Assembly (NCBI GenBank): GCA_965248535.1
Contig: CBDFJR010000005.1
Span: 1,152,001 to 1,216,000, forward strand
Reading direction: 5' to 3'
Origin: Phormidesmis sp.
GTDB lineage: Bacteria > Cyanobacteriota > Cyanobacteriia > Leptolyngbyales > Leptolyngbyaceae
Length of the DNA: 64,000 bases
A program made the position numbers and the translations under genes. The notes beneath the pieces were generated by a model. That model saw nothing but the letters and a program-made list of their open reading frames with translations, searched no databases and was not told the origin of the DNA. Below are positions 1 through 64,000 of the stretch, one piece after another; positions within the stretch are counted from its first letter, which is position 1; the number at the start of each line of letters is the position of its first letter.

Positions 1-493
1 CACCTATCGAATGATAGGTATTGACAAGCTGAACGTTATGGGTTTTTTGCACTTCTAAACCCACCCAAGCCGACATCCAATAATTCGTGTGGATTAAAGG
101 ATAGCGATGCTTGGCTTGATAAGTTTGAAACGCCTCGACGAATGCTGGCATAAATTCAAACAAGCGATCGCGCGGAATGAATTCTGTCGGCCCTGCCGTC
201 AAGCGAATCGTGCGGCAGTGGGGAGAATGTTGCACGATCGTGGCATCTTCGGCCTTGGTCTTGCGGGTAAACATATCCACCTGCCAGCCCAGCTTTGCCA
301 GCGCTTCGCCCACTTGACGCACATAGACATTTTGTCCGCCTGCTTCTTCTCGGCCAATGTCGGCGGCAGGGTCGCCGTGATCTGAAATCAGCGCGATCGC
401 TTGTCGATTGGGAGCCTTAGAACGCGCCGAAATAAAGGGATCATGAACAGTGGAAATGGATACACTTTGCTGGTCGCTTAAAAGCACCATCAT
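1..493 (-). CDS. GT4 (MshA-like) glycosyltransferase, 5' part; runs off window start
   Basis: Manual translation from ATG 493/490 gives AIALISDHGDPAADIGREEAGGQNVYVRQVGEALAKLGWQVDMFTRK, a typical MshA-type GT4 N-terminus. Absent from the ORF track. Confidence 0.85.
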   Translation of the reverse strand, partial: MMVLLSDQQSVSISTVHDPFISARSKAPNRQAIALISDHGDPAADIGREEAGGQNVYVRQVGEALAKLGWQVDMFTRKTKAEDATIVQHSPHCRTIRLTAGPTEFIPRDRLFEFMPAFVEAFQTYQAKHRYPLIHTNYWMSAWVGLEVQKTHNVQLVNTYHSIG

Positions 494-654
494 TTAATTT
501 TCACCTCATAGATCAGTGGTTAGCCACGATCGACGAGTGAACGATTCACCCATCAAACCGGACTTTTAGCAACAGGCGACTAACCACCACAACTGCAAAC
601 TCACGATTGTCAACTCATCAACAGGCACAAAAAAAGTGGAACGGGTTGATCCAC

Positions 655-1741
655 TTAGTTGTTAGTGTTTGCTGTGAGCAAACTAGGCACACGACCGTTT
701 TTATTCGTCGATTGTCCCGTCAAAATCTGAAGATAGGCGGCTTCATACCCGTCAGTCATTTTCTGGACGCTAAAGTGGTCAACCACATGCTGGCGGCAGG
801 CGGCGCGATCGAGTTCAGGAAGGCGCGCCAGAGCCGCAATGCACTCATCTACGGTGTCACACAAGAAACCCGTTTTGCCGTGAGCAATCACTTCAGGAGC
901 CGAGCCGAGTCGCATTCCAATCACGGGCGTTCCGGCGGCCATTGACTCTACCATCACCAGCCCAAACGGTTCTCGCCAGGTGATCGGAAACAGGGTTGCT
1001 ACAGCACCGCCCATGAGCGTGTTTTTCTGAACGTGGTTTGCCTCACCCAGATATTGAATTTGCTCACCGTCAATGTGAGGGGCAAGTTCTTGCTCATAAA
1101 ACTCGCGATCGACGATATCAATCTTGCCAGCCATTTTCAGATTCCAGCCTGTGCGCTTGGCAATCTCGATCGCCAAATGCGGCCCTTTTTCGGGCGATAG
1201 CCGACCTAAAAATGCTAAATAAGGCGGCTCACCCGGTTGAGCATAAAACTTATAGCTCTCGACATCAATGCCGTTATAGACCGTCGAAACGCAGTTTAAG
1301 CCGAGTCTGGCTTCTCGCTGGGCGTTGGAGATGCTCACGAAGGGCTGCTGGCGCGATCGTCGATACATCTTTCTCGTTGTCGGAAGTAAATACGCCATGT
1401 AGCGTATGGATCGTCGGCGTTTTGACGAATTTTGCATAGGGCAACGCCGCACAGCCCATGTGAGAATGTATGATGTCAAAGTCTTGAGCTTGATCATAAA
1501 CCTGACCAAGTTGCAGCATTTCGTAGATCGAATACTCTTTCACGGTTGGGTCTTGGCGCAGGGCACGAGCGTGAACCGATTCAAGGGTTGCTAAACTCAG
1601 AGAGTCACCTGACGCAAACAGAGTCACCTCATGGCCGCGTCGCACCAGTTCATCGGTCAGCAGACTGACGACCAGTTCAATGCCGCCATAGGCCGGGGGA
1701 GGAACTCTTTCCCACAGAGGGGCTACTTGAGCAATCCGCAT
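655..1741 (-). CDS. Glycosyltransferase family 4 protein, apparent 1-base frameshift near 1371
   Basis: N-terminus MRIAQVAPLWERVPPPAYGGIE (ORF 1274..1741) and C-terminus with GRLSPEKG and EPFGLVMVESMAAGTPVI (ORF 655..1509) join at NEK/MY. Confidence 0.9.
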
Positions 1742-2410
1742 ACAAACCTCCTAACAAAGGTCAAACTAGATTTTAAAAGTCTTGATCTCAGACTCTGATG
1801 GGCTGCCGAGTGATTTTAGGGCACTTGAACTCGCAGGGAACTAAATCAGGTTTACTAGAAAATTTAACGTTTGCCAAGGCGGTCATTTCGACTTGACAAG
1901 TGCAGACGACTACACTTGTTGTATGTGTAGTACGAAGATCTGCTGAAGTTGAGTAAGTAAAAATACTCAAGAATCTTGAAGAACGATCGCGATTCTGCCA
2001 CCAGAGTTTAGAGGGGAGGCCAACTCTCTCTACAAGACGCTACAGCGCCGAATTCAAGTGACTCAACGCTCAAACGTGAAGTGATTTGAGCAAGAAGAAC
2101 GGTGTTCCAGACTACTTAATTCTGGATCAAGGTCAAGAATCTACAGAATTTCTGAACAATGGTTCTTTTTGGTACACCAAACAACTTATTTCTTGTTGCA
2201 GATTTATTCGTGCTATCGAATCGGTCTTTAGAGAGTTTACAGAGTTTGCGGCCCGATCGTAAGGGGGCTTTGAGCCTTTTTTCTAAAGATTTTCTGATCT
2301 TTCTAAACGGGCTTCTCTGGCTCGCAAACTCTCTGAGCTAGACAGCACCCTATCGCCAGATTTTTAAAGTCTGACCATTGACCCAACTGAGGGTGGTAGG
2401 ATCAACGCTC

Positions 2411-2486
2411 AAGCTAGGGGTGCCTAACCGGGCTGAGAACAAACCCTTAGAACCTGAGACTGGGTAATGCCAGCGAAGGGAAGCTG
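2411..2486 (+). ncRNA. TPP riboswitch
   Basis: GGGGTGCC...GGCTGAGA...ACCCTTAGAACCTGA...GGTAATGCCAGCGAAGGGA core motifs, about 20 nt upstream of thiC. Confidence 0.95.
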
Positions 2487-2506
2487 TTTATCTTGAGGAA
2501 TCGAAT

Positions 2507-3881
<1,375 letters not shown>

Positions 3882-3897
3882 AAGTCACCTATTGTTT

Positions 3898-3934
3898 AAG
3901 AAGCCTGTTTCATCAATTGGAACAGGCTTCTTTG
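3898..3934 (+). terminator. Intrinsic terminator after thiC
   Basis: Stem AAGAAGCCTGTT / AACAGGCTTCTT followed by a T-rich stretch. Confidence 0.8.
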
Positions 3935-3962
3935 TTGATTTTCTATTGTTCTCTGATTTGAC

Positions 3963-4352
3963 ATGCACGATAAATATGCAGATCTGTTGTCTCAATATCA
4001 GCCGAAATTAATTAGAACTGAGGAGGAAAACAACAAAGCTTTGGCGATCGTAGAAGAATTGATGCACCGTCCAAATCGCACCTTAGAAGAGAAGGAGCTT
4101 TATGAGTTACTGATCGCGCTGATTGAGAAATTTGAACAGGACTATTACTCACCTGGTAAAGCTTCTAATCCTCACTCTCTACTGCTTTTTTTAATAGAGC
4201 AACGCAATCTCAAACAATCAGACCTGGTAAATGTGATGGGTTCTGAGGAGGTTGTTTTAGAGGCGATCGCTGGCAGCCGAGAAATCAATCCAGCTCAAGC
4301 AAAAACTTTGGGCAGATTCTTTCAAGTTAATCCGAGTTTGTTCATGACCTAA
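3963..4352 (+). CDS. HigA-like HTH antitoxin / transcriptional regulator
   Basis: PKLIRTEEEN...LLIALIEKFE...LKQSDLV...REIN...AKTLGRFFQV pattern of cyanobacterial HigA-type proteins. Confidence 0.75.
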   Translation: MHDKYADLLSQYQPKLIRTEEENNKALAIVEELMHRPNRTLEEKELYELLIALIEKFEQDYYSPGKASNPHSLLLFLIEQRNLKQSDLVNVMGSEEVVLEAIAGSREINPAQAKTLGRFFQVNPSLFMT

Positions 4353-4496
4353 AAGATAGATGACTTTAGAAATAGGCTAATTGTTATTCAAACTGCTCCC
4401 TATGTGGAGTTGGTTTGTGTGGTCGTTGACTGATGCGATCGCTTTCTCACAAAGCTAAAAATCCTTTGATACAGAATGAAATTTCTCACTCTGAAG

Positions 4497-5090
4497 TCAA
4501 GATTCTGACCCAACAAAGATATCCCTGATTTTGACTCGAGCTTGAGGTATTACAGCACAAACGATCGTATCCTCTACTCCATACACTGCTTCTTCGTAGA
4601 GTCCTTCGACCAGCGAGAGGACAGTGACTTGGTTGCGTTGAGGATCTACAATCCAATATTCTAGAATGCCTCTAGCAGCATACTCTGATCGCTTATAGCG
4701 ATAGTCTCTGGCTTCATTGGCACTACCGGGTGAGACGACTTCGATCGCAACTAGCGGCGGCGGCATATCCCGCGTAATCGTGCCTCGCGTTTGACCTTGC
4801 AGCGCAGCACCACACTCCTCTCCGAAAATCATTAAATCAGGGAATCTAGTTTTTGCCCGTCGTCCGGTGACTTCGATTTCGATTTCTTTATAGCTTAGTA
4901 GAATTAGCGGAACGCACTTCAAAAGTTCTACAAACAATCGTCTAGCTACATAGCAGTTTTCTGGCGATTCTGGGGGCATTGCGACTAGTTCTCCATCCAC
5001 CAATTCGTAGCGGGTATCGGTATCGTCGTCATAGGCGAGATATTCTTCAAAGGTAAGCTTTTGAGATTTTGATGCGGCGGTTTGAGTCAT
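4497..5090 (-). CDS. Uma2 family endonuclease
   Basis: [53 protein letters not shown]. Confidence 0.9.
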
Positions 5091-5154
5091 CGTGGTTGCC
5101 CCGGTTCACTGATTGCAATTTTAACGGTTATTGCGATCGAACTGATCACCTACC

Positions 5155-5742
5155 TCACATTCCTCGAATCACCTGCGTAAACTCACTCACCGCATCATAC
5201 TGATCTGCCATTCGCGAATACTGCGCCAACAACGCCAAATCTAAATCAGGCAGCAAAGAACTTTGGGCAACCTTTTCGTAGCCCTCCTCACACAGACAGT
5301 AGACCGAAATCATGCCGTCTTCCCAGAACCAAACTTCGGGGACTTTTAGCCGTTTGTAGATTTCTAGCTTGTTAATTCCGCCACTGGTGACTGTGATCTC
5401 TAAGACCAAATCTGGCATCAGCTTTTTAGCGCCCAAACTGTAAGCCTCATCCGGTTCTCGTCTTGCACCATCTTCCCGCTTGCCGAGGGTAGTGCTTCCC
5501 CGAACATAAAACCGAATTCCTCGCTCTCGCATGAAAGCTTCTGTCAACAAACTGACAGTGCTTTTAGGTTCTTCGTGTTCTTCAGAAAGCGGAGCCATAA
5601 TTTCTAAAAATCCGTCTAAATAGATCAAACGTGCGCCTGTGCCTTCTAGCTCTACGTCTAGTCTTTCGAGAGCATCCCAAGTGAGGTTATAGAGAAGAAC
5701 TGAGTTTTGGCGAGTTGGTTTTTCGAGAACTGGAGAATTCAT
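5155..5742 (-). CDS. Uma2 family endonuclease
   Basis: GFLEIMAP, REPDEAY, PDLVLEITVTSG, KLEIYKRLKVPEVWFWE. Confidence 0.9.
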   Translation of the reverse strand: MNSPVLEKPTRQNSVLLYNLTWDALERLDVELEGTGARLIYLDGFLEIMAPLSEEHEEPKSTVSLLTEAFMRERGIRFYVRGSTTLGKREDGARREPDEAYSLGAKKLMPDLVLEITVTSGGINKLEIYKRLKVPEVWFWEDGMISVYCLCEEGYEKVAQSSLLPDLDLALLAQYSRMADQYDAVSEFTQVIRGM

Positions 5743-5784
5743 AGGTCGATCGCTCTAAACCTGGATGTGGTTATTTTAGGCGCT

Positions 5785-8700
5785 TTAGGCAAGCCCGATC
5801 GCCGCAACTAAGCTCGATGTCCCCAATAGATTAACAGCAGTGCCAGAACAAATAGGACACATACAAGCGGCTGGCGACATTGAGGGTTGCATATTGGAGG
5901 TTGATGCAACGGTTGCCGTGAGTCCACTCGCCGAGGCGGCTGTTGGGGAAGTGCTAGCAGGCGCGATCGCTGCTGGAGCCGCAGCAGCTTGCCAACTTCC
6001 TGAGCTGCTGTAGGTATAGTAAGTGCCACCCACTAGAATCTTCATTGAGCCGTTAGACCCGTAGTAGTTTTGCAGTTGAATCGAGCCAGAAGACCCTAGC
6101 CCGATCGTCAAGTTGCTGCCACTCACCGCAGTGGTCAAATTAGACAAGTTAAAGCCCGCAAGCTCTAGACTATCGGCAGCGTTGCTAGAGTCAATCACAT
6201 CATTGCCTGTAAACGTGCCCAACATATAGCCTTTAAAGACATTGCTAGCCGAGTTAGCGATGATGTAATCATTGCCGCGAGAATTGATCAGATTTTCGAT
6301 CACTGTGCCTTTGGCGATCGTGGTGCCAAAGCCAGACGTGACGTATTGCGGGCCTTGGGCAATGCCATCACTCGGATTACTGTCCTGACCATAGTCATAA
6401 TACGTTGACCCATTGTAGGAAGCCTGAGTCGTTAAAATGCCGCCTGGATTGAGGTCAAACCGATAGTTGACCCCAGCCGCCAACCGAGAAAAATCTAAGG
6501 TGTCTACTCCACCCGCATCCCAAAGAGTTTGCTTTAACTGGGTAGTCGTGCTGCCAAAAACCTGACTGGATACTTCATAGCCATAGACGGTGTTGAAGGT
6601 GTAAGTAGTCGCATTCGCATTTTGGTTCCTCGCCCCATAGAGATATTGCAGCGCCTGAATGTCATAACTCATCGGCGTAATCGCTAAACTGCCGTAGTAT
6701 CGAGTGTCACTCGTGCCATTGTTATAGGTCATCACGGTGTTTGTGGTGTTGTCTTCAGAAGGGGATAAGAAAGGCCCTTCCGTCGTTCCGCCTCCAGCGT
6801 TGTAACTTCCAGGATGCTTCAAGCCCAGCGTGTGCAGGGTCTCATGGATCAGTGCCATATAGCCATAGGTGCCTGCGCCCCCTTCAAAACTGCTGGCTTG
6901 TCTGGGGTTCAGGTGAACATCACCCCCTGTGCCATCGCCGGGATAGTAGCCATAGGCATAAAAGCTGTAGGCGGCATTGTTGAAGTCATACTTACCATCA
7001 GAATACATATAGCGAATAACTCCGCAACTTGTAGCTGAATCCGCTACTTCGACAAACTGAACATTGATAAACGTCGCGATCGACGACAAAATTGCCCGCA
7101 CATTGTTCTTAATCGTAGCGCTGACTTCTGAAACGGCCTCGCGCCCTGTGTAAGAGCCAGACCCAGCAGAGTAAAAGCTGTAGGTAATCACTCCCCCATT
7201 CGCACTGGTGTTCCAAGCAGCATGGTCGGCGTTTAGGAGAGCCTCGATCGTGGGATTGCCAGAGGTTGCACCATAGGTGACGGTAGGATTGGTGATCACA
7301 CTGGTGATGAAGACATTTTTAGAGTCGATGCCAGTGCCTTGATTGGCGTTGTTGTTCTCATTGCTTTCGCCAACGGCATTGAGCGAATCAACAATCATGC
7401 CAATGGAGTAGTTATCCGCGCTCCCCTTAGTCCAGAAGCTATCTGCATATCCCGGTAGAGAAAAGGTTTGGCTCAACACTGCTGTGAGAGAATTGGATGC
7501 GATCGCGTCTAGATCATAGGTTGCGAGAAGCCGATCGCTGGTGGTGATCGTCGTGTCTTTTGATAGATAAAACGCCACCCGAAACGGTCGAGCATCACTG
7601 CCCGTGTTTTGAATCCTGAAATTAGCTGTTAGGCTGGCTCCGGCGGTGAGGGAGACTTGAGTTAGGTCAAAGAACGCACCAGACAACTCCGGTTGGTTGT
7701 CAAACTCCCAACTGTCTTGCCCAAAATCGGTTTGAGTCGAAAGTGGACTGCGGGCATAGTCATATTCGCTGCCCAGAAAGTTGGTGCCTGAAGCCTTCCC
7801 CTGGCTAAAGTAGTAAGGAGTGTAGACAGCCTGACTGTTGTCAACGTCGTGGTATTGATCAACAAACACTTTGCCGACATCAGTCGCGATTCCTTCTCGA
7901 CTCGACTTTGTGATGTAATATTTGCCGTTTGCGCCGATTTCGTTATTGTTAGAATTGAAATCTACAAAACTCCCAACTGTGTAGGTTCCAGGTTGACTAT
8001 AGACCCATCCACTGTAGTAGTCAGCCGTGTTGTCTTTTCCGTTGTAGTAGTAAGCAAACTCGTATTTAGAGTAGCTGACGTTATAGACCCATTTGTCTAA
8101 TCCAAAATCGTTATCGAGACTGTTTGAGTTGCCAATAAAATCGTATTCACTGCCTAGATAATTTGTACCAGAGGTTTTTCCTTGCCCGAAATAGACAGGT
8201 GTGTAGGAAGTAGCGTTTTCACTGTTGTAGTATTGATTGACAAACACTTTACCAAGATCGGCAACATTGCCCGCCACGATCGCTGACTTAATCAGATATT
8301 TGCCAGAGCAGCCCGTCTCATTTTTCTCGACAATTGGATCAAAAATCTGACCCGCGCTGTAGGTATTCGCGGAAGCATAGACATAGCCTGTATAGGAGTC
8401 TTTATTGTTGTTGCTGCCATTGTAGTAGTAGGCAAACTCGTATTTATAGACGGGCAGAGCAGCCGCCAGATCGAGGGTGTAGCCTGTAATGCCACTTCCC
8501 TTTAAGCAAAGTCGAACGTAGTAGGTGCCCGCCGATAGTGACCCACTGCTGATCGATTCGGCTGAGTTGCCTGCGATCGCAGAGGTTTGAATCACCGCCC
8601 CACTGCTGTTGAGAAGCTGAAGATCCACATCGGCCCTCAGTCCACTAAGCGTCAGGCTCAAGCTACTATCTGCGCTCAGTGTAAATTGGTAATCGTCTTC

Positions 8701-9912
8701 TAGATCATTAGCACTGCCTAGTGATTCTCGAAATGTTGCGGTTTTATCGAGGGTGCCGATATTAAAAGCTTTGGCGATCGTGTCTCCAACGACATCGTTG
8801 ATGAGCTTTTGTTCAAATTGCTTGGCGCTGGAAACCAGATGCCAATTTGCGTCGGGAACTTTAGTCAGATAAACCGCCGACGTAATGGCGTTATTGTTCA
8901 TCAGCCAAACAGCATTCTCACCCGTGGCATAGTTTCGCCACACGACATCCACTTGCCCATCTTGATTAAAGTCAGTAGCCCCCTCAATCTTCCAATTTGC
9001 GTCGGGGACTTTAGTGAGATAAATGGCTGACTTAATGGCGTTATTGTTCATCAGCCAGACGGCATTTTCACCTGTGGCATAGTTTCGCCACACGACATCT
9101 ACTTGCCCATCTTGATTAAAGTCAGCAACCCCCTCGATCTTCCAATTTGCATCGGGGACTTTGGTGAGAAAAACAGAGGACTCAATGACGTTGTTGTTCA
9201 TCAACCAGACGGCATTTTCACCTGTGGCATAGTTTCGCCACACGACATCTACTTGCCCATCTTGATTGAAGTCAGCAACCCCCTCGATCTTCCAATTTGC
9301 ATCGGGGACTTTGGTGAGAAAAACAGAGGACTCAATGACGTTGTTGTTCATCAGCCAGATGGCATTCTCACCTGTGGCATAGTTTCGCCATACTAAATCT
9401 AGCTGCCCATCTTGATTAAAGTCGGCACTGCTCTCTAGCTTCCAATTGGGGTCAGACACCTTGGTGAGAAAAGCAGAGGACTCAATCGCGCCATCTTTCA
9501 CTTGCCAAACGGCATTCTCACCTGTGGCATAATTTCGCCAGGTCAAATCGGTTTTGAGATCTAAAACAGTAGACAGATTCAGACTGTAGCGAGCACTGTC
9601 TTGACTGGTAGAAACTCGAAGATAATAAGTTCCTGGCTGAAGAACCGCGCTGACCAGTTCATCGATCGTGCCCCGGTTATTTGATGCCGCCAAAATTTCG
9701 CTGCTGCTGATAAGACCATTGCGATCGCGGTCTTGAATTAGCTCAAGATTGGCATCTCCACTTAAGCGATCGAGCACTGCGCTGAGGCTGCCATAACTCT
9801 TTAGCTGAAACCGAAAATAGTCAGTTAGATTAGCGCTCACTGAGTCAGTCAACGTCTGCGCGCTAGAAGATAGGCTAATTTCCTTAGCCGTCTCTAAAGT
9901 ATTATTTGACAC
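5785..9912 (-). CDS. Large secreted multidomain M10 (serralysin-like) zinc metalloprotease with PPC, FG-GAP and CARDB-like domains
   Basis: HETLHTLGLKHPG metzincin motif, TVMTY Met-turn, TPMSYDIQALQYLYG, LWDAGGVDTLDFS, and DFNQDGQVDVVWRN repeats. Confidence 0.85.
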   Translation of the reverse strand: MSNNTLETAKEISLSSSAQTLTDSVSANLTDYFRFQLKSYGSLSAVLDRLSGDANLELIQDRDRNGLISSSEILAASNNRGTIDELVSAVLQPGTYYLRVSTSQDSARYSLNLSTVLDLKTDLTWRNYATGENAVWQVKDGAIESSAFLTKVSDPNWKLESSADFNQDGQLDLVWRNYATGENAIWLMNNNVIESSVFLTKVPDANWKIEGVADFNQDGQVDVVWRNYATGENAVWLMNNNVIESSVFLTKVPDANWKIEGVADFNQDGQVDVVWRNYATGENAVWLMNNNAIKSAIYLTKVPDANWKIEGATDFNQDGQVDVVWRNYATGENAVWLMNNNAITSAVYLTKVPDANWHLVSSAKQFEQKLINDVVGDTIAKAFNIGTLDKTATFRESLGSANDLEDDYQFTLSADSSLSLTLSGLRADVDLQLLNSSGAVIQTSAIAGNSAESISSGSLSAGTYYVRLCLKGSGITGYTLDLAAALPVYKYEFAYYYNGSNNNKDSYTGYVYASANTYSAGQIFDPIVEKNETGCSGKYLIKSAIVAGNVADLGKVFVNQYYNSENATSYTPVYFGQGKTSGTNYLGSEYDFIGNSNSLDNDFGLDKWVYNVSYSKYEFAYYYNGKDNTADYYSGWVYSQPGTYTVGSFVDFNSNNNEIGANGKYYITKSSREGIATDVGKVFVDQYHDVDNSQAVYTPYYFSQGKASGTNFLGSEYDYARSPLSTQTDFGQDSWEFDNQPELSGAFFDLTQVSLTAGASLTANFRIQNTGSDARPFRVAFYLSKDTTITTSDRLLATYDLDAIASNSLTAVLSQTFSLPGYADSFWTKGSADNYSIGMIVDSLNAVGESNENNNANQGTGIDSKNVFITSVITNPTVTYGATSGNPTIEALLNADHAAWNTSANGGVITYSFYSAGSGSYTGREAVSEVSATIKNNVRAILSSIATFINVQFVEVADSATSCGVIRYMYSDGKYDFNNAAYSFYAYGYYPGDGTGGDVHLNPRQASSFEGGAGTYGYMALIHETLHTLGLKHPGSYNAGGGTTEGPFLSPSEDNTTNTVMTYNNGTSDTRYYGSLAITPMSYDIQALQYLYGARNQNANATTYTFNTVYGYEVSSQVFGSTTTQLKQTLWDAGGVDTLDFSRLAAGVNYRFDLNPGGILTTQASYNGSTYYDYGQDSNPSDGIAQGPQYVTSGFGTTIAKGTVIENLINSRGNDYIIANSASNVFKGYMLGTFTGNDVIDSSNAADSLELAGFNLSNLTTAVSGSNLTIGLGSSGSIQLQNYYGSNGSMKILVGGTYYTYSSSGSWQAAAAPAAIAPASTSPTAASASGLTATVASTSNMQPSMSPAACMCPICSGTAVNLLGTSSLVAAIGLA
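8841..9560. repeat. About five tandem 150-bp (50 aa) FG-GAP-like intragenic repeats
   Basis: CCAATT(T/G)G recurs at about 8842, 8992, 9142, 9292 and 9442; the central copies are near-identical in DNA. Confidence 0.9.
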
Positions 9913-10092
9913 TGGGTTCCCTCTGCAAGAATCTGAGTTCTTCTCTGAGAGTTCCTTACAAAAGATGGAGATCTATGTATTTATGAAAACTTCATATAAT
10001 AAATAAAACTCAGTGTGTACGGAGATTACGGATATCGATTTCAAAAGAAATTAGGACAGACTCAGCGATTGCCCGAAAGAACGCCGTTCTTT

Positions 10093-10265
10093 AACGTGAA
10101 TTTGACGAGTTTTTTCGGTTCGTTCTCAGCAACTTCTGCCCCCTAAATCCCCACGAGTGAGGGACTTTGAGCCAAGACTTCCACTTCAAAGTCCCCTAAA
10201 ATGGGAGAGTTAGGGGGCTTTCTAGATTCATAATCAGAGCGAACTACCTCTGTCAAACTGACGTT
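10093..10265. mobile_element. 173-bp MITE-like element with terminal inverted repeats and 5-bp target duplication
   Basis: Ends AACGTGAATTTGAC and GTCAAACTGACGTT; TCTTT on both sides (10088-10092, 10266-10270); internal GCCCCCTAA...GGGACTTTGA...TCAAAGTCCC...TTAGGGGGC palindromes. Confidence 0.75.
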
Positions 10266-10331
10266 TCTTTAAGACAGATCTGTCCCCTTCACGCAGCAAA
10301 TTGATACAAAACCCTGGTGGCAATAGACCGA

Positions 10332-11228
10332 TTATGAAATTGGCTCAAAAACCATTTGAGGCACCAAGAGCCGCCCGTCCTCCGATTCGATAATTTGAGC
10401 AATGCCCAAAAACCGATCGTCTTCCTGATGAACTCGGACGATCGCCGCATCGATTGCCCCATCCGTCACGACTTTTTGCCCCCAGCGCCAACGTTTAGCC
10501 GACTCTTCAGGCAAGGTGACGATCGGCAAATGGGCCAGAGCCACATCGGGTGCGATCGGCGAGAACGTCTGATTGTGCACTTGGGTAGCGAGTTCGTCTA
10601 GGGTCAAGCTGTGACTGAGCGTTAAGCCACTGCTGTCAGTGCGAATCAGTTTGGCTAATGTGCCGCCTACGCCTAACAGTGCGCCCAAATCACGGGCGAT
10701 CGAGCGAATATACGTCCCAGAGCCACAGGCGATCGCTAAGTCTAATTCTGGAAACTCGCCCGATCGCCACGCTAAAATCTCTAGCTGATAGATAGTGACA
10801 GACCGAGCGGGGACGGTGATCAATTCGCCCGATCGGGCCAGATCATACAGCCGCTTTCCCTGTACCTGAATGGCACTATAGCTCGGTGGCACCTGCTGAA
10901 TCGTGCCCTGAAAGAGCGGCAGGTTTGACTTCACCGCCTCTAAGGTCAACTCTGACCCAGACTGCCGCGTCAGCACCTCACCCTCTAAGTCATCGGTTGC
11001 GGTTGTCAACCCAAAGCGAATTGTTGCCTGATAGGCCTTATCCTGCGGCAAATATTGCAGTAGCCGAGTGGCTCGGCCTAGAGCGATCGGCAACACTCCC
11101 GTTGCTGCCGGGTCTAGGGTTCCGGCATGACCCACCCGCTTGAGCTTTAAAGATCGCCGCACTTTGGCGACACAATCATGAGACGTAAACCCCAGAGGCT
11201 TGTTGAGGTTTAAAAACCCGTTAGTCAC
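10332..11228 (-). CDS. truB: tRNA pseudouridine(55) synthase
   Basis: GFLNLNKPLGFTSHDCV, VGHAGTLDPAATGVL, CGSGTYIRSIARDLG. Confidence 0.97.
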   Translation of the reverse strand: MTNGFLNLNKPLGFTSHDCVAKVRRSLKLKRVGHAGTLDPAATGVLPIALGRATRLLQYLPQDKAYQATIRFGLTTATDDLEGEVLTRQSGSELTLEAVKSNLPLFQGTIQQVPPSYSAIQVQGKRLYDLARSGELITVPARSVTIYQLEILAWRSGEFPELDLAIACGSGTYIRSIARDLGALLGVGGTLAKLIRTDSSGLTLSHSLTLDELATQVHNQTFSPIAPDVALAHLPIVTLPEESAKRWRWGQKVVTDGAIDAAIVRVHQEDDRFLGIAQIIESEDGRLLVPQMVFEPIS

Positions 11229-11237
11229 AATTCACCT

Positions 11238-12932
11238 CTATTTAGTCAGTTGTTCGGCATTGAGCGATCGCACCAGACTCAACCGCAGCGGGTCTTGACT
11301 GATCAGTTGAGCGTAGCTAGCCGATAGATAAGGGCGATAGCTGGGCTGATTGGCAATATAGGTTTGAAAAAATGCCAGACTCAGAGCGCTCACATAGCGC
11401 CGAGAAACCCCAGGCGTAGGGCCTAATATTTCGGGTGGCAGCGGAATCGCATCATTATTGGTGGGTTCCTCTAAGGTAGAAAAATGAGTGCCGCGATCCA
11501 TCAGCACGAGGTAGCGATCGGGAGACCCCAACCAGGTGAAAGGCTGCAACTGTTCTTGCATCGCCGGAGCGATCGTATCAGCATTGCCAGACACCATCAG
11601 CGTCGGAATTGAAATTTGACTCAGCCCAGCTTGACCTAACACCGCACTATCGATCGGGTTAATGGCAATAATCGCTTTGACTCGCGAATCTTGTAAGTCA
11701 TAGTTGAGGCGCGGCAGGGCATTGGCCCGGCATTGCAAAAGCACCGACAAGTTAAGGGTGTTATCTAACGCTTGGGTGTCACAGTCTTTTTGCAGTTGCT
11801 CAAAGTTGATCGGGGCACCTGCCAGCGCTAAGACGGTATAGCCGCCAAAAGATTGGCCCAAAACGCCGACTTGCTCTAGATTGAGACGGCTATAGCGAGG
11901 GTCAGACTTGGTGCGGCGCGTCAGATCATCCAGCAGATATTTGATGTCAAGCGGACGATCGACAAACTCACTCGGTGCAGCCACCTCGCTTGCGGTGCCT
12001 GCAATCAACGCTTGAAGCTGGGCAGCATTGCTGCCAGGGTGTTCGGGCACGGCTACTGCAAACCCATGGGAGGCCAGATGCTCGGCCAAATAGCGAAACG
12101 TTGTGCGATCGGAACCCAACCCGTGAGAGATCACCACCACCGGGATCTTGCGGGCTTGCCCCTGCCCGATCGCCCTGATCTGAGGGAGATAGACATCGAC
12201 CGGAAACACGCGCTCTCGGCCCAACGCTGTCACAAAGCTGCGCGTCCGATCGACGAGCCGAATGGTTTCTTTTTGCCAGGTAAATGCGCCTCGCCCTGCC
12301 AAATCAGGCACCGGAGTATCACGAGTAATGGGCATAGCAAGCGCTTCTAGCTGAGACAGTTGCTCAAGCGTTGCGGTAGCTTGATTGGTGCGGGTGACGG
12401 TCTGCTCTAGGTCTCCAGCAATTTGTAGTGCGGACTGCAAATTGATTCGCAGCCCGCGAGTCGGAAATTTGCGAAACACATTTAGCGGAGTCAGCCCTTC
12501 GGGATCGCTGGAGGCCAAAATCAATGCGGCTCTGATCGCATAAAAGCCTGTATCTCTCGATTCGGGCTGAATCACTTGCCCCAAGCGCCGCAGCAGTATT
12601 TCTCCTTGAGGGGTATAGAGAAACTGAGAAACGGCGATCGGGGTCAAGTCTGCCCGCGCCACTAGGGCTTGCCGCAAATCCGCCAATTGTTTGACATTTG
12701 CATATTCAGCATAAACGAGCAGTTCGTTGTCTAATTCTCCATTGCGGGCATAGGCTTCGAGGGCCGCGACTGAAATTGATCGCTCCAGCACGCCATAGGA
12801 CAGATAGAGCCGCTCGGCGCTGGTGGCTGGGCGAGTCAGTAAAGCGACTGGAATCAGACTCAAACCCAGGAGTTTAAGGCTTTTCCGAATCCAATCAAGG
12901 GGAGGGCGAAAACGATCGTGCATAAAAAACAC
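11238..12932 (-). CDS. Alpha/beta hydrolase (DUF1400-type N-terminus plus dienelactone hydrolase-like domain)
   Basis: AERLYLSYGVLERSISV N-terminal domain, VISHGLGSD, GQSFGG nucleophile elbow, GTHFS. Confidence 0.85.
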   Translation of the reverse strand: MFFMHDRFRPPLDWIRKSLKLLGLSLIPVALLTRPATSAERLYLSYGVLERSISVAALEAYARNGELDNELLVYAEYANVKQLADLRQALVARADLTPIAVSQFLYTPQGEILLRRLGQVIQPESRDTGFYAIRAALILASSDPEGLTPLNVFRKFPTRGLRINLQSALQIAGDLEQTVTRTNQATATLEQLSQLEALAMPITRDTPVPDLAGRGAFTWQKETIRLVDRTRSFVTALGRERVFPVDVYLPQIRAIGQGQARKIPVVVISHGLGSDRTTFRYLAEHLASHGFAVAVPEHPGSNAAQLQALIAGTASEVAAPSEFVDRPLDIKYLLDDLTRRTKSDPRYSRLNLEQVGVLGQSFGGYTVLALAGAPINFEQLQKDCDTQALDNTLNLSVLLQCRANALPRLNYDLQDSRVKAIIAINPIDSAVLGQAGLSQISIPTLMVSGNADTIAPAMQEQLQPFTWLGSPDRYLVLMDRGTHFSTLEEPTNNDAIPLPPEILGPTPGVSRRYVSALSLAFFQTYIANQPSYRPYLSASYAQLISQDPLRLSLVRSLNAEQLTK

Positions 12933-13013
12933 GGCTAGGGCAAGTGTGGACGTTCTTTAGGTTGAGCATAATCGATTTCAGGGTGATGCAAGGGACTGAT
13001 TGCTCACAACTTA

Positions 13014-15056
<2,043 letters not shown>

Positions 15057-15223
15057 CTATCCATCTAACTTAGTTTATTTGTACCACTAATTTTCACAAT
15101 TTGCCGTCCTTAGAAGCGCTATTATAGACTTCGTTCCATCCCTTAGTTCAGATTTTGCCGAGGGGTTGCAAAACGAGCACGATCGAGTATCCTGACTAGT
15201 AATTCCGTACTTTGGGGTGAACC

Positions 15224-15502
15224 ATGCGGGTTTGGCTGGCTTGTTTTTTAGTGTTATTTGGGCTGTCAGAACTGTTTCAGTGGATGAAGCAGCTTTCGCT
15301 GCCGCTGCCCGTCTTTATTTTGGGCGGAGCATTTTTGGCGATCGTGTCTAACTACGATCGTCGCGCCGGGTTTCCCTTCAACCAGATCAGCAGCCCGATC
15401 CGTGATCCCCAAGAAATGCCTCCGCCTGCTCAAAAAGTTAATCTGCCCCGATCGTCGTCTCCCCAAAAACCGATCTCATTTACAATTCGCAAACCAGACT
15501 GA
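15224..15502 (+). CDS. Small cyanobacterial membrane protein of unknown function
   Basis: Two hydrophobic segments and a PISFTI tail; divergent from ligA. Confidence 0.7.
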   Translation: MRVWLACFLVLFGLSELFQWMKQLSLPLPVFILGGAFLAIVSNYDRRAGFPFNQISSPIRDPQEMPPPAQKVNLPRSSSPQKPISFTIRKPD

Positions 15503-15611
15503 GGGCACTGTCGGACTATAAAGTATGCGATCGGATTGCAGTAGGTGAAGTCTAACGCCCCCCAAAAAACTCAGCATTCCAAAAAACAAAAAACTCTAGT
15601 ACAATACACCG

Positions 15612-15936
15612 CAGTGATGGAGTTGTGCCCCGAAGCCTGATCGTCCAAATCAGACTCCGAGGACTTCCATCCCTAGTTACCGTAACTAACTCAGGAGGCG
15701 TTCATGATTGTACACCGTCGGCTTTGCTATGGGATCTTGAAAGGCTGGAATCAAGATCCTGCATACAGGTTTTCCCCCAACCAAATTTCTGAGCCATCAG
15801 AGTTTTTGTCCTCTTTTAATTAACCGAGAGGACAAAAACCATGGCAGTTAGGACGATCGTTCCTAGCTCGATTTCGTTTACGGTTGAGTTGCGTTGCTCA
15901 ATCGAAAAACGTTATCGGGTGAGTGTGACGTTTTAG
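15612..15936 (+). ncRNA. Candidate structured RNA or leader with five or six hairpins and two small ORFs; family unassigned
   Basis: TACAAT -10-like box at 15600, successive stems (see finding), AGGAGG-ATG at 15704 (39 aa) and ATG at 15841 (31 aa). Confidence 0.5.
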
Positions 15937-16420
15937 ATTTGCAAGAGCGTTATCTCTTTGTGTCGTCTGGCATTGTCTGAGATGTTAGCGAATCGTATTG
16001 AAGAGTTGTGTCTCAGAATTGAGTGAGATTGCGTCAAATCAACTGGCATTTCTGAAGTGGGATGGCACCAGTGATTTGACCACAGAGTATCAAGTTGTTC
16101 GAGTGTTGCCCGGTTATCAGGTTGAACGTTCTTTAATGAAGTTCAACATTGTTCTGGGTGAGGGTTCACTAATACAAGTAGAGGAGTTGCACAACAAAAC
16201 CACCATTCAACTCTAGAAAGTTGGGGTTAGGGAGTCATCAATACCCCTCTTGGGAAATGCTCCCCAACCCCAGCATAGCAAGGCTTTGGCGGTCTCTACG
16301 GGGAACTCCACGACCCCGGAACTGACGTTTAGGAACGTGGATTCATTAAGGTGAAACGTCTCGCCCTAGATAGCTACGGTCTACAAAGTTTTTGTTGCTG
16401 CGTTGTGGGCTTCTGCCCCC

Positions 16421-16628
16421 TTGGAGAATCATCTGTAGTATTCATTGCTGCTTTGCAATTTCTAAGGTTTGATGTCTATTGTAGGGCAACTAGACGATCG
16501 CCTTTTAGCTGAAATAAGTTGGGGAACTTGGACGATCGTAAGCCGTGCCCTGTGATTCCGGCTCTCAAAGCTCGATTTCTTGATTCTGTAATAGATGATG
16601 ACGACGTGGAATTTTGACGTGAGGGATT
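16421..16628. repeat. 208-bp direct repeat, copy 1 (copy 2 at 17161..17368)
   Basis: Ungapped alignment from TTGGAGAATCATCTGTAG to GAGGGATT with scattered substitutions. Confidence 0.92.
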
Positions 16629-16650
16629 TACAGAATTTACCAATTCGCGG

Positions 16651-16914
16651 TTACAGTTTGTATGCTTCGCTGCGATGCGCGATCGCGACCACAAATACCT
16701 GCACCACTTTGTCGTCAATTGAATAAATGACTCTGTAATCTCCAACTCGGTAGCGATAATAGCCTAAATAGTCTCCCTTGAGGGCTTTAACGTTGGGGTG
16801 TGACTGGGGAGTTTGCTCTAGCTGTTGTAAACATCGGGCGATTTTCTTAGCTAGAGCTTTGTCAGCATTGACATAAGCCTTTTGAGCATCGGGATGGAGA
16901 AGAACTTCATACAT
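16651..16914 (-). CDS. RelE/ParE family toxin
   Basis: MYEVLLHPDAQK, KALKGDYLGYYRYRVGDYRVIYSID, IAHRSEAY. Confidence 0.9.
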   Translation of the reverse strand: MYEVLLHPDAQKAYVNADKALAKKIARCLQQLEQTPQSHPNVKALKGDYLGYYRYRVGDYRVIYSIDDKVVQVFVVAIAHRSEAYKL

Positions 16915-17185
16915 CGGAGCGAAGAGTTCTCCAAACTGTGTAATCGGCTTTGGGAGTTGCTTGATTTTGCTTAACTCGCTCTAACAATCCAGGAATCGCC
17001 AAAAGCTCTTGAGTTGCGGCTTCGCTTTCAGCATTTGCCAAGTAAGCCGCAAAATCAGCAAGCACCTGTAACCGTTCTGGCGACAGTTGTTTGAGCGAGT
17101 CATTAAGCTGGCGCTGTAATGCTGTCACAGATATCAAAGCCACTGGCTCTAGATCATCCATTGGAGAATCATCTGTAGTATTCAT
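16907..17185 (-). CDS. Putative antitoxin of the RelE toxin
   Basis: Upstream of and overlapping the toxin by 8 bp; LSPERLQVLADFAAYL...EATQELLAIPG motif. Confidence 0.75.
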   Translation of the reverse strand: MNTTDDSPMDDLEPVALISVTALQRQLNDSLKQLSPERLQVLADFAAYLANAESEAATQELLAIPGLLERVKQNQATPKADYTVWRTLRSDV

Positions 17186-17368
17186 TGCTGCTTTGCGATT
17201 TCTAAGGTTTGATGTCTATTGTAGGGCAACTCAACGATCGTCTTTTAGCTGAAATAAGTTGGGGAACTTGAACGATCGTAAGCCCTGTCCTGTGATTCCG
17301 GCTCTCAAAGCCCAATTTCCTGACTCTGTAATGGACGATGACGATGTGGAATTCTAGCGCGAGGGATT
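17161..17368. repeat. 208-bp direct repeat, copy 2; includes the upstream region and first codons of the antitoxin
   Basis: Aligns with 16421..16628. Confidence 0.92.
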
Positions 17369-17415
17369 CAACTAAGGGAGTCGCGGGAAGTTTATCTCAA
17401 CGGAACAACTCAAAG

Positions 17416-17688
17416 TTATATTCTTTTCAGCAATTCATCGTACTCATCATGTGCGCCAATCCAAAACCAGTAGATGTGGTCATTTGGCTCTAGCAACCCT
17501 ACAACCCGGTAATTTAGACTCACACGAGCAGAATAAATCGGTTGGCGTTGACTCACTCGTTTAAACTGCAAGCTATTGTGATACGGATCTTCACGCCAGA
17601 GTTCATACGCTTTTTCAGCTTGCTCCTGTACTGATAGAGGTAGTTGATTGAGCCGCTTGCAAAAAGTTTTGGTGAGACTCGACTTCAT
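17416..17688 (-). CDS. RelE/ParE-superfamily toxin
   Basis: DPYHNSLQFKRV, YSARVSLNYRVVG, WFWIGAHDEYD. Confidence 0.85.
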   Translation of the reverse strand: MKSSLTKTFCKRLNQLPLSVQEQAEKAYELWREDPYHNSLQFKRVSQRQPIYSARVSLNYRVVGLLEPNDHIYWFWIGAHDEYDELLKRI

Positions 17689-17915
17689 GGCTTAACCGGA
17701 AAAACCTCATCAAGTGGAACTGTTTCGCCCTCAGCAATTTCTTGCCGTACTGTGTCAGCTAATCGATCCCACTGTTCGTCTGTTGTTGCCTCAAAACGAG
17801 TCGTCCATGCCTGTTCATCTTTTAGTTCAGCCATTAAACGCGATGCGATCGCATCCTGCTGATCTGCTGGAAGTTTCTGAATTTCTGAAATGACTTGCCG
17901 AAGAAGTTCAGTCAT
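17685..17915 (-). CDS. Putative antitoxin
   Basis: 4-bp overlap with the toxin; acidic 76 aa with LPADQQDAIA...W...F pattern. Confidence 0.75.
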   Translation of the reverse strand: MTELLRQVISEIQKLPADQQDAIASRLMAELKDEQAWTTRFEATTDEQWDRLADTVRQEIAEGETVPLDEVFPVKP

Positions 17916-18090
17916 AAGTTTACGGGTTCTATTACGTGAATCAAGCTAACGATCGGGCTAATCTAACGCTAAAGCTGCGACAGCATTAACTGTCTGAACA
18001 GTTGTCTATTCATACCCTTTCGACTGTTGACCGGACTCCATGCTCCCTCCTCACTTTACATTCTGTCTAACTGTCGCCCCGTAAACGAAA

Positions 18091-18176
18091 TCCTAACAAC
18101 ACTGTTCATCGGCGACAAGAAATCCTAAGCGGTGGACGAAGAGACTCTGCACTTCCACTGCAATAGAGCGTTAGAC
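18091..18176 (-). other. attC-like integron cassette recombination site
   Basis: Minus strand reads GTCTAAC-GCTCT-ATTGCAGTGG...CGCCGATGAAC-AGTGTT-GTTAGGA, 86 bp, 31 bp after the stop of 18208..18840. Confidence 0.6.
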
Positions 18177-18207
18177 CATCGCGCTGAACCGTCAAAATAT
18201 TCTGCAT

Positions 18208-18840
18208 TTAACCTAAGCCCAGTGTAGAAGCAATCTGAGGCAGCAACTTAGTACAAGCCCCAATAAACTGAATGGCGCTAGGTAATTCAGTACCAATCCC
18301 TTTCAATACTCTGATAGCACTTTTCACTAGCCCTTTTCTCCTCTCTTCTGAAGTCTCTTTTGCGGCTTCGCCAATCACTTTTACTTGCTCTAAGGCATCT
18401 GCTTTTAATTCGTAAGATAAATTCGGCTCACTATTTATCGCTGTTTTTAGATCAAGCAATAAGTTTGCAACTGTCTTTATGTCGTTATTGTTATTTCTTT
18501 GTAGCTCCCTAATGGTACTAGTAACAACAGCATCGCGCTCTGCCAACGTTAGCACCACACCAGAACTGTTGCTTATGCTAATTGTTGGCGTTGAACGATT
18601 TCTAGAAGCAAAGCTGGAAACAGTCTTCCATATGAGCAAACCTGACCCAATTGCTGAAATCAACCCGCCTGTCATAAATTGCGTGAATATGGGCTTCGCT
18701 TGTTGAAAAGGTTGATTAATATCTCCATATTTAAGAGATCCTGAGCCAATAGATGTAACAACGTCTATCCAACTAAGAAAAGCTGGAATGGCAATAACCA
18801 GTCCACACGCTATCAGTACAAGCGATATAAAGTATGCCAT
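18208..18840 (-). CDS. Hypothetical membrane protein, AT-rich and cassette-like
   Basis: Two TM segments and a helical C-terminus (ADALEQVKVIGEAAK...KLLPQIA); visibly AT-rich with no HIP1 sites. Confidence 0.8.
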   Translation of the reverse strand: MAYFISLVLIACGLVIAIPAFLSWIDVVTSIGSGSLKYGDINQPFQQAKPIFTQFMTGGLISAIGSGLLIWKTVSSFASRNRSTPTISISNSSGVVLTLAERDAVVTSTIRELQRNNNNDIKTVANLLLDLKTAINSEPNLSYELKADALEQVKVIGEAAKETSEERRKGLVKSAIRVLKGIGTELPSAIQFIGACTKLLPQIASTLGLG

Positions 18841-19151
18841 GTTGCTACTTGTAGTTGTTTAAGGTTGCTCTTTGTGTTGTAGAAAGCAGCAGGTTTTTCG
18901 TATACTTTTCACCTACTCTTCCCTAATGTGTGAGGCTGAACTCAACTCTGGCATTACCCTAAAGGGTGATTTTAAATAGTTTGAGGGTACCTTGCGTTAA
19001 CTTGACGATGCACTCTAAACAGATACTCTCACAATCCTATTTTTACCCGTAATCTAGGCGGTCTAACTGTTACTATTGCCGTTTGGACTTCCCTTATTCA
19101 AAGTAACATGCTTTGTGGGGAAACTATGTCTGTGGAGAGTTGTTCCGATCG

Positions 19152-19367
19152 CTACAGCCTACCGATTAATTTATCGTATTCCGCATGAGTGCGATCCTCA
19201 GCGATCGCTTCCTCTGCCAAAGCGTCTAACTTTCCGTCTGCGATGTCTTGCTCTAGCTGATCATCCCAGCGCTGATAATCTACGTCAAAGAACCACTGTC
19301 TGAGTCGCTGAAACTCATCTAATTGAAGTGTAAGGATTGCTGCTTCAATTTGCTCAAGGGTTGACAT
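19152..19367 (-). pseudogene. Antitoxin fused to the last codons of a deleted RelE/ParE-like toxin
   Basis: MSTLEQIEAAIL...WDDQLEQDIADGKLDALAEEAIAE followed by THAEYDKLIGRL, which resembles the toxin tail AHDEYDELLKRI of 17416..17688. Confidence 0.65.
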
Positions 19368-19440
19368 ATTTAGTCTCCAACGCTTCGATACTTGATCGAA
19401 TTATAGTGCTGCTGTGAAAACTGATTTTACACAAATTCCA

Positions 19441-19498
19441 AAATGGGAAAGGTCGATCGCTCCCCCGTTTCTCGGAGTCGATCGACCTTCACCCATTT
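19441..19498 (-). terminator. Long hairpin after gap1
   Basis: AAATGGG-AAAGGTCGATCG-CTCC / GGAG-TCGATCGACCTT-CCCATTT. Confidence 0.7.
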
Positions 19499-20536
<1,038 letters not shown>

Positions 20537-20775
20537 TCAAAGCGGTAGTAGACTCAGATTTTCTCCATAAGTTAGCGTACTTAATCGCCGATCGCCGTTA
20601 GCGTAATCTTTTCATTCGTTTGGCGATTGCTTTTGGGTTGCTCCAAGCTGTGATCATCAAAGACTCAGATTTGATGCGCCCATAGTCGTTGGTTTTGTAG
20701 CAAATATCACCTTTTTCGGTCTAGTAATCCGCTACATCTGTTACCCTAGCCGTTACCTGTTTTTCACCTATTGGC

Positions 20776-22197
20776 ATGAGTTTCACCCTTCAAAACGTTT
20801 TAATCTCCAGCGATCGTGCCTACGAAACGGTGGATGTTCAACTTGAGGATGACCGGATTGCGGCGATCGCTCCCCATTTAGACCCTGTGGGCACGTTGAT
20901 CGACGGGCGCAATAAGCTACTTCTGCCCGGTTTTGTCAATGCTCACACCCATTCTTCTGAGATGTGGCAGCGAGGACTGATTCCGCCTGTGCCCCTTGAG
21001 TTGTGGCTGGCAGAACTGCATCACTTTGCGCCCCTAGAACCAGAGCAAGTCTATCTGAGCGCGATCGGGACGGCGGTCGAAACGCTGCTCTCTGGCGGAA
21101 CGAGTGTAGTAGATCACTTAGTTTTGATCCCTGGGCAAGAATTGGAGACGATCGCGGCGGCAGTTCGGGCTTATCGTCAAGTCGGAATTCGGGCGTTTGT
21201 AGCTCCTCTGATCCAAGATCAGGCCCTATCGACAGGACTGCCGGATGGGGGAGTAAACCGAGAACATGATGACTATCTGCGATCAACCGCCGCAACGCTA
21301 GCGTTAATGCAAGAAGCAGTGACTCAGTTTCATCGCCCCGACGAAGGGGTGAATATTTTGGTTGCGCCGACGGGCGTGCAGCTTTGCTCAGATGCGTTAT
21401 TTGAAGGGTGCATTGAGTTAAGCGATCGCTACAATCTCTGTCGTCACGCTCACTTGTTAGAAACCAGAGCACAAAAGCTTTTGGCTCAAGAAAAATATGG
21501 CTGTAGCGCCGTTGAGCACCTTAAACAACTTGGGTTTTTGAGCGATCGCACCTCTCTAGCGCACTGTGTTTGGCTTGACGATGCCGACATTGAAATTATG
21601 GCAGCCACAAAATCAACAGTTGTTCATAATCCTCTCAGCAATCTGCGTTTGGGAAGCGGCATTGCCCCGGTTCTCAAATATCGTCAGGCAGGGGTGAATG
21701 TCTCGTTTGGGTGTGATGGCTCCGCGAGTAATGATTCGCAAGATGTGCTCGAAGCGATCAAAATTGGTTCGCTGCTGCACAACACCACTGATTTAGATTA
21801 TCAGAATTGGATCACGCCTCGCCAAGCGATCGAGATGGCCTCTCTGGGCGGTGCCACGGGCTTAAATCTGGGCGATCAACTCGGTTCGCTCACGGTGGGC
21901 AAAAAAGCTGATTTAGTCCTCTATGACTTGATGAGTCTGTCTTTGCTGCCGCGCACCGACCCGATCGGGCTGCTGGTTTTAGGTCGTCCGGTTAATGTCG
22001 TTTCTGACGCTTGGGTAAATGGTCAAGCGGTTGTCTTAAATAATCAAATCTGCAATGTTAATGTTAATGAACTAAGTCAATCTCTGTTTGATCAGAGTGA
22101 ATGGAATTTAGAACGGCAAGCTCCATCAATGGCCCAAATGGAAAGTCACTACCGATCGGTGATGGGGTTATCCGCAAAACCGTTGGGATACTCGTGA
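20776..22197 (+). CDS. Amidohydrolase, Atz/Trz / MTA-SAH deaminase family
   Basis: PGFVNAHTH, HAHLLET, AHCVW, HNPLSNLRLGSG, GCDGSASND. Confidence 0.88.
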   Translation: MSFTLQNVLISSDRAYETVDVQLEDDRIAAIAPHLDPVGTLIDGRNKLLLPGFVNAHTHSSEMWQRGLIPPVPLELWLAELHHFAPLEPEQVYLSAIGTAVETLLSGGTSVVDHLVLIPGQELETIAAAVRAYRQVGIRAFVAPLIQDQALSTGLPDGGVNREHDDYLRSTAATLALMQEAVTQFHRPDEGVNILVAPTGVQLCSDALFEGCIELSDRYNLCRHAHLLETRAQKLLAQEKYGCSAVEHLKQLGFLSDRTSLAHCVWLDDADIEIMAATKSTVVHNPLSNLRLGSGIAPVLKYRQAGVNVSFGCDGSASNDSQDVLEAIKIGSLLHNTTDLDYQNWITPRQAIEMASLGGATGLNLGDQLGSLTVGKKADLVLYDLMSLSLLPRTDPIGLLVLGRPVNVVSDAWVNGQAVVLNNQICNVNVNELSQSLFDQSEWNLERQAPSMAQMESHYRSVMGLSAKPLGYS

Positions 22198-22273
22198 GAG
22201 GTAGCCTAACTTTCTGATTTGATGTCAATAGTCTGATCCCGATCGCCCTTCTTCTTTTTACCCAAGTTTGCCC

Positions 22274-24838
22274 TTAACTTTCTGCTTCTTGAATCTGTTG
22301 AAGCATCGATCGGGTCATCGGATCATCCGAGAGTTCATCGGTGCGGTTCGCCTGAATTACTTGTTGCAGGAACGAGGCGAAGTATTGAACAATGCTTTGT
22401 GTGTGAGGATGCGTTTCTCCTAATCGCTGGTAGAAGATTGAGATCGCCTCAATGTATAAAGGTTCCACTTCTGCAACTTGCCCCTGATTTTCATAAAGCA
22501 CTGCCAAATTCCACAGGCTCTGAGCCACATTGGGATGATCGTCTCCCAGTTGCCGTTGCCTGATTTCCAACGCTAGCAGGTACAAAGGTTCCGCTTCCCC
22601 GTACCGCCCTTGTAACCGATACAATGTTGCCAAATTGTTCAGGCTCTGAGCTACATCGGGATGGTCGTCTCCCAGTTGCCGTTGCCTGATTTCCAACGCT
22701 AGCAGGTACAAAGGTTCCGCTTCCCCGTACCGCCCTTGTAACCGATACAATGTTGCCAAATTGTTCAGGCTCTGAGCTACATCGGGATGGTCGTCTCCCA
22801 GTTGCCGTTGCCTGATTTCCAACGCTAGCAGGTACAAAGGTTCCGCTTCCCCGTACCGCCCTTGTAACCGATACAATGTTGCCAAATTGTTCAGGCTCTG
22901 AGCTACATCGGGATGGTCGTCTCCCAGTTGCCGTTGCCGGGTTTCGAGCGAGCGCACAAACAGCGGTTCCGCTTCCCCATACCGTCCTTGCGAATAGTAC
23001 AATTCTGCCAAATTGTTTAGGCTCACTGCCACAGATGAATGATCGTCTCCTAGGCGTTGGGTCACGATCGCTTGACCATGCAAGAACCATCTCTCTGCTT
23101 CTTCAAATGCTAATTGTCCCAAATAAAACTGACCAATCCAAGTAAAAGGCTTAATCAGATCTGAATCAGATAACCAAGGCTCTAGCGTAGTGGCTGCTTC
23201 CTTAAGATGTGGAATCAGCGGTGCTAGTTGCTCAATCGCTGAAATCGTCAGGGGCAAAGAAATTTGTAAGTCGATCTCACATAGTTCTCGGCAGAACGAT
23301 CTCTTCATTTCTTCATCGGTTGGCATCTGCGATCGCTTCACCGCAAAAAATTCCCGCAACAACTGATGTAGTTGGTAAACCTCCTTGCCTTCATAACTCA
23401 GCAGACTCGAATTCACTAACTGCTCATCGCGCAAATTCTCTAACGCTTCCTCATCTGCCTCTGGCAAACACTGTTGCACCAACGCCCACGGAATTCCCGC
23501 TAAGGCAAACAGACTCAAAAGTGCTGCTAGCTGTTGCGCCTCTTCATTCAATTCCTGCCAACTTAACTCAAATGCTGCTCCAACGCCTAAAGTAGCTGTC
23601 ATTCCTACGTCAGGCTCAAGCAAAGCTTTAGCAGCTAGCCTCTGATTCTGCAATCGCTCCCACAGTTTTGCAACTGAAAGATCTTTTTTTTGCACTAGAT
23701 ATTGCCCGACTAGCTGTAATGCCAAGGGTAAATAGCCCAACCACTTGCAAAGTTGTGTTGCGGCATCTAGTTCTTGATCAATTCGTCCATCGGGAACTAG
23801 CGATCGCAGTAATTCCAGAGCTGACGATGCTGAGAGCGCATCAATCACCATCTCTTGAACGCCAAACCCGAACCGCGATCGCGTTGTCAACAAAACGTTA
23901 AAGCGAGACTTTGGAGGGGGCAGCAACGCTTGAATATCAGCGTAGTTCTGCACATCATCAAAAATGATAAGAACTTCCCCTGCCATCCAATTTCTCCAAC
24001 ACCAAGCAACTTGTTCAGTAACGAACAGATCTGATGGAGGTTCAAGACCCAGGAACCGTCTTGCAAATACAACCACCTGAAGACTAATGTCCTCGCGTGC
24101 TCTCAACCAGCAGATGCCGCCTGGGTATTCATCGAGATACCTCGATGAATATTGCAATGCTAGTTCCGTCTTGCCAATCCCGCCCATTCCAGCAATAGCA
24201 GAGATAGCAACGGTTCCCAACTGCTGATGCAAGGCTTTCAATTCTGCCTCTCTTCCCACAAAGCTGACATTACCGAGATAGGGAAGGTTCTGAGGAATCT
24301 GGGCAACTTCAGGACGCTCTATCAGCGTTGGCGTTTCCGAGACGAATCGAAACACATCTTTCCGCCAACTCCAAAAATCCTTTGCTTCTCGGCTAATTTT
24401 TTCTAGCAACGGTTGTGTTAGCCAAAGGATAATTGGATAGCGAAACTCCCGCAGCCCTTCTCGTGTCCACTGCAAATATCCCAAAAAGATTTCTTGCTCC
24501 GATCGATCTGCTCCATATCGATCTGAAAAGAGTTGTTCTAGCCCTACCACTGTCAACACACCTCGCCCACCTGCCTTCAGGTAAGAATCAGACTCGATGG
24601 TGCGTGCGATCGCTTGCTTGAGGCTTGGATCTTTCTTCGGCAGGATAATCTGATAATTGCGAATTTCAGGTTCTAGCTCCGCCTCATAACGTTGGATGAT
24701 CGCTTCTCGCAGTTTGAAGTTATCGCAGATCACTAGAAATAGGCTCAGACTGTTCTTGCTTGCTTCGATCGCGACTAGCAAGTCGTCATAAGCCATCTCA
24801 TTCAGTTGGCTCGGAGGTAATTTCTCATCGATTTGCAT
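22274..24838 (-). CDS. NLR-like protein: degenerate P-loop-like N-domain + NB-ARC + TPR repeats
   Basis: FVGREAEL, GMGGIGKTELA, LIIFDDV, LLTTR, GYLPLAL, LHQLLR and 42-aa TPR units. Confidence 0.88.
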   Translation of the reverse strand: MQIDEKLPPSQLNEMAYDDLLVAIEASKNSLSLFLVICDNFKLREAIIQRYEAELEPEIRNYQIILPKKDPSLKQAIARTIESDSYLKAGGRGVLTVVGLEQLFSDRYGADRSEQEIFLGYLQWTREGLREFRYPIILWLTQPLLEKISREAKDFWSWRKDVFRFVSETPTLIERPEVAQIPQNLPYLGNVSFVGREAELKALHQQLGTVAISAIAGMGGIGKTELALQYSSRYLDEYPGGICWLRAREDISLQVVVFARRFLGLEPPSDLFVTEQVAWCWRNWMAGEVLIIFDDVQNYADIQALLPPPKSRFNVLLTTRSRFGFGVQEMVIDALSASSALELLRSLVPDGRIDQELDAATQLCKWLGYLPLALQLVGQYLVQKKDLSVAKLWERLQNQRLAAKALLEPDVGMTATLGVGAAFELSWQELNEEAQQLAALLSLFALAGIPWALVQQCLPEADEEALENLRDEQLVNSSLLSYEGKEVYQLHQLLREFFAVKRSQMPTDEEMKRSFCRELCEIDLQISLPLTISAIEQLAPLIPHLKEAATTLEPWLSDSDLIKPFTWIGQFYLGQLAFEEAERWFLHGQAIVTQRLGDDHSSVAVSLNNLAELYYSQGRYGEAEPLFVRSLETRQRQLGDDHPDVAQSLNNLATLYRLQGRYGEAEPLYLLALEIRQRQLGDDHPDVAQSLNNLATLYRLQGRYGEAEPLYLLALEIRQRQLGDDHPDVAQSLNNLATLYRLQGRYGEAEPLYLLALEIRQRQLGDDHPNVAQSLWNLAVLYENQGQVAEVEPLYIEAISIFYQRLGETHPHTQSIVQYFASFLQQVIQANRTDELSDDPMTRSMLQQIQEAES
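22541..22918. repeat. Three DNA-identical 126-bp TPR units
   Basis: GTCTCCCAGTTGCCGTTGCC recurs at 22541, 22667, 22793 and 22919. Confidence 0.93.
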
Positions 24839-26125
24839 TAATTAGCCCCCTGCGCAGCATCAGGTCTCGAACAATTGGATGCAGGTCATACCACATGTCG
24901 CCGTTTTGATACTCTAAGACCTGCAAACCATGTAGTAGATTCAAAAAAGGTTCGTCTTTCGGATCTTCAGGCATGAACTTCTCATACGTCGTCTGCAAAA
25001 TGGTGTAATCCGCCTTGCCCAAGGTGGTTTCAAACTCTAATCTTAAGGCTTTAATGGCTTCGTCCAAGACCGCAGCATTGATCTTGATGTCTATTCGAGC
25101 AGGTTCGCGGCGAATTTTGCGCAGACAGATGCGGCAACACCGATTCGAGAACGAATTAGCTCTCGCAACACGCCTCCGCTGTAATGCACGATTTGGGTCG
25201 CAACCTCTGGCTCTAATATTTCTGCGGGAATGCGTTTGTGTAAAACTTCACAGAGTGTTTCGACCGCTTCTTTCTCTTCGGTGGGGTCAAGTTTGCGACG
25301 TTCTGATTTGGCAAAAAGTTTAGAAACTGGGACGACTGCAATTTGATCGTCTGCCTCTGTTCTTAAGGTTGTGAGTAAGGAGATGTCGCGGAGGCAGGAG
25401 ATCGGAACCGTGAAGACGATGCTAAATCCAGGCAGAAACAATGATTTCACATGATCTCGAAAGACACTTTTAACGAGTTCAAGATCTAATTTATCTAGGT
25501 CATCGATGATTACTAATACTTTTTTCTTGCTGACTCTCTGCATCTCTGCTGCAATCTCATTCAGCTTGGCAACTAAAGCAGAGAGATCCCGCTCAAACTC
25601 TTGCTTCAGCACTTCCCGGATGGAAGATTCCGCTTTCAACTTGCTCACGATCAGGTTCAAGAGGGTAAATCCGAATGAGCCTTCTGCCGAGAGCTTGTTT
25701 TCTTCAATCCGAGTTCGCTTTGCAAACCATCGATAGAATCCATCCCTAGTGGTTGCAGGAATTTGCATCTGCTCTTGCTCTGCTTTTAGGAGCATACTCA
25801 CGCCTATCGCGAACAGAATATTGATGTGATCCACGGCTGACATTTCAATTGTCTCTGCGATCGAGAAAAATACTACGAAGTAGCGATCACTCACCTGCCG
25901 TCCAAATTTTGCCAGGAGGGTTGACTTGCCAGATCCGGTATGTCCTGAAAAAATTACCTTTGCATCTTGCGCCGCGTTGTCTTCAATCAGTTGTTCTACC
26001 TCTTCTAGAGCTTCTTGCCCATACTCGACCCAAAATTTCTGCAACTGTTCTTCTCGAACAAGGGGTTCCAGGTCGGTAATTTGATAGGCTTTCTGAAAGG
26101 TTTGCAACAGAGAGGATGCGTTCAT
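24825..26125 (-). CDS. P-loop ATPase, apparent frameshift near 25150
   Basis: GHTGSGKS Walker A, VIIDDLDKLD Walker B, SGGVLRELIR; continues in another frame to LLHGLQVLEYQN..WYDLHPIV. Confidence 0.85.
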
Positions 26126-26305
26126 CGGCTTTGGAAGATCACGAAATAAATCTCCTCTATGATGACTGATCGCCGGGATCTTATAACTAGGGCTATGTTG
26201 ATTTTTCCTTGAAAGTCTTGATTTGAGTGCGAACCCATAGTGCCGTGAAGCTTTCGTAGCCTAAAATTGTGCAATCGCAGCCGATAATTCCTGATTCTGT
26301 GTAAC

Positions 26306-26656
26306 CTAAAGTGCTAACTGAAAAGCATGGATCAAAGTCGCATCTAGTTGTTGGAGATGTGACGGGCTTAAGAGTCCCATCCGTTTCGCAATGAGTTGCT
26401 GACTCAGCGTTGTAATCCGAGTCACGCGCACTTTTGACGAAACACGCAGCCCAGTTTGAGCAAAGTCTGGATCTGAATCCAGCACAGCAAACTCTGCACT
26501 ATAGAGCGTTTCGACTTTTTGTGAGGAAATAAAGCAAACGGTGAACTCGTCAATCGCACCATTAGCTGAGAGAACAACGGCAGGACGAAACTTGGTTTGG
26601 CTAAGGTCGGTGAATGGAAATTCAACCAGCACAATGTCGCCTTTTTTTAGTCCCAT
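26306..26656 (-). CDS. PemK/MazF family toxin
   Basis: KGDIVLVEFPFTDLSQTKFRPAVVLS, TGLRVSSKVR. Confidence 0.9.
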   Translation of the reverse strand: MGLKKGDIVLVEFPFTDLSQTKFRPAVVLSANGAIDEFTVCFISSQKVETLYSAEFAVLDSDPDFAQTGLRVSSKVRVTRITTLSQQLIAKRMGLLSPSHLQQLDATLIHAFQLAL

Positions 26657-26862
26657 TCGATGGGTTCTCCATCTTCGAGGGTGTAGAGATCGGGTTCGTC
26701 TTTGAGGAAGTCGAAAGCGGTGCTGCGATCGCTGAGATAGGCAAGTTCTAGCGCGGAGGGATAAGGCTTTTCGCCGTAAAGTTTGTGATCAAACAGCGAT
26801 CGTTCTTCCGCTGACAGCGCGCGGATGGTCTGCACTAGGGATTCTACTAATTGTGTGTTCAT
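26647..26862 (-). CDS. Putative antitoxin
   Basis: Overlaps the toxin start; AFDFLKDEPDLYTLEDGEPI tail. Confidence 0.75.
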   Translation of the reverse strand: MNTQLVESLVQTIRALSAEERSLFDHKLYGEKPYPSALELAYLSDRSTAFDFLKDEPDLYTLEDGEPIEWD

Positions 26863-27108
26863 GAGAGGGTTCCAAGAATCTTGGGAGTCGTGGTTCTTCT
26901 ATCATGCCTTATGTTAAAAGTGCGAACACACCGTGTAGTGAAGCGTTCGCTGGCTGAAATGACTAGATCGCACACCCGTGATCGTTCTCACGTGATCTGC
27001 GATGCGTCGCAGTTTGAGTGCGGCATTCCCCGATCGAACATCCACCGATCGACACAAGCGATTAAAATTGAGATTCGATTCGCTCAAATTCTTTCACTTG
27101 AGGGCGGT

Positions 27109-30100
27109 ATGGCAGTCAAACCCGTTGAGTTAGCAGCCCGGTTAGATCACTACTACGAGCAGGTGCGTGCCGTCATTCTCAGCCGTCAGAACGCGATTTC
27201 TGGGCTGCTGCCCGCTAGCACCGCCGTCAACGCTCATGGCGACTACACAGATGCATGGGTGCGTGATAACGTCTACAGCATTCTCGCCGTGTGGGGGTTA
27301 GGGCTGGCCTATCGCAAGTTAGACGACGATCGGGGGCGCACCTATGAGCTAGAACACAGCGTTGTTAAGCTGATGCGCGGCTTGCTGTTTTCAATGATGC
27401 GACAAGCCGAAAAAGTCGAGAAATTCAAAGCCAATCAAACTCCCCTAGATGCTCTTCATGCCAAATATGACACCGACACGGGCAGCACCGTGGTTGGCGA
27501 CGACGAGTGGGGACATTTGCAGCTTGATGCGACCTCAATCTTTTTGCTGATGTTGGCCCAGATGACCGCATCGGGGTTAGCGATCGTCTTCACCATTGAC
27601 GAAGTGAGCTTCATTCAAAACCTCGTCTACTACATCGGCAGAACCTATCGCACGCCTGATTATGGCATCTGGGAGCGAGGCAACAAAATCAACCACGGCA
27701 GCCCTGAACTCAACGCTAGTTCGGTTGGCATGGCCAAGGCGGCCCTCGAAGCCTTAAATGGACTCAATCTGTTCGGCGTGCACGGCAGTCAAGCCTCAGT
27801 GATTCACGTTTTGCCCGATGAGATTGCTCGGTGTCGCACCACGCTAGAATCTTTGCTGCCTAGAGAATCTAGCTCTAAAGAAGTCGATGCTGCTCTCTTG
27901 AGCGTGATTAGTTTTCCGGCGTTTGCGGTTGAAGATCAGCAATTGGTCGATCGCACCCGCACCAAAATTGTCGGACTGCTGCAAGGTCGCTATGGCTGCA
28001 AACGCTTTCTGCGAGACGGGCACCAAACAGTTTTAGAAGACAGCAGCCGACTTCACTATGAGCCGTGGGAACTCAAACAATTTGAACATATTGAGTGTGA
28101 ATGGTCACTGTTCTTCACCTATCTGGCGTTAGATGGATTGTTCCGCGGCAATCGCCCCCAAGCCCAAGATTATCTCGACAAACTAGCTCAACTAGCTGTT
28201 GACCGAGACGGCCTAAACTTGTTGCCAGAGTTGTACTATGTTCCTGAAGAGTTGGTCGAACTAGAAAAGGCCAAGCCCTCTAGTCAAGCTCGATTGCCCA
28301 ATGAAAATATTCCTCTCGTTTGGGCCCAAAGCCTCTATCTGCTGGCGCAAATGATGCACGAAGGATTGTTGGCAGTCGGAGACGTTGACCCGATCGGGTG
28401 TCACCTTCGCATTGGTCAAAAACGCAAGGCTATTGTTCAAATTGCCCTCATAGCAGAAGATGAAGCGTTGCAGTCCAATTTAGCCGCCAACAACATCACG
28501 ACTCAAACGCTCAAACAAGTCGAGCCAATTCAAGTTCGTCATGCGAGAGAGCTAGCGGCCGCCTATGCTCAAGTTGGGCGCAATGACAAACTTGCGTTAA
28601 CGGGTCGCCCCATGCGCCGAATGCGAAGTTTAACGACTTCGAGAGTGTTTAAGATCTGCGGAGAAACGATCGTGTTTCTGCCCTCGTTCTTAGAGCCAGC
28701 CCGCTTTTATCTCACGCTCGACTACCACTTTCTGGTCTCCACGATTAAGAGCGAACTCGCCTACACCCATCGCCACTGGCAAGATTTGGGTAAACCGACC
28801 ATGACCCTGCTGCTCACCCACGAGATGCTAGAACTGGGTCGAGAAGCGCTGATCAACCTCGTGCAAGACCTGCAAAACGGTCGCTGTGGCGATATTCCAG
28901 TCCAGCTAGGTCGCCTCAATCAGCTTGCTCTCACGGCGGGCACTGAGCGCATCGACTCGCTGCACGATTTTGAGTTTCCGCCATCGTCGGTGATTGACAC
29001 GGCTTTGCCAAGCTACCACTTGGTTTATCACCCAGACAAAAACTATCCCTTAAGCATTTCGCAAGAATTCCAACTAGAGTGTGAAACTAATGTTCAAGTG
29101 CTGGTATCGAGCTTGCGCCAGTCTCACAATCTCTATGAACAGATCGAGCTATTGAGCACCCTTGTTCGTCTCAAAGGCTTAGATTTTGACACTCGTTTAG
29201 CTGGCCCACAGCCCGCGATCGTGGTGCAAGATCTCGTCAACGAAGTCTACGCCAAAGCCAGCAAAGGCGATGCGTCGGGTTGCCCCTATTGGGGAATTGT
29301 GCGGCGATCGGCAGGCTTGCTCGATAAAGTCGATGTCGGGCTGTCAGATGCCGTTACCGATATTTTGGTGCGACAAAAACAGATTTCGGTCGGTCGAGCT
29401 TATAGTGAAGATTCGCTGATTTTGCAGCCGTTGCCCTACACCGAAGTGCTCGAAAAATCCATCATTTTTGTCGAGAAGATCTGCGCGATCGGGTGCTGAC
29501 TCAAGAAATTATTATCTATCTCAGTTTGCTGATCAAAAGTGAACCTGATCTCTTTCAAGGCTTGCTGACTTTGAGAGTGGGTTATTTGATTTTGCTGATC
29601 GCGACGGAGCTTGCACAAGAATTAAAATTGACTCAAGACGAAGCCTATGAGCACTTGATGCAACTCAGTCCGTTTGAGATTAAGACGCGGCTGCGCCAAA
29701 TTCTAGTGGGCTATGCCGACCTCAATCAGGCGTTGTTTAAGCAAGAATCTCTGCGGGTGAAATTGCCCGATCGCGGCATCGATTGGGTGGTCTTGTTAGA
29801 TGAGCAAACCGAAGTTGAACCTGCTAATCAAGATTGGTGGCGCAAACGCCAGCTAGACGGCTCACTAAATCGCGTTCCGAAAGATTTTTATCCTAGCGTG
29901 TGGCAACTGCTGCATCACTGCGAAGGATTGGTGATTGGCGACAAATTAGAACGCCGCAATCGTCTTGATAGTGAACATCTGATCATGGAAATGACTGCTG
30001 GCGAGAAAAACTTTGCTCTGAAAATTGAACACTTATTAAACAAAATTCAAGCGCCAGAATATCGTCAGGTGAATGTAGAAGCAATGATGGAATTAGCGAC

Positions 30101-30338
30101 GATCGCCCAACGCAACCCCGATCTTAAAATCGAAGAATCGATCGTGCTAGATGTGCTGATTGGTCACGCAGTCCGATTGGCATGGCTCGACAAATTTCCA
30201 GACTTATTCGATCGCTATGATGAACACAAAGGATCAGCTTGGCGATCGTTTTATGAATCGTCGCCTTATGACTGTGCGAACTATGTTGCTAAAGCGATGC
30301 GCTTCTTGACGCAGTTGGGGCAAGCTAGCCTCGCTTAG
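27109..30338 (+). CDS. Glycoside hydrolase family 15 / phosphorylase kinase alpha-beta-like protein, apparent frameshift near 29455
   Basis: GDYTDAWVRDNVYS, WGHLQLDA, PDYGIWERG, GCKRFLRDGHQT; the two ORFs join through KIHHFCREDLRDRVLTQE. Start placed at ATG 27109 after GAGGG. Confidence 0.88.
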
Positions 30339-30354
30339 ACAATTACGTTGGAGT

Positions 30355-31223
30355 TTAGCCGCGATCGGGGTCTTCTCCCAATTCTCGTAGACGGGCGGCC
30401 AAGCGATCGGCTCGTTGACGCTCCTCGTTGGCCCGTTGGAATTCTTCGTTAGCTCTTCGAGACTCCTCGTTAGCCCGTTGGGATTCTTCGTTAGCTCGTT
30501 CGAGGCTTCCTCGTTAGCCCGTTGGTGTTCTTCATCGGCCCGTTGACGTTCTTCATCGGCTTGTTGACGTGCGGCTTCTTCGGGGAGAGGCACGAGATTG
30601 CCGTGGCGATCGTAAAACCGCAGCCAGGTTGTCTGATCGATATCCACCGTCCCCGACCACGCGCCTAGCCACAACTCCAGGGTTTGACACCATCGCCATC
30701 CTTGATCATTGACGGGAATCGGCTGATAGCCTTGGTCTAAGTCCAGATGCCACCCTTGAAACGCACTGGGATCAAAGGGGTCAAACACAAAATAGTCTCT
30801 CGTGCGAAACACCTGCTCATAGAGGGTTTTCTTGGCTCCCAAATCAACGCTCATCGTGCTGGGTGACAGCATTTCGACAATCACATCAGGATATCGTCCG
30901 CCCTCTTCCCAGACCACCCAGCCCTTGCGAGATTGGTCAGGGTCAACCCCCAACACCGCAAAGAAATCAGGGCCTCTAAAGTCGCGATTGCGGACTTGGT
31001 TGCTGCTGTAATAAATAAACATATTGCCGCCAGCAAAAAAGTCTTGGCGGTCTAACCAGCCTTGATTGAGCGATCGAATCAAGACGTTCATGGCGACCCG
31101 GTGACGATGGCTTTCCAAAGGTTCTCCGTCATCAAAAATTAAATCGGTCGGGGGCATGGGAGGCTCCCATTCCGGCGGCTCTAGAATGGGATTAGTCTGT
31201 TCAGTAATGGCTTCTAGTGACAT
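30355..31223 (-). CDS. Uma2 family endonuclease with coiled-coil repeat tail, frameshift in tail near 30500
   Basis: PPTDLIFDDGEPLES, FRGPDFFAV, WVVWEEGGRYPDVIVE; natural end ADRLAARLRELGEDPDRG* in another frame. Confidence 0.85.
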
Positions 31224-31311
31224 CTTAGTGGTCTCCCCGATGCAAAATTTTCGCTTGACCCCTACCGTACATTTTACATAGATAATGGGGAGTAGCCCCT
31301 TCTTTGGTTCT

Positions 31312-32667
31312 ATGTTTCAGGTTACTCGTCGTCGTCTTGCGATTTGGTATACAACCGTTACGGCAGTGTTGCTGCTAGTGTTTGCGAGTGGGTTCTATTT
31401 ATATGTTCGCACGACGTTAATTGAACGCATTGATGACACGCTCAATCATGTAGTTGAAGTGGTGCAGCGATCGCTGGTGATCGAGCCGATCAATCCTCAT
31501 TTAGAAGGCGGAGAGGTGCGCGTGAATGTAGAGTCGAGCTTTCGAGATAATGCAATTCCAGTTGAGGATGATCACATTGATTTAGAGTGGTTTAGCCCCC
31601 AAGGTGAGGTGCTGTGGGCAACGTTTGCTGACAAGATCGCGGTGCCGCTCCGCTTTAATATCAATGGCGAAACCGTGCATTTATCCGATGATCATTTGCT
31701 GCGACAAGTGACCCAACGAGTTCAGATTGGGCGACAGGTGTTGGGCTATCTGCGCGTCAGCCATCCCTGGTTTGAGGTGACAAAGCCGACTCGTGAATTA
31801 TTTCTAGACCTGATTGTCGGAACTAGCGTCATGGTGGCGATCGTGGCCACGATCGGGTGGTTATTATCCGGTCTAGCTATGCAGCCGATTCGAGAATCTT
31901 ATCAACGGTTAAAGCAATTTACAGCAGATGCATCTCATGAGTTGAGAAACCCGATCGCGATTATTCAAACTAACGTGCAGGTTGCGCTCTCAGATCCAGA
32001 TTCAGATCCGCAAATGCAACGCTATCACCTACAGGTTGTTGAACGCTTGACGCGTCGGTTAGGAAGACTCGTGGATGATCTGTTATTTCTGGCTCGACAA
32101 GACAGCAGCACAGCCCAACCTAGACGGGCTTTGATCAATCTGGATGATCTGCTGACCGAAGTCTTAGAAGAACAGCAAACGATCGCTACAGAAAAAGAAA
32201 TTTCGTTAAGTCTTAATAGCAGCATTGCGCTAGAAGAACTAACCGTAGGTCAATCAATGATTTTGAAATCATTGCCTCGTGTTGAGCATTCACTTTCTCT
32301 GTCCTGCGATCGCGATCAGCTATCTCGATTATTTACTAATCTAGTTAGTAACGCTTTGCAGTATACGCCTTCAATGGGAAGCGTAACGCTAGAGCTACAG
32401 CAGTTTAAACGTACAAATGGATCATTTCTACAAGTGAACGTGATTGACACCGGAATCGGAATTTCAGAAGAGGCTTTGCCGCAATTGTTCGATCGCTTCT
32501 ATCGCGTTGACCCCGCCCGAACTAAAGCCACCGGAGGATCGGGATTAGGGCTAGCGATCGCTCAAGCCATTGTCGAAAACCATCAGGGACAGATTCAAAT
32601 CAGCAGTAAATTGGGTCAAGGAACCACTGTCACCGTCATGCTTCCGCAGCAAGAAATTGCAAGCTAA
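31312..32667 (+). CDS. Two-component sensor histidine kinase (possibly ManS/Hik27-like)
   Basis: Two TM segments, FTADASHELRNP, NLVSNALQYT, DTGIGI, GGSGLGLAI. An alternative start at 31285 is possible. Confidence 0.9.
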   Translation: MFQVTRRRLAIWYTTVTAVLLLVFASGFYLYVRTTLIERIDDTLNHVVEVVQRSLVIEPINPHLEGGEVRVNVESSFRDNAIPVEDDHIDLEWFSPQGEVLWATFADKIAVPLRFNINGETVHLSDDHLLRQVTQRVQIGRQVLGYLRVSHPWFEVTKPTRELFLDLIVGTSVMVAIVATIGWLLSGLAMQPIRESYQRLKQFTADASHELRNPIAIIQTNVQVALSDPDSDPQMQRYHLQVVERLTRRLGRLVDDLLFLARQDSSTAQPRRALINLDDLLTEVLEEQQTIATEKEISLSLNSSIALEELTVGQSMILKSLPRVEHSLSLSCDRDQLSRLFTNLVSNALQYTPSMGSVTLELQQFKRTNGSFLQVNVIDTGIGISEEALPQLFDRFYRVDPARTKATGGSGLGLAIAQAIVENHQGQIQISSKLGQGTTVTVMLPQQEIAS

Positions 32668-33722
32668 ACCTCTACTAATTGGGCTTCGGCTGCTTCGGTT
32701 TCTTGCCAGCCAGACTGGTTTAGACGCTCGATCGCCCGATCAATAATCTCTAATCCCTGACCGACATTCTCAATCAGACTCAGTTTTCCGCGCAGATCGG
32801 CCGCGCCGTCAAAGCCTTTGGCATACCAGGTCATGTGTTTTCGGGCTTGTCTAACTCCCCGATCGCCCTTGTATTCCCATAGCATTTGCAAATGTTCGCG
32901 GGCGCATTCTAGACGCTCGATCGGGGTGGGTTTGGGTCTCTCAATTCCCGTCTTAAAAAAGTGATCGACTTCGCCGACTAAAAATGGATATCCCAGCGTT
33001 CCACGAGAACACATCACGCCATCGGCTCCGGTTTGCTCTAGGCATTTAACGGCAGCCTCAACTGAAAACATATCGCCATTTGCGATCACAGGAATCGAGA
33101 GAATGTTTTTCACTCGACCGATCCATTCCCATTTAGCGGGCCCGTTATAGCCTTGAGCGCGAGTCCGCCCGTGGACGGTGATCATCTGTGCTCCAGCATC
33201 CTCCATGCGTCGAGCAAAATCAAGAATGTTGATCTCCTGATCCGTCCAGCCGATGCGGGTTTTAACCGTCACTGGAACCTTGACGGCTTTCACCACGGCC
33301 CGCACGATCGCTTCTGCCGTTTCGGGGTCTCGCAGCAAAGATGAGCCGCCGCCATTTTTGGTGATCTTATTCACCGGGCAGCCCATATTGATATCGATCG
33401 TGTCGGCCCCTTCGGCAACCGCCTTCTCGGCCGCCTCTGCCAAAAAATCGGGACGACAGTCAAAAAGCTGAATGCTAATCGGGCGCTCGTTGGGGTCTAC
33501 CTCCATGATGATCGGCAACGCTTTGACATAGTGCAAGCCCGTAGCGTTGACCATCTCGGTATACATCATTGAGTCGGGCGCATAGCGACGCACCAGACGA
33601 CGAAACACCAAATCGGTCACACCAGACAGCGGCGACTGCAAGACGCGGCTTTTGACCTCTAGAGAGCCAATCTTGAGGGGTGCAGCCAGTCTAGCTTTAA
33701 GGGTCGGAGATAGAGAAACCAT
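32664..33722 (-). CDS. dusB: tRNA dihydrouridine synthase B
   Basis: SPLSGVTD, IDINMGCPV, VTVKTRIGW, VHGRTRAQGY, RKHMTWY. Confidence 0.93.
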   Translation of the reverse strand: MVSLSPTLKARLAAPLKIGSLEVKSRVLQSPLSGVTDLVFRRLVRRYAPDSMMYTEMVNATGLHYVKALPIIMEVDPNERPISIQLFDCRPDFLAEAAEKAVAEGADTIDINMGCPVNKITKNGGGSSLLRDPETAEAIVRAVVKAVKVPVTVKTRIGWTDQEINILDFARRMEDAGAQMITVHGRTRAQGYNGPAKWEWIGRVKNILSIPVIANGDMFSVEAAVKCLEQTGADGVMCSRGTLGYPFLVGEVDHFFKTGIERPKPTPIERLECAREHLQMLWEYKGDRGVRQARKHMTWYAKGFDGAADLRGKLSLIENVGQGLEIIDRAIERLNQSGWQETEAAEAQLVEV

Positions 33723-33776
33723 AATTCACGAACGTAGCGATCCATCTTCAGGATAAAGGATTTGTGCCGATCGCTT

Positions 33777-34328
33777 CTAAGCGCGAGGATAAAGCCAGCC
33801 ATAAAAAACGCGCGTCAGTCGCGGCATGACCCAGTAGGTGAGCAACACAACCGAAATGCTGATCAGCACCAAAGACTGCAACCAGGTTGGCAAATTGACG
33901 AGAAAGCGTGAAAAGAAATAGCCCACAATCAGCGAGACGAGGTAGACCGCGATCGCGGTCAAAATCGCCATCTTATAACGGGCCGGAGGCGCTTGAGCAG
34001 GTCTTCCGGGCAGGGTAAACCAGGCTTCTAGCCCCTGCAAAACCTGCACTTTTTCCGATCCTTGAATCAGGGGTTTAGCCCGATCGAGCCAATATTTACG
34101 AACGTCAGATTCGATCCATGTTTTGAGATTTTTATAGTGATCAAATCTGAGAATGATTACATATTCAGGATAGGTGTGGTCATGCGGTTGAATAATGTTG
34201 ACTCCAGCGTGTCCTTCAAATTGATGAGCGGCAACTGTGATGTCTTTTTGCCATTGTTCGTAAGCGGCTTCGCATCCAGGTTTCACTACTTGAGAAATGA
34301 TGGCAGTGACAGGCAAATTTTCATCCAT
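33777..34328 (-). CDS. Antibiotic biosynthesis monooxygenase (ABM)-like domain protein with C-terminal TMs
   Basis: VKPGCEAAYEQW, GLEAWFTLP, PPARYKMAI, TYWVMPRLT. Confidence 0.8.
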   Translation of the reverse strand: MDENLPVTAIISQVVKPGCEAAYEQWQKDITVAAHQFEGHAGVNIIQPHDHTYPEYVIILRFDHYKNLKTWIESDVRKYWLDRAKPLIQGSEKVQVLQGLEAWFTLPGRPAQAPPARYKMAILTAIAVYLVSLIVGYFFSRFLVNLPTWLQSLVLISISVVLLTYWVMPRLTRVFYGWLYPRA

Positions 34329-34467
34329 AGCTCAGGGTGCAACGTCTTGAGGCGGGCGATCGCTAAAATTTTATTAGAGTTCATATTCTCATAGAATAGT
34401 CGCGGACTTTAGCGATTCAACATTTTGGTATCCGGTGCTGTTCCCAACTGTTGGCTACACTTTGGAA

Positions 34468-34779
34468 CTACAGCGCATCCGCCCGATGAATTGACTCGAT
34501 CAGTTCCTCAACCTCTTCGTCGCTAGGGCATTGTTGCACTTGAGATCTAAACCACTCCAATTCTTCCAATTCTGTGTCTTGCACCTGATATACCAGCAAG
34601 GCCCCTGCCACCCGCGCTAGAGTGAGTGGTTCATACGAGATGTGACTGAGCAGATTCTGAGCATCTCGACATAGCCGTTCTGCGGCAACCTCATCGAGCT
34701 GTTTTCCCATCTGCAAGGCGATTTCCTGCAAGCTTTGCTGAATCGATCGCTGAAGATCTGGTGGAAGAGATTGGTTCAT
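34468..34779 (-). CDS. Hypothetical protein
   Basis: Clean 103-aa acidic helical ORF. Confidence 0.7.
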   Translation of the reverse strand: MNQSLPPDLQRSIQQSLQEIALQMGKQLDEVAAERLCRDAQNLLSHISYEPLTLARVAGALLVYQVQDTELEELEWFRSQVQQCPSDEEVEELIESIHRADAL

Positions 34780-34920
34780 AGTCTTAGCGTAAAGGATACA
34801 AACGCTTCAAGATTTATCCTCAAGAAGATTTGTAGCGCAGCTTAGATTCTACGTCAGCATTTTCAGCTTGACAACAATCTCTTTTCCTGTAGAGTAGTAC
34901 AAACACTCTATAAAGCAGTT

Positions 34921-35574
34921 ATGACTCCAAAGCAGCAGCGTTTAATCGATTGGCTTGCAAATCACCTGCGCCAGTTTGGGTACAGTCCGGTAATTCGAGA
35001 AATTGCGGCGGGCTTAGACTACACTTCTCCTGCTCCCGTTCAGTCGCTGGTTAGAATTCTGATTAGAAAAGGCGTTCTGGCTCAAGTTGAGCGGGCATCT
35101 CGAACGATTCGATTTACTGAAGAATGGCTGCGAGAGAATGGCGAAAAGTATGGAATTGCTGTTCCTGGGTTTCGGCTTCCGATCGTCGGCACGATCGCGG
35201 CTCACAGTTTAGTTGAAACGTTCTCAGATGATGCCGTTGAATGGCTAGATTTTCCCGGACGCAAACCTTTGGGAAGTGACTATTGGTTTGTGTTGCGAGT
35301 TTGGGGAGACAGTATGGTGGGTGCCTTGATCGATCACAACGATCTAATTGTCATGAAATCAGAACCAAACCTTGATGCAGTCAAAAATGGTGCAATTGTT
35401 GCGGCGAGAGTGGGAACACAAACCACACTCAAATATTTCCATCGACAGGGCACTAAAGTTGTTCTACAACCTGCAAACTCTGCCTATGATCCTACGTCTG
35501 TTGAGGCTGATCAAGTTGACATTCAGGGTGTGTATGTGGGGTTAGTGCGGAAATTATGGGAGGACAGACTATGA
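34921..35574 (+). CDS. lexA: LexA-family repressor, divergent paralogue
   Basis: wHTH SPVIREIA...SPAPVQS...RTIR; S24 domain LRVWGDSMVGALI and TTLKYF. Confidence 0.88.
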   Translation: MTPKQQRLIDWLANHLRQFGYSPVIREIAAGLDYTSPAPVQSLVRILIRKGVLAQVERASRTIRFTEEWLRENGEKYGIAVPGFRLPIVGTIAAHSLVETFSDDAVEWLDFPGRKPLGSDYWFVLRVWGDSMVGALIDHNDLIVMKSEPNLDAVKNGAIVAARVGTQTTLKYFHRQGTKVVLQPANSAYDPTSVEADQVDIQGVYVGLVRKLWEDRL

Positions 35575-35936
35575 CTTACAGGGCTTGCAATGTTGATGTG
35601 TATCTATCTGACGAAGAAGCTGAAGACGATCGTGAAGAATGGGACTGCACAGACTATGAAAACTGGCTTACTGACCACTACTCTGAGTTAGCAGATCTCT
35701 ATCAGCAGGTGTCAGATGACGAAGAGACTTTCCGGCACGATCGTCTTGTTAAAGACTATGAGTTTCAGGCACGAGGCGGCTTTTTGCCCAAAGATACAGT
35801 AATGGCAGAAGTAGAGCCAGGATGCTGGTCGCGAAGTACCGTTCTTTTAGTGGGTGTGGCGATGTTAGTTGTAGCGGTGGAGCGATCGGACTCCATCCAA
35901 GCAGTAACCAAAATGAATTCTTCATGGATGGATTAG
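35571..35936 (+). CDS. Acidic hypothetical protein translationally coupled to the lexA-like gene
   Basis: ATGA start/stop overlap at 35571-35574 with GGAGG upstream. Confidence 0.65.
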   Translation: MTYRACNVDVYLSDEEAEDDREEWDCTDYENWLTDHYSELADLYQQVSDDEETFRHDRLVKDYEFQARGGFLPKDTVMAEVEPGCWSRSTVLLVGVAMLVVAVERSDSIQAVTKMNSSWMD

Positions 35937-35991
35937 GTGATTCAACCCGATTAGAGTAATCGTCTAGAGCTATCTTTTAATCATCACATCG

Positions 35992-36393
35992 CTATTGCTT
36001 TTTAGTAGCAATGGCGATTTTTACACCATTGATTTTGCGAATCTGATCCATTGCTGAAACCACAAATCGATGCTCTACTTTCTCATCTGCGTGAATCACG
36101 ACGACTAGTTGCTGATTTGCCTGCACTAGCGATCGCACTCCGGTTTCTAGCTGACTTAACTGAATTGATTGCTTATTGAGCGCAAGTTGTCCATCGGGTT
36201 TAATCGTGACAGCAATTTTTGTTTGCTGCTGTGGCTTGGCAGTTGTGGCTTGCGGAAGATTTACGGGTAGACCTTCCGATCGGGTCAAAAACAGCGTAGA
36301 CATAATGAAGAACGTCAAAATCGAAAACACTACATCCAGCATCGGAATAATGTTTAGCTCTAACGAAGATTCGGGTTCTTGGGGCACACGCAT
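35992..36393 (-). CDS. exbD: Biopolymer transporter ExbD
   Basis: LNIIPMLDVVFSILTFFIMS, LPVNLPQA, VVIHADEKV. Confidence 0.92.
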   Translation of the reverse strand: MRVPQEPESSLELNIIPMLDVVFSILTFFIMSTLFLTRSEGLPVNLPQATTAKPQQQTKIAVTIKPDGQLALNKQSIQLSQLETGVRSLVQANQQLVVVIHADEKVEHRFVVSAMDQIRKINGVKIAIATKKQ

Positions 36394-36424
36394 TGCTTTT
36401 TCCTCAACTCACTCAGCTTAAAAC

Positions 36425-37120
36425 TTATTCTCTAGCAGCCAATTGACGAATCGCATCTGACAACTCAGACATGATCATCGATTGCGGACTGCCTCGATCG
36501 TATTGACGACGATAAACTAACTCCATCTGTCCGCCATACTCTTGAATCAGCGCCATCTGGCGGCTGTAGATATTTCTAAAGGTGGTTGCAAACACTAGAC
36601 AAGTCGCAGCCACCACTAAGCCGACTGCTGTTGTAATCAGTGCTTCGCTGATTCCTGAAGACACGCCTGCCGTTTTCGTTCCACCAATATCGCCAATATT
36701 TAGAGAACCAAACGCCGCAATCAACCCGCTAATGGTTCCGATCAACCCCAGCATGGGTGCTAACCCAACGACCAGTTCTAAAAGCCCACTGAATCGCTTC
36801 ATCGTCGGGATTTCCGCTTGCAGTTCGCTTTCCATTGCTAAACGAAACTCTTCTGGAGTTGGGCTGTCTAGCTCTAGTGCGGCCGCAAAAATTCGCGCCA
36901 TTGGCAAATCAATATTGCGCTTAATTTTTTCTGGTACGAGTTCAGGCTGATGTTGATAAAGTTTGACTAGCTCCTTCGCAAAGAGCGGGTGTTGCCGAGC
37001 AACGCGCAGCCAAAACCGAATTCGTTCAGCAATGCAAGTGGTGGCGGCAACCATGAGTAAAAGGGTGATGCCAACGAGAATTTGACCTGTGATTGGCATC
37101 CGAGAAAAAACTTCAAACAT
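36425..37120 (-). CDS. exbB: MotA/TolQ/ExbB proton channel
   Basis: APMLGLIGTISG, GISEALITTAVGLVVA. Confidence 0.92.
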   Translation of the reverse strand: MFEVFSRMPITGQILVGITLLLMVAATTCIAERIRFWLRVARQHPLFAKELVKLYQHQPELVPEKIKRNIDLPMARIFAAALELDSPTPEEFRLAMESELQAEIPTMKRFSGLLELVVGLAPMLGLIGTISGLIAAFGSLNIGDIGGTKTAGVSSGISEALITTAVGLVVAATCLVFATTFRNIYSRQMALIQEYGGQMELVYRRQYDRGSPQSMIMSELSDAIRQLAARE

Positions 37121-37213
37121 GAATACGCTCCAAAAATCTTCTCAAACCCGAAAGGTTTGCCATATCTGCTCTACAAATCTTAAATCTTGCTACACTGACC
37201 TAATTGCAGCGGT

Positions 37214-37229
37214 AATGAATCATATCATT
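37214..37229. promoter_or_regulatory. Possible Fur/Zur-type operator between divergent exbB and tonB
   Basis: AATGA-ATCATA-TCATT inverted repeat in an AT-rich intergenic region; imperfect match only. Confidence 0.3.
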
Positions 37230-37248
37230 TAGTAGTTTTCAATAAATT

Positions 37249-38687
37249 ATGAGTTTGTCTAAAACTGCGACTGAGCAACGAGAAAAGGAGGTTGCCCTGC
37301 TGAGACGGTTCATGCGCCTTGGTGTTTTAGGTGCGATCGTCTTTAATTTGTTGGTTGCTCTCGTGATCGGAGCCTTTTGGCACCCACCGCGCCCAGTGGC
37401 AGAGACAGAAGATGAGATTGAAATTGTTGCTGAAGATCAGCCCACAACAGCAGCGCCGATCGCAGAAGCCGATCAAGATGCAGGAGGCGGTGGTGGCGGA
37501 GCGGCTCAGTTCTCACTGTTTAACCCAAATCCTGGCAGGGTTGCAAGCGGTCAGATCGTTGTACCTGATCCGGTTCTTCGGAGTTTGGTAGAGCCGCTCT
37601 CCGCTCCAATTCAAGAACCAGAAACTGCTGATCCAGTGCTGGCTCTGACCCCTACGCCAACTCCTTCAGTCAATCCATCTCCAAAGGCTTCCACTGCGCC
37701 TGCTCCAAGCTCAGTAGTAGGTTCGAAAGGACAACCAGACCAAAACAGTCAGAACAACCCCAGTCGAACAAACGGAAATTCTGGACAGAATAAACCAGGA
37801 ACAAGCCTTGGAAGTGGGAACGGACAGGGGAACGGCAGCGGCAGCGGTCAAGGCAATGGAATCGGCAATGGTAAAGGAAATGGTGTTGGCAATGGTCAAG
37901 GTAATGGCACTGGAAACGGTCATGGTAACGGTCAGCAAGCGAAGAAGCCGACTGAATCTTCTCCAGCTAAGTCTTCAGAAGCGGTTGCAGTTCGACAAGC
38001 CCCACCTCGTGAAGACACAGACCAGCCGAGCGCAGAACGCAAGAAACCGAAATGTAAGGACAACTGCACTTTAGGTGAATATCTGGGTGCAGAAGGCTCG
38101 GCACGATTTGATTTTGATGTTGATAAAGATGGCAATCCGATCAATGTTCGATTGAGGGCATCGAGTGGCAATGCTGAGGTCGATCGCAAAGCCGAAGAAG
38201 CGATTCGTCGCCGCCGATATGAAGCTTCAGAAACCGGATTTCAGGGACAACGAATTCGGGTGACTTCTGAACAGGAAGGATCAGACTTTCAGCGTCAGAG
38301 CCACGATCGTCGTCGTGAGGAAGCCGCACAGCAAGCCGAGAGGGACGCGCAACGAGCCGCAGAAGAGCGCAGAGAAGCCGAGCGTCTACAACGAGAAGCC
38401 GAGCAGAGAAAACCGTCTGCTTCAGCAGTAGAACCCATTAAACCTGCTGACCCTGTTCCCTCTGCTGCGCCTACCCCAGTAGAATCTCCGCCTGTTGCCC
38501 CTACCCCAGTAGAGCCTCTCCGCCTCCGCCTCCTGCACCAGTAGAATCTCCGCCTCCTGCACCAGTAGAACCTCCGCCTCCTGCACCAGTAGAACCTCCG
38601 CCTCCTGCACCAGTAGAACCTCCGCCGCTAGTGGCTCCACCTGCCGCCGCACCTTCGCCTGCTTCACCTGCTCCTACTCAGCCCTAG
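37249..38687 (+). CDS. tonB: TonB-family energy transducer, apparent frameshift near 38515 in the Pro-rich tail
   Basis: N-terminal TM, Pro- and GNG-rich linker, TonB_C-like EGSARFDFDVDKDGNPINVRLRASSGNAEVDRKA; VEPPPPAP 24-bp repeats run to TAG at 38687. Confidence 0.8.
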
Positions 38688-38852
38688 TGGGTTGGGACTC
38701 TGTATCTCAAGCTTTGGTGTAGTCAATAACGATCGTTGAAATAAAACTACGACAGTCTGTCTTTTGACATTAATATTTTTCTGCGGTAGGTTTTCGCTAA
38801 TAGACACAGAAGAGTGTTCTATCTTAATGTTGAATTCAGTCTGTGGTGCGGG

Positions 38853-41357
38853 ATGGCTAAGTTATTTTTGGCTCTGGGTACGCTCGGTTCAGTTTGTCTT
38901 TGTCTTGTGGAATCTGCGATCGCGCAGAGTGCTGATTTAGTAAAATCTTCAGCCAATAATCTATCGATATCTGTTCCTTATCTTAAGGACTTTGATCGTC
39001 CTTATACTGATGTCAAAACCTGGTTAGCGCAGACTAATCCGGTTCAGATTGTTCGAGTTCAAGTCAAGTCTTCAGATCAAGGATTAGAACTTCGTTTAGA
39101 AACAGCAACTGGGCAAAGTTTTCAGCCTCGATTCGTGCGTCAGGGAAATGCGATCGTGGCTGAACTTGAAAACGCTGTTCTAGCGCTTCCAGAAGAGCAG
39201 AGCTTTCAAGCGAGTCAGCCGATTTCGGGGATCGCTCAAGTTAGCGTTCGGCAAAAAACACCAACCACCGTTCAGATTCAAATTACTGGAACCCAGGATG
39301 CGCCCACTGCAACGATCATGCCTGGAAAATCTGGGTTAGTTTTAGCCGTCACACCTGTAGAGCCTGAAGAAGAAGTAGTGGTGACAGCACAAAAGCGCCC
39401 TGAGCCGCAGCGAGATGTACCCATTAGCTTAACAACGCTCACCAGGCAGCAAATTGAGGATGCCGATGTTAGATCCGTCAGACGTGTAGCAGCCCAGACT
39501 CCAAACTTTTTTACGAGCACGGGCGATCGCGGTGCCAATTTCCAGACAATTCGCGGATTGGGTAACAGTAACTACCTGGTTAGAGATGCGATTAGCTTCT
39601 ATCTGGATGATGTTCCTTATGAGAACATTCACCAGTTCTTACCGGGTGAGTTGTTTGATCTAGAGCGCGTCGAAGTGTTGCGCGGACCTCAAGGCACACT
39701 TTATGGGCGCAGCAGTCAAGCAGGCGTGATCAACGCTATCAGCCGCCCGCCGTCCAATACTCCTGAGTTTCGGGTAGGGGCAGGCTATGGAAACTTTGCT
39801 CAACGTCAGGTATCTTTGTCGTTGAGTGATGCCGTGATCAAAGATACACTCAGATTCCGGCTTTCTGGCTCCTACAATGCACGGGATGGATTTACCAAGA
39901 ATACATTGCTCGGTGGGGATGCGAATCCACAAAGCTCATTGTTTGGACGTGCCAATATCCTCTGGACTCCCTCCAAAGACTGGACGATTTCTTTTAATGC
40001 GAATGGAGGACGCAACGACGATGGAGACAACACCTTTGTCCCAATTACTCAGCGCGATCGCTTTCAAAGCGCCAGCAATATTCCCGGTTCGTTAAATGTT
40101 TCTATCAACACTCAGTCGCTCAAAATTGCCCATGAAGGGTCTGGGGTAAACGTTACCTCAATTACGGCTCGCAATCAGACTAGTCTGAGCTACACAGCAG
40201 ATGCCGATTACACGCCAGACGATCTATTTCGCGGTCGCGGGAATATTTTTTCCACCATTTGGAGTCAAGAGATTCGAGTCCAATCGCCCCAGACTGCAAA
40301 GCAGTTCCGCTGGCTACTAGGAGGGTACTATCAATCGCGATCGTTTGATTTGCTGCTTTCGACTGACTATACGCCGTTGGTTGAACCCTTGGGCTTTCCA
40401 GTGGGGACAGATCGCACCGATGCTCGATTTGATCAGCGCACCTACGCCGTTTTTGGGCAGATCGAAGTTCAGCCTCTAGAAGCGCTGACTCTTACAGCAG
40501 GCTTACGGTATGAAACCTCTCGAGACAACCTGAACCGTAGCAGTTCGTTTACCGATCCGATTCTGGGTGAAACTCCAACCGGATTGCCACTCGATAACTC
40601 TGTGACCGATGGCAGTATTCTATTGCCAAAATTTGCCCTACAGTATCGTCTCAGTCCTGCGGTGATGGTCTATAGCAGTGTTTCACGGGGCTATAAACCG
40701 GGCACTCAAAACTATGCTTCCAACGATCCAACTACGCTGCTGGTGCGTCCAGAAAAGCTGTGGAGCTATGAGGTGGGGCTGAAATCCGCCTGGTTAAACA
40801 ATCGCCTAACTGCGAATTTGGCAACCTTTTGGAGCAATGTAGATGACTACCAGATTCTTTTAACCGATGGAACAGGGCTGTCAACGCTGATTGCCAATGG
40901 CGGTGTCAAGACCAGTGGAATAGAGTTAGAACTCAACGCCAAACTGCTGAAAGGATTGGATCTAATTGCGGGATTTGGCTATACCAATGCTCGTTTCACG
41001 CGCTACACCAATCCGTTTTCAGGACAGAATTTCAACGGAAACAAGCTCACCTATGCACCTGAATTCACCTTCAATTTGGGAGCGCAATACCGTAGTCCTG
41101 GCGGCTTTTTTAGCAGAGTGGACTTTCAGGGAATCGGTACTTACTTCTTTAATGACTCCAATACGCTAAAGCAAGATCCCTTGACGCTGGTGAATGCCCG
41201 GATTGGCTATGAGTGGAGAAGCGGAGGCATTTATTTTTTCGCTAACAATTTGTTCGATAAAGAGTATATCACCACTGCCTTTACTGGATTTTTTGCTGAT
41301 TTAGCGTCTTACGGCGATCGCCGCACCTTTGGCGTTCAGGTGCGATCGACGTTCTAA
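38853..41357 (+). CDS. TonB-dependent outer membrane receptor with N-terminal AMIN-like domain
   Basis: EEVVVTAQKR TonB box, DLERVEVLRGPQGTLYG plug motif, C-terminal Phe. GTG 38814 is an alternative start. Confidence 0.93.
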   Translation: MAKLFLALGTLGSVCLCLVESAIAQSADLVKSSANNLSISVPYLKDFDRPYTDVKTWLAQTNPVQIVRVQVKSSDQGLELRLETATGQSFQPRFVRQGNAIVAELENAVLALPEEQSFQASQPISGIAQVSVRQKTPTTVQIQITGTQDAPTATIMPGKSGLVLAVTPVEPEEEVVVTAQKRPEPQRDVPISLTTLTRQQIEDADVRSVRRVAAQTPNFFTSTGDRGANFQTIRGLGNSNYLVRDAISFYLDDVPYENIHQFLPGELFDLERVEVLRGPQGTLYGRSSQAGVINAISRPPSNTPEFRVGAGYGNFAQRQVSLSLSDAVIKDTLRFRLSGSYNARDGFTKNTLLGGDANPQSSLFGRANILWTPSKDWTISFNANGGRNDDGDNTFVPITQRDRFQSASNIPGSLNVSINTQSLKIAHEGSGVNVTSITARNQTSLSYTADADYTPDDLFRGRGNIFSTIWSQEIRVQSPQTAKQFRWLLGGYYQSRSFDLLLSTDYTPLVEPLGFPVGTDRTDARFDQRTYAVFGQIEVQPLEALTLTAGLRYETSRDNLNRSSSFTDPILGETPTGLPLDNSVTDGSILLPKFALQYRLSPAVMVYSSVSRGYKPGTQNYASNDPTTLLVRPEKLWSYEVGLKSAWLNNRLTANLATFWSNVDDYQILLTDGTGLSTLIANGGVKTSGIELELNAKLLKGLDLIAGFGYTNARFTRYTNPFSGQNFNGNKLTYAPEFTFNLGAQYRSPGGFFSRVDFQGIGTYFFNDSNTLKQDPLTLVNARIGYEWRSGGIYFFANNLFDKEYITTAFTGFFADLASYGDRRTFGVQVRSTF

Positions 41358-41491
41358 GAAAAGACAGCGGATGAGATATTTCAAGCAGCACCCGTAGCAG
41401 AGATTGTTCGCGTCGTTTGTTCCTGTCTGGCGATCGGCGATTGTTTGAGTTTCAGGTTCAAGCTACTTTTTAGACAGCAACCGTTTAGAGG

Positions 41492-42403
41492 ATGTCAAAA
41501 TCGATGCAACTCACCAAGCCAGTCTCAACTCTAGCAGCGAGTGTTTCTCTACTAACCGCAGTCATGGGAGCGCTCCCTGCAACTGCCGAAACTCAACCTG
41601 TGATCATCCAGTTTGCCGCTAAAGTGGGTAAACAGCCCTTTGCTTGTGGTTCAAACTATCGGCTCGGCAAACCTGCTACAAGCCAAACGCTCTCTGACTT
41701 TCGATTTTATGTGTCGGAGGTCGCGCTGATTGATGACAAAGGTAAAGCCGTTCCCCTAACGCTCGAACAAGATGGCAAGTGGCAATACCAGAACGTGGCG
41801 CTACTAGACTTTGAGAATAAGACCGGAGCCTGCGCGAATGGAACAACAGAGATGCACGATCGCATTGTCGGCACCATTCCCAAAGGCAACTACACCGGGC
41901 TGAAATTTACCCTCGGAGTTCCACCTCGACTAAACCACGAAGATTCTACCCTAGCTCCCTCGCCGCTCAATCTGACCGGACTGTGGTGGAACTGGCAGTT
42001 TGGCTACAAGTTTGCTCGCATCGATCTACAGAGTCCGACAATGGCTTTGATAGATAGTCGTCAAAAGCATCAGGGACATGGCGACGAAGCCTCTAGCGGT
42101 TTTCCGATTCATCTAGGCAGCGTGGGCTGTCAGGGCGGAGCAATCAGCGAGAAACCCACCCGCTGTACTTTCCCAAATCGAGCCACGATCGTACTAACTC
42201 GTTTCAATCCAGCCAAAAATCTGGTCGTGGCTGACTTAGCGCAATTAACTGCGACCACGAATTTGAACCAGAATCAATCCAAAACCGCGCCTGGCTGTAT
42301 GTCTGAACGAGACGATCGTGACTGCGACGGCATTATGGCAGCGCTTGGGCTACCCTTAAGAAACAAACCCGCGGTCACCCAATCTTTCTTTCGTGTCGAG
42401 TAA
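41492..42403 (+). CDS. mbnP: MbnP family metal-binding protein (metallo-mystery pair Cys-motif protein)
   Basis: Signal peptide, DFRFYVSEV, WQYQNVALLDFE, FTLGVP, PLNLTGLWWNWQFGYKF (WxW), HLGSVGC, GCMS. Confidence 0.88.
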   Translation: MSKSMQLTKPVSTLAASVSLLTAVMGALPATAETQPVIIQFAAKVGKQPFACGSNYRLGKPATSQTLSDFRFYVSEVALIDDKGKAVPLTLEQDGKWQYQNVALLDFENKTGACANGTTEMHDRIVGTIPKGNYTGLKFTLGVPPRLNHEDSTLAPSPLNLTGLWWNWQFGYKFARIDLQSPTMALIDSRQKHQGHGDEASSGFPIHLGSVGCQGGAISEKPTRCTFPNRATIVLTRFNPAKNLVVADLAQLTATTNLNQNQSKTAPGCMSERDDRDCDGIMAALGLPLRNKPAVTQSFFRVE

Positions 42404-43565
42404 AAGACTACAGCAAAGCCGAATTGCGCGAACCATCCTGTTGGCGTTCGCATTCTTGTGTGCGATCGCATTCAGTCAGGCACTTGCAACCCCCAACCCC
42501 ACGCTGTCCTACGAATGGAATCTGCCTGCCGGATTGCCAAAGCCGATCGTGCCAGTCGATAACCCAATGACGACTGACAAAGTGGAGCTGGGGCGGCACT
42601 TGTTTTATGAAAAGCGCCTCTCAATCACCGGAACGCATTCTTGTGCCTCTTGCCATGAGCAAAAACGCGCCTTCACGGATGCTCAACCTGTCGGCATTGG
42701 CGCAACCGGAGAGAAGCATCCCCGCAACTCAATGAGCCTTGCCAACATTGCCTACAACTCAGTGCTGACCTGGGCAAATCCTCTGATGACGCGGCTCGAA
42801 ACTCAGGCGTTGGTTCCGATGTTTGGTGAACATCCGATCGAGCTAGGAATGGTGGGCAAAGAAGAGCAGATTCTTTCGATGCTGCGCCAAGATCCCGCTT
42901 ATCGAAAGCGGTTTGCTGCGGCGTTTGGAAGTGACGATCGTGCCATTAGTCTGAGTAATCTTACGAAAGCACTGGCATCGTTTGAGCGCAGTTTGATCTC
43001 GTTTAACTCGCCCTACGATCGCTATCGATTTGGCAGTGACAAACGCGCCATCTCTGAGTCGGCTAAACGGGGAGAACGCTTGTTTAACAGCGAACGTCTA
43101 GAGTGCTTTCACTGTCACGGTGGACTCAATTTTTCAGATTCGATCAAGCATGAGCGACTGGCGTTCACTGAGATTGCCTTTCACAACACCGGACTCTACA
43201 ACATCGACGGCAAAGGGGCTTTCCCAGCCAACAATACTGGAGTCTACGAAATCACTCGACAGCCTTCTGATATGGGTCGATTCAAAGCTCCCACCCTGCG
43301 CAATATTGCGCTTACGGCTCCTTATATGCATGATGGCAGTATTACTACGCTAGAAGAGGTGATTGAGCATTACCGGGTGGGTGGACGAACCCTGAATCAT
43401 GGAGAAAATGCAGGAGTCGGGCGTGAAAATCCGTTCAAAAGCCACTTCATTTCTGGATTTGAACTCACTGAGACAGAAAAACAAGATCTGCTGGCGTTCT
43501 TGCATAGTTTGACGGATGAATCATTGATCCACAATCCAGCCTTGAGCGATCCCAATCGAAGTTAA
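42393..43565 (+). CDS. mbnH: MbnH family di-heme enzyme (cytochrome c peroxidase/MauG-like)
   Basis: CASCH and CFHCH heme motifs, KVELGRHLFYE, FKAPTLRNIALTAPYMHDGS; overlaps mbnP. Confidence 0.9.
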   Translation: MSSKRLQQSRIARTILLAFAFLCAIAFSQALATPNPTLSYEWNLPAGLPKPIVPVDNPMTTDKVELGRHLFYEKRLSITGTHSCASCHEQKRAFTDAQPVGIGATGEKHPRNSMSLANIAYNSVLTWANPLMTRLETQALVPMFGEHPIELGMVGKEEQILSMLRQDPAYRKRFAAAFGSDDRAISLSNLTKALASFERSLISFNSPYDRYRFGSDKRAISESAKRGERLFNSERLECFHCHGGLNFSDSIKHERLAFTEIAFHNTGLYNIDGKGAFPANNTGVYEITRQPSDMGRFKAPTLRNIALTAPYMHDGSITTLEEVIEHYRVGGRTLNHGENAGVGRENPFKSHFISGFELTETEKQDLLAFLHSLTDESLIHNPALSDPNRS

Positions 43566-43723
43566 TTTTCTCGCTTGTGTTGAGAGTGCGTGGTGTTGGC
43601 GTTTGCGTATTTGTTAGCTCGATCGAGAGCCATGAGACTGCCTGTTGCTATGAGCATTACCTCACTTGGATCGCCATTATTTATCCTAAATCGATCGTCA
43701 GGATTTCTACTCATCCCAATCTT

Positions 43724-45037
43724 CAATAGTTCGGACAGTTTTTGCGGTCAGACGTGGACAGAAAAGCTATCCATCAGCTAGGGTGCAGATTAGAAACAAA
43801 GCGCACCGGATGGATAGCCACAGGGAAGAAATTGTACAGACCTTACTGTCAAAAGTGGGAAATTTCGCAAACCGCAATCGAAGTTTTTAGTGACGTTATT
43901 CTCGACGATTTTGGTGGTGTGTGGCAAAGTGAACTTCACGAATTTGAGTCGATACAGTGAATTGAATGAGAAGACGTATCGACGGCAGTTTATTGAAGAG
44001 GTCGACTTTGCGAAATTGAATGCAACCCTGATTCAAGCGGCAGCCGAACCGGGGCATCAGCAACTTGCAGTAATGGATTGCTCGTTCCTTCGCAAAAGCG
44101 GCAAAGCGACGTTTGGGCTAGACCGCTTCTGGAATGGCTGCAATAGTCGTGTGGAGCGAGGATTAGAGGTGTCGTTGGTGGGAGTGGTAGAGGTCGAAAC
44201 GGAGATGAGCTATGCGCTCCACGCCCAGCAAACCTTCGCTCAATCGGAGATGGCGGGCGTGAGTCGGATGGATCAGTATCTCGGTCATCTCACCCTGGTA
44301 CGCCCTCAACTTCCGCCAACGGTGCAGTATTTAGCGGTCGATGGAGCCTATGCGAAAGAGCGGTTTGTGACGGGTGCCACGCGATTGAAGTTGGCTATCA
44401 TCAGCAAACTGCGGTGTGACGCGAATCTGCGCCATCTCTATACGGGGGTGCAGAAGCAACGAGGCAGACCGCGCAAGTACGACGGCAAAGTTGACTAGAC
44501 AGACCTCAGTCGCTTCACCTTTGTGGAAACCGTGCAACCCCAAGTTGACCTCTACACTGCCCGATTGTGGCACGTCTCCTTGAAGCGGGAGATGCGAGTC
44601 GCCTACCTAGTTGACCGTCGCGTTCCGAATCGAGTCCGCACCTGCCTGCTGTTCAGTACCGATGTTGAGCAAGCCCCCAAGCAGATTATTCAGTTCTATA
44701 AATTGCGCTTCGGGATTGAATTTCTCTTTCGCGATGCCAAGCAGTTTACGGGTCTGAGTGATTGTCAAGCCCGTGACCTCTTGAAGTTAGACTTTCATTT
44801 CAATGCCAGTTTTACCGCCCTCAATCTAGCGAAGTTCGACGCGCATCCCCAGCACACCGGTCAAGACCCATTTGTATTCTCAATGGCAAGCGTTAAGCGT
44901 CGTGCCCTCAATCAACACCTACTTGAACGATTTATTGCCACCTTAGACTTGGAGCCAAGCTTGATTAAATCCCATCCCAACTACTCAACCCTTTGCAATT
45001 ACGGCACTATCGCCGCCTAAAACTGTCCGAAGTATTG
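43724..45037 (+). mobile_element. Insertion sequence (IS4/IS701-like DDE) with inactivated transposase
   Basis: 19-bp terminal IRs CAATAGTTCGGACAGTTTT / AAAACTGTCCGAAGTATTG with 1 mismatch. The transposase (DCSF, VDGAY, YKLRFGIEFLFRDAKQ) has an in-frame TAG at 44496 and a 5' frameshift near 43860. Confidence 0.92.
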
Positions 45038-45375
45038 TCATCACAAAGCTTGATTAAAATTCGATAGTTGTAGAGCGATCGTACTGGGCGCTTTCTCTGA
45101 TAAGCTCCCCCCAAATCGATAACAAAGCTCCCAGTGGGAGATAAAATTCGATGGACTTTTTTGCAGAACGCAAAAAGCCAGTCCACATAGGCTTATTGGT
45201 CAACATTGCCATAAGTTTTCTCGCGTTGCAAAGCAAAGGGAGGAGAAGTCATGACTAAATCAATTGAATCAGCCTCAAGCTGCTCTAGCAAGTTAAGGGA
45301 ATTTCCAACATAGGCTGCCCCCTGACTTGTGACATAGAGAGGATTATTTAATATCTACTTTATCTTGACCTGCAC
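45038..45375 (-). pseudogene. Truncated N4-cytosine DNA methyltransferase, M.PvuII-like
   Basis: Manual translation PLYVTSQGAAYVGNSLNLLEQLEADSIDLVMTSPPFALQREKTYGNVDQ*AYVDWLFAFCKKVHRILSPTGSFVIDLGGAY; cut at the right IR of the IS. Confidence 0.85.
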
Positions 45376-45461
45376 TGACAGTACAGATTATAAGTTCTTA
45401 CGCTACAGATACCGCTTGCATTTGTGAGTAACTCTATACCTGTCAGCCCTTTTTCAGAAAA

Positions 45462-47300
45462 TCATAGTCCTAATTCTGGCGATCGCTGCTTCCCCCTCGC
45501 CAGCTTTTTCTCCTGTTGCTTCTGGCAAGCCTGATCAACCGTCTGACGAATGTAAGCCTCAATCTTGTCTGAGCTTCGTCCCTTTTGCGTCATCTCCTGA
45601 ACAAAAGGACTGTGGTGCAGCACTTGAGCGATCTCTTGGGGCGATCGCCCATCCTCAAATGCTCTCCGTGCCGCTAAAGAATTGAGCTTCACCGTATTAC
45701 TTGCCTCAATGCCTTGGCTGTAGCGTTGCCAAAGTTGCTGACCCTCTTTTACTTTTTCTGCGGCGGAATGCCCAACCGTTCCATCATTTGCTGCTGCCCC
45801 TGCTCCAACCGTTGTAAGCGGATCTCGCTGCTGTTGACGATTTGATGGGTTCGGTTCTGCGCGACGGGCGGCAAGGTCTGAATCAAGATCCAAACGATCG
45901 CTGACACCAAAACGCTCGAAAACGTCAGCGCTCCCAGAATCCCGCGATAGGTCACTAACTCCCCGCTCAGAAACAGCTTCAGGGGGAACGCTGATTGGTT
46001 GGGCATCGCTTGCTGCACTTTCTCGACGTGACTGGTGAGCGTCACCAATCGTTGTCCGGTCTTGTCCTCTAGATTGGTCAGTCGCTCTTTCATCGCCAGG
46101 AATGATTGGTTGAAGTCGTGGCACGATCGGCTGATCACTCCCTGATTCTGTCCCACTGTGATCAGTTCGCTCTTGAAGGCGGCGAGTTCCTGGCGCATCG
46201 TCCCCATCTCGCGGCTGATGCGAGTCAACTGCTCTAACTGGTTGAGGTCGAGTTGCGTTTGATGCCGCAACTGTTGATTCATCTCTGATAAGCTGCTGCT
46301 GACCTGATTCTGGCTCTGATCTTGGTTGACCAAGTGCTGATTGATCGCCGAGAGTTCGTAGTGCAACTGCTGGAAGTACGTCAGGTATTGCTTGATCTCG
46401 ATCAGTTCTTCTTCTAGAGTTTGCGATCGCTGGCTCAAAGCTTTCAGCGATTCGCTCAAACTCTGCAACAACGTCCGCGTTGATTCCGGATTCTGAAGAT
46501 TGGAGGGGTCGATCTGCTGCTTGGCAAGTTGCCTCAAATTCTGTGGTGTGGTCATAGCGAAGTCCTTTGTACTTTTGCAGTCCTGGAAAGGTGTAAGCTC
46601 TGCCTAATTGGCTGCCACTGAATGCAATTCCATCCAACTCGTAGCTGATGCCAGTGATTTCCTGATGTCGCGTCTTGCGAAGCCGGATGTTAGTGCCCTG
46701 GTCTTTTAATCGGTGGATGAGTTGCACGATCGAGGGATTTCCTTCAGCCGCCTGGTCAATCTGAGCTTGCAACTTGACTCGAATCGGAAGTTCACCAGTT
46801 CGCTCAAATCGACGCATTTCTCCCGTGGTAGGAGCCGCCTCAACTTTTTCCCAACTCGACTGCACCGATTCCAGCTGGTATTGCTTTTCTAAGGTGCGAA
46901 TTAACGTTTCCGCTCGACGTTTTTCCCAAGAATCGCGAACGGTTGCACCGTCAGTTAATCGAATGCGACACAGCCCAATGTGAATGTGATCGTGGTCTTG
47001 GTCATGATGGCGATAGACGACATATTGACAGTTTTCGTAGCCCATTCCGGTAATGTAGTCTTGCGCGATCGCATTCCAGCGATCGTCATCGAGATGCTCA
47101 TGCTTTGGCAGCGAGAGAGAAACGTGGCAAACGGCTTTCTTCAATCTGAAATTCAATTCTCGCGCCACTCGAAACTCAGCCGCCAGTTCGCGAGGCGTTT
47201 CTCCCACCATGTTGCCGCCGATCTGTTGGGCGAACTCTTTGCCATGCAGGTAGTTCAGGAGTCCTCGAAAACTCTTTCCTTGAACAATTTTACCAATCAC
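45462..47300 (-). CDS. Relaxase, MOBP/VirD2-like
   Basis: GKSFRGLLNYL (catalytic Tyr), HVSLSLP, HHDQDHDHIHI; downstream of mobC. Confidence 0.92.
   Translation of the reverse strand: MIGKIVQGKSFRGLLNYLHGKEFAQQIGGNMVGETPRELAAEFRVARELNFRLKKAVCHVSLSLPKHEHLDDDRWNAIAQDYITGMGYENCQYVVYRHHDQDHDHIHIGLCRIRLTDGATVRDSWEKRRAETLIRTLEKQYQLESVQSSWEKVEAAPTTGEMRRFERTGELPIRVKLQAQIDQAAEGNPSIVQLIHRLKDQGTNIRLRKTRHQEITGISYELDGIAFSGSQLGRAYTFPGLQKYKGLRYDHTTEFEATCQAADRPLQSSESGINADVVAEFERIAESFEPAIANSRRRTDRDQAIPDVLPAVALRTLGDQSALGQPRSEPESGQQQLIRDESTVAASNATRPQPVRAVDSHQPRDGDDAPGTRRLQERTDHSGTESGSDQPIVPRLQPIIPGDERATDQSRGQDRTTIGDAHQSRRESAASDAQPISVPPEAVSERGVSDLSRDSGSADVFERFGVSDRLDLDSDLAARRAEPNPSNRQQQRDPLTTVGAGAAANDGTVGHSAAEKVKEGQQLWQRYSQGIEASNTVKLNSLAARRAFEDGRSPQEIAQVLHHSPFVQEMTQKGRSSDKIEAYIRQTVDQACQKQQEKKLARGKQRSPELGL
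45749..46555 (-). CDS. Nested alternate-frame coiled-coil membrane protein inside the relaxase (MobB/MbeB-like arrangement)
   Basis: 268-aa open frame, AAGGA 7 nt before the ATG, heptad-rich body and one C-proximal TM. Confidence 0.7.
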   Translation of the reverse strand: MTTPQNLRQLAKQQIDPSNLQNPESTRTLLQSLSESLKALSQRSQTLEEELIEIKQYLTYFQQLHYELSAINQHLVNQDQSQNQVSSSLSEMNQQLRHQTQLDLNQLEQLTRISREMGTMRQELAAFKSELITVGQNQGVISRSCHDFNQSFLAMKERLTNLEDKTGQRLVTLTSHVEKVQQAMPNQSAFPLKLFLSGELVTYRGILGALTFSSVLVSAIVWILIQTLPPVAQNRTHQIVNSSEIRLQRLEQGQQQMMERLGIPPQKK

Positions 47301-47314
47301 AACGTTGCGTCTTT

Positions 47315-47701
47315 CTATTCAGGTTCGTCTTCGTGATTTGGATCGATAGCCATCACCGCCAACCGAATTTCTTTGATTTGAGTCTTTAATTCTGCAATCA
47401 CAGTTGGATCAATCTTACAACTCTGATAGGTGTGAGTTGCCAGGTTAGATGCTCTCGCAATCTGGTTCAGATTGTTATTAATTCTGCCTAACTCCAAGTA
47501 GATCAGACGATTCATTTCGGGAACTCGTGGACGACTTCGCCGTTGCGGAACGGGTTGCCCTAGTCCCGCTTTCAACAAATACTCACTCATACTCAGCGAC
47601 CCGGCTCGATCGTCGAGATAAGACCGTTCAGACTCGCTGACCCAAACCGTAATGTGCTTGTCTCGAACTTCGCCCGTGGGAGATTTTCGCTTTCTTGCCA
47701 T
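47315..47701 (-). CDS. mobC: Relaxosome accessory protein MobC
   Basis: RHH-like ITVWVSESE...SMSEYL and ELGRINNNLNQIAR motif. Confidence 0.9.
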   Translation of the reverse strand: MARKRKSPTGEVRDKHITVWVSESERSYLDDRAGSLSMSEYLLKAGLGQPVPQRRSRPRVPEMNRLIYLELGRINNNLNQIARASNLATHTYQSCKIDPTVIAELKTQIKEIRLAVMAIDPNHEDEPE

Positions 47702-47886
47702 GTGCAAACGCAACTCAAAAATCAGGTTGAATCTGACTCAGAAACACTGCTTGCTCCTAACCTTGATCGCTCAATGTACCCCATTTGCCAATTCTGTTGA
47801 GGGGCGATCGTCAAGACTGAACGTGAGATCAATCTGCGATGCAACCCTTCTGAACTTATCGCAAAAAATTGTCTCTCTGCCTCTAA

Positions 47887-48060
47887 GTACCTACTTTTTA
47901 ACTTTATTTAACTTCTATTTACCTTTAATTGCCTTCTAAATACCTTCTTCTCTTGAAAATCTCTCAAATTAGCGATAGGGTTGTGGAAAGCAGCGGCAGT
48001 CACCTACTTTCTACCTTGTGAATGTCACTGCTTAACTTTTCAGGGTTAACCGCTACCTTC
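47887..48060. repeat. parC-like array of 10-11-bp degenerate direct repeats
   Basis: GTACCTACTT/TTTAACTTTA/TTTAACTTCTA/TTTACCTTTA/ATTGCCTTCTA/AATACCTTCT at 47887-47950, plus a second looser cluster before parM. Confidence 0.55.
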
Positions 48061-48117
48061 GACTGTCTTGACTACTAGATCGAAAGACCTGAATCGTCTC
48101 GAACAAGGAATCCTCTC

Positions 48118-49266
48118 ATGACTGCTTCACCGCCAGACGTGATTATGACGATCGACACCGGAACGTCTCAGAGCAAGGTGTTCTGGAAGCATTGGTCGCA
48201 AGGCAACACAGAACTTCTGCTGATGGGATCTGAGTTTTTGGAGATTGCTTCCAGCGATTTACTCGACACTGGACTCTCTGGAGGCAGACCCGAAAACGAT
48301 GCTTTCCTCGAACTCGCTAACGGCAAAACCTATGTGTTGGGAATGAAGGCTCAACAAATGCGCGGCAAACCACCTGCGGGGTTGAGTAAGTATGAGTTTG
48401 CAGCGTACAAAGCTTTGGCAATCATTGGCGCGATCGCGGAAACCGCAAATTTGCCAGATAGTTTTACGATCGCGCTGTCTGCTCTATTGCCTTACAAGGA
48501 ATATCAGGATCGCAAAGCCTTTCATGATCTGCTTACGAGTAACCTGGCTGGGTTTAATTTCCGAGGTTGGCATTACTCAGTGTCTGCGCTCACGTTAGAA
48601 GTCAAGCCAGAGGGAGCGGGACTGGCTCAGAGCCGTCGCAACGATGCACCTAAATCCTTTAGCGACAGAAACATTCTGGTAGTCATGGTCGGTCAGCGGG
48701 ATGCCTCACTCCTACCATTCAAACAAGGCACACCTCAAAGCGGTCAGGGAGTTCGGTTGGGGTTTGAGCAGTTTTTGGAAGCGATCGTGTCTCGTGCCTC
48801 GCTCAATCTGGACAACAGAGATGCCGGACGGCTGACGGAGTATCTCTTCCAAACTCAAGAAAATCCCAAAATGGTCGAGCGGATTGCTCGAATGGTCGTA
48901 ACCGAATCTGAGGTCGGGCGCAAGGCAGAACAAATCAGAGAAGCGATCTCAACCGCTAAAAATCGCTATGCGCGGGACTTACTAGACTGGATTAAATCTG
49001 CACTGGGGCAAGACCTTTACGAGTTTGATGAAGCGATCGTCTCTGGAGGTGCTGCTTTGTATCTCAAGGACGAGCTTGAAGCCTTCTTTGCCGAATACAA
49101 CTTAGAGGTATCTTGGGCTGCGAATCTACAAGAGCAAATCAATCAATCGCTGGTTTACCCCATTGATTTGGTTCTAGCTTGCCGCGTCTCGGATGCGTTT
49201 GGGGTGTTTAAGCTGCTGGGCGGCAAAGTGAGTAGACTGGCGGAAGGAATGACGATCGTTCGATAG
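48118..49266 (+). CDS. parM: ParM/StbA family actin-like ATPase
   Basis: IDTGTSQSK phosphate-1, VKPEGAG connect-1, MVGQRDAS phosphate-2, SGGAA adenosine motif. Confidence 0.85.
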   Translation: MTASPPDVIMTIDTGTSQSKVFWKHWSQGNTELLLMGSEFLEIASSDLLDTGLSGGRPENDAFLELANGKTYVLGMKAQQMRGKPPAGLSKYEFAAYKALAIIGAIAETANLPDSFTIALSALLPYKEYQDRKAFHDLLTSNLAGFNFRGWHYSVSALTLEVKPEGAGLAQSRRNDAPKSFSDRNILVVMVGQRDASLLPFKQGTPQSGQGVRLGFEQFLEAIVSRASLNLDNRDAGRLTEYLFQTQENPKMVERIARMVVTESEVGRKAEQIREAISTAKNRYARDLLDWIKSALGQDLYEFDEAIVSGGAALYLKDELEAFFAEYNLEVSWAANLQEQINQSLVYPIDLVLACRVSDAFGVFKLLGGKVSRLAEGMTIVR

Positions 49267-49276
49267 GAATGTCTCA

Positions 49277-49774
49277 ATGTCCACGAAAAAGTTTGACTAT
49301 CGGGTCAGAGTCCAAGTTGCAGCAGATAGTCCAGATGGGGTGCTGCTGGACTGCATCAAGAATGAGCGGCATCAATCCTACTCGCACAAGGAAATGCTGT
49401 TATGGGCGCTGCGGGCATACTGGATGCCCACGGCTTACCAGCTTCAACGAGAGCAAGGGGATTCGTCAATTTCAGATGCCCAGATGAAGCGGATCGCCTT
49501 AGATGCCATTCATCAACTTAAGCAGCAAATTTCCTACCTTCAATCGACGTTTGAAGTCGGGCAAGATTATCCAACCGAAGGAGCAACCGTCGCACCTTCC
49601 TCGCAGCCGTTGCGATCGCTCGTCGCAACCCATGCAACTTCAGAAACCATCGCAGCGAGTCCATCAAATCCTGCCAACGCTTCCGAAACAATCTCTATTG
49701 CAGATGGAGAAGTCTCTCAAGAACCCGGTGAGGAATGGTACGACAGCGATGACTTATTCGACTCTCAAGTTTAG
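49277..49774 (+). CDS. Putative ParR-like adaptor
   Basis: Directly after parM; EMLLWALRAYWMP helix and acidic disordered tail. Function inferred from position. Confidence 0.6.
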   Translation: MSTKKFDYRVRVQVAADSPDGVLLDCIKNERHQSYSHKEMLLWALRAYWMPTAYQLQREQGDSSISDAQMKRIALDAIHQLKQQISYLQSTFEVGQDYPTEGATVAPSSQPLRSLVATHATSETIAASPSNPANASETISIADGEVSQEPGEEWYDSDDLFDSQV

Positions 49775-49892
49775 CGAGTGAAAACACTGCCTCTAAATTT
49801 GTCCCCGTTTTTTCTCTAAGTTGATACAAAATAAACGCTAAAGAGACGAAATCCCATCAGAGTTCTGAGAGAACTAGCAACGCCGTGGACGT

Positions 49893-50120
49893 TCAAACAC
49901 GATCACTAAAGCGCAAATCATCCAAAGCCTCTTGAATCATCTGGTCAAAGTGTGGATGTTGCCACACCAAACGCTGAATGAGAAGATTAGCGACCACAAA
50001 AACTTCATCTGAACAAATAGACGTACCTTCAGAATCGATTGCCCATTGCTGGATGTGAGTCAGTAGCCGAGTCACTTTGCTGACTTCGCAAATACCTGAT
50101 TGGGAAGATTTCTTTCTCAT
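49893..50120 (-). CDS. Hypothetical protein
   Basis: AGGAG upstream of ATG 50120; last gene of the leftward operon. Confidence 0.5.
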   Translation of the reverse strand: MRKKSSQSGICEVSKVTRLLTHIQQWAIDSEGTSICSDEVFVVANLLIQRLVWQHPHFDQMIQEALDDLRFSDRV

Positions 50121-50429
50121 AGTGGTTCTCCTGAGTTTTTCAGAATGATGAATGCCCCGAAAGAACTCACAATCACTTTTCAATCAGGGCAACGATTCAA
50201 GCAAGCTGAGTTGCCGATCGCACTGTCCGGTGAGTTCTGCCCACTGTCGAGCGAAGGCTCTAGAATTTCGGCACTGATCATTTGCCAATTTGGGAGCCAC
50301 CACATAAAACTCCTCAAAGGCAGGATAAATTCCTTCCGTGCGATCGTGGATATAAAATCGTTTGCCGTAGCGTTCCCCAAGCGATCACTCAGGGAACTGA
50401 ACAGGAAATTAAAAGTATTTGCTTTGGAT

Positions 50430-50693
50430 TCACTTCCGGTGAAGACTGCGTAACTGGTCAGACTTCCACCAAACCGCACTTAGCTTGGTCAAGCCATCCA
50501 GTTGATAGAGCCATTGCCCTAGCTGATGATCCGAGGATTCGTATTTCATTCCGATAACGGTTGCAACTTCTCTGGTCAGTTTCACTCTAACCACTTGGAA
50601 AAAGGCAAAATCCGGCAGTGCTGCCTGTTGGTTCAAAATACTGATACTGAGGCGATGGGCATCATCTGAGCTTTGAGGTTTTGTGGTACTCAT
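50430..50693 (-). CDS. Small hypothetical protein
   Basis: GGAG-ATG start; PDFAFFQVV...VIGMKY...WLYQL beta-rich pattern. Confidence 0.65.
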   Translation of the reverse strand: MSTTKPQSSDDAHRLSISILNQQAALPDFAFFQVVRVKLTREVATVIGMKYESSDHQLGQWLYQLDGLTKLSAVWWKSDQLRSLHRK

Positions 50694-50778
50694 GGTTCAA
50701 ACTCCAAGTAAAAAAATCCCCTCAAACGGCGGTTCAAGGGGATGAATTTGAGGGGATTAGAAACTATAGGAGCGCAAT

Positions 50779-51696
50779 CTAAAATTCCTGCATATAGGGA
50801 ATTTCATCGCTACCGTAATCAACGTCAGCGCCGTAACTGTCTTCGCTGTAGTCAGCATTATGGTCAGATACAGGAGGTTTTGTTTCTCGATCGGGGTTGC
50901 CAAAGTCTACCCACTCCTCAAACTCCGTCAAAATTTTTACTTTAAGGATTTCGTCGTACCCCACAAAAAAGTTCTGCCAATTCTGAGCGATCGGCTTCCC
51001 ATAATCAGCAACGGAGCAAACCCAGGATTTCGCCTTTTTGCCTTTCAGTTCTGGCTGAACTTGGACTGAAAAAATCGACAATGACAGGAAGCAATCACTC
51101 CTTGCTTTTTTGGCTCCAGTTGCTTGAGCATAAGCCTTGCTCATCTCGCGGCGAAACTTTCCATTTGCCTCGCCAAACGAACCGCAAAACGTTGTTTTTG
51201 TCGTGAATAATAGCGGTGACTGGTGGAGTAACTGCTTCTGCTGATTCACAAGATAAGTTAGGTAGCGCGTCTTCAAAATCATGGTGTCTCGGCTGTAGTC
51301 CTGCTGGCTATAGACTCCGATGAAATTCCCGCTCTCCTTCTCAAACATCAGCAAGGGAGGTTTTCGCAGAATTAGAAATCGGGCAGTTAGGCTGCGATAA
51401 CCTTTGGCAGTGCTACCACTGGAAAACGTAGCAGTGTAAGGTGCCCACTCTCCAGCCGGATCAGCAAAGCTAATTTCCTCTGCATTTTCCAAGGTCAAGA
51501 AGAATCCAGCTTGACTGGGATCTTGTTGATTCAGCATTTGTAGATAAGGAAGCGTTTCGTATCCACCTTCAAATTCAGGTGCATCAAAACCGTTGATCAG
51601 TGAATCGATAGTCTCATCTCCCGATCGTTCCAGCGTTGTCATCTGACTACTAGATTGCGTTGATTGAATAGATTTGTGATTACTGTTACGTGTCAT
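50779..51696 (-). CDS. DUF5895-like plasmid protein with acidic tail
   Basis: FDAPEF...LPYLQMLN...GFFL, TRYLTYLV...LHQSPL; family call from recognition only. Confidence 0.65.
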   Translation of the reverse strand: MTRNSNHKSIQSTQSSSQMTTLERSGDETIDSLINGFDAPEFEGGYETLPYLQMLNQQDPSQAGFFLTLENAEEISFADPAGEWAPYTATFSSGSTAKGYRSLTARFLILRKPPLLMFEKESGNFIGVYSQQDYSRDTMILKTRYLTYLVNQQKQLLHQSPLLFTTKTTFCGSFGEANGKFRREMSKAYAQATGAKKARSDCFLSLSIFSVQVQPELKGKKAKSWVCSVADYGKPIAQNWQNFFVGYDEILKVKILTEFEEWVDFGNPDRETKPPVSDHNADYSEDSYGADVDYGSDEIPYMQEF

Positions 51697-51771
51697 TGTT
51701 CAATTTTCCTAAAGAACAAAGAAGAGGACTAAGTTTCTTCTCTTAGCCCCCTCGTGTGGTTCAATGCCCCA

Positions 51772-52080
51772 TCAAAAGTCGCCGTTGTAGTAGCAGGGAT
51801 CAGGGGTATCGACCCAACCAAAGGCAAAGTGTTGAGTTGGCGAGTAGTGAACGATGCGTCCCTGCTCATCTTTCGGCAATTGCTTGAGTTTAGTGACGTA
51901 GCCTTCTAGGTAGCCTGGATCTGCGTAGCGAGGCAGTTGTCCAAAAGCGGCATCGTTCTGCCCATCCAAATATTGCGTTTTGTAGATGTCTTGACGAGTT
52001 TTTTCATCTCGTTGGTCGCGCTCATCGGCGCGGCAGTCATCAATAAAAGCCATAAAATCGAGGTACTCCTTGTGAGTCAA
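51772..52080 (-). CDS. Hypothetical protein
   Basis: YLDGQNDAAFGQLP...YLEGY; in the leftward operon. Start uncertain. Confidence 0.65.
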   Translation of the reverse strand: MTHKEYLDFMAFIDDCRADERDQRDEKTRQDIYKTQYLDGQNDAAFGQLPRYADPGYLEGYVTKLKQLPKDEQGRIVHYSPTQHFAFGWVDTPDPCYYNGDF

Positions 52081-52252
52081 GAGAGTGCTTGTGATTTCGA
52101 GTCCAGGGCACTCTTTTAGGTTTTCGTGGGCGATGAATTGTTCAATTTCGTGACGGCTGGGTTATATCCTCGCGGCGTTCATAACCAGTTCTGCGGTATC
52201 AGCAGGTTCCCCGTACTTCTTGGCTTCGGTGTCCAATTGCTTTGTTATTTCT

Positions 52253-52294
52253 ATAATATACGTGGTTAAGTAGAAAGTCAACACAATACGTGGT
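52253..52294 (-). promoter_or_regulatory. Near-consensus sigma70 promoter with two operator repeats
   Basis: Minus strand TTGACT-17 bp-TATTAT; ACCACGTAT occurs once upstream of the -35 and once in the spacer. Confidence 0.7.
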
Positions 52295-52370
52295 AATTGA
52301 GAAATTTCTTTACGATTCTGTGAAAACTAGAGAAGCGCCATAACCATCATGCAAAGCTAGGGGAGTAAAG

Positions 52371-52655
52371 GTGACAGCAAGACAAATGCCTCAAAAGCGT
52401 AGAAACCCTGCAAAGGGTAAAGTTAATCCAAAGTCGATCGCCAACCTGATTCACGAAGGCAGACCACCCGCCTTTAATGAGGAGAAAAAGCGCCGGACGC
52501 TGACTGTGACCGAATCGGGTTGGGAAGGAGCAATGGCGATCGCAAAAGATCTAGATTGCCGGGGGATCTCTGAACTGATTGAGTTAATTGGTCGGGGACA
52601 GTTGTTTGTCGTTCATTCAGAAAGCTCTGAATCAGCTTTAGATGATAGGGATTAG
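52371..52655 (+). CDS. Small basic RHH-like DNA-binding protein
   Basis: KKRRTLTVTESGWEG...ISELIELIGRG; divergent from the leftward operon. Confidence 0.7.
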   Translation: MTARQMPQKRRNPAKGKVNPKSIANLIHEGRPPAFNEEKKRRTLTVTESGWEGAMAIAKDLDCRGISELIELIGRGQLFVVHSESSESALDDRD

Positions 52656-52879
52656 CTCTCCTTTTCCGAGGGAAAGCTAAGTTACTGGGTTCAGGCAGTT
52701 GTGTAACGATCTAAGCTACCGCGTTCAGATGATCGCCGTCTATATCAGTAACCAGGTATTGAGTCCAACAATCAAAGCGACTACTGCTTATGTCATAACT
52801 TCAGTCATCTGGAATTGACAAGTTCACCTGTCAAGAAAAACATGAGTTGCTTTACATCGCCTACTTGGTCTGGTTCCGT

Positions 52880-53281
52880 TCAATGATTCGGCTCGTTGAG
52901 GTGTTCAGCGACTTCTCGGTATAAATTCATCACATGGCTGTCTGCAAGCCCGTAATAGACATTGCGTCCTTCTTTTCGATATTCGACTAAGCGCATTGCT
53001 CGAAGAATCCGCAATTGATGAGAGACAGCAGATTCACTCATTTTCACACCTGCTGCTAAGTCACAGACGCAAAGTTCTTGAGTGGCTAACGCCGAAATCA
53101 GGCGAAGGCGACTTGGATCAGCCAACACCCCGAAGAACTCAGCCATGCGTTGAGCCTCGTTGATCGCCAAAATCTCAGGCTGTATTTGACGCACCTGATC
53201 TAGATGGACTAAATGAGTTTCACAGCTTGGTGCATCAGAGTTGGAAACCATTGGCTTTTTGGAACGGCTAGACTTATTCAT
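52880..53281 (-). CDS. ArsR/SmtB family metal-sensing repressor (ZiaR/SmtB-like)
   Basis: CETHLVH, ELCVCDLA, SESAVSHQLR, alpha5 site DSH...EH..E. Confidence 0.93.
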   Translation of the reverse strand: MNKSSRSKKPMVSNSDAPSCETHLVHLDQVRQIQPEILAINEAQRMAEFFGVLADPSRLRLISALATQELCVCDLAAGVKMSESAVSHQLRILRAMRLVEYRKEGRNVYYGLADSHVMNLYREVAEHLNEPNH

Positions 53282-53333
53282 AGTTAGGATTGCTTGCTAA
53301 CTCCCAGTATAAACAAGGAATGGAAATCATTCT

Positions 53334-53359
53334 TATATATGAACATTTGATCATACATT
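53334..53359. promoter_or_regulatory. SmtB/ZiaR-type inverted repeat operator
   Basis: ATATATGAACATTTGATCATACAT between the divergent repressor and ATPase. Confidence 0.75.
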
Positions 53360-53403
53360 TGTAGAAAACGCACTATAATTCAGAGTAAGTGTTCTGTAAA
53401 CTC

Positions 53404-55617
53404 ATGATGATCTCAAATCCTGCGCTCAAAACTCAGCAATTGCAAGTGAATGGGATGGACTGCGGCAGTTGTGCCAAAACGATCGAAGCCAGCTTGCAGC
53501 AACTGACGGGAATTGTTGCAGTGTCGGTTAGCTTTGCAGCCGGATCGGTGAAAGTCTCTTATGACCCGCAGCAGGTGAGCGAGACGGCACTCTATGAGCG
53601 GCTTAAAGCTTTAGGCTACACAGTTAAAGAGAATCTAACCCATACCTCCCTTCATTCTCATGATTGTTGTAATGATTATCAGGGGCACAATCATCCAGTA
53701 TCCAAGGATTTGAGGTCAGTCGAACCAAGAGGGTGGAAACTCTGGGTTCGCGATCGCCGATCTCAAAGTGTTTTGCTGGCAGGAGTGGGATTGATTCTGG
53801 GATTAATCGCTCAACAACTCGCATTGCCGATTTGGATGGCACGGGCGTTTTACGGCGTTGGCATTGTGGTGGCAGGAGACCCGATCGCGCGGGCTGGGCT
53901 GATGGAGTTGCGGCTGCGCCGCGCTGATATGAACTTACTGATGACCATTTCAGTCATTGGCGCAGTAGTTCTAGGCGACTGGTTTGAAGGGGCATTAGTT
54001 GTTCTACTATTTTCTCTCGGAACGACGCTTCAGAGCTTTACGTTTGGTCGAACTCGCAACGCTATTCGCGCTTTGATGGACTTGACTCCCGCGACTGCTA
54101 CTATCAAGCGCAATGGGCAAGAAATCACCGTTTCGGTTGAAGCAGTGCAAATCGGTGAAACCTTGACGATTCGACCGGGCCAGCGCATTGCTCTAGATGG
54201 TCGGGTGATTTCGGGTGATTCTGCGGTGGATCAGTCTCCGATCACCGGGGAATCGGTTCCAGAAGATAAAGCGCCGGGTGATCTGGTGTTCGCCGGAACG
54301 CTCAATCAGACAGGCTTTCTAGAAGTGGAAGTCACTCACACATCGAGCGATACAACGGTTGCAAAGATTGTTCATCTCGTCGAAGCAGCGCAGTCGAGCC
54401 GTGCGCCCACCCAACAATGGGTCGATCGCTTTGCCGAAATATATACTCCGATTGTGATCCTAACCGCGATCGCGATTTCAATTATTCCACCACTCATGTT
54501 CGCGCAACCGTTTGACGTTTGGCTTTATCGCGCCTTGGTGATGCTCGTGATTGCTTGCCCTTGTGCATTGGTGATTTCAACTCCGGTTTCGATTGTGAGT
54601 GCGATCGGGGCGGCGACTCGTGAGGGTGTGTTGTTCAAAGGCGGTCATGCCCTCGAAACGGCGGGTAAGTTAAATACGATCGCGTTTGATAAAACAGGAA
54701 CGATCACGCGAGGATTGCCGACCGTTCAAAAGGTTTATTCGTTAGGTGATGTCAGTGTTAATCAGATTTTATTGATTACGGCATCCCTAGAGCAACAGTC
54801 TGAGCATCCGTTTGCAAAAGCGATCGTCACTTACACAACCGAACAAGCGATCGAACTCGCAGCACCTGAAAACTTCAAAGCATTTCCCGGAAAAGGCATT
54901 CAAGCCGCCTTTGGAACTTCAATTTATCTCGTTGGAAACCAAAAATTGCTGGATGATCAAAAGATTATTTTGTCTCCAGAAACCGAATTGGTGCTATCTA
55001 AAATTGAAGCGATCGGGCAAACGCCTGTTTTAGTAGGAACGACTCAAGCAGTCTTAGGCGTAATTGCCTTAGCAGATGGAGTCCGGCTAGAAGCAGCAGA
55101 AGCGATGCGATCGCTAAAAAAAGTGGGAGTGAAAACGCTCGTAATGTTGACGGGCGATCGCGCTCCGGTTGCTCAACAAATTGCTCACCAAGTTAACCTC
55201 TCAGACTATCGGGCTGATCTGCTTCCCGAAGACAAGCTTGAAGCGATTCAGCAGCTTCGACGATCGGGAGTTGTTGGCATGGTGGGGGATGGTATTAATG
55301 ATGCACCTGCACTGGCGGCGGCAGATATTAGCTTTGCTGTCGGGGGCATTGATATCGCGCTCGAAACAGCAGATGTCGTGCTAGTCGGAAGCGATTTGAG
55401 AAAATTAGCTTACGCGGTTGATCTGAGCCGTCGGACTGTCTCCATCATTCAGCAAAACGTCATGTTTTCGCTGGTCACAAAAGGTCTATTTTTACTGTTA
55501 GGCACGTTTGGATTTGTGGGATTAGCGATCGCGGTTCTCGCAGACACAGGGACTTCATTGCTCGTCACCGCAAATGGAATGCGGTTATTCAAACCTCAGA
55601 AAACTCATCAGAAATAA
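53404..55617 (+). CDS. Zn/Cd/Pb-translocating P1B-type ATPase (ZiaA/CadA-like)
   Basis: GMDCGSC metal-binding domain, His-rich linker, TGES, CPC, DKTGT, SEHP, GDGINDAP. Confidence 0.95.
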   Translation: MMISNPALKTQQLQVNGMDCGSCAKTIEASLQQLTGIVAVSVSFAAGSVKVSYDPQQVSETALYERLKALGYTVKENLTHTSLHSHDCCNDYQGHNHPVSKDLRSVEPRGWKLWVRDRRSQSVLLAGVGLILGLIAQQLALPIWMARAFYGVGIVVAGDPIARAGLMELRLRRADMNLLMTISVIGAVVLGDWFEGALVVLLFSLGTTLQSFTFGRTRNAIRALMDLTPATATIKRNGQEITVSVEAVQIGETLTIRPGQRIALDGRVISGDSAVDQSPITGESVPEDKAPGDLVFAGTLNQTGFLEVEVTHTSSDTTVAKIVHLVEAAQSSRAPTQQWVDRFAEIYTPIVILTAIAISIIPPLMFAQPFDVWLYRALVMLVIACPCALVISTPVSIVSAIGAATREGVLFKGGHALETAGKLNTIAFDKTGTITRGLPTVQKVYSLGDVSVNQILLITASLEQQSEHPFAKAIVTYTTEQAIELAAPENFKAFPGKGIQAAFGTSIYLVGNQKLLDDQKIILSPETELVLSKIEAIGQTPVLVGTTQAVLGVIALADGVRLEAAEAMRSLKKVGVKTLVMLTGDRAPVAQQIAHQVNLSDYRADLLPEDKLEAIQQLRRSGVVGMVGDGINDAPALAAADISFAVGGIDIALETADVVLVGSDLRKLAYAVDLSRRTVSIIQQNVMFSLVTKGLFLLLGTFGFVGLAIAVLADTGTSLLVTANGMRLFKPQKTHQK

Positions 55618-55620
55618 ACA

Positions 55621-56544
55621 ATGACACACAATCATAGTCACGGGCATCACGGTCACAGCCACGGCACCAGCAACTACGATCGCGCCTTTATCGTCAGCGT
55701 GGCGTTAAATACTGGGTTTGTGGTGATTGAAGTTGTCTACGGAGTTTTGGCAAACTCTCTCGCCTTGCTTGCCGATGCAGGGCACAACCTCAGCGACGTT
55801 TTAGGACTTCTGCTGGCTTGGGGAGCGAGTGTTTTGGTTCGTCGCCAACCGACACCCCGGCGAACCTTTGGATTTCGTCGATCGTCGATTTTGGCAGCCT
55901 TGATCAATGCAGCGTTTCTCCTAGTTGCCTGTGGCGGCATTGGGTGGGAGGCGATTCAACGGTTTCGCGCCCCCTCTGAGGTAGCAGCAGGAACAGTGAT
56001 TGTTGTCGCAGCGATCGGAATTGCGGTGAATACGATTAGCGCTCTGATGTTCGTTGCAGGTCGCAAAAATGATCTCAACATTCGCGGGGCTTTTATGCAC
56101 TTAGCGGCGGATGCTGTCGTATCGTTGGGTGTGGTGTTGGCTGGGATCGCGATCGTGATGACAGGCTGGCAGTGGCTCGATCCAGCCGTTAGCTTGGGAG
56201 TCACAGCAATCATTGTCTTAGGCACCTGGCAACTGTTTCGGGAATCGTTCAATTTGGTCTTAGATGCGGTTCCAGAAGGAATCGAACCGCTTGCAGTGCG
56301 AACTTATCTCGCTGAACGTCCCGGTGTCGCTCAAGTTCACGACTTACACATCTGGGCAATGAGTACTACGGAGGTTGCTTTAACTGTTCACCTGGTCACG
56401 CCAGAAAAACATCCGGGCGACGCATTCTTAGCGCAAATCTGTCAAGAACTGCACGATCATTTTGGGATTGAACATACGACCATTCAGATTGAACTGGGTG
56501 ACTCTGATTCTATTTGTGCGCTAGCCTCTGAGAACGTAGTTTAA
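55621..56544 (+). CDS. Cation diffusion facilitator (CzcD-like)
   Basis: His-rich N-terminus, LALLADAGHNLSD, HLAAD, VHDLHIW, HTTIQIE. Confidence 0.93.
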   Translation: MTHNHSHGHHGHSHGTSNYDRAFIVSVALNTGFVVIEVVYGVLANSLALLADAGHNLSDVLGLLLAWGASVLVRRQPTPRRTFGFRRSSILAALINAAFLLVACGGIGWEAIQRFRAPSEVAAGTVIVVAAIGIAVNTISALMFVAGRKNDLNIRGAFMHLAADAVVSLGVVLAGIAIVMTGWQWLDPAVSLGVTAIIVLGTWQLFRESFNLVLDAVPEGIEPLAVRTYLAERPGVAQVHDLHIWAMSTTEVALTVHLVTPEKHPGDAFLAQICQELHDHFGIEHTTIQIELGDSDSICALASENVV

Positions 56545-56905
56545 AGCGAACAATGAAGAGCCAATCTGCTCGGTTTTATGCGATTTTGTCGATCGGGTTG
56601 CCTTTTTCAACATTGTCCTTAATTTCGGTGCTTATCTCTGACGCATTGAAATCAGTTGTTCATTTGATTGCAGTGATCGTGGCTTGGGATCATCTATTTC
56701 ATTCTCTGCCGCTAGAGCAAATAGGATGGGGACTAGGTTTGACAATGACCTAAATTCTTGATTGAAGCAGTAGCCGCTTCGCAAAAAGAGTCGATCGACG
56801 AAATCATGTAGATTTGGCTGTACTCTGGATTGTACTGAAATGGCGTTGTGCGAAGGACAGTTGTCTCTATGCTGAAGCAAAAACTCACTCTATTACTTGC
56901 TACTG

Positions 56906-58636
56906 ATGCTAAAGAGAACGTTTCCGTCTCCTGAAACCCTGAGACGATTTCCTTTCGGTCTGGCTGATATTGCTGTTATGCTGGGAACCTTGCTGCTCTT
57001 GGCACTGATTGCACGGGTTGGTGCCGGAACGCTCGTGAGCTTTGTGCCGCCCGATGTCGTGCCGGATGTTAGCCTCGATCCTCGCAATCTGCCGTATTAC
57101 GCAGGACGATCGACGCTGAGAATGTTTATCGCGTTGTTCTGTTCAACGGTTTTTACCCTGATTTATGGCTATCTGGCGGCTCACAGTCGTCGGGCTGAGA
57201 AGGTTCTGATTCCCTTGTTGGATATCTTGCAGTCGGTGCCGATTTTGGGATTTTTATCGATCACCGTAACCGGATTCATTGCTCTCTTTCCAGGAAGTTT
57301 ATTAGGGTTGGAAGCCGCTTCTATCTTTGCGATCTTCACCAGTCAAGCCTGGAATATGACCTTTTCGTTTTATCACTCCCTCAAAACAGTGCCGCGTGAA
57401 CTTGATGAAGCGGTGACGCTCTATCATTTGTCAGGCTGGGAGCGCTTTACGAAGCTAGAAATCCCTTCTGCGATGATTGGTCTTGTGTGGAACGCCATGA
57501 TGAGTTTTGGCGGCGGCTGGTTTTTTGTGGCTGCGAGTGAAGCAATTAGCGTCCTCAATCAGAAATACACGCTTCCCGGCATTGGGTCTTATGTCGCCTC
57601 GGCGATCGCGGCTCAAGATCTATCGGCTCTAGGCTGGGCACTTTTAGCGATCGCGGTCGTAATCGTGCTCGTTGACCAACTTTTCTGGCGACCGTTGATC
57701 GCTTGGTCAGACAAGTTTCGACTCGAACAAAGCGCCGCCGCCGCACCCGAATCCTGGCTATATGATCTTCTACAAGCAGCACGAATTCCTCGTCTAGTTC
57801 AGCAGGCCTTCGCGCCGCTCAGTGATGCCATCAATCGGCTGCTGTCGCGTCTCACCCCTCAGCAGTCGGCACGTCCCGTCGTGGCAAGTCAACAGACGAG
57901 GAACGATCGCTTGTTTAACCTCGCACTACTGGTGATCATTGGCGGATTGCTGATCGCAGGCATTCACTTTGTTTTAGTAACAGTTGGCTTAAGTGAGGTA
58001 ATCAAGGCGTTTGGGCTAGGACTCTTAACGCTGATGCGGGTGACGGGATTGCTCATCTTCGCCACGATCGTCTGGACTCCGATCGGAGTCGCGATCGGCT
58101 TTAATCCCAAACTAGCGCGGCTGCTGCAACCCGTCGTGCAGTTTCTCGCCTCGTTTCCTGCCAATTTTATCTTTCCGTTTGCAACGCTGTTCTTTATTCA
58201 GGCTCATATCAGCATCGATTGGGGCAGCATTTTGCTCATGTCGTTGGGCGCACAGTGGTACATTTTATTTAACTCGATCGCAGGAGCGATGAGCATCCCC
58301 ACTGATTTGCGCGAAATGGCAAGAGATGTGGGCTTGAAGCGGTGGCATCTGTGGCGAAAATTGATCATTCCCGGCATCTTTTCGGCTTGGGTGACAGGCG
58401 GCGTGACGGCAAGCGGGGGCGCATGGAATGCCAGCATTATTTCTGAAATTGTCACCTGGGGATCAACAACGCTCACCGCCAATGGACTGGGCGCTTATAT
58501 CGCCAATGCAACCGCGATCGGGGATTGGTCGCGCATCACGTTAGGGATCGGTATGATGAGCTTGTTTGTGGTCGGGATCAACCGCCTGTTTTGGCAGCGA
58601 CTCTACCAATTGTCGGAGACAAAGTACCATCTCTAG
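56906..58636 (+). CDS. NitT/TauT-type ABC transporter permease with duplicated TM domain
   Basis: LDILQSVP, SQAWNM, GGWFFVAASE, QWYILFN, GGAWNASI. Confidence 0.9.
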   Translation: MLKRTFPSPETLRRFPFGLADIAVMLGTLLLLALIARVGAGTLVSFVPPDVVPDVSLDPRNLPYYAGRSTLRMFIALFCSTVFTLIYGYLAAHSRRAEKVLIPLLDILQSVPILGFLSITVTGFIALFPGSLLGLEAASIFAIFTSQAWNMTFSFYHSLKTVPRELDEAVTLYHLSGWERFTKLEIPSAMIGLVWNAMMSFGGGWFFVAASEAISVLNQKYTLPGIGSYVASAIAAQDLSALGWALLAIAVVIVLVDQLFWRPLIAWSDKFRLEQSAAAAPESWLYDLLQAARIPRLVQQAFAPLSDAINRLLSRLTPQQSARPVVASQQTRNDRLFNLALLVIIGGLLIAGIHFVLVTVGLSEVIKAFGLGLLTLMRVTGLLIFATIVWTPIGVAIGFNPKLARLLQPVVQFLASFPANFIFPFATLFFIQAHISIDWGSILLMSLGAQWYILFNSIAGAMSIPTDLREMARDVGLKRWHLWRKLIIPGIFSAWVTGGVTASGGAWNASIISEIVTWGSTTLTANGLGAYIANATAIGDWSRITLGIGMMSLFVVGINRLFWQRLYQLSETKYHL

Positions 58637-58648
58637 GAAAAAAGCAGG

Positions 58649-59998
58649 ATGCAAAAAGACGAGATGCTGATCGCGGTTGAGCAGGTCAACAAAAGCTTTC
58701 CGAAGCCAGAGGGCAAAGGCGAATTTACCGTTCTCCGTAACATTGACCTGACGGTGAAATCGGGTGAAGTACTAGCGTTGCTGGGTCGCAGTGGCAGCGG
58801 CAAAAGTACCCTGCTCCGAATTATGGCAGGCTTGATTCCACCTAGTCAGGGGCAAGTGATCAGCAACGGTAGACCTTTGCAGGGTGCTAACACCGATGTA
58901 GCGATGGTCTTTCAAAGCTTTGCGCTGCTGCCTTGGCTGACCGTTCAAGAAAATGTAGAACTCGGACTCGAAGCGCAAGGAGTCAAGCGAGAGGAACGAC
59001 ATCAGCGATCGCTCAAAGCAATCGACCTCGTGGGCTTAGATGGATTTGAGAATGCCTACCCCAAAGAACTGTCTGGCGGCATGAAACAACGAGTCGGCTT
59101 TGCGCGGGCCTTTGTGCTGGAACCCAAAGTGTTGTTTATGGATGAACCCTTTAGTGCGCTGGATGTCTTAACCTCCGAGAACCTGCGGGGTGAAATTGAT
59201 GACCTGTGGAACGCGGGAACATTTCCGTCTAAAAGCATTTTGATTGTTACCCACAACATTGAAGAAGCAGTGTATCTTGCCGATCGCATTATCATTTTGG
59301 GCGCGAATCCCGGTGAAATTCGAGGTGAAGTAATCGTTGATTTGCCGCGATCGCACGATCGGACGAGCGATCGCTTTAAAGCGTTGGTCGATTACATCTA
59401 TACGGTGATGACCAATCCCGATGCCAAAGTGACCGGAGAAGTAGCACCCAAAGTGCCCATGCAGCCTGTTACGCCTCGCCCTCCCTATGCCCAGGCACTG
59501 CCCCATGTGCGGATCGGTGGAGTGAGCGGGTTACTAGAACTGATTGCCGATCAGCCCGAAGGAAAAGACGACATTCCTAGGCTTGCAGAGCAGATTCAGC
59601 TAGAAGTAGACAACTTACTTCCTCTCTTAGATGCGGCGGTGCTGTTAGGCTTTGCAGAGTTAAATCAGGGTGATGTTAGCCTTACATCTATTGGGCGTGA
59701 CTTTGCCACCACCACAATTTTGCGAAGTAAAGACCTATTCCGTCAGCAGGTGTTAGAACGAGTGCCGCTACTAGTCAGCATGGTTCGCACCCTGGAGGAA
59801 AAGCGAAATCGATCCATGCGGGCGGATTTCTTTCTAGACTTGCTGGATGAATATTATCCCCATGAAGAAGCCGCACGACAGTTTGCAACCGCAGTCGATT
59901 GGGGTCGCTACGCGGAACTGTTTGAGTATGATGCCAGCGAAGACCGCATTTATCTCCCGGAGTCAGCGATCGCCGGGAGCCGTGAACAATCTGAATAG
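58649..59998 (+). CDS. NitT/TauT-type ABC ATP-binding protein with C-terminal AAA-associated domain
   Basis: GRSGSGKST, LSGGMKQR, MDEPFSALD, DWGRYAELF. Confidence 0.92.
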   Translation: MQKDEMLIAVEQVNKSFPKPEGKGEFTVLRNIDLTVKSGEVLALLGRSGSGKSTLLRIMAGLIPPSQGQVISNGRPLQGANTDVAMVFQSFALLPWLTVQENVELGLEAQGVKREERHQRSLKAIDLVGLDGFENAYPKELSGGMKQRVGFARAFVLEPKVLFMDEPFSALDVLTSENLRGEIDDLWNAGTFPSKSILIVTHNIEEAVYLADRIIILGANPGEIRGEVIVDLPRSHDRTSDRFKALVDYIYTVMTNPDAKVTGEVAPKVPMQPVTPRPPYAQALPHVRIGGVSGLLELIADQPEGKDDIPRLAEQIQLEVDNLLPLLDAAVLLGFAELNQGDVSLTSIGRDFATTTILRSKDLFRQQVLERVPLLVSMVRTLEEKRNRSMRADFFLDLLDEYYPHEEAARQFATAVDWGRYAELFEYDASEDRIYLPESAIAGSREQSE

Positions 59999-60138
59999 TT
60001 GAGCTTTGTATCCAAAGGCGAGAGACAAAAATGCTTTAAAGAAATCAAATATTTGTGACTAAGCATGAGGACTCTTCATTCCAGCCCTTATGATCAGACT
60101 CGCACTCAGACGCTCACCTGACGCAGCTAGCCCTGTGT

Positions 60139-60645
60139 GTGACTTTGCAGGAACCGCTAACGATGTCTACAGATCCCCCCTCTAATTCAGACTCCACTCC
60201 TCCAGTTTCAGCCTCTGCCCCAAACCAGCCTTCACCCCCTGTCATGCCCCCAAAAGTAGTGCGGCAAGAGCGACGGGTGCGAAATTTGATTTTAGACTAC
60301 GCCCTAGGCACGTCGATTTTGGGGCTGATTCCGCTCCCTCGATTATTCACGCTCAAGCTACTGGTTGCCTTTGGGTTGATCCTCAAGCTGATCTGGGACA
60401 TCGGCAAACTGTGGCGCTTTCGCAAAGGGCAAGACCTGCTCGCGATCGCAGGCGTATTTTTCGGAAGTCTGGGCGCTTTAGCCATGTCCTTTACCGCATG
60501 GCTCACGTTTTTTGGACTGGGAGTGTTTGTGCCCTATCTAAAAGGTTTAGCATTTGCGGCTGCCCTATTTACCCTGCCTTGGGGCATTGGGCAGACAGTC
60601 AACCAGTTTTATGCGAGTGGCGATGAGTCAGGAGTCAGGCGGTAA
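60139..60645 (+). CDS. Small membrane protein (DUF697-like)
   Basis: ILGLIPLP motif and hydrophobic helices; 1-bp overlap with the lipase. Confidence 0.65.
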   Translation: MTLQEPLTMSTDPPSNSDSTPPVSASAPNQPSPPVMPPKVVRQERRVRNLILDYALGTSILGLIPLPRLFTLKLLVAFGLILKLIWDIGKLWRFRKGQDLLAIAGVFFGSLGALAMSFTAWLTFFGLGVFVPYLKGLAFAAALFTLPWGIGQTVNQFYASGDESGVRR

Positions 60646-61805
60646 TGAACATCAGACGACGACAAATTTTATTAGGAGGGGTTGCGGCGGGTGTAGCGGC
60701 AACCGTAGGAAGCGAGTATGCGGTTCGCCGCGCCGCGCAAGCTCACAGCGCCGAGTGGCTTGCTCTCAACGCCAGCGATCCAACTCGCTTACTCAAACAA
60801 ACCTTTGAAGCAGATGCCAAAAAAATTAATGCAGGTCTTGCCATTCAAGCCTCGGTTGGGCAACCGCATCCCCCCATTCCCTATAGCCGGGAGATGTCGA
60901 GCCTGCTGATTCAATGCAGCAAACTTGCCACTCAGCAATATCTCACCGGAAAAACAATTCCGACCTACGATGGCTCGATTAAGGTGCTGCCCGCTTATTT
61001 TCGTGAACTTGATGGCTACACCCAACTCACGTCTTTTAAAGGGCATGAAGCCGAAGTGGAAGACACGATCGAGGTAGACGTTCCGACAACCGCTCAAAGC
61101 AACCCGCAAGACCCGTTAGAGCAAGGAGCTAATGAAGCCCAAACCACGATCGGACAAACCGTCAAAGAAGCCGTAAAGTTAAGGCAAATTACACCCGTTT
61201 ATTTGGGATTTGTGCTCGTCTCGAAAACTAGAAACATCATTGTATTTCGGGGCACTCAGCGCAATACCGAATGGCTTTATAACGTCTACGCTCGACAGCA
61301 GGATTACCACAACCCAGCAGGCGGAGAATCTCTGGGCAAAGTGCATCGAGGCTTTGTTGCCAATTATAAAAGCATTATCAATCCCATTCCTCGCGACATT
61401 GCCAAGCGATTAGACCCCTCTATACCTTGCTATATTACAGGGCATAGTTTAGGGTCTGCACTAGCAGTGCTTGCATCCGTTGACTTAGCATTGAATCTCC
61501 CAACGCTCAAACCGCAGATTCAGCTCTATACCTATGCCGGGGCACGAGTCGGCGATCCGACCTTTGCTCAGATTCATGCTCAATCTGTTCCTAATCATTA
61601 TCGCATTGTTAACTTGGCAGATATCGTGCCGTTACTGCCACCGATTCAGTCTCCGGGTGGAACCTACGTTCACACGGGGGAAGAGTGGTCATTTCTGTCT
61701 CAGGCTGGCGATTTTCTTCCCAATCACGTTGTCGATACCTATCGTCAGGCGATCTCCCGACGGGTTGAAACGAATCAACACCGGACTTATCCCGTGTCAG
61801 GGTAG
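60645..61805 (+). CDS. Class 3 lipase with Tat signal
   Basis: RRRQILL twin-arginine signal, VFRGT, VHRGF, ITGHSLG, RIVNLADIVPLLP. Confidence 0.88.
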   Translation: MNIRRRQILLGGVAAGVAATVGSEYAVRRAAQAHSAEWLALNASDPTRLLKQTFEADAKKINAGLAIQASVGQPHPPIPYSREMSSLLIQCSKLATQQYLTGKTIPTYDGSIKVLPAYFRELDGYTQLTSFKGHEAEVEDTIEVDVPTTAQSNPQDPLEQGANEAQTTIGQTVKEAVKLRQITPVYLGFVLVSKTRNIIVFRGTQRNTEWLYNVYARQQDYHNPAGGESLGKVHRGFVANYKSIINPIPRDIAKRLDPSIPCYITGHSLGSALAVLASVDLALNLPTLKPQIQLYTYAGARVGDPTFAQIHAQSVPNHYRIVNLADIVPLLPPIQSPGGTYVHTGEEWSFLSQAGDFLPNHVVDTYRQAISRRVETNQHRTYPVSG

Positions 61806-61841
61806 TTTCCAATAGCATTCTGATATCACCTCTACTATTCT

Positions 61842-62552
61842 TCAGGACTCCCAGGATGAAGAGACACGGCTGCTAACAAACTGGAAGCGAACGAAGTTTC
61901 GACTGGCAACTTCTCGCCCAGGGAGTTGCGGGTTTTGCGTCAATGGTTTGATCAAAAAGTCTGGATGCAAATTCCAACCGAATAATCCTGCTAATCCCAT
62001 CACTACTCCAAACACCGTGGGAATCAGAGCTAGACCAAATAACCAACGCTTTTGAGATAACGAGGTGATGGCTAATAGAGAAATCGCGATCGACAGCGCC
62101 GCATCCGAGAGATCAAACTGGTCGTCATGAAAGTTAAGCGTGTCATAAGTCTTTTGGTCGGCTTCAGCGATCGCTCGTTGCTGCTCTTTCTTCTGGTCTT
62201 CTACAGTTGCCAGGTCTTGATACGATTTGATTTGTTGGGTATAAGCGGCTCGATTGGCAGGTGGCTGTGAGAGAATTTGCAGCTGTAGTTGAGCAATGGT
62301 GGCTTTAGCGATTTCAGACCGAAGATTACGAGCTTGATACAGCGACCAGTCATCAATCCGGTTTGCCTGCGCTTGCTGCATTCCTTGGACAATATTGTCG
62401 TCCTTGATTTTGCATACCCCGATAAAGGTAGCAAGCAAGGCAACGGCGATCGCAACAGCAGTGTTTAACTGACTTTTACGTTTCTCTTGATTAAGTGCTT
62501 GGGTTTCTTCAGGCTCGTTGGCTTGAATCAGATCTAGGGGGTCAATGTCCAT
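61842..62552 (-). CDS. DUF4337-like membrane protein
   Basis: VAIAVALLATFIG, DDWSLYQAR, HDDQFDLS. Confidence 0.75.
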   Translation of the reverse strand: MDIDPLDLIQANEPEETQALNQEKRKSQLNTAVAIAVALLATFIGVCKIKDDNIVQGMQQAQANRIDDWSLYQARNLRSEIAKATIAQLQLQILSQPPANRAAYTQQIKSYQDLATVEDQKKEQQRAIAEADQKTYDTLNFHDDQFDLSDAALSIAISLLAITSLSQKRWLFGLALIPTVFGVVMGLAGLFGWNLHPDFLIKPLTQNPQLPGREVASRNFVRFQFVSSRVSSSWES

Positions 62553-62605
62553 AGCGCTTAGTCAAGTTCTCCTCGGTTTAAGGTTTTAGGGAATGAAGAG
62601 TCGGA

Positions 62606-64000
62606 TCATCCTTTTGCAAAGAGCGATCGCTCAGTACATTTGATATTTTTCGGGTCGTAATAGGGCTGCCACCATTTCTGCGCGGCATCTTTCCCCTGCA
62701 ACACCAGCGGCGTGGCAGTGGTTGCTGTACTCATCGCGACGCGGAAGTGGAAGTGATCAATGAGTCGGATGGCTTCGACTGCATAAGCTGTCACAATGGC
62801 TGGGTCGTAAATAGCTAACAAGTTATCGCCATTGTCCTGCTCACCTCCCGCTGCCAAATTAGACGAACCTGTAAACACCACAGGATTGTCTCCGTTAAAA
62901 TCCACCACAATAAACTTATGGTGGATCACTTGTCCCATTCCCCCTTCCCACTCTTGATCAAACGGGGGTGGCACTTTGCTTTTGAGATAGCTAAACGAAA
63001 CGAGTAATCCATTGCTGGCATCGGGCTTGTACAGATTTAACCCTTTATCCGTCTGAGTCACCCCATAGGAGAAAACATTGGGGTTAGCACCGAGGGCTTT
63101 GAGGTCATCTAACACCACGCCACTCCCTGCCAGTTCCATAATCGCGTAGAGGACTGACCCCTTTGCCTGCTCGATCGCACTGGCCACTTTTTTAAGAGAG
63201 ATATCTGCCGAAATATGGGGTGAAAAGCAGACCGAACACGAGGGAATACCCTGTCCTTTGAGGTCAAACCACTGCGCGGCGATCGCAGATTTTGCAAATC
63301 CTGCCATGCTGCTAAAGGCTTCGTTAAATGCTTGCTCATAGAGGTCAGCGGTCGGAGCATCCTCAAAAACCAGCACATTGTTTGCCTGCACATACAGACC
63401 GCGAACAGAGAAATTTGCAGACCCTGTTAAGACTTTAACCGCCTTGCCATTTTTCTTCTGAATCAGAACTTTACAGTGAGCAAAGCGATGAAAGTGCCCC
63501 ACCTTGATATTAGCTGCTCCAGCAGAGGCGATAAGCTTGGCTTTTGCCAATGGCTCCATTGCTGTCGCCCCTGTGTGCAAAGGCGCATCGTCCAAGACGG
63601 CTCTTAAGCGACTCCCTAACTTCTCCAACGATCGGATCACGTCAGGTTCATCTAAGTCATAGGCAAACAAATCGACGGTAATTTCTGGGTCAGCAAGGCA
63701 CTCCTCAATGAAGCTGAACACTAACTTCCGAGCATGATAGCCCAGCCATTCATACTGCTGTTCGTAAGGCGCGGTATCGTAGTCGATCGACTTCTGAGCC
63801 GGACGAAATGGCGCGTTTTTGAACTTAGCAGCATATGCCTGCGACGAGAGATCGCCCCGCGTAAAGCCGAATTCAAATTTCTCGTACTGCTGGGGCAGGA
63901 GGTCAACCGCAACGGTTGCAGTTGCGCCTGACTTAAGACCCCCACTGGCTTGGAAATACATGGCCGTGACTTGATAGTGGTAAGACCCTGGCACAATGGT
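62606..64000 (-). CDS. Phospholipase D-superfamily protein, 5' end outside the window
   Basis: HCKVLIQK...TGSANFS and HHKFIVVD...TGSSNL motifs. Confidence 0.85.
   Translation of the reverse strand, partial: TIVPGSYHYQVTAMYFQASGGLKSGATATVAVDLLPQQYEKFEFGFTRGDLSSQAYAAKFKNAPFRPAQKSIDYDTAPYEQQYEWLGYHARKLVFSFIEECLADPEITVDLFAYDLDEPDVIRSLEKLGSRLRAVLDDAPLHTGATAMEPLAKAKLIASAGAANIKVGHFHRFAHCKVLIQKKNGKAVKVLTGSANFSVRGLYVQANNVLVFEDAPTADLYEQAFNEAFSSMAGFAKSAIAAQWFDLKGQGIPSCSVCFSPHISADISLKKVASAIEQAKGSVLYAIMELAGSGVVLDDLKALGANPNVFSYGVTQTDKGLNLYKPDASNGLLVSFSYLKSKVPPPFDQEWEGGMGQVIHHKFIVVDFNGDNPVVFTGSSNLAAGGEQDNGDNLLAIYDPAIVTAYAVEAIRLIDHFHFRVAMSTATTATPLVLQGKDAAQKWWQPYYDPKNIKCTERSLFAKG

Follow-up and report, generated by a model that had tools for sequence, protein, structure and literature searches.

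Short open reading frames (ORFs) in bacterial leaders can control the Shine-Dalgarno (SD) sequence of the gene that follows, as in translational coupling by unfolding and in the translation attenuation of the ermC and cat leaders. IS200 is an insertion sequence of ~0.7 kb in which an RNA stem-loop blocks the ribosome-binding site and a hairpin is present near the left end. Elements of the IS200/IS605 type have subterminal hairpins at both ends that serve as recombination or transposition signals; they insert beside a short, fixed target and have neither terminal inverted repeats nor target duplications. In the hok/sok type I toxin-antitoxin system, which relies on mok-hok translational coupling, an antisense RNA accompanies a small hydrophobic toxin, a membrane peptide of fewer than 60 aa.

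The locus described here lies in a 64,000-nucleotide stretch of DNA from the cyanobacterium Phormidesmis sp. (the window). Positions 15600-15936 had originally been predicted to encode an unassigned, multi-hairpin RNA with two coupled micro-ORFs. Comparison with related sequences shows that this segment consists of the promoter, the 5′ leader and the first 31 codons of a decayed copy of a ~705 bp gene cassette. The cassette is dispersed, and the copy in the window, delineated by repeat alignment, extends on the + strand from the promoter to a 3′ hairpin (~15566..16271) and is a pseudogene. We consider it virtually certain that the segment combines the leader of a repeated 123-aa gene with the frameshifted beginning of its coding sequence. 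In annotation terms, an apparent non-coding RNA with two micro-ORFs becomes a pseudogene, one copy of a repeated gene whose regulatory leader is conserved.

The evidence for a gene is provided by the other copies. The ATG equivalent to 15841 opens a single ORF of 123 or 124 aa in 16 of the 17 copies in the same genome, and among 71 distinct copies overall a 121-124-aa ORF is continuous in 67 and broken in 4. The 123-aa ORF is under purifying selection, with a pN/pS of 0.20, whereas the other two frames give 1.18 and 2.17. In the window copy, the N-terminal fragment of 31 codons (15841..15936, + strand) ends at a TAG that is put in frame by a 2-nt insertion at ~15930-31. This insertion is missing from all 16 other copies in the genome, which read through, and likewise from contigs of relatives in RNA libraries. 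Two more insertions of 1 nt each are found near 15991 and 16008, and the C-terminal fragment, a 72-aa ORF (15998..16216, + strand) identified by alignment to intact copies, matches their residues ~56-123 from ...SELSEIASNQ onward. The three small insertions (2, 1 and 1 nt) indicate that the 31-aa and 72-aa ORFs are two pieces of one pseudogene. The second predicted micro-ORF is therefore the beginning of an ORF that is continuous in homologues and frameshifted in the window, an outcome that had been named in advance as refuting the prediction. The TAGGA/TCCTA repeat, which was found as predicted (15849-53 and 15861-65), and the predicted long interrupted stem at 15866-15920 both fall within the 123-aa coding sequence.

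These observations contradict the idea that the segment is a free-standing structured non-coding RNA. In its favor, 15600-15940 folds better than shuffled sequences (z -4.4; the minus strand does so equally, z -4.6), and the 123-aa product matches no known protein family. Against it, the segment runs unbroken into the selected 123-aa gene in 67 of 71 copies, no terminator-like site was found to separate the leader from the main ATG (the sole + strand match, at 15846-68, is within the coding sequence), and the gene was missing behind the leader only in truncated copies. We regard this reading as scarcely tenable. The original prediction could not match the segment to a named RNA family, and none was found here: a search of the whole window against Rfam 15 at gathering thresholds returned only a TPP riboswitch at 2406-2498, a search of 15400-16700 at E up to 10 gave four chance-level matches, none within 15600-15936, and an intact long copy (L008) gave nothing at E up to 1.

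The 123-aa protein did not match Pfam or NCBIfam entries at E up to 1, nor did it match PDB sequences, PHROGs or PADLOC; the best score in the ESM Atlas (0.91) was to an unnamed cluster and was unusable. A structure predicted from an alignment reached a pLDDT of 88.7 and a pTM of 0.81, as compared to a pLDDT of only 35 for a single-sequence fold, and the model suggests a mixed beta/alpha protein with seven strands and one 30-residue helix. A Foldseek search of the model against PDB and BFVD returned nothing at E <= 0.001, and in a wide VIA-align search the best Z was 4.6, which is under the tool's stated noise level. The protein family has 414 database members and is multicopy, patchy between genera and expanded within lineages, with decayed copies. 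Two of 14 representative matches, P0130 (2642 aa) and P0134 (tandem RVT_1 pieces), were dropped as repeat artefacts, and scans of our collection found no DNA surrounding the distant relatives P0123, P0124 and P0125.

Alignment of the leaders revealed a promoter-like region at 15577..15605 (+ strand), consisting of TTCCAA at 15577-82, a 17-nt spacer and a -10 box. The latter, TACAAT, was read at 15600-15605 as predicted and conforms to TA[C/G/A]AAT in 67 of 67 aligned leaders; a simple promoter scan of 15000-17000 found no sigma-70-like site at its threshold. A 5′ end near 15612 had also been proposed, and a weak hint of it was obtained from RNA data. Metatranscriptome assemblies from three studies contain contigs of family members, and in two libraries (X22 and X24) contigs switch strand at 15613/~15675, as would be expected from snap-back of cDNA ending at the foot of the first leader hairpin. 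Six contigs from a further run (X20) extend to ~15564, upstream of the proposed start, and DNA can occur in RNA libraries. RNA-library depth was zero past ~16255 and over 15512-15542; as the flanks differ among copies and cannot align, this is uninformative with respect to transcript ends.

The leader contains a conserved upstream ORF and four hairpins, designated H1 to H4. The upstream ORF has 39 codons (15704-15823, stop codon TAA at 15821-23) and is preceded by its own SD, AGGAGG at 15693-98 (15693..15823 in all, + strand). The predicted AGGAGG-ATG arrangement and 39-aa ORF, including GGATCTTGA/TCAAGATCC, were thus recovered, with the ATG at 15704. AGGAGG-N5-ATG is unchanged in 67 of 67 aligned leaders, and the ORF is 39 aa long in all 17 copies of the genome and in 64 of the 71 copies overall, with 37-40 aa in 4 more. 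Codons 1-20 hardly vary at any of the three positions (pS 0.026), and pN/pS is 0.62 in codons 21-34. Stop codons interrupt the ORF in 1 of 67 copies as compared to 2.6 expected, a difference that is not significant. Since stop absence is not significant and the variable half has a pN/pS of 0.62, evolution gives no proof of upstream-ORF translation. The 39-aa peptide had one chance match and otherwise none in Pfam and NCBIfam.

The hairpin with the most negative z score, H4 (15802..15839, + strand), joins the upstream ORF to the main gene. Its anti-SD arm (15802-15) falls within the final codons of the upstream ORF, and its 3′ arm (15826-39) includes the SD of the main gene, GAGAGGA. The perfect 13-bp stem of the original prediction is present, pairing 15802-14 with 15827-39, with the TAA at 15821-23 in the loop and GAGAGGA at 15826-32 in the 3′ arm. 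H4 has a folding energy of -18.5 kcal/mol (z -6.0), a stability reached by 0 of 200 shuffles. An 8-pair core, GTCCTCTT/GAGAGGAC (15808-15 with 15826-33), is nearly constant and 96-100% paired in 67 copies; the outer 5-6 pairs are broken in many relatives, two of them being open in 24-30 of the 67 copies. H3 (15731..15760, + strand; z -3.1) lies within the upstream ORF and is formed by GGGATCTTGA and TCAAGATCCT around a 10-nt loop, which is conserved as well. In the 67 copies 99.3% of H3 cells are paired, and the changes are one-sided and compatible with G-U pairing. Of the 71 copies in the genus, 64-68 keep the arrangement of an upstream ORF with an SD-pairing hairpin. The invariance of SD and ATG, together with a stop in the loop of a hairpin that pairs the next SD, supports the suggestion that the first ORF would encode a leader peptide.

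H1 (15613..15674, + strand) is a long interrupted hairpin at the 5′ terminus with an MFE of -18.9 kcal/mol, which alone is weak (z -1.9). As predicted, GATGGAG/TTCCATC (15616-22 and 15665-71) encloses an inner stem, CTGAT/ATCAG (15637-41 and 15649-53). Its 7-nt loop (15642-48) is hypervariable, with 35 variants in 71 copies, and three of its pairs are open in 12-28 of 67 copies in the register used; basal pairs might be restored by a one-base register shift. H2 (15672..15695, + strand) has the stems CCT/AGG and AGTT(A)/(T)AACT and extends with its 3′ arm into the upstream-ORF SD. The predicted palindrome TAGTTAC-C-GTAACTA does occur at 15674-88, but its exact form is unique to the window copy: across the family the middle is hypervariable (51 distinct variants of the loop at 15680-86 in 71 copies) and only AGTT/AACT is constant. 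The energy of H2 is not significant alone (z -0.3). The H1 and H2 loops diverge faster than synonymous sites. Kissing of the hypervariable loops was considered and rejected, as complementarity within copies equals that between copies, and the same is true of the loops versus other variable parts.

Within the genus, the covariation anticipated for these stems was not observed. Double changes occur at 3 pairs (5 cells among 67 copies), which is no better than slid controls; the stems are simply invariant, and the RNAalifold covariation term is -0.98. Covariation did emerge for H1 and H2 across two genera. The second-genus set comprises 4 copies from 2 genomes, whose protein shares ~46-50% identity with its nearest relatives among those searched. 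Their leaders have the same elements in the same order, a -10 box, a 5′ hairpin, a small pre-SD hairpin, an ORF, a long hairpin within the ORF and an SD-pairing hairpin, but these are built from different helix sequences. The upstream ORF has 30-31 codons and begins MILRQLC in 4 of 4 copies. Two of the copies (L100 and L111) have TTGACA/TTGACG, a 16-nt spacer and TATACT, and the other two, which lack a comparable -35 sequence, have TATACT or TACAAT.

In a covariance-model alignment of 22 + 4 leaders, 14 of 28 pairs in H1 and H2 were changed on both sides (37 cells; 11 of 20 pairs in H1 and 3 of 8 in H2), a signal that reflects one deep split with only 4 second-genus sequences. This number was matched by 0 of 500 shuffles, with slid controls giving 0-3 pairs, and it leans toward the modeled structure since the alignment was fitted to it. 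In the second genus, G-U occurs in at least 1 sequence at 11 of 67 consensus pairs, a usage that fits only + strand RNA. A long-range pairing of 15611-29 with the start of the upstream ORF, seen by RNAalifold in the 67 leaders, was not adopted because the cross-genus counts favor a local H1. We consider it very probable that H1 and H2 are real as RNA helices.

For the remaining hairpins the helices themselves have been replaced, as read from separate folds for each genus rather than from one alignment. At the position of H3, the second genus has a hairpin of other sequence (12-16 bp, z -3.0), and at H4, TGTCC..TTCGCT pairs with AGCGGG.GGACA with the upstream-ORF stop at the loop (z -3.3); in place of the H2 stem it has GATA/TATC. 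A covariance model of H3/H4 recovered only 2 of 4 leaders from the second genus, both in a faulty alignment, and was excluded from the counts. With the SD-pairing arrangement present in 4 of 4 second-genus copies, an upstream ORF, a stop codon in a loop and a paired SD have been kept in two cyanobacterial genera while the helices change.

The conservation pattern also bears on whether the leader acts mainly as an operator or sensor, in which 15690-15763 or H1/H2 is bound by a ligand, a small RNA or a protein (for example, the 123-aa product of the cassette) that sets translation of the upstream ORF. Mean pairwise difference is 0.048 across 15690-15763 and 0.356 at the fourfold-degenerate positions in the main gene, a roughly 7-fold greater conservation of the former segment. 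Together with that of the H3 loop, it exceeds what coupling alone requires and was counted for such a function, as was the overlap of the H2 3′ arm with the upstream-ORF SD. On the other hand, the stem and loop of H3 in the second genus are wholly different in sequence, so that any such site and its partner would have had to evolve together, and no riboswitch or leader family in Rfam was matched. Binding of this kind is compatible with coupling; as the main role of the leader we think it unlikely, although it deserves some weight.

The cassette itself is dispersed and multicopy. The 17 copies in the genome are 86-100% identical and span about 15556/15567 to 16212/16296 in window coordinates, and one clade holds 16 of them. 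Searches of 7 further genomes from this genus gave 4-21 cassette matches per genome, and the 123-aa protein was found in 8 of 8 genomes of the genus as compared to 0 of 33 other genomes searched. Copy flanks are mutually unrelated, except for an optional ~330-bp left module. The site occupied in the window appears empty in three relatives: homology to each ends at 15500-15507, and no cassette was found within the 860-1500 bases past this point (the length compared varied with the relative). Neither at this locus nor at the L003 locus, where conservation is confined to the right flank, was an exact insertion junction or clean empty site found. Long-form copies start with TAAC and the element finishes with ..CTAAC, and the 5′ border varies among copies. 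A 3′-terminal hairpin, GGGGTTAGGGAG ... CTCCCCAACCCC (16223..16271, + strand), is not followed by a T run. The genome contains 8 occurrences of the pattern TTAGGGAG-N(8-45)-CTCCCTAA, and every one of them lies at a cassette 3′ end; the hairpin of the window copy is a one-base variant outside that pattern. In a full-text literature search, we found no description of the cassette family or its leader in titles and abstract openings.

Could the hairpins instead function at the DNA level, marking a small mobile element for recombination or transposition, with the upstream ORF being incidental? The dispersal among unrelated flanks, the apparently empty site, the predominance of one clade and the confinement of the 3′ hairpin to cassette ends are all consistent with this, as is the presence elsewhere in the genome of Y1 transposase genes (PF01797), one of which lies ~170 bp past a cassette 3′ end. 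The hairpins of the leader fit poorly, however. H1-H4 are internal and not terminal, they are placed exactly around two SDs and a stop codon, and their G-U pairs would become A-C mismatches on the other strand. The cassette ends have no sequence similarity to the Y1 loci of the genome, no terminal inverted repeats or target duplications were common to the two copies examined, the cassette protein lacks a Y1 or other Pfam match, and at least one copy is orthologous across 5 species. We consider a DNA signal to be distinctly improbable.

The reading we favor, that the main gene is coupled to translation of the upstream ORF, can be formulated as follows. The transcript would begin ~7 nt past the -10 box, near 15613, and would open with H1, followed by H2, whose 3′ arm would cover part of the SD of the 39-codon ORF. 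Ribosomes translating the upstream ORF would traverse H3 and then the anti-SD arm of H4, and would halt at the stop in the H4 loop, 17 nt ahead of the main ATG. Halting there would free GAGAGGA and permit translation of the 123-aa gene; if the upstream ORF were untranslated, the main SD would stay paired and the gene would be silent. The transcription start, the translation of the upstream ORF and the opening of H4 by that translation are what we infer, and we hold the explanation as a whole, coupling included, to be somewhat better than an even proposition.

One conceivable further reading is that the cassette is a new kind of self-propagating minimal gene unit, whose protein, a tiny recombination/mobility factor or an addiction factor, promotes its spread or retention, with the leader silencing it unless the upstream ORF is translated and the H1/H2 loops serving as regulatory or recognition tags of each copy. 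This is speculative, and we would assign it a low probability. The orphan gene behaves like a selfish element, yet it has no recognizable transposase, Pfam family or fold match.

Comparison with known systems places the cassette beside several classes of element. It resembles MITEs and small cyanobacterial repeats in being a sub-kilobase unit with tens of copies in lineage-specific clades. MITEs are non-coding and are recognized by inverted repeats and duplications, whereas the cassette encodes a protein under purifying selection, and the two copies examined share neither terminal inverted repeats nor target duplications. As in hok/sok, a highly folded mRNA is found in several copies, some of them decayed, and the main gene would depend on an upstream frame. 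The product is, in contrast, 123 residues long with a confident mixed beta/alpha model and no PADLOC match, and is unlike the small toxin peptide of a type I system. IS200 offers a further parallel. Both it and the cassette are units of ~0.7 kb that carry a single small gene and occur at many scattered sites; in both, a stem-loop masks the SD and the transcript begins with a hairpin. The 123-aa protein is nevertheless not the Y1 (HUH) transposase (PF01797) by which IS200/IS605 elements are recognized, an upstream ORF is present, and the ends show no likeness to the genome's Y1 loci.

At the level of the leader, the comparison is with ermC and cat. Here too a downstream SD is locked in a hairpin whose 5′ arm is inside a short upstream ORF, itself preceded by an SD, and would be freed by a well-placed ribosome. 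No stalling signal or alternative pair of hairpins could be discerned, the gene downstream is an orphan rather than a resistance gene, and two extra conserved hairpins precede the upstream ORF. A further difference is that the upstream-ORF stop is in the hairpin loop, which means that each ribosome finishing the ORF must open the stem. Judged by its sequence, the leader appears to belong with those in which an upstream ORF controls a sequestered SD, as it has a conserved ORF with an SD and a downstream SD predicted to pair with the segment that ribosomes traverse. It represents a family of cis-regulatory leaders that is absent from Rfam, and its layout provides a clean natural test case for translational coupling in cyanobacteria.

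The stretch at 15600-15936 had been predicted from sequence to be a structured ncRNA, or a leader-peptide switch, with two coupled micro-ORFs. Every motif named in that prediction was found at its place, and both small ORFs are in the ORF list. Searching the same genome (G000) with 15560-16000 returned 22 matches, of which 17, including the window, are long. When the query was widened to 15300-16700, these 17 places were 86-100% identical and reached from about 15556/15567 to 16212/16296, delineating a dispersed cassette of ~705 bp. The ATG equivalent to 15841 opens one continuous ORF, the main gene, in 16 of these copies (123 aa in 15, 124 aa in one), and the reading as two micro-ORFs fails on this result. 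Only the window copy is interrupted, by two additional bases at about 15930-31 and one each near 15991 and 16008, which indicates that the second micro-ORF (31 aa, 15841..15936) is the N-terminal remnant of the 123-aa gene; a 72-aa ORF at 15998..16216 is its C-terminal remnant. The window copy itself is an ordinary pseudogene, and what had been read as an ncRNA is the promoter-proximal leader of a repeated gene, in a copy that has decayed.

A wider set of 72 copies, 71 of them distinct, was gathered from 8 genomes of the genus. The main ORF has 123 aa in 65 of the distinct copies, 124 aa in one and 121 aa in one, and is broken in four, the window copy included. Pairwise pN/pS among the 65 intact copies is 0.20, as opposed to 1.18 and 2.17 in the wrong frames, which argues that the 123-aa protein is real and under selection. 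A word-indexed protein search gave 420 candidates, 414 of them at E <= 0.001; among the matches listed (120 of 414), lengths are 123-130 aa, identities are 84-100%, and source names, where given, read "hypothetical protein" of Phormidesmis. An exhaustive search of cluster representatives gave 14 at E <= 0.001, with P0123, P0124 and P0125 as useful distant representatives (48-52% identity); two further proteins of the 14 were rejected as repeat artefacts. No match to the protein was found in Pfam, NCBIfam, PDB sequences, PHROGs or PADLOC. AlphaFold2, given a 25-sequence alignment, produced a confident model (pLDDT 88.7, pTM 0.81) with a predicted topology of three strands, a 30-residue helix, and then three or four strands. 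Foldseek comparison of the model with PDB and BFVD returned nothing at E <= 0.001, and VIA-align found no convincing structural relative (best Z 4.6).

The gene is present in all 8 genomes of the genus, with 4-21 matches each, and in 0 of 33 other genomes sampled alongside them. Among 401 sampled genomes of the class, matches occurred only in G000 and G001, the sole members of the genus sampled, and in G119, which belongs to another family. Two of 57 genomes in that family match, both of one genus: G119 with one copy, and G428 with one intact and two partial or frameshifted copies.

The leader contains four hairpins, H1 (15613-15674), H2 (15672-15695), H3 (15731-15760) and H4 (15802-15839), and a 39-codon upstream ORF (ORF1, 15704-15823) that encloses H3. 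All four hairpins and ORF1 are conserved, and H4 pairs the main SD with the last part of ORF1, whose stop codon lies in the loop. The original prediction was half right: its hairpins and leader-ORF logic hold, while its micro-ORFs and ncRNA do not. It had named no RNA family for the leader, and none was found in Rfam; the sole Rfam family in the window to pass threshold is a TPP riboswitch (RF00059) at 2406-2498 (+ strand; 64.5 bits vs. a gathering score of 54.3).

Within the window copy, the + strand of 15600-15940 folds better than shuffled sequences (z -4.4) and the - strand folds equally well (z -4.6), so that energy alone indicates just a richness in inverted repeats. When the hairpins were scored singly, H4 ranked first (15800-15843; -18.5 kcal/mol, z -6.0, 0/200 shuffles as good), followed by H3 (z -3.1); the long 5' hairpin H1 (z -1.9) and the TAGTT hairpin H2 (z -0.3) were unremarkable by energy.

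Sixty-seven leaders of the genus (equivalents of 15590-15850) align with 89% mean column identity, and conservation along them is uneven. Mean pairwise difference is 0.048 across 15690-15763, which holds the SD, ATG and first 20 codons of ORF1 and H3 with its loop, and 0.356 at fourfold-degenerate sites of the main gene. The loops of H1 (15642-48; 0.53, 35 variants in 71 copies) and H2 (15680-86; 0.65, 51 variants in 71 copies) diverge faster than those sites; they vary in the second genus as well, and neither loop showed complementarity to the other or to further variable regions. Of 71 copies, 64 keep ORF1 open over 39 codons and another 4 over 37-40 codons; in the remaining 3 it is broken or devoid of its ATG. 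Among the 67 copies free of indels there, column frequencies predict 2.6 with a stop and 1 was observed, so the openness of ORF1 is by itself no evidence of selection. Its variable half has a pN/pS of 0.62, and codons 1-20 are nearly unchanged at synonymous and nonsynonymous sites alike (pS 0.026, pN 0.033).

Covariation, proposed as a check on the original prediction, is absent within the genus: 3 pairs (5 cells) are double-changed in the 67 leaders, within the range of slid controls, and the RNAalifold covariation term is -0.98. The predicted hairpins are 95.5% paired, mostly through invariance. Several H1 pairs are unpaired in 12-28 of the 67 copies under the register supplied, and the outer pairs of the stem described as 13 bp fail in 24-30, while its 8-pair core holds.

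The second genus, that of G119 and G428, decides the structure question. Its four copies are very different in sequence and identical in the order of parts. The -10 box is TATACT or TACAAT, preceded at 16 nt by TTGACA/TTGACG in two of the four copies; about 7 nt on comes a long hairpin whose variable loop has 6-7 nt; and a small hairpin (GATA/TATC, 7-nt variable loop) immediately precedes GGAGG/GAGGG. The upstream ORF has 30-31 codons, starts MILRQLC (MIVHR[R/Q]LC in the Phormidesmis copies), and contains a 12-16 bp hairpin of unrelated sequence. In the SD hairpin, TGTCC..TTCGCT pairs with AGCGGG.GGACA, the SD of the 124-aa gene, and the stop of the upstream ORF sits at this hairpin's loop, 19 nt ahead of the main ATG. 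A covariance model for H1 and H2, built on 16 Phormidesmis leaders, matched each of the four leaders from end to end (E 5e-7 to 6e-10, 28.8-37.5 bits). Across the two genera, H1 and H2 show covariation: in a 26-leader alignment, fitted to the model's structure and with its signal in one deep split with four sequences on one side, both partners are altered in 14 of 28 pairs (37 cells), a level reached by 0/500 shuffles and compared with 0-3 pairs in slid controls. One helix segment occurs in three complementary versions among the four leaders (TACG/CGTA, TGTG/CACA, TGCG/CGCA). A second model, for H3 and H4, failed to align these leaders, so the support for H3 and H4 comes from separate folds, in which they arise independently at matching positions (G119 z-scores -3.0 and -3.3, respectively). 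The RNAalifold consensus of the four has 67 pairs, 6 with double changes and 11 with G-U in at least one sequence; G-U pairs imply that the helices work only as + strand RNA.

From this arrangement we infer that ribosomes on ORF1 would unwind the anti-SD arm and stop 17 nt short of the main ATG, and that termination would expose the main SD and permit initiation; the orphan gene would then be expressed only as far as ORF1 is. The 3' arm of H2 overlaps the ORF1 SD, and H2 may set the level of ORF1 translation; H1, at the extreme 5' end, may protect the mRNA, as 5' stem-loops in general can. Silencing this tight typically marks genes whose read-through from outside does harm, such as transposases and toxins; the likeness is an analogy in silencing and no evidence on the 123-aa protein.

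Metatranscriptome contigs from three studies hold family members, 82-99% alike, from about 15574/15605 to 16224, although such libraries can include DNA and the contigs show neither strand nor level. One 214-nt contig of library X24 joins the - strand over 15685-15837 to the + strand from 15613, and an X22 contig starting at 15613 has, ahead of that point, 28 letters reverse-complementary to the sequence that directly follows H1. Both are as expected if cDNA ended at ~15613 and was primed on its own terminal hairpin, and they hint weakly at a 5' end lying 7-8 nt past the -10 box. Six contigs of library X20, which extend to ~15564, speak against it.

In its behavior the cassette is like a selfish or mobile unit: copies are scattered between unrelated flanks, its site in the window is empty in three relatives (homology ends at 15500-15507), 16 of the 17 G000 copies form one clade (FastTree, midpoint-rooted, all 71 copies), its occurrence is patchy in two genera of different families, and decayed copies have been left behind. 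Stability is favored, however, by a copy at locus L026 that is orthologous in 5 species, and the cassette yielded neither a transposase nor a shared terminal inverted repeat or target duplication; genome-specific clades could also stem from gene conversion between copies.

The flanks share one element, a non-coding ~330-bp module at the left of 8 of the 17 copies (e.g., G000:C5:1068890-1069225, plus 7 more upstream of cassettes), with a partial solo copy at G000:C2:2140243-2140385. It begins TAACTACTATTTCTGCC, is nearly missing from relatives' copies, and holds AAAT[C/T]AGGGAG, complementary to the cassette 3' end CTCCCTAAC. At G000:C2:1675289-1677556 a cassette is split just before the -10 box by a ~1.26-kb insertion with inverted-repeat ends, GGCACCTCGA... 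and ...TCGAGGTGCC. A ~725-bp repeat with no ORF >= 90 aa lies at G000:C5:44779-45878 and 7-8 more places (8-9 copies, six 96-99% alike), several of them 1.6-4.4 kb upstream of cassettes. Directly after the cassette 3' end in G002 (L026:1898-2070), a ~170-bp repeat has been inserted that looks like a MITE candidate, with at least 35 matches across many contigs of G007. A Y1 (IS200/IS605-type) transposase ORF, G000:C5:1265296-1265631 (+), lies ~170 bp past the 3' end of cassette C5:1265797-1266469, whose 5' end abuts tRNA-like sequence; no sequence link between this locus and cassette ends was found. In the window, a 211-bp direct repeat (16418-16628 and 17158-17368, +; 91% identity; third, partial copy at G000:C2:442293-442421) brackets a small minus-strand ORF pair, 16651..16914 and 16907..17185, which looks like a toxin-antitoxin candidate, going by the ORF list.

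The cassette is a member of no Rfam or Pfam family, and no description of the family or its leader was found in the literature open to full-text searching. Its size and its hidden SD resemble those of IS200, but it lacks the Y1 transposase that defines IS200/IS605; it is coding, unlike MITEs; and it does not show the defining features of type I toxin systems. Judged by its sequence, the leader would work like known leaders that combine an upstream ORF with an SD hairpin. The family represents a new leader RNA joined to an orphan multicopy gene, with regulation of a kind already known.

Follow-up and report, generated by a model that had tools for sequence, protein, structure and literature searches.

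Does the relaxase gene on a 64,000-nucleotide stretch of Phormidesmis sp. DNA (contig CBDFJR010000005.1; hereafter the window) encode one protein or two? A sequence-only reading of the window had proposed that a separate 268-aa ORF with its own AAGGA ribosome-binding site lies inside the relaxase gene. Both minus-strand ORFs and the AAGGA motif were confirmed in the sequence (Table 1). The nested ORF, which corresponds to nt 746-1552 of the relaxase ORF, starts 745 nt into it and is therefore in the +1 frame relative to the relaxase. The nested ATG and a purine-rich AAGGA/AGGGA motif were kept in all six close loci, and an N-terminal motif, MSNP/MTTPQ, was recurrent among the nested proteins. 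A programmed frameshift, in which translation would pass from the relaxase head into the nested frame as one fusion, was rejected because stops in the nested frame lie just 1-2 codons 5' of the ATG in three loci (L008, L010, and L004) and the start is conserved.

Table 1 Features of the relaxase locus (window coordinates)
Feature	Position	Strand	Details
Relaxase ORF	45462..47300	minus	612 codons, GTG start; nuclease domain, linker without amino-acid constraint, folded tail
MobA/VirD2-like nuclease domain PF03432	46872..47228	minus	residues 25-143; Pfam E 4.7e-33
Relaxase C-terminal tail	45465..45746	minus	residues 519-612, 94 aa; five-helix bundle
Nested gene	45749..46555	minus	268 codons + TAA; +1 frame of relaxase ORF; ATG start
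SD-like AAGGA	46563..46567	minus	7 nt 5' of nested ATG (46553-46555)
Nested protein, long helix/coiled coil, Q- and L-rich	46007..46489	minus	residues 23-183; AlphaFold2, block pLDDT mostly 85-94
Nested protein, single TM helix	45875..45949	minus	residues 203-227; hydropathy and AlphaFold2
Nested protein, helix C-terminal of TM segment	45773..45868	minus	residues 230-261; family alignment and AlphaFold2
Relaxosome accessory gene, NikA-like/MobC	47315..47713	minus	132 aa; upstream of relaxase; NikA-like E 3.6e-13, MobC E 1.5e-07
Conserved non-coding block, repeated (A/T)AGGTA words	47885..48000	.	upstream of mobC-like gene; 6-locus alignment

The relaxase locus and its annotation

The nuclease domain of the relaxase matched PF03432 with 114.7 bits against a cut-off of 24.6 bits and carries the histidine motif HHDQDHDHIH; matches to TraI_MobP_relax were sub-threshold. 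The non-coding block upstream of the mobC-like gene may be a candidate oriT or a binding region for the accessory protein, and a nic site was not identified in the six-locus alignment of this block. The contig that carries the locus is 1.2 Mb or longer, and a split transposase adjoins the locus; the copy in the window could therefore be a relic. In the host genome (99.76% complete), searches with PF03135 and PF12846 gave no VirB4-type match above the cut-off. The genome has a single T4CP-like ORF and, on a different contig, a second relaxase; therefore, no helper system was evident.

The sequence-only reading expected standard annotation to miss the nested gene, and in three PLSDB records the relaxase was indeed the only feature annotated under the nested match. 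A collection of 5.8 billion proteins held one close relative of the nested protein, under a name that is probably wrong. A literature search found no printed description of an overlapping or overprinted gene in cyanobacterial plasmid relaxases.

The nested frame is under selection

The nested ORF might not be a gene at all but a frame left open by chance in a low-complexity linker. When the relaxase protein was held fixed and its codons were shuffled, the nested frame reached the observed openness in 1.1-6.1% of shuffles for the window and in up to 26% for some loci; taken alone, these shuffles are only borderline. It is the comparison of related loci that decides, at the level of sequence, that the nested gene is real. 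In the six close loci, substitutions fell on codon position 3 of the relaxase in nt 1-720 and from nt 1561 to the end. Between nt 721 and 1560 they fell on relaxase position 1, which is position 3 of the nested frame. The wobble phase of these six related loci changes frame at the borders of the nested ORF and then reverts.

Dual open frames in homologues and dN/dS for each frame had been put forward as ways to check the gene. The nested frame was open in five of the six close loci; it was also intact in L004, L005, L008, L010, L022, and L027, and open in L024. Values of dN/dS, calculated by NG86 per frame in the close loci, favored the nested frame, at 0.07-0.21 within the overlap. The relaxase frame of the same stretch gave 1.6-4.6, similar to out-of-frame controls (1.0-3.3), and the nuclease domain gave 0.045-0.09 in the relaxase frame. 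In an independent MobQ pair, L004 and L005, differences at codon positions 1, 2, and 3 numbered 37/34/87 before the overlap, 44/7/6 inside it, and 17/9/19 after it. Nested proteins were 29-69% identical across different relaxase classes, with the start, the N-terminal motif, and the TM helix conserved. A chance open frame was refuted by the dN/dS values, the switch in wobble phase, and the L004/L005 difference pattern, and we regard it as having next to no probability. The unannotated nested ORF at 45749-46555 is almost certainly a real gene.

The relaxase frame continues through the overlap

The sequence-only reading had also described a relaxase that stays open into a further C-terminal domain. 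If the relaxase ended before 46555, the two genes would be merely adjacent: the functional relaxase would be its N-terminal domain alone, the read-through across the nested gene would have no meaning, and an internal start would give rise to the tail as a separate product. The lack of amino-acid constraint on the linker, seen in the relaxase-frame dN/dS above, is compatible with such an arrangement, and according to the description in PMC5572225 the primase part of IncQ plasmids is also made separately, from a repB ORF that overlaps mobA. However, the relaxase frame had no internal stops in 13 of 13 loci, against 2.8-9.9 expected in 11 of the 12 loci tested.

Shuffles of synonymous codons with the nested protein fixed gave the same picture. 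For the window, they produced a mean of 5.1 stops in the relaxase frame (12.8 with genome codon usage) versus the 0 observed, and only 0.12-0.17% of them left the relaxase frame free of stops. Stop-free shuffles made up at most 0.2% in nine of 12 loci and 1.9-2.7% in two more; openness was not significant in L024, where 33% of shuffles were stop-free. The stop-free relaxase frame suggests that a fusion protein is made; otherwise, its openness would be without explanation. Merely adjacent genes are thus very improbable, and a separate tail product may exist besides the fusion.

The tail was under purifying selection in the relaxase frame, and the frame therefore continues past 46555 into a folded domain of 94 aa, as had been proposed. 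This five-helix bundle resembles the C-terminal helical domain of the RepB' primase. The primase catalytic domain was not found in the relaxase ORF, RepB' was absent from the matches of a PDB profile search with the relaxase tails, and an hhalign comparison of these tails with IncQ1 MobA gave no match.

The nested protein is a predicted single-pass membrane protein

The long coiled coil and one TM helix ascribed to the nested protein were borne out by hydropathy and AlphaFold2. The AlphaFold2 model (mean pLDDT 81) placed a short hairpin between the long helix and the TM helix and a last helix after it. One strong hydrophobic segment was present, at residues 206-224 (Kyte-Doolittle 19-residue mean 2.28), and 17 of 18 aligned family members had one segment with a 19-residue mean of at least 1.7. 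Conservation in the family was best in the TM helix and in the 30-45-residue tail that follows it. The family alignment showed a conserved motif, FPxKLxLxGExVTYRG, ahead of the TM helix; the most conserved motif of the family, LPP...VNxxEIRLxRxE, lies in the post-TM helix, and this module drives the profile matches. The size of the coiled coil differed widely within the family, from almost nothing to approximately 200 residues.

The calculated pI of the nested protein is 7.9, and it has neither a lipoprotein signal nor an N-terminal signal peptide. The charges that flank the TM helix do not settle its topology, for which we infer an N-in orientation. If the protein is N-in, its relaxase-facing side is the coiled coil of variable length. 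No Pfam or NCBIfam family matched the nested proteins beyond coiled-coil noise, and the fold of the nested protein had no PDB match in Foldseek at E up to 0.001.

Distribution and loss of the nested gene

Homologues were located in the same relative frame of a relaxase in 13 other loci. In the window and in other cyanobacteria, the +1-frame family was present in host ORFs of the PF03432 type (the window, L021, L008, and L027), of the MobA_MobL type (L004 and L010), and with a TraI-type helicase domain (L024). The host ORF of L024 runs off both ends of its locus. L008 and L027 each carry two stacked +1 ORFs. A close copy, L003, contains an internal TAA in the nested frame, and L023 retains the C-terminal module only; the nested gene can therefore be lost. 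One homologue, P0014, is free-standing, next to a leuB-like gene and outside any relaxase.

Several candidates were set aside. A first metagenome scan with the single nested protein returned 105 pattern matches, of which none was confirmed. L011 was rejected as a PilO-like protein with a TM segment and a coil, and L025 (E 3.7e-6, two stops) was not accepted, as it was absent from the hmmsearch result. Weak profile matches outside the accepted family comprised L002 (E 5.4e-4) and seven others at E 6.5e-4 to 9e-3. The nearest ESM Atlas cluster to the nested protein was DUF6753 (score 0.88); this identity was dropped because hmmscan at E up to 1 did not list DUF6753 for any of the 18 members. In five genomes, a single DUF6753 gene was found free-standing after a ParA-like ORF and not nested.

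Comparison with IncQ mobB

The nested gene had been likened to mobB of RSF1010. By analogy, it appears to correspond to mobB inside mobA/repB of IncQ plasmids (RSF1010/R1162) in position, frame, architecture, and flanking domains. The IncQ1 reference was a plasmid locus, L033, annotated 'IncQ-type mobilization protein MobB', in which the mobA ORF spans 4501-6612 and mobB spans 5249-5659 in the +1 frame, at an offset of 748 nt. The nested gene of the window likewise shares the strand of its host and occupies the +1 frame; it starts just past the nuclease domain, at an offset of 745 nt. Both products are helical in their N-terminal part, with a single TM segment towards the C-terminus (judged by eye from the translation for IncQ1 MobB) and a short tail. 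The host ORF continues into a domain that resembles the C-terminal helix bundle of RepB', which would parallel mobA/repB. The transport signals of the R1162 relaxase are said to require MobB, according to the title of a 2007 paper by Parker and Meyer.

The likeness to RSF1010 thus stood for the layout and did not extend to sequence homology with MobB. Alignment of the family profile to IncQ1 MobB by hhalign gave a probability of 0.3% over 8 aligned columns, and the nested protein had no MobB-type NCBIfam match. 'Analogue' is therefore the right word, since homology was tested and not found. Unlike IncQ MobB, the nested product is 268 rather than 136 aa in length and has a conserved post-TM motif. 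The hosts differ as well: the relaxase head in the window is PF03432 and not MobA_MobL, the ORF lacks a primase catalytic domain, and the organism is a cyanobacterium. In IncQ plasmids, mobA is described as overlapped by both mobB and repB (PMC5572225).

Proposed role of the nested protein

The best explanation of the locus as a whole, which we favor by a little over even chance, is a dual-frame stretch that encodes a linker and a membrane-anchored mobilisation accessory akin to IncQ mobB. The stretch at 45749-46555 would be read in two frames. The relaxase frame would yield no more than a linker, free of constraint and probably disordered, between the nuclease domain and the RepB'-like helix-bundle tail. 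Translation of the +1 frame from its own SD and ATG would give the 268-aa protein, with a long cytoplasmic coiled coil, a TM helix, and a short conserved helical tail. This protein would keep the relaxase, or the relaxosome, at the membrane and would aid its presentation to a trans-supplied coupling protein or export channel. It may thus be the membrane tether to a helper transfer system that the sequence-only reading had put forward. The analogy suggests that it is a membrane-anchored mobilisation accessory that binds the relaxase and has a role in transfer; whether its function is MobB-like we judge evenly balanced.

The nested protein might instead be a relaxosome or expression accessory without channel docking, either acting in DNA processing, like TraH of RP4 (IncP), which stabilises TraI-TraJ at oriT, or regulating the relaxase. 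The host relaxase is PF03432/TraI_MobP-like, the class in which traH is found inside traI, and nesting makes co-transcription obligatory. PMC7314908 describes TraH as an acidic protein that is read from a different frame inside traI and stabilises the relaxosome. The likeness therefore lies in an accessory gene in another frame inside a MOBP-type relaxase gene. That description also sets the two proteins apart, as TraH is called acidic whereas the calculated pI of the nested protein is 7.9 and its TM helix is strongly conserved and has conserved flanks; these features point to a membrane function. A role confined to the relaxosome or to expression is accordingly unlikely, although it is the strongest of the alternatives to a MobB-like accessory.

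ColE1 mbeB and mbeD also overlap a relaxase gene, and models of the Mbe family exist in Pfam. Like these small accessory genes, the nested genes lie in a mobilisation region, and in L008 and L027 there are even stacked +1 ORFs. Neither the 18 nested members (searched at E up to 1) nor six ORFs of the nested or stacked kind (at E up to 0.1) gave an Mbe-family match in Pfam. The account in PMC5935869 places MbeB in the relaxosome and calls MbeD a putative entry-exclusion protein. An MbeD-like entry-exclusion or immunity protein, which would keep related elements from entering again instead of promoting exit, would suit a small, predicted single-pass membrane protein with a conserved short post-TM tail and a free-standing homologue away from any relaxase. 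The missing Mbe matches argue against this role, as do the absence of a lipoprotein signal or N-terminal signal peptide and the linkage to the relaxase linker, which was kept across three kinds of relaxase. We consider entry exclusion improbable.

A broader possibility, to which we give slightly less credence still, is that the nested protein and the RepB'-like tail form a portable 'export module'. Recombination would have placed such a module on three or more kinds of cyanobacterial relaxase head, where it would connect the relaxase-DNA complex with a non-canonical exit route, for example a type IV pilus or competence-type machinery. If true, it would explain the movement of many cyanobacterial plasmids that carry a relaxase.

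Implications

The mobA/mobB layout of RSF1010 is repeated in cyanobacteria, in a new protein family and in a nested gene that gene callers miss. The overlap offers a clean natural case of dual coding, in which all constraint on amino acids falls on one frame and selection on the other acts only to preserve its openness as a linker. Because the nested gene is unannotated, plasmid-mobility studies or vectors that trim or tag these relaxases would unknowingly disturb a second, selected protein. The occurrence of the family in PF03432, MobA_MobL, and TraI-helicase hosts, together with the RepB'-like tail, suggests that the mobA-mobB-repB' plan of IncQ predates the IncQ plasmids themselves and is more modular than they are.

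Organisation of the nested gene

The sequence-only reading had proposed a gene in a same-strand alternate frame, with its own AAGGA ribosome-binding site, inside the relaxase gene, and both ORFs and the AAGGA motif were located on the minus strand. The nested start lies 745 nt into the relaxase ORF and is therefore in the +1 frame. The MobA/VirD2-like nuclease domain PF03432 occupies relaxase residues 25-143 (Pfam, E 4.7e-33). The 268-aa nested product matched no Pfam or NCBIfam family except for weak coiled-coil noise. Its ATG and a purine-rich SD-like motif are conserved across six close loci, and a similar MSNP motif forms the N-terminus of more distant family members. Translation as a frameshift fusion with the relaxase head (the N-terminal nuclease domain) was disfavoured, since nested-frame stops lie 1-2 codons before the ATG in three related loci (L008, L010 and the Gloeothece plasmid locus L004).

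Features of the relaxase region and its surroundings (window coordinates)
Feature	Position	Strand	Remarks
Relaxase ORF	45462..47300	minus	612 aa, GTG start
Nested ORF	45749..46555	minus	268 aa, ATG start
SD-like AAGGA	46563-46567	minus	7 nt before nested ATG
NikA-like/MobC protein gene	47315-47713	minus	directly upstream of relaxase (Pfam)
Split DDE transposase	43890-45020		directly 3' of relaxase; two ORFs, 202 and 165 aa; DDE_5 and DDE_Tnp_1 matches
ParM/actin-like ATPase gene and 165-aa ORF	48118-49774		diverge from mob operon; ATPase 382 aa, weak MreB-like_C match
Conserved non-coding blocks	47885-48000 and 47738-47774		upstream of mobC-like gene; kept in six loci

Selection on the two reading frames

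By codon position, the GC content of the overlap was 0.54/0.34/0.71 when read in the nested frame, and 0.71/0.54/0.34 when read in that of the relaxase, compared to about 0.61/0.39/0.51 in the flanking parts of the relaxase gene; the overlap is thus unusual in both frames. A shuffle test was performed in which the protein of one frame was fixed, its synonymous codons were shuffled, and stops were counted in the other frame. With the nested protein of the window fixed, the relaxase frame acquired a mean of 5.1 stops, or 12.8 with the window's codon usage (observed, 0), and was stop-free in 0.12-0.17% of shuffles. With the relaxase protein fixed, the nested frame reached its observed openness in 1.1-6.1% of shuffles. 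The results in both directions indicated that dual coding is likely from the window sequence alone, short of proof of a nested gene.

Pairwise differences were then counted in 60-nt bins along a nucleotide alignment of six close relaxase genes, in which the nested ORF spans nt 746-1552. In all bins of nt 1-720 the differences concentrated on relaxase codon position 3. In all bins of nt 721-1560 they concentrated on relaxase position 1, which is nested position 3, and from nt 1561 to the end they were back on relaxase position 3. The same phase switch was found in the MobQ relaxase pair of the two Gloeothece plasmid loci, L004 and L005, with differences by codon position of 37/34/87 before, 44/7/6 within and 17/9/19 after the overlap. 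The per-frame dN/dS comparison suggested earlier was made by the Nei-Gojobori method for ten pairs of five loci, and it favoured the nested gene: within the overlap dN/dS was 0.07-0.21 in the nested frame and 1.6-4.6 in the relaxase frame. In the relaxase frame it was 0.045-0.09 for the head and 0.08-0.24 for the tail (residues 519-612), and out-of-frame controls in head and tail gave 1.0-3.3. The phase switch and dN/dS therefore show that the amino acid sequence that matters within the overlap is the nested one, and this evidence of selection is decisive for the nested gene.

The relaxase frame had been described as staying open through the overlap into a further C-terminal domain. It contains no internal stop in 13/13 loci, and past the end of the nested gene the tail folds into a conserved domain. 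With the nested protein fixed, 2.8-9.9 relaxase-frame stops were predicted in 11 of 12 loci; a stop-free frame arose in at most 0.2% of shuffles in nine loci and in 1.9-2.7% in two more, and the test was uninformative in the GC-rich locus L024. Given the open frame and the conserved folded tail, a main reading in which the two genes simply lie side by side is ruled out. In the linker, the part of the relaxase that overlaps the nested ORF, selection acts on openness and not on sequence. We consider it very nearly certain that the nested gene is real.

By eye, the relaxase frame carries an AEFxRxAE-like motif (VAEFERIAE, window 46440-46480) at the start of the overlap, as do the MobQ relaxases of L004, L005 and L010 (TAEFDRLAE, TAELRRINE). 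This short stretch may be constrained in both frames.

Predicted structure of the nested protein and the relaxase tail

The nested product had been read as a coiled coil plus one transmembrane (TM) helix, and AlphaFold2 (18-row alignment; mean pLDDT 81, pTM 0.29) agreed, predicting one helix over residues 23-183, followed by a loop of low confidence and a short hairpin, then the TM helix (203-227) and a terminal helix (230-261). One strongly hydrophobic segment was present in 17/18 aligned family members, the exception (P0009) being cut short. The conserved core runs from FPxKLxLxGExVTYRG through a TM helix with Trp and LPP to (R)INxRVNNxEIRLxRIE. The N-terminal coiled coil differs widely in length between members, being nearly absent in some and reaching about 200 residues in others. 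The charges flanking the TM helix leave the topology unfixed; we infer an N-in orientation because a signal peptide is absent and the N-terminal part is large.

Folded alone (7-row alignment), the relaxase tail formed a five-helix bundle (pLDDT 86, pTM 0.73). Foldseek ranked the RSF1010 primase RepB' (3h20) third by E-value (probability 0.97, TM-score 0.58, 25% identity), and independent support came from Pfam RepB_primase_C (E 7.7e-4; 19.7 bits, below the cut-off of 26.1), which matched 4/7 tails. Sequence profile searches with the tails against PDB and IncQ1 MobA did not confirm the RepB' link. The tail is probably RepB'-like, and no primase catalytic domain was detected. A rival reading holds that the tail is additionally made as a separate product.

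Distribution of the nested family

A tblastn search against plasmids returned three records, each match lying beneath an annotated relaxase: one plasmid from Leptolyngbya (68.7% identity, whole protein) and two from Gloeothece PCC 7424, in both of which the relaxase is a MobQ. The intact 180-aa ORFs in the mobQ +1 frame of the Gloeothece plasmids share the build of the window protein. Pattern scans and whole-genome profile searches added L006, L007, L008, L009, L010, L021, L022, L023, L024 and L027. Homologous relaxases were examined for dual open frames, as suggested earlier, and in all ten added loci the family member is enclosed by a longer ORF on the same strand and read in its +1 frame. 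The host ORF carries PF03432 in the window, L021, L008 and L027, MobA_MobL in L004 and L010, and TraI-type helicase domains in L024; L022 and L023 gave no head-domain match within the stretch covered.

The family is rare, occurring in 8/401 genomes of a class-level sample (two weak) and 2/401 of a phylum-level sample (E <=1e-4, the window's genome counted in both). When 1.84 billion representative proteins were searched exhaustively with a profile, 13 came out at E <=0.001. A 5.8-billion-protein collection contained a single close relative of similar length, P0001, which matches the L007 translation exactly. The source of this one close database relative gives it the name 'predicted RNase H-like nuclease (RuvC/YqgF family)', which nothing in the sequence supported.

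In the closest plasmid copy, one in-frame TAA interrupts the nested gene (L003:3496-3498) where relatives have CAA. Since the part after it is still conserved in the nested frame, the TAA would have arisen recently by nonsense mutation or reflect an error in sequencing. A second relaxase on that plasmid has its nested gene intact. In L023:483-2177 the +1 frame is open only over a 91-codon C-terminal module, with a Q-rich coiled-coil-like stretch in the relaxase frame instead, suggesting that a frameshift or fusion has occurred or that the assembly contains an indel.

In L008 (3203-3769, 189 codons) and L027 (2116-2619, reverse strand, 168 codons), a second coiled-coil-like +1-frame ORF lies directly upstream of the nested gene and one stop apart from it, in PF03432 relaxases. 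The two upstream ORFs are related (BLASTP E 8e-15, 32% identity), and both loci thus have two stacked nested genes, recalling mbeB/mbeD. L022 has a similar upstream frame.

A free-standing homologue, P0014 (L026:1492-2343, minus strand), matched the profile at E 2.3e-10 and shares the family's build of coiled coil, TM helix and INSRLNSVEIRL tail. It lies within no same-strand ORF and is upstream of a leuB-like gene, which suggests that the family is older than, or able to escape, the relaxase context. P0014 is named a hypothetical protein by its source and has one further relative, P0015.

Genomic context

Genes of chromosomal appearance (TonB system, LexA, Dus) surround the mob module, whose contig is at least 1.2 Mb long. 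The split DDE transposase and the ParM-like ATPase gene are its immediate neighbours, together with metal-efflux genes and a DUF5895 gene. Because of these surroundings, the module is probably a mobilisable element that has integrated or is decaying, and both frames of its relaxase region are intact. The split transposase is likely a broken IS at the module border. The ParM-like ATPase and 165-aa ORF are plasmid-partition-like genes inside a contig of this size. The non-coding blocks contain repeated (A/T)AGGTA words and an ACCCTACCG core, and are a candidate oriT or accessory-protein binding region.

Comparison with known systems and proposed function

RSF1010 mobB had been put forward as the model for the nesting. 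A tblastn search with a MobQ head led to an IncQ1 plasmid annotated with an 'IncQ-type mobilization protein MobB', and the model fits in layout: mobB lies in the +1 frame of the 703-codon mobA ORF, 748 nt from its start, close to the spacing in the window. The 136-aa IncQ1 MobB begins with a helical part rich in Q and A, and its only hydrophobic segment lies close to the C-terminus, ahead of a short tail. Frame, position and architecture are alike in the two systems, and the downstream domain probably so, but MobB and the nested family show no sequence agreement (hhalign probability 0.3%).

R1162 MobB is membrane-associated. Going by the title of a 2007 study by Parker and Meyer, type IV transport of the relaxase reportedly requires it. 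By analogy, one mobC-relaxase operon transcript would yield both the full-length relaxase and the nested protein, the latter through internal initiation. The nested protein would sit in the inner membrane, its coiled coil facing the cytoplasm, and would bind the relaxase or relaxosome and hand it to a coupling protein. We give such a MobB-like function an even chance. Against this simple reading count the conservation of the nested protein, which is best at and past the TM helix, the TAA in L003 and the truncation in L023, the free-standing P0014, and the lack of any VirB4-type ATPase over cut-off in the host genome (PF03135, PF12846). That genome has only a T4CP-like ORF (PF02534, E 2.7e-28) and, some 10 kb from it, a second relaxase with PF03432; both lie on another contig (G000:C2:2374725-2386231).

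Other nested genes suggest other roles. RP4 TraH is a relaxosome stabiliser encoded within traI in another frame (PMC7314908), and a TraH-like role in DNA processing is conceivable here, if unlikely. MbeB is a relaxosome part and MbeD a putative exclusion protein (PMC5935869); entry exclusion by the nested protein is less probable still.

Both mobB and repB overlap mobA (PMC5572225). The observation made from the sequence alone is thus confirmed, and its interpretation is supported. The layout of the nested gene is the IncQ mobA-mobB-repB' plan, in cyanobacteria, with an unrelated nested family and a different relaxase head.
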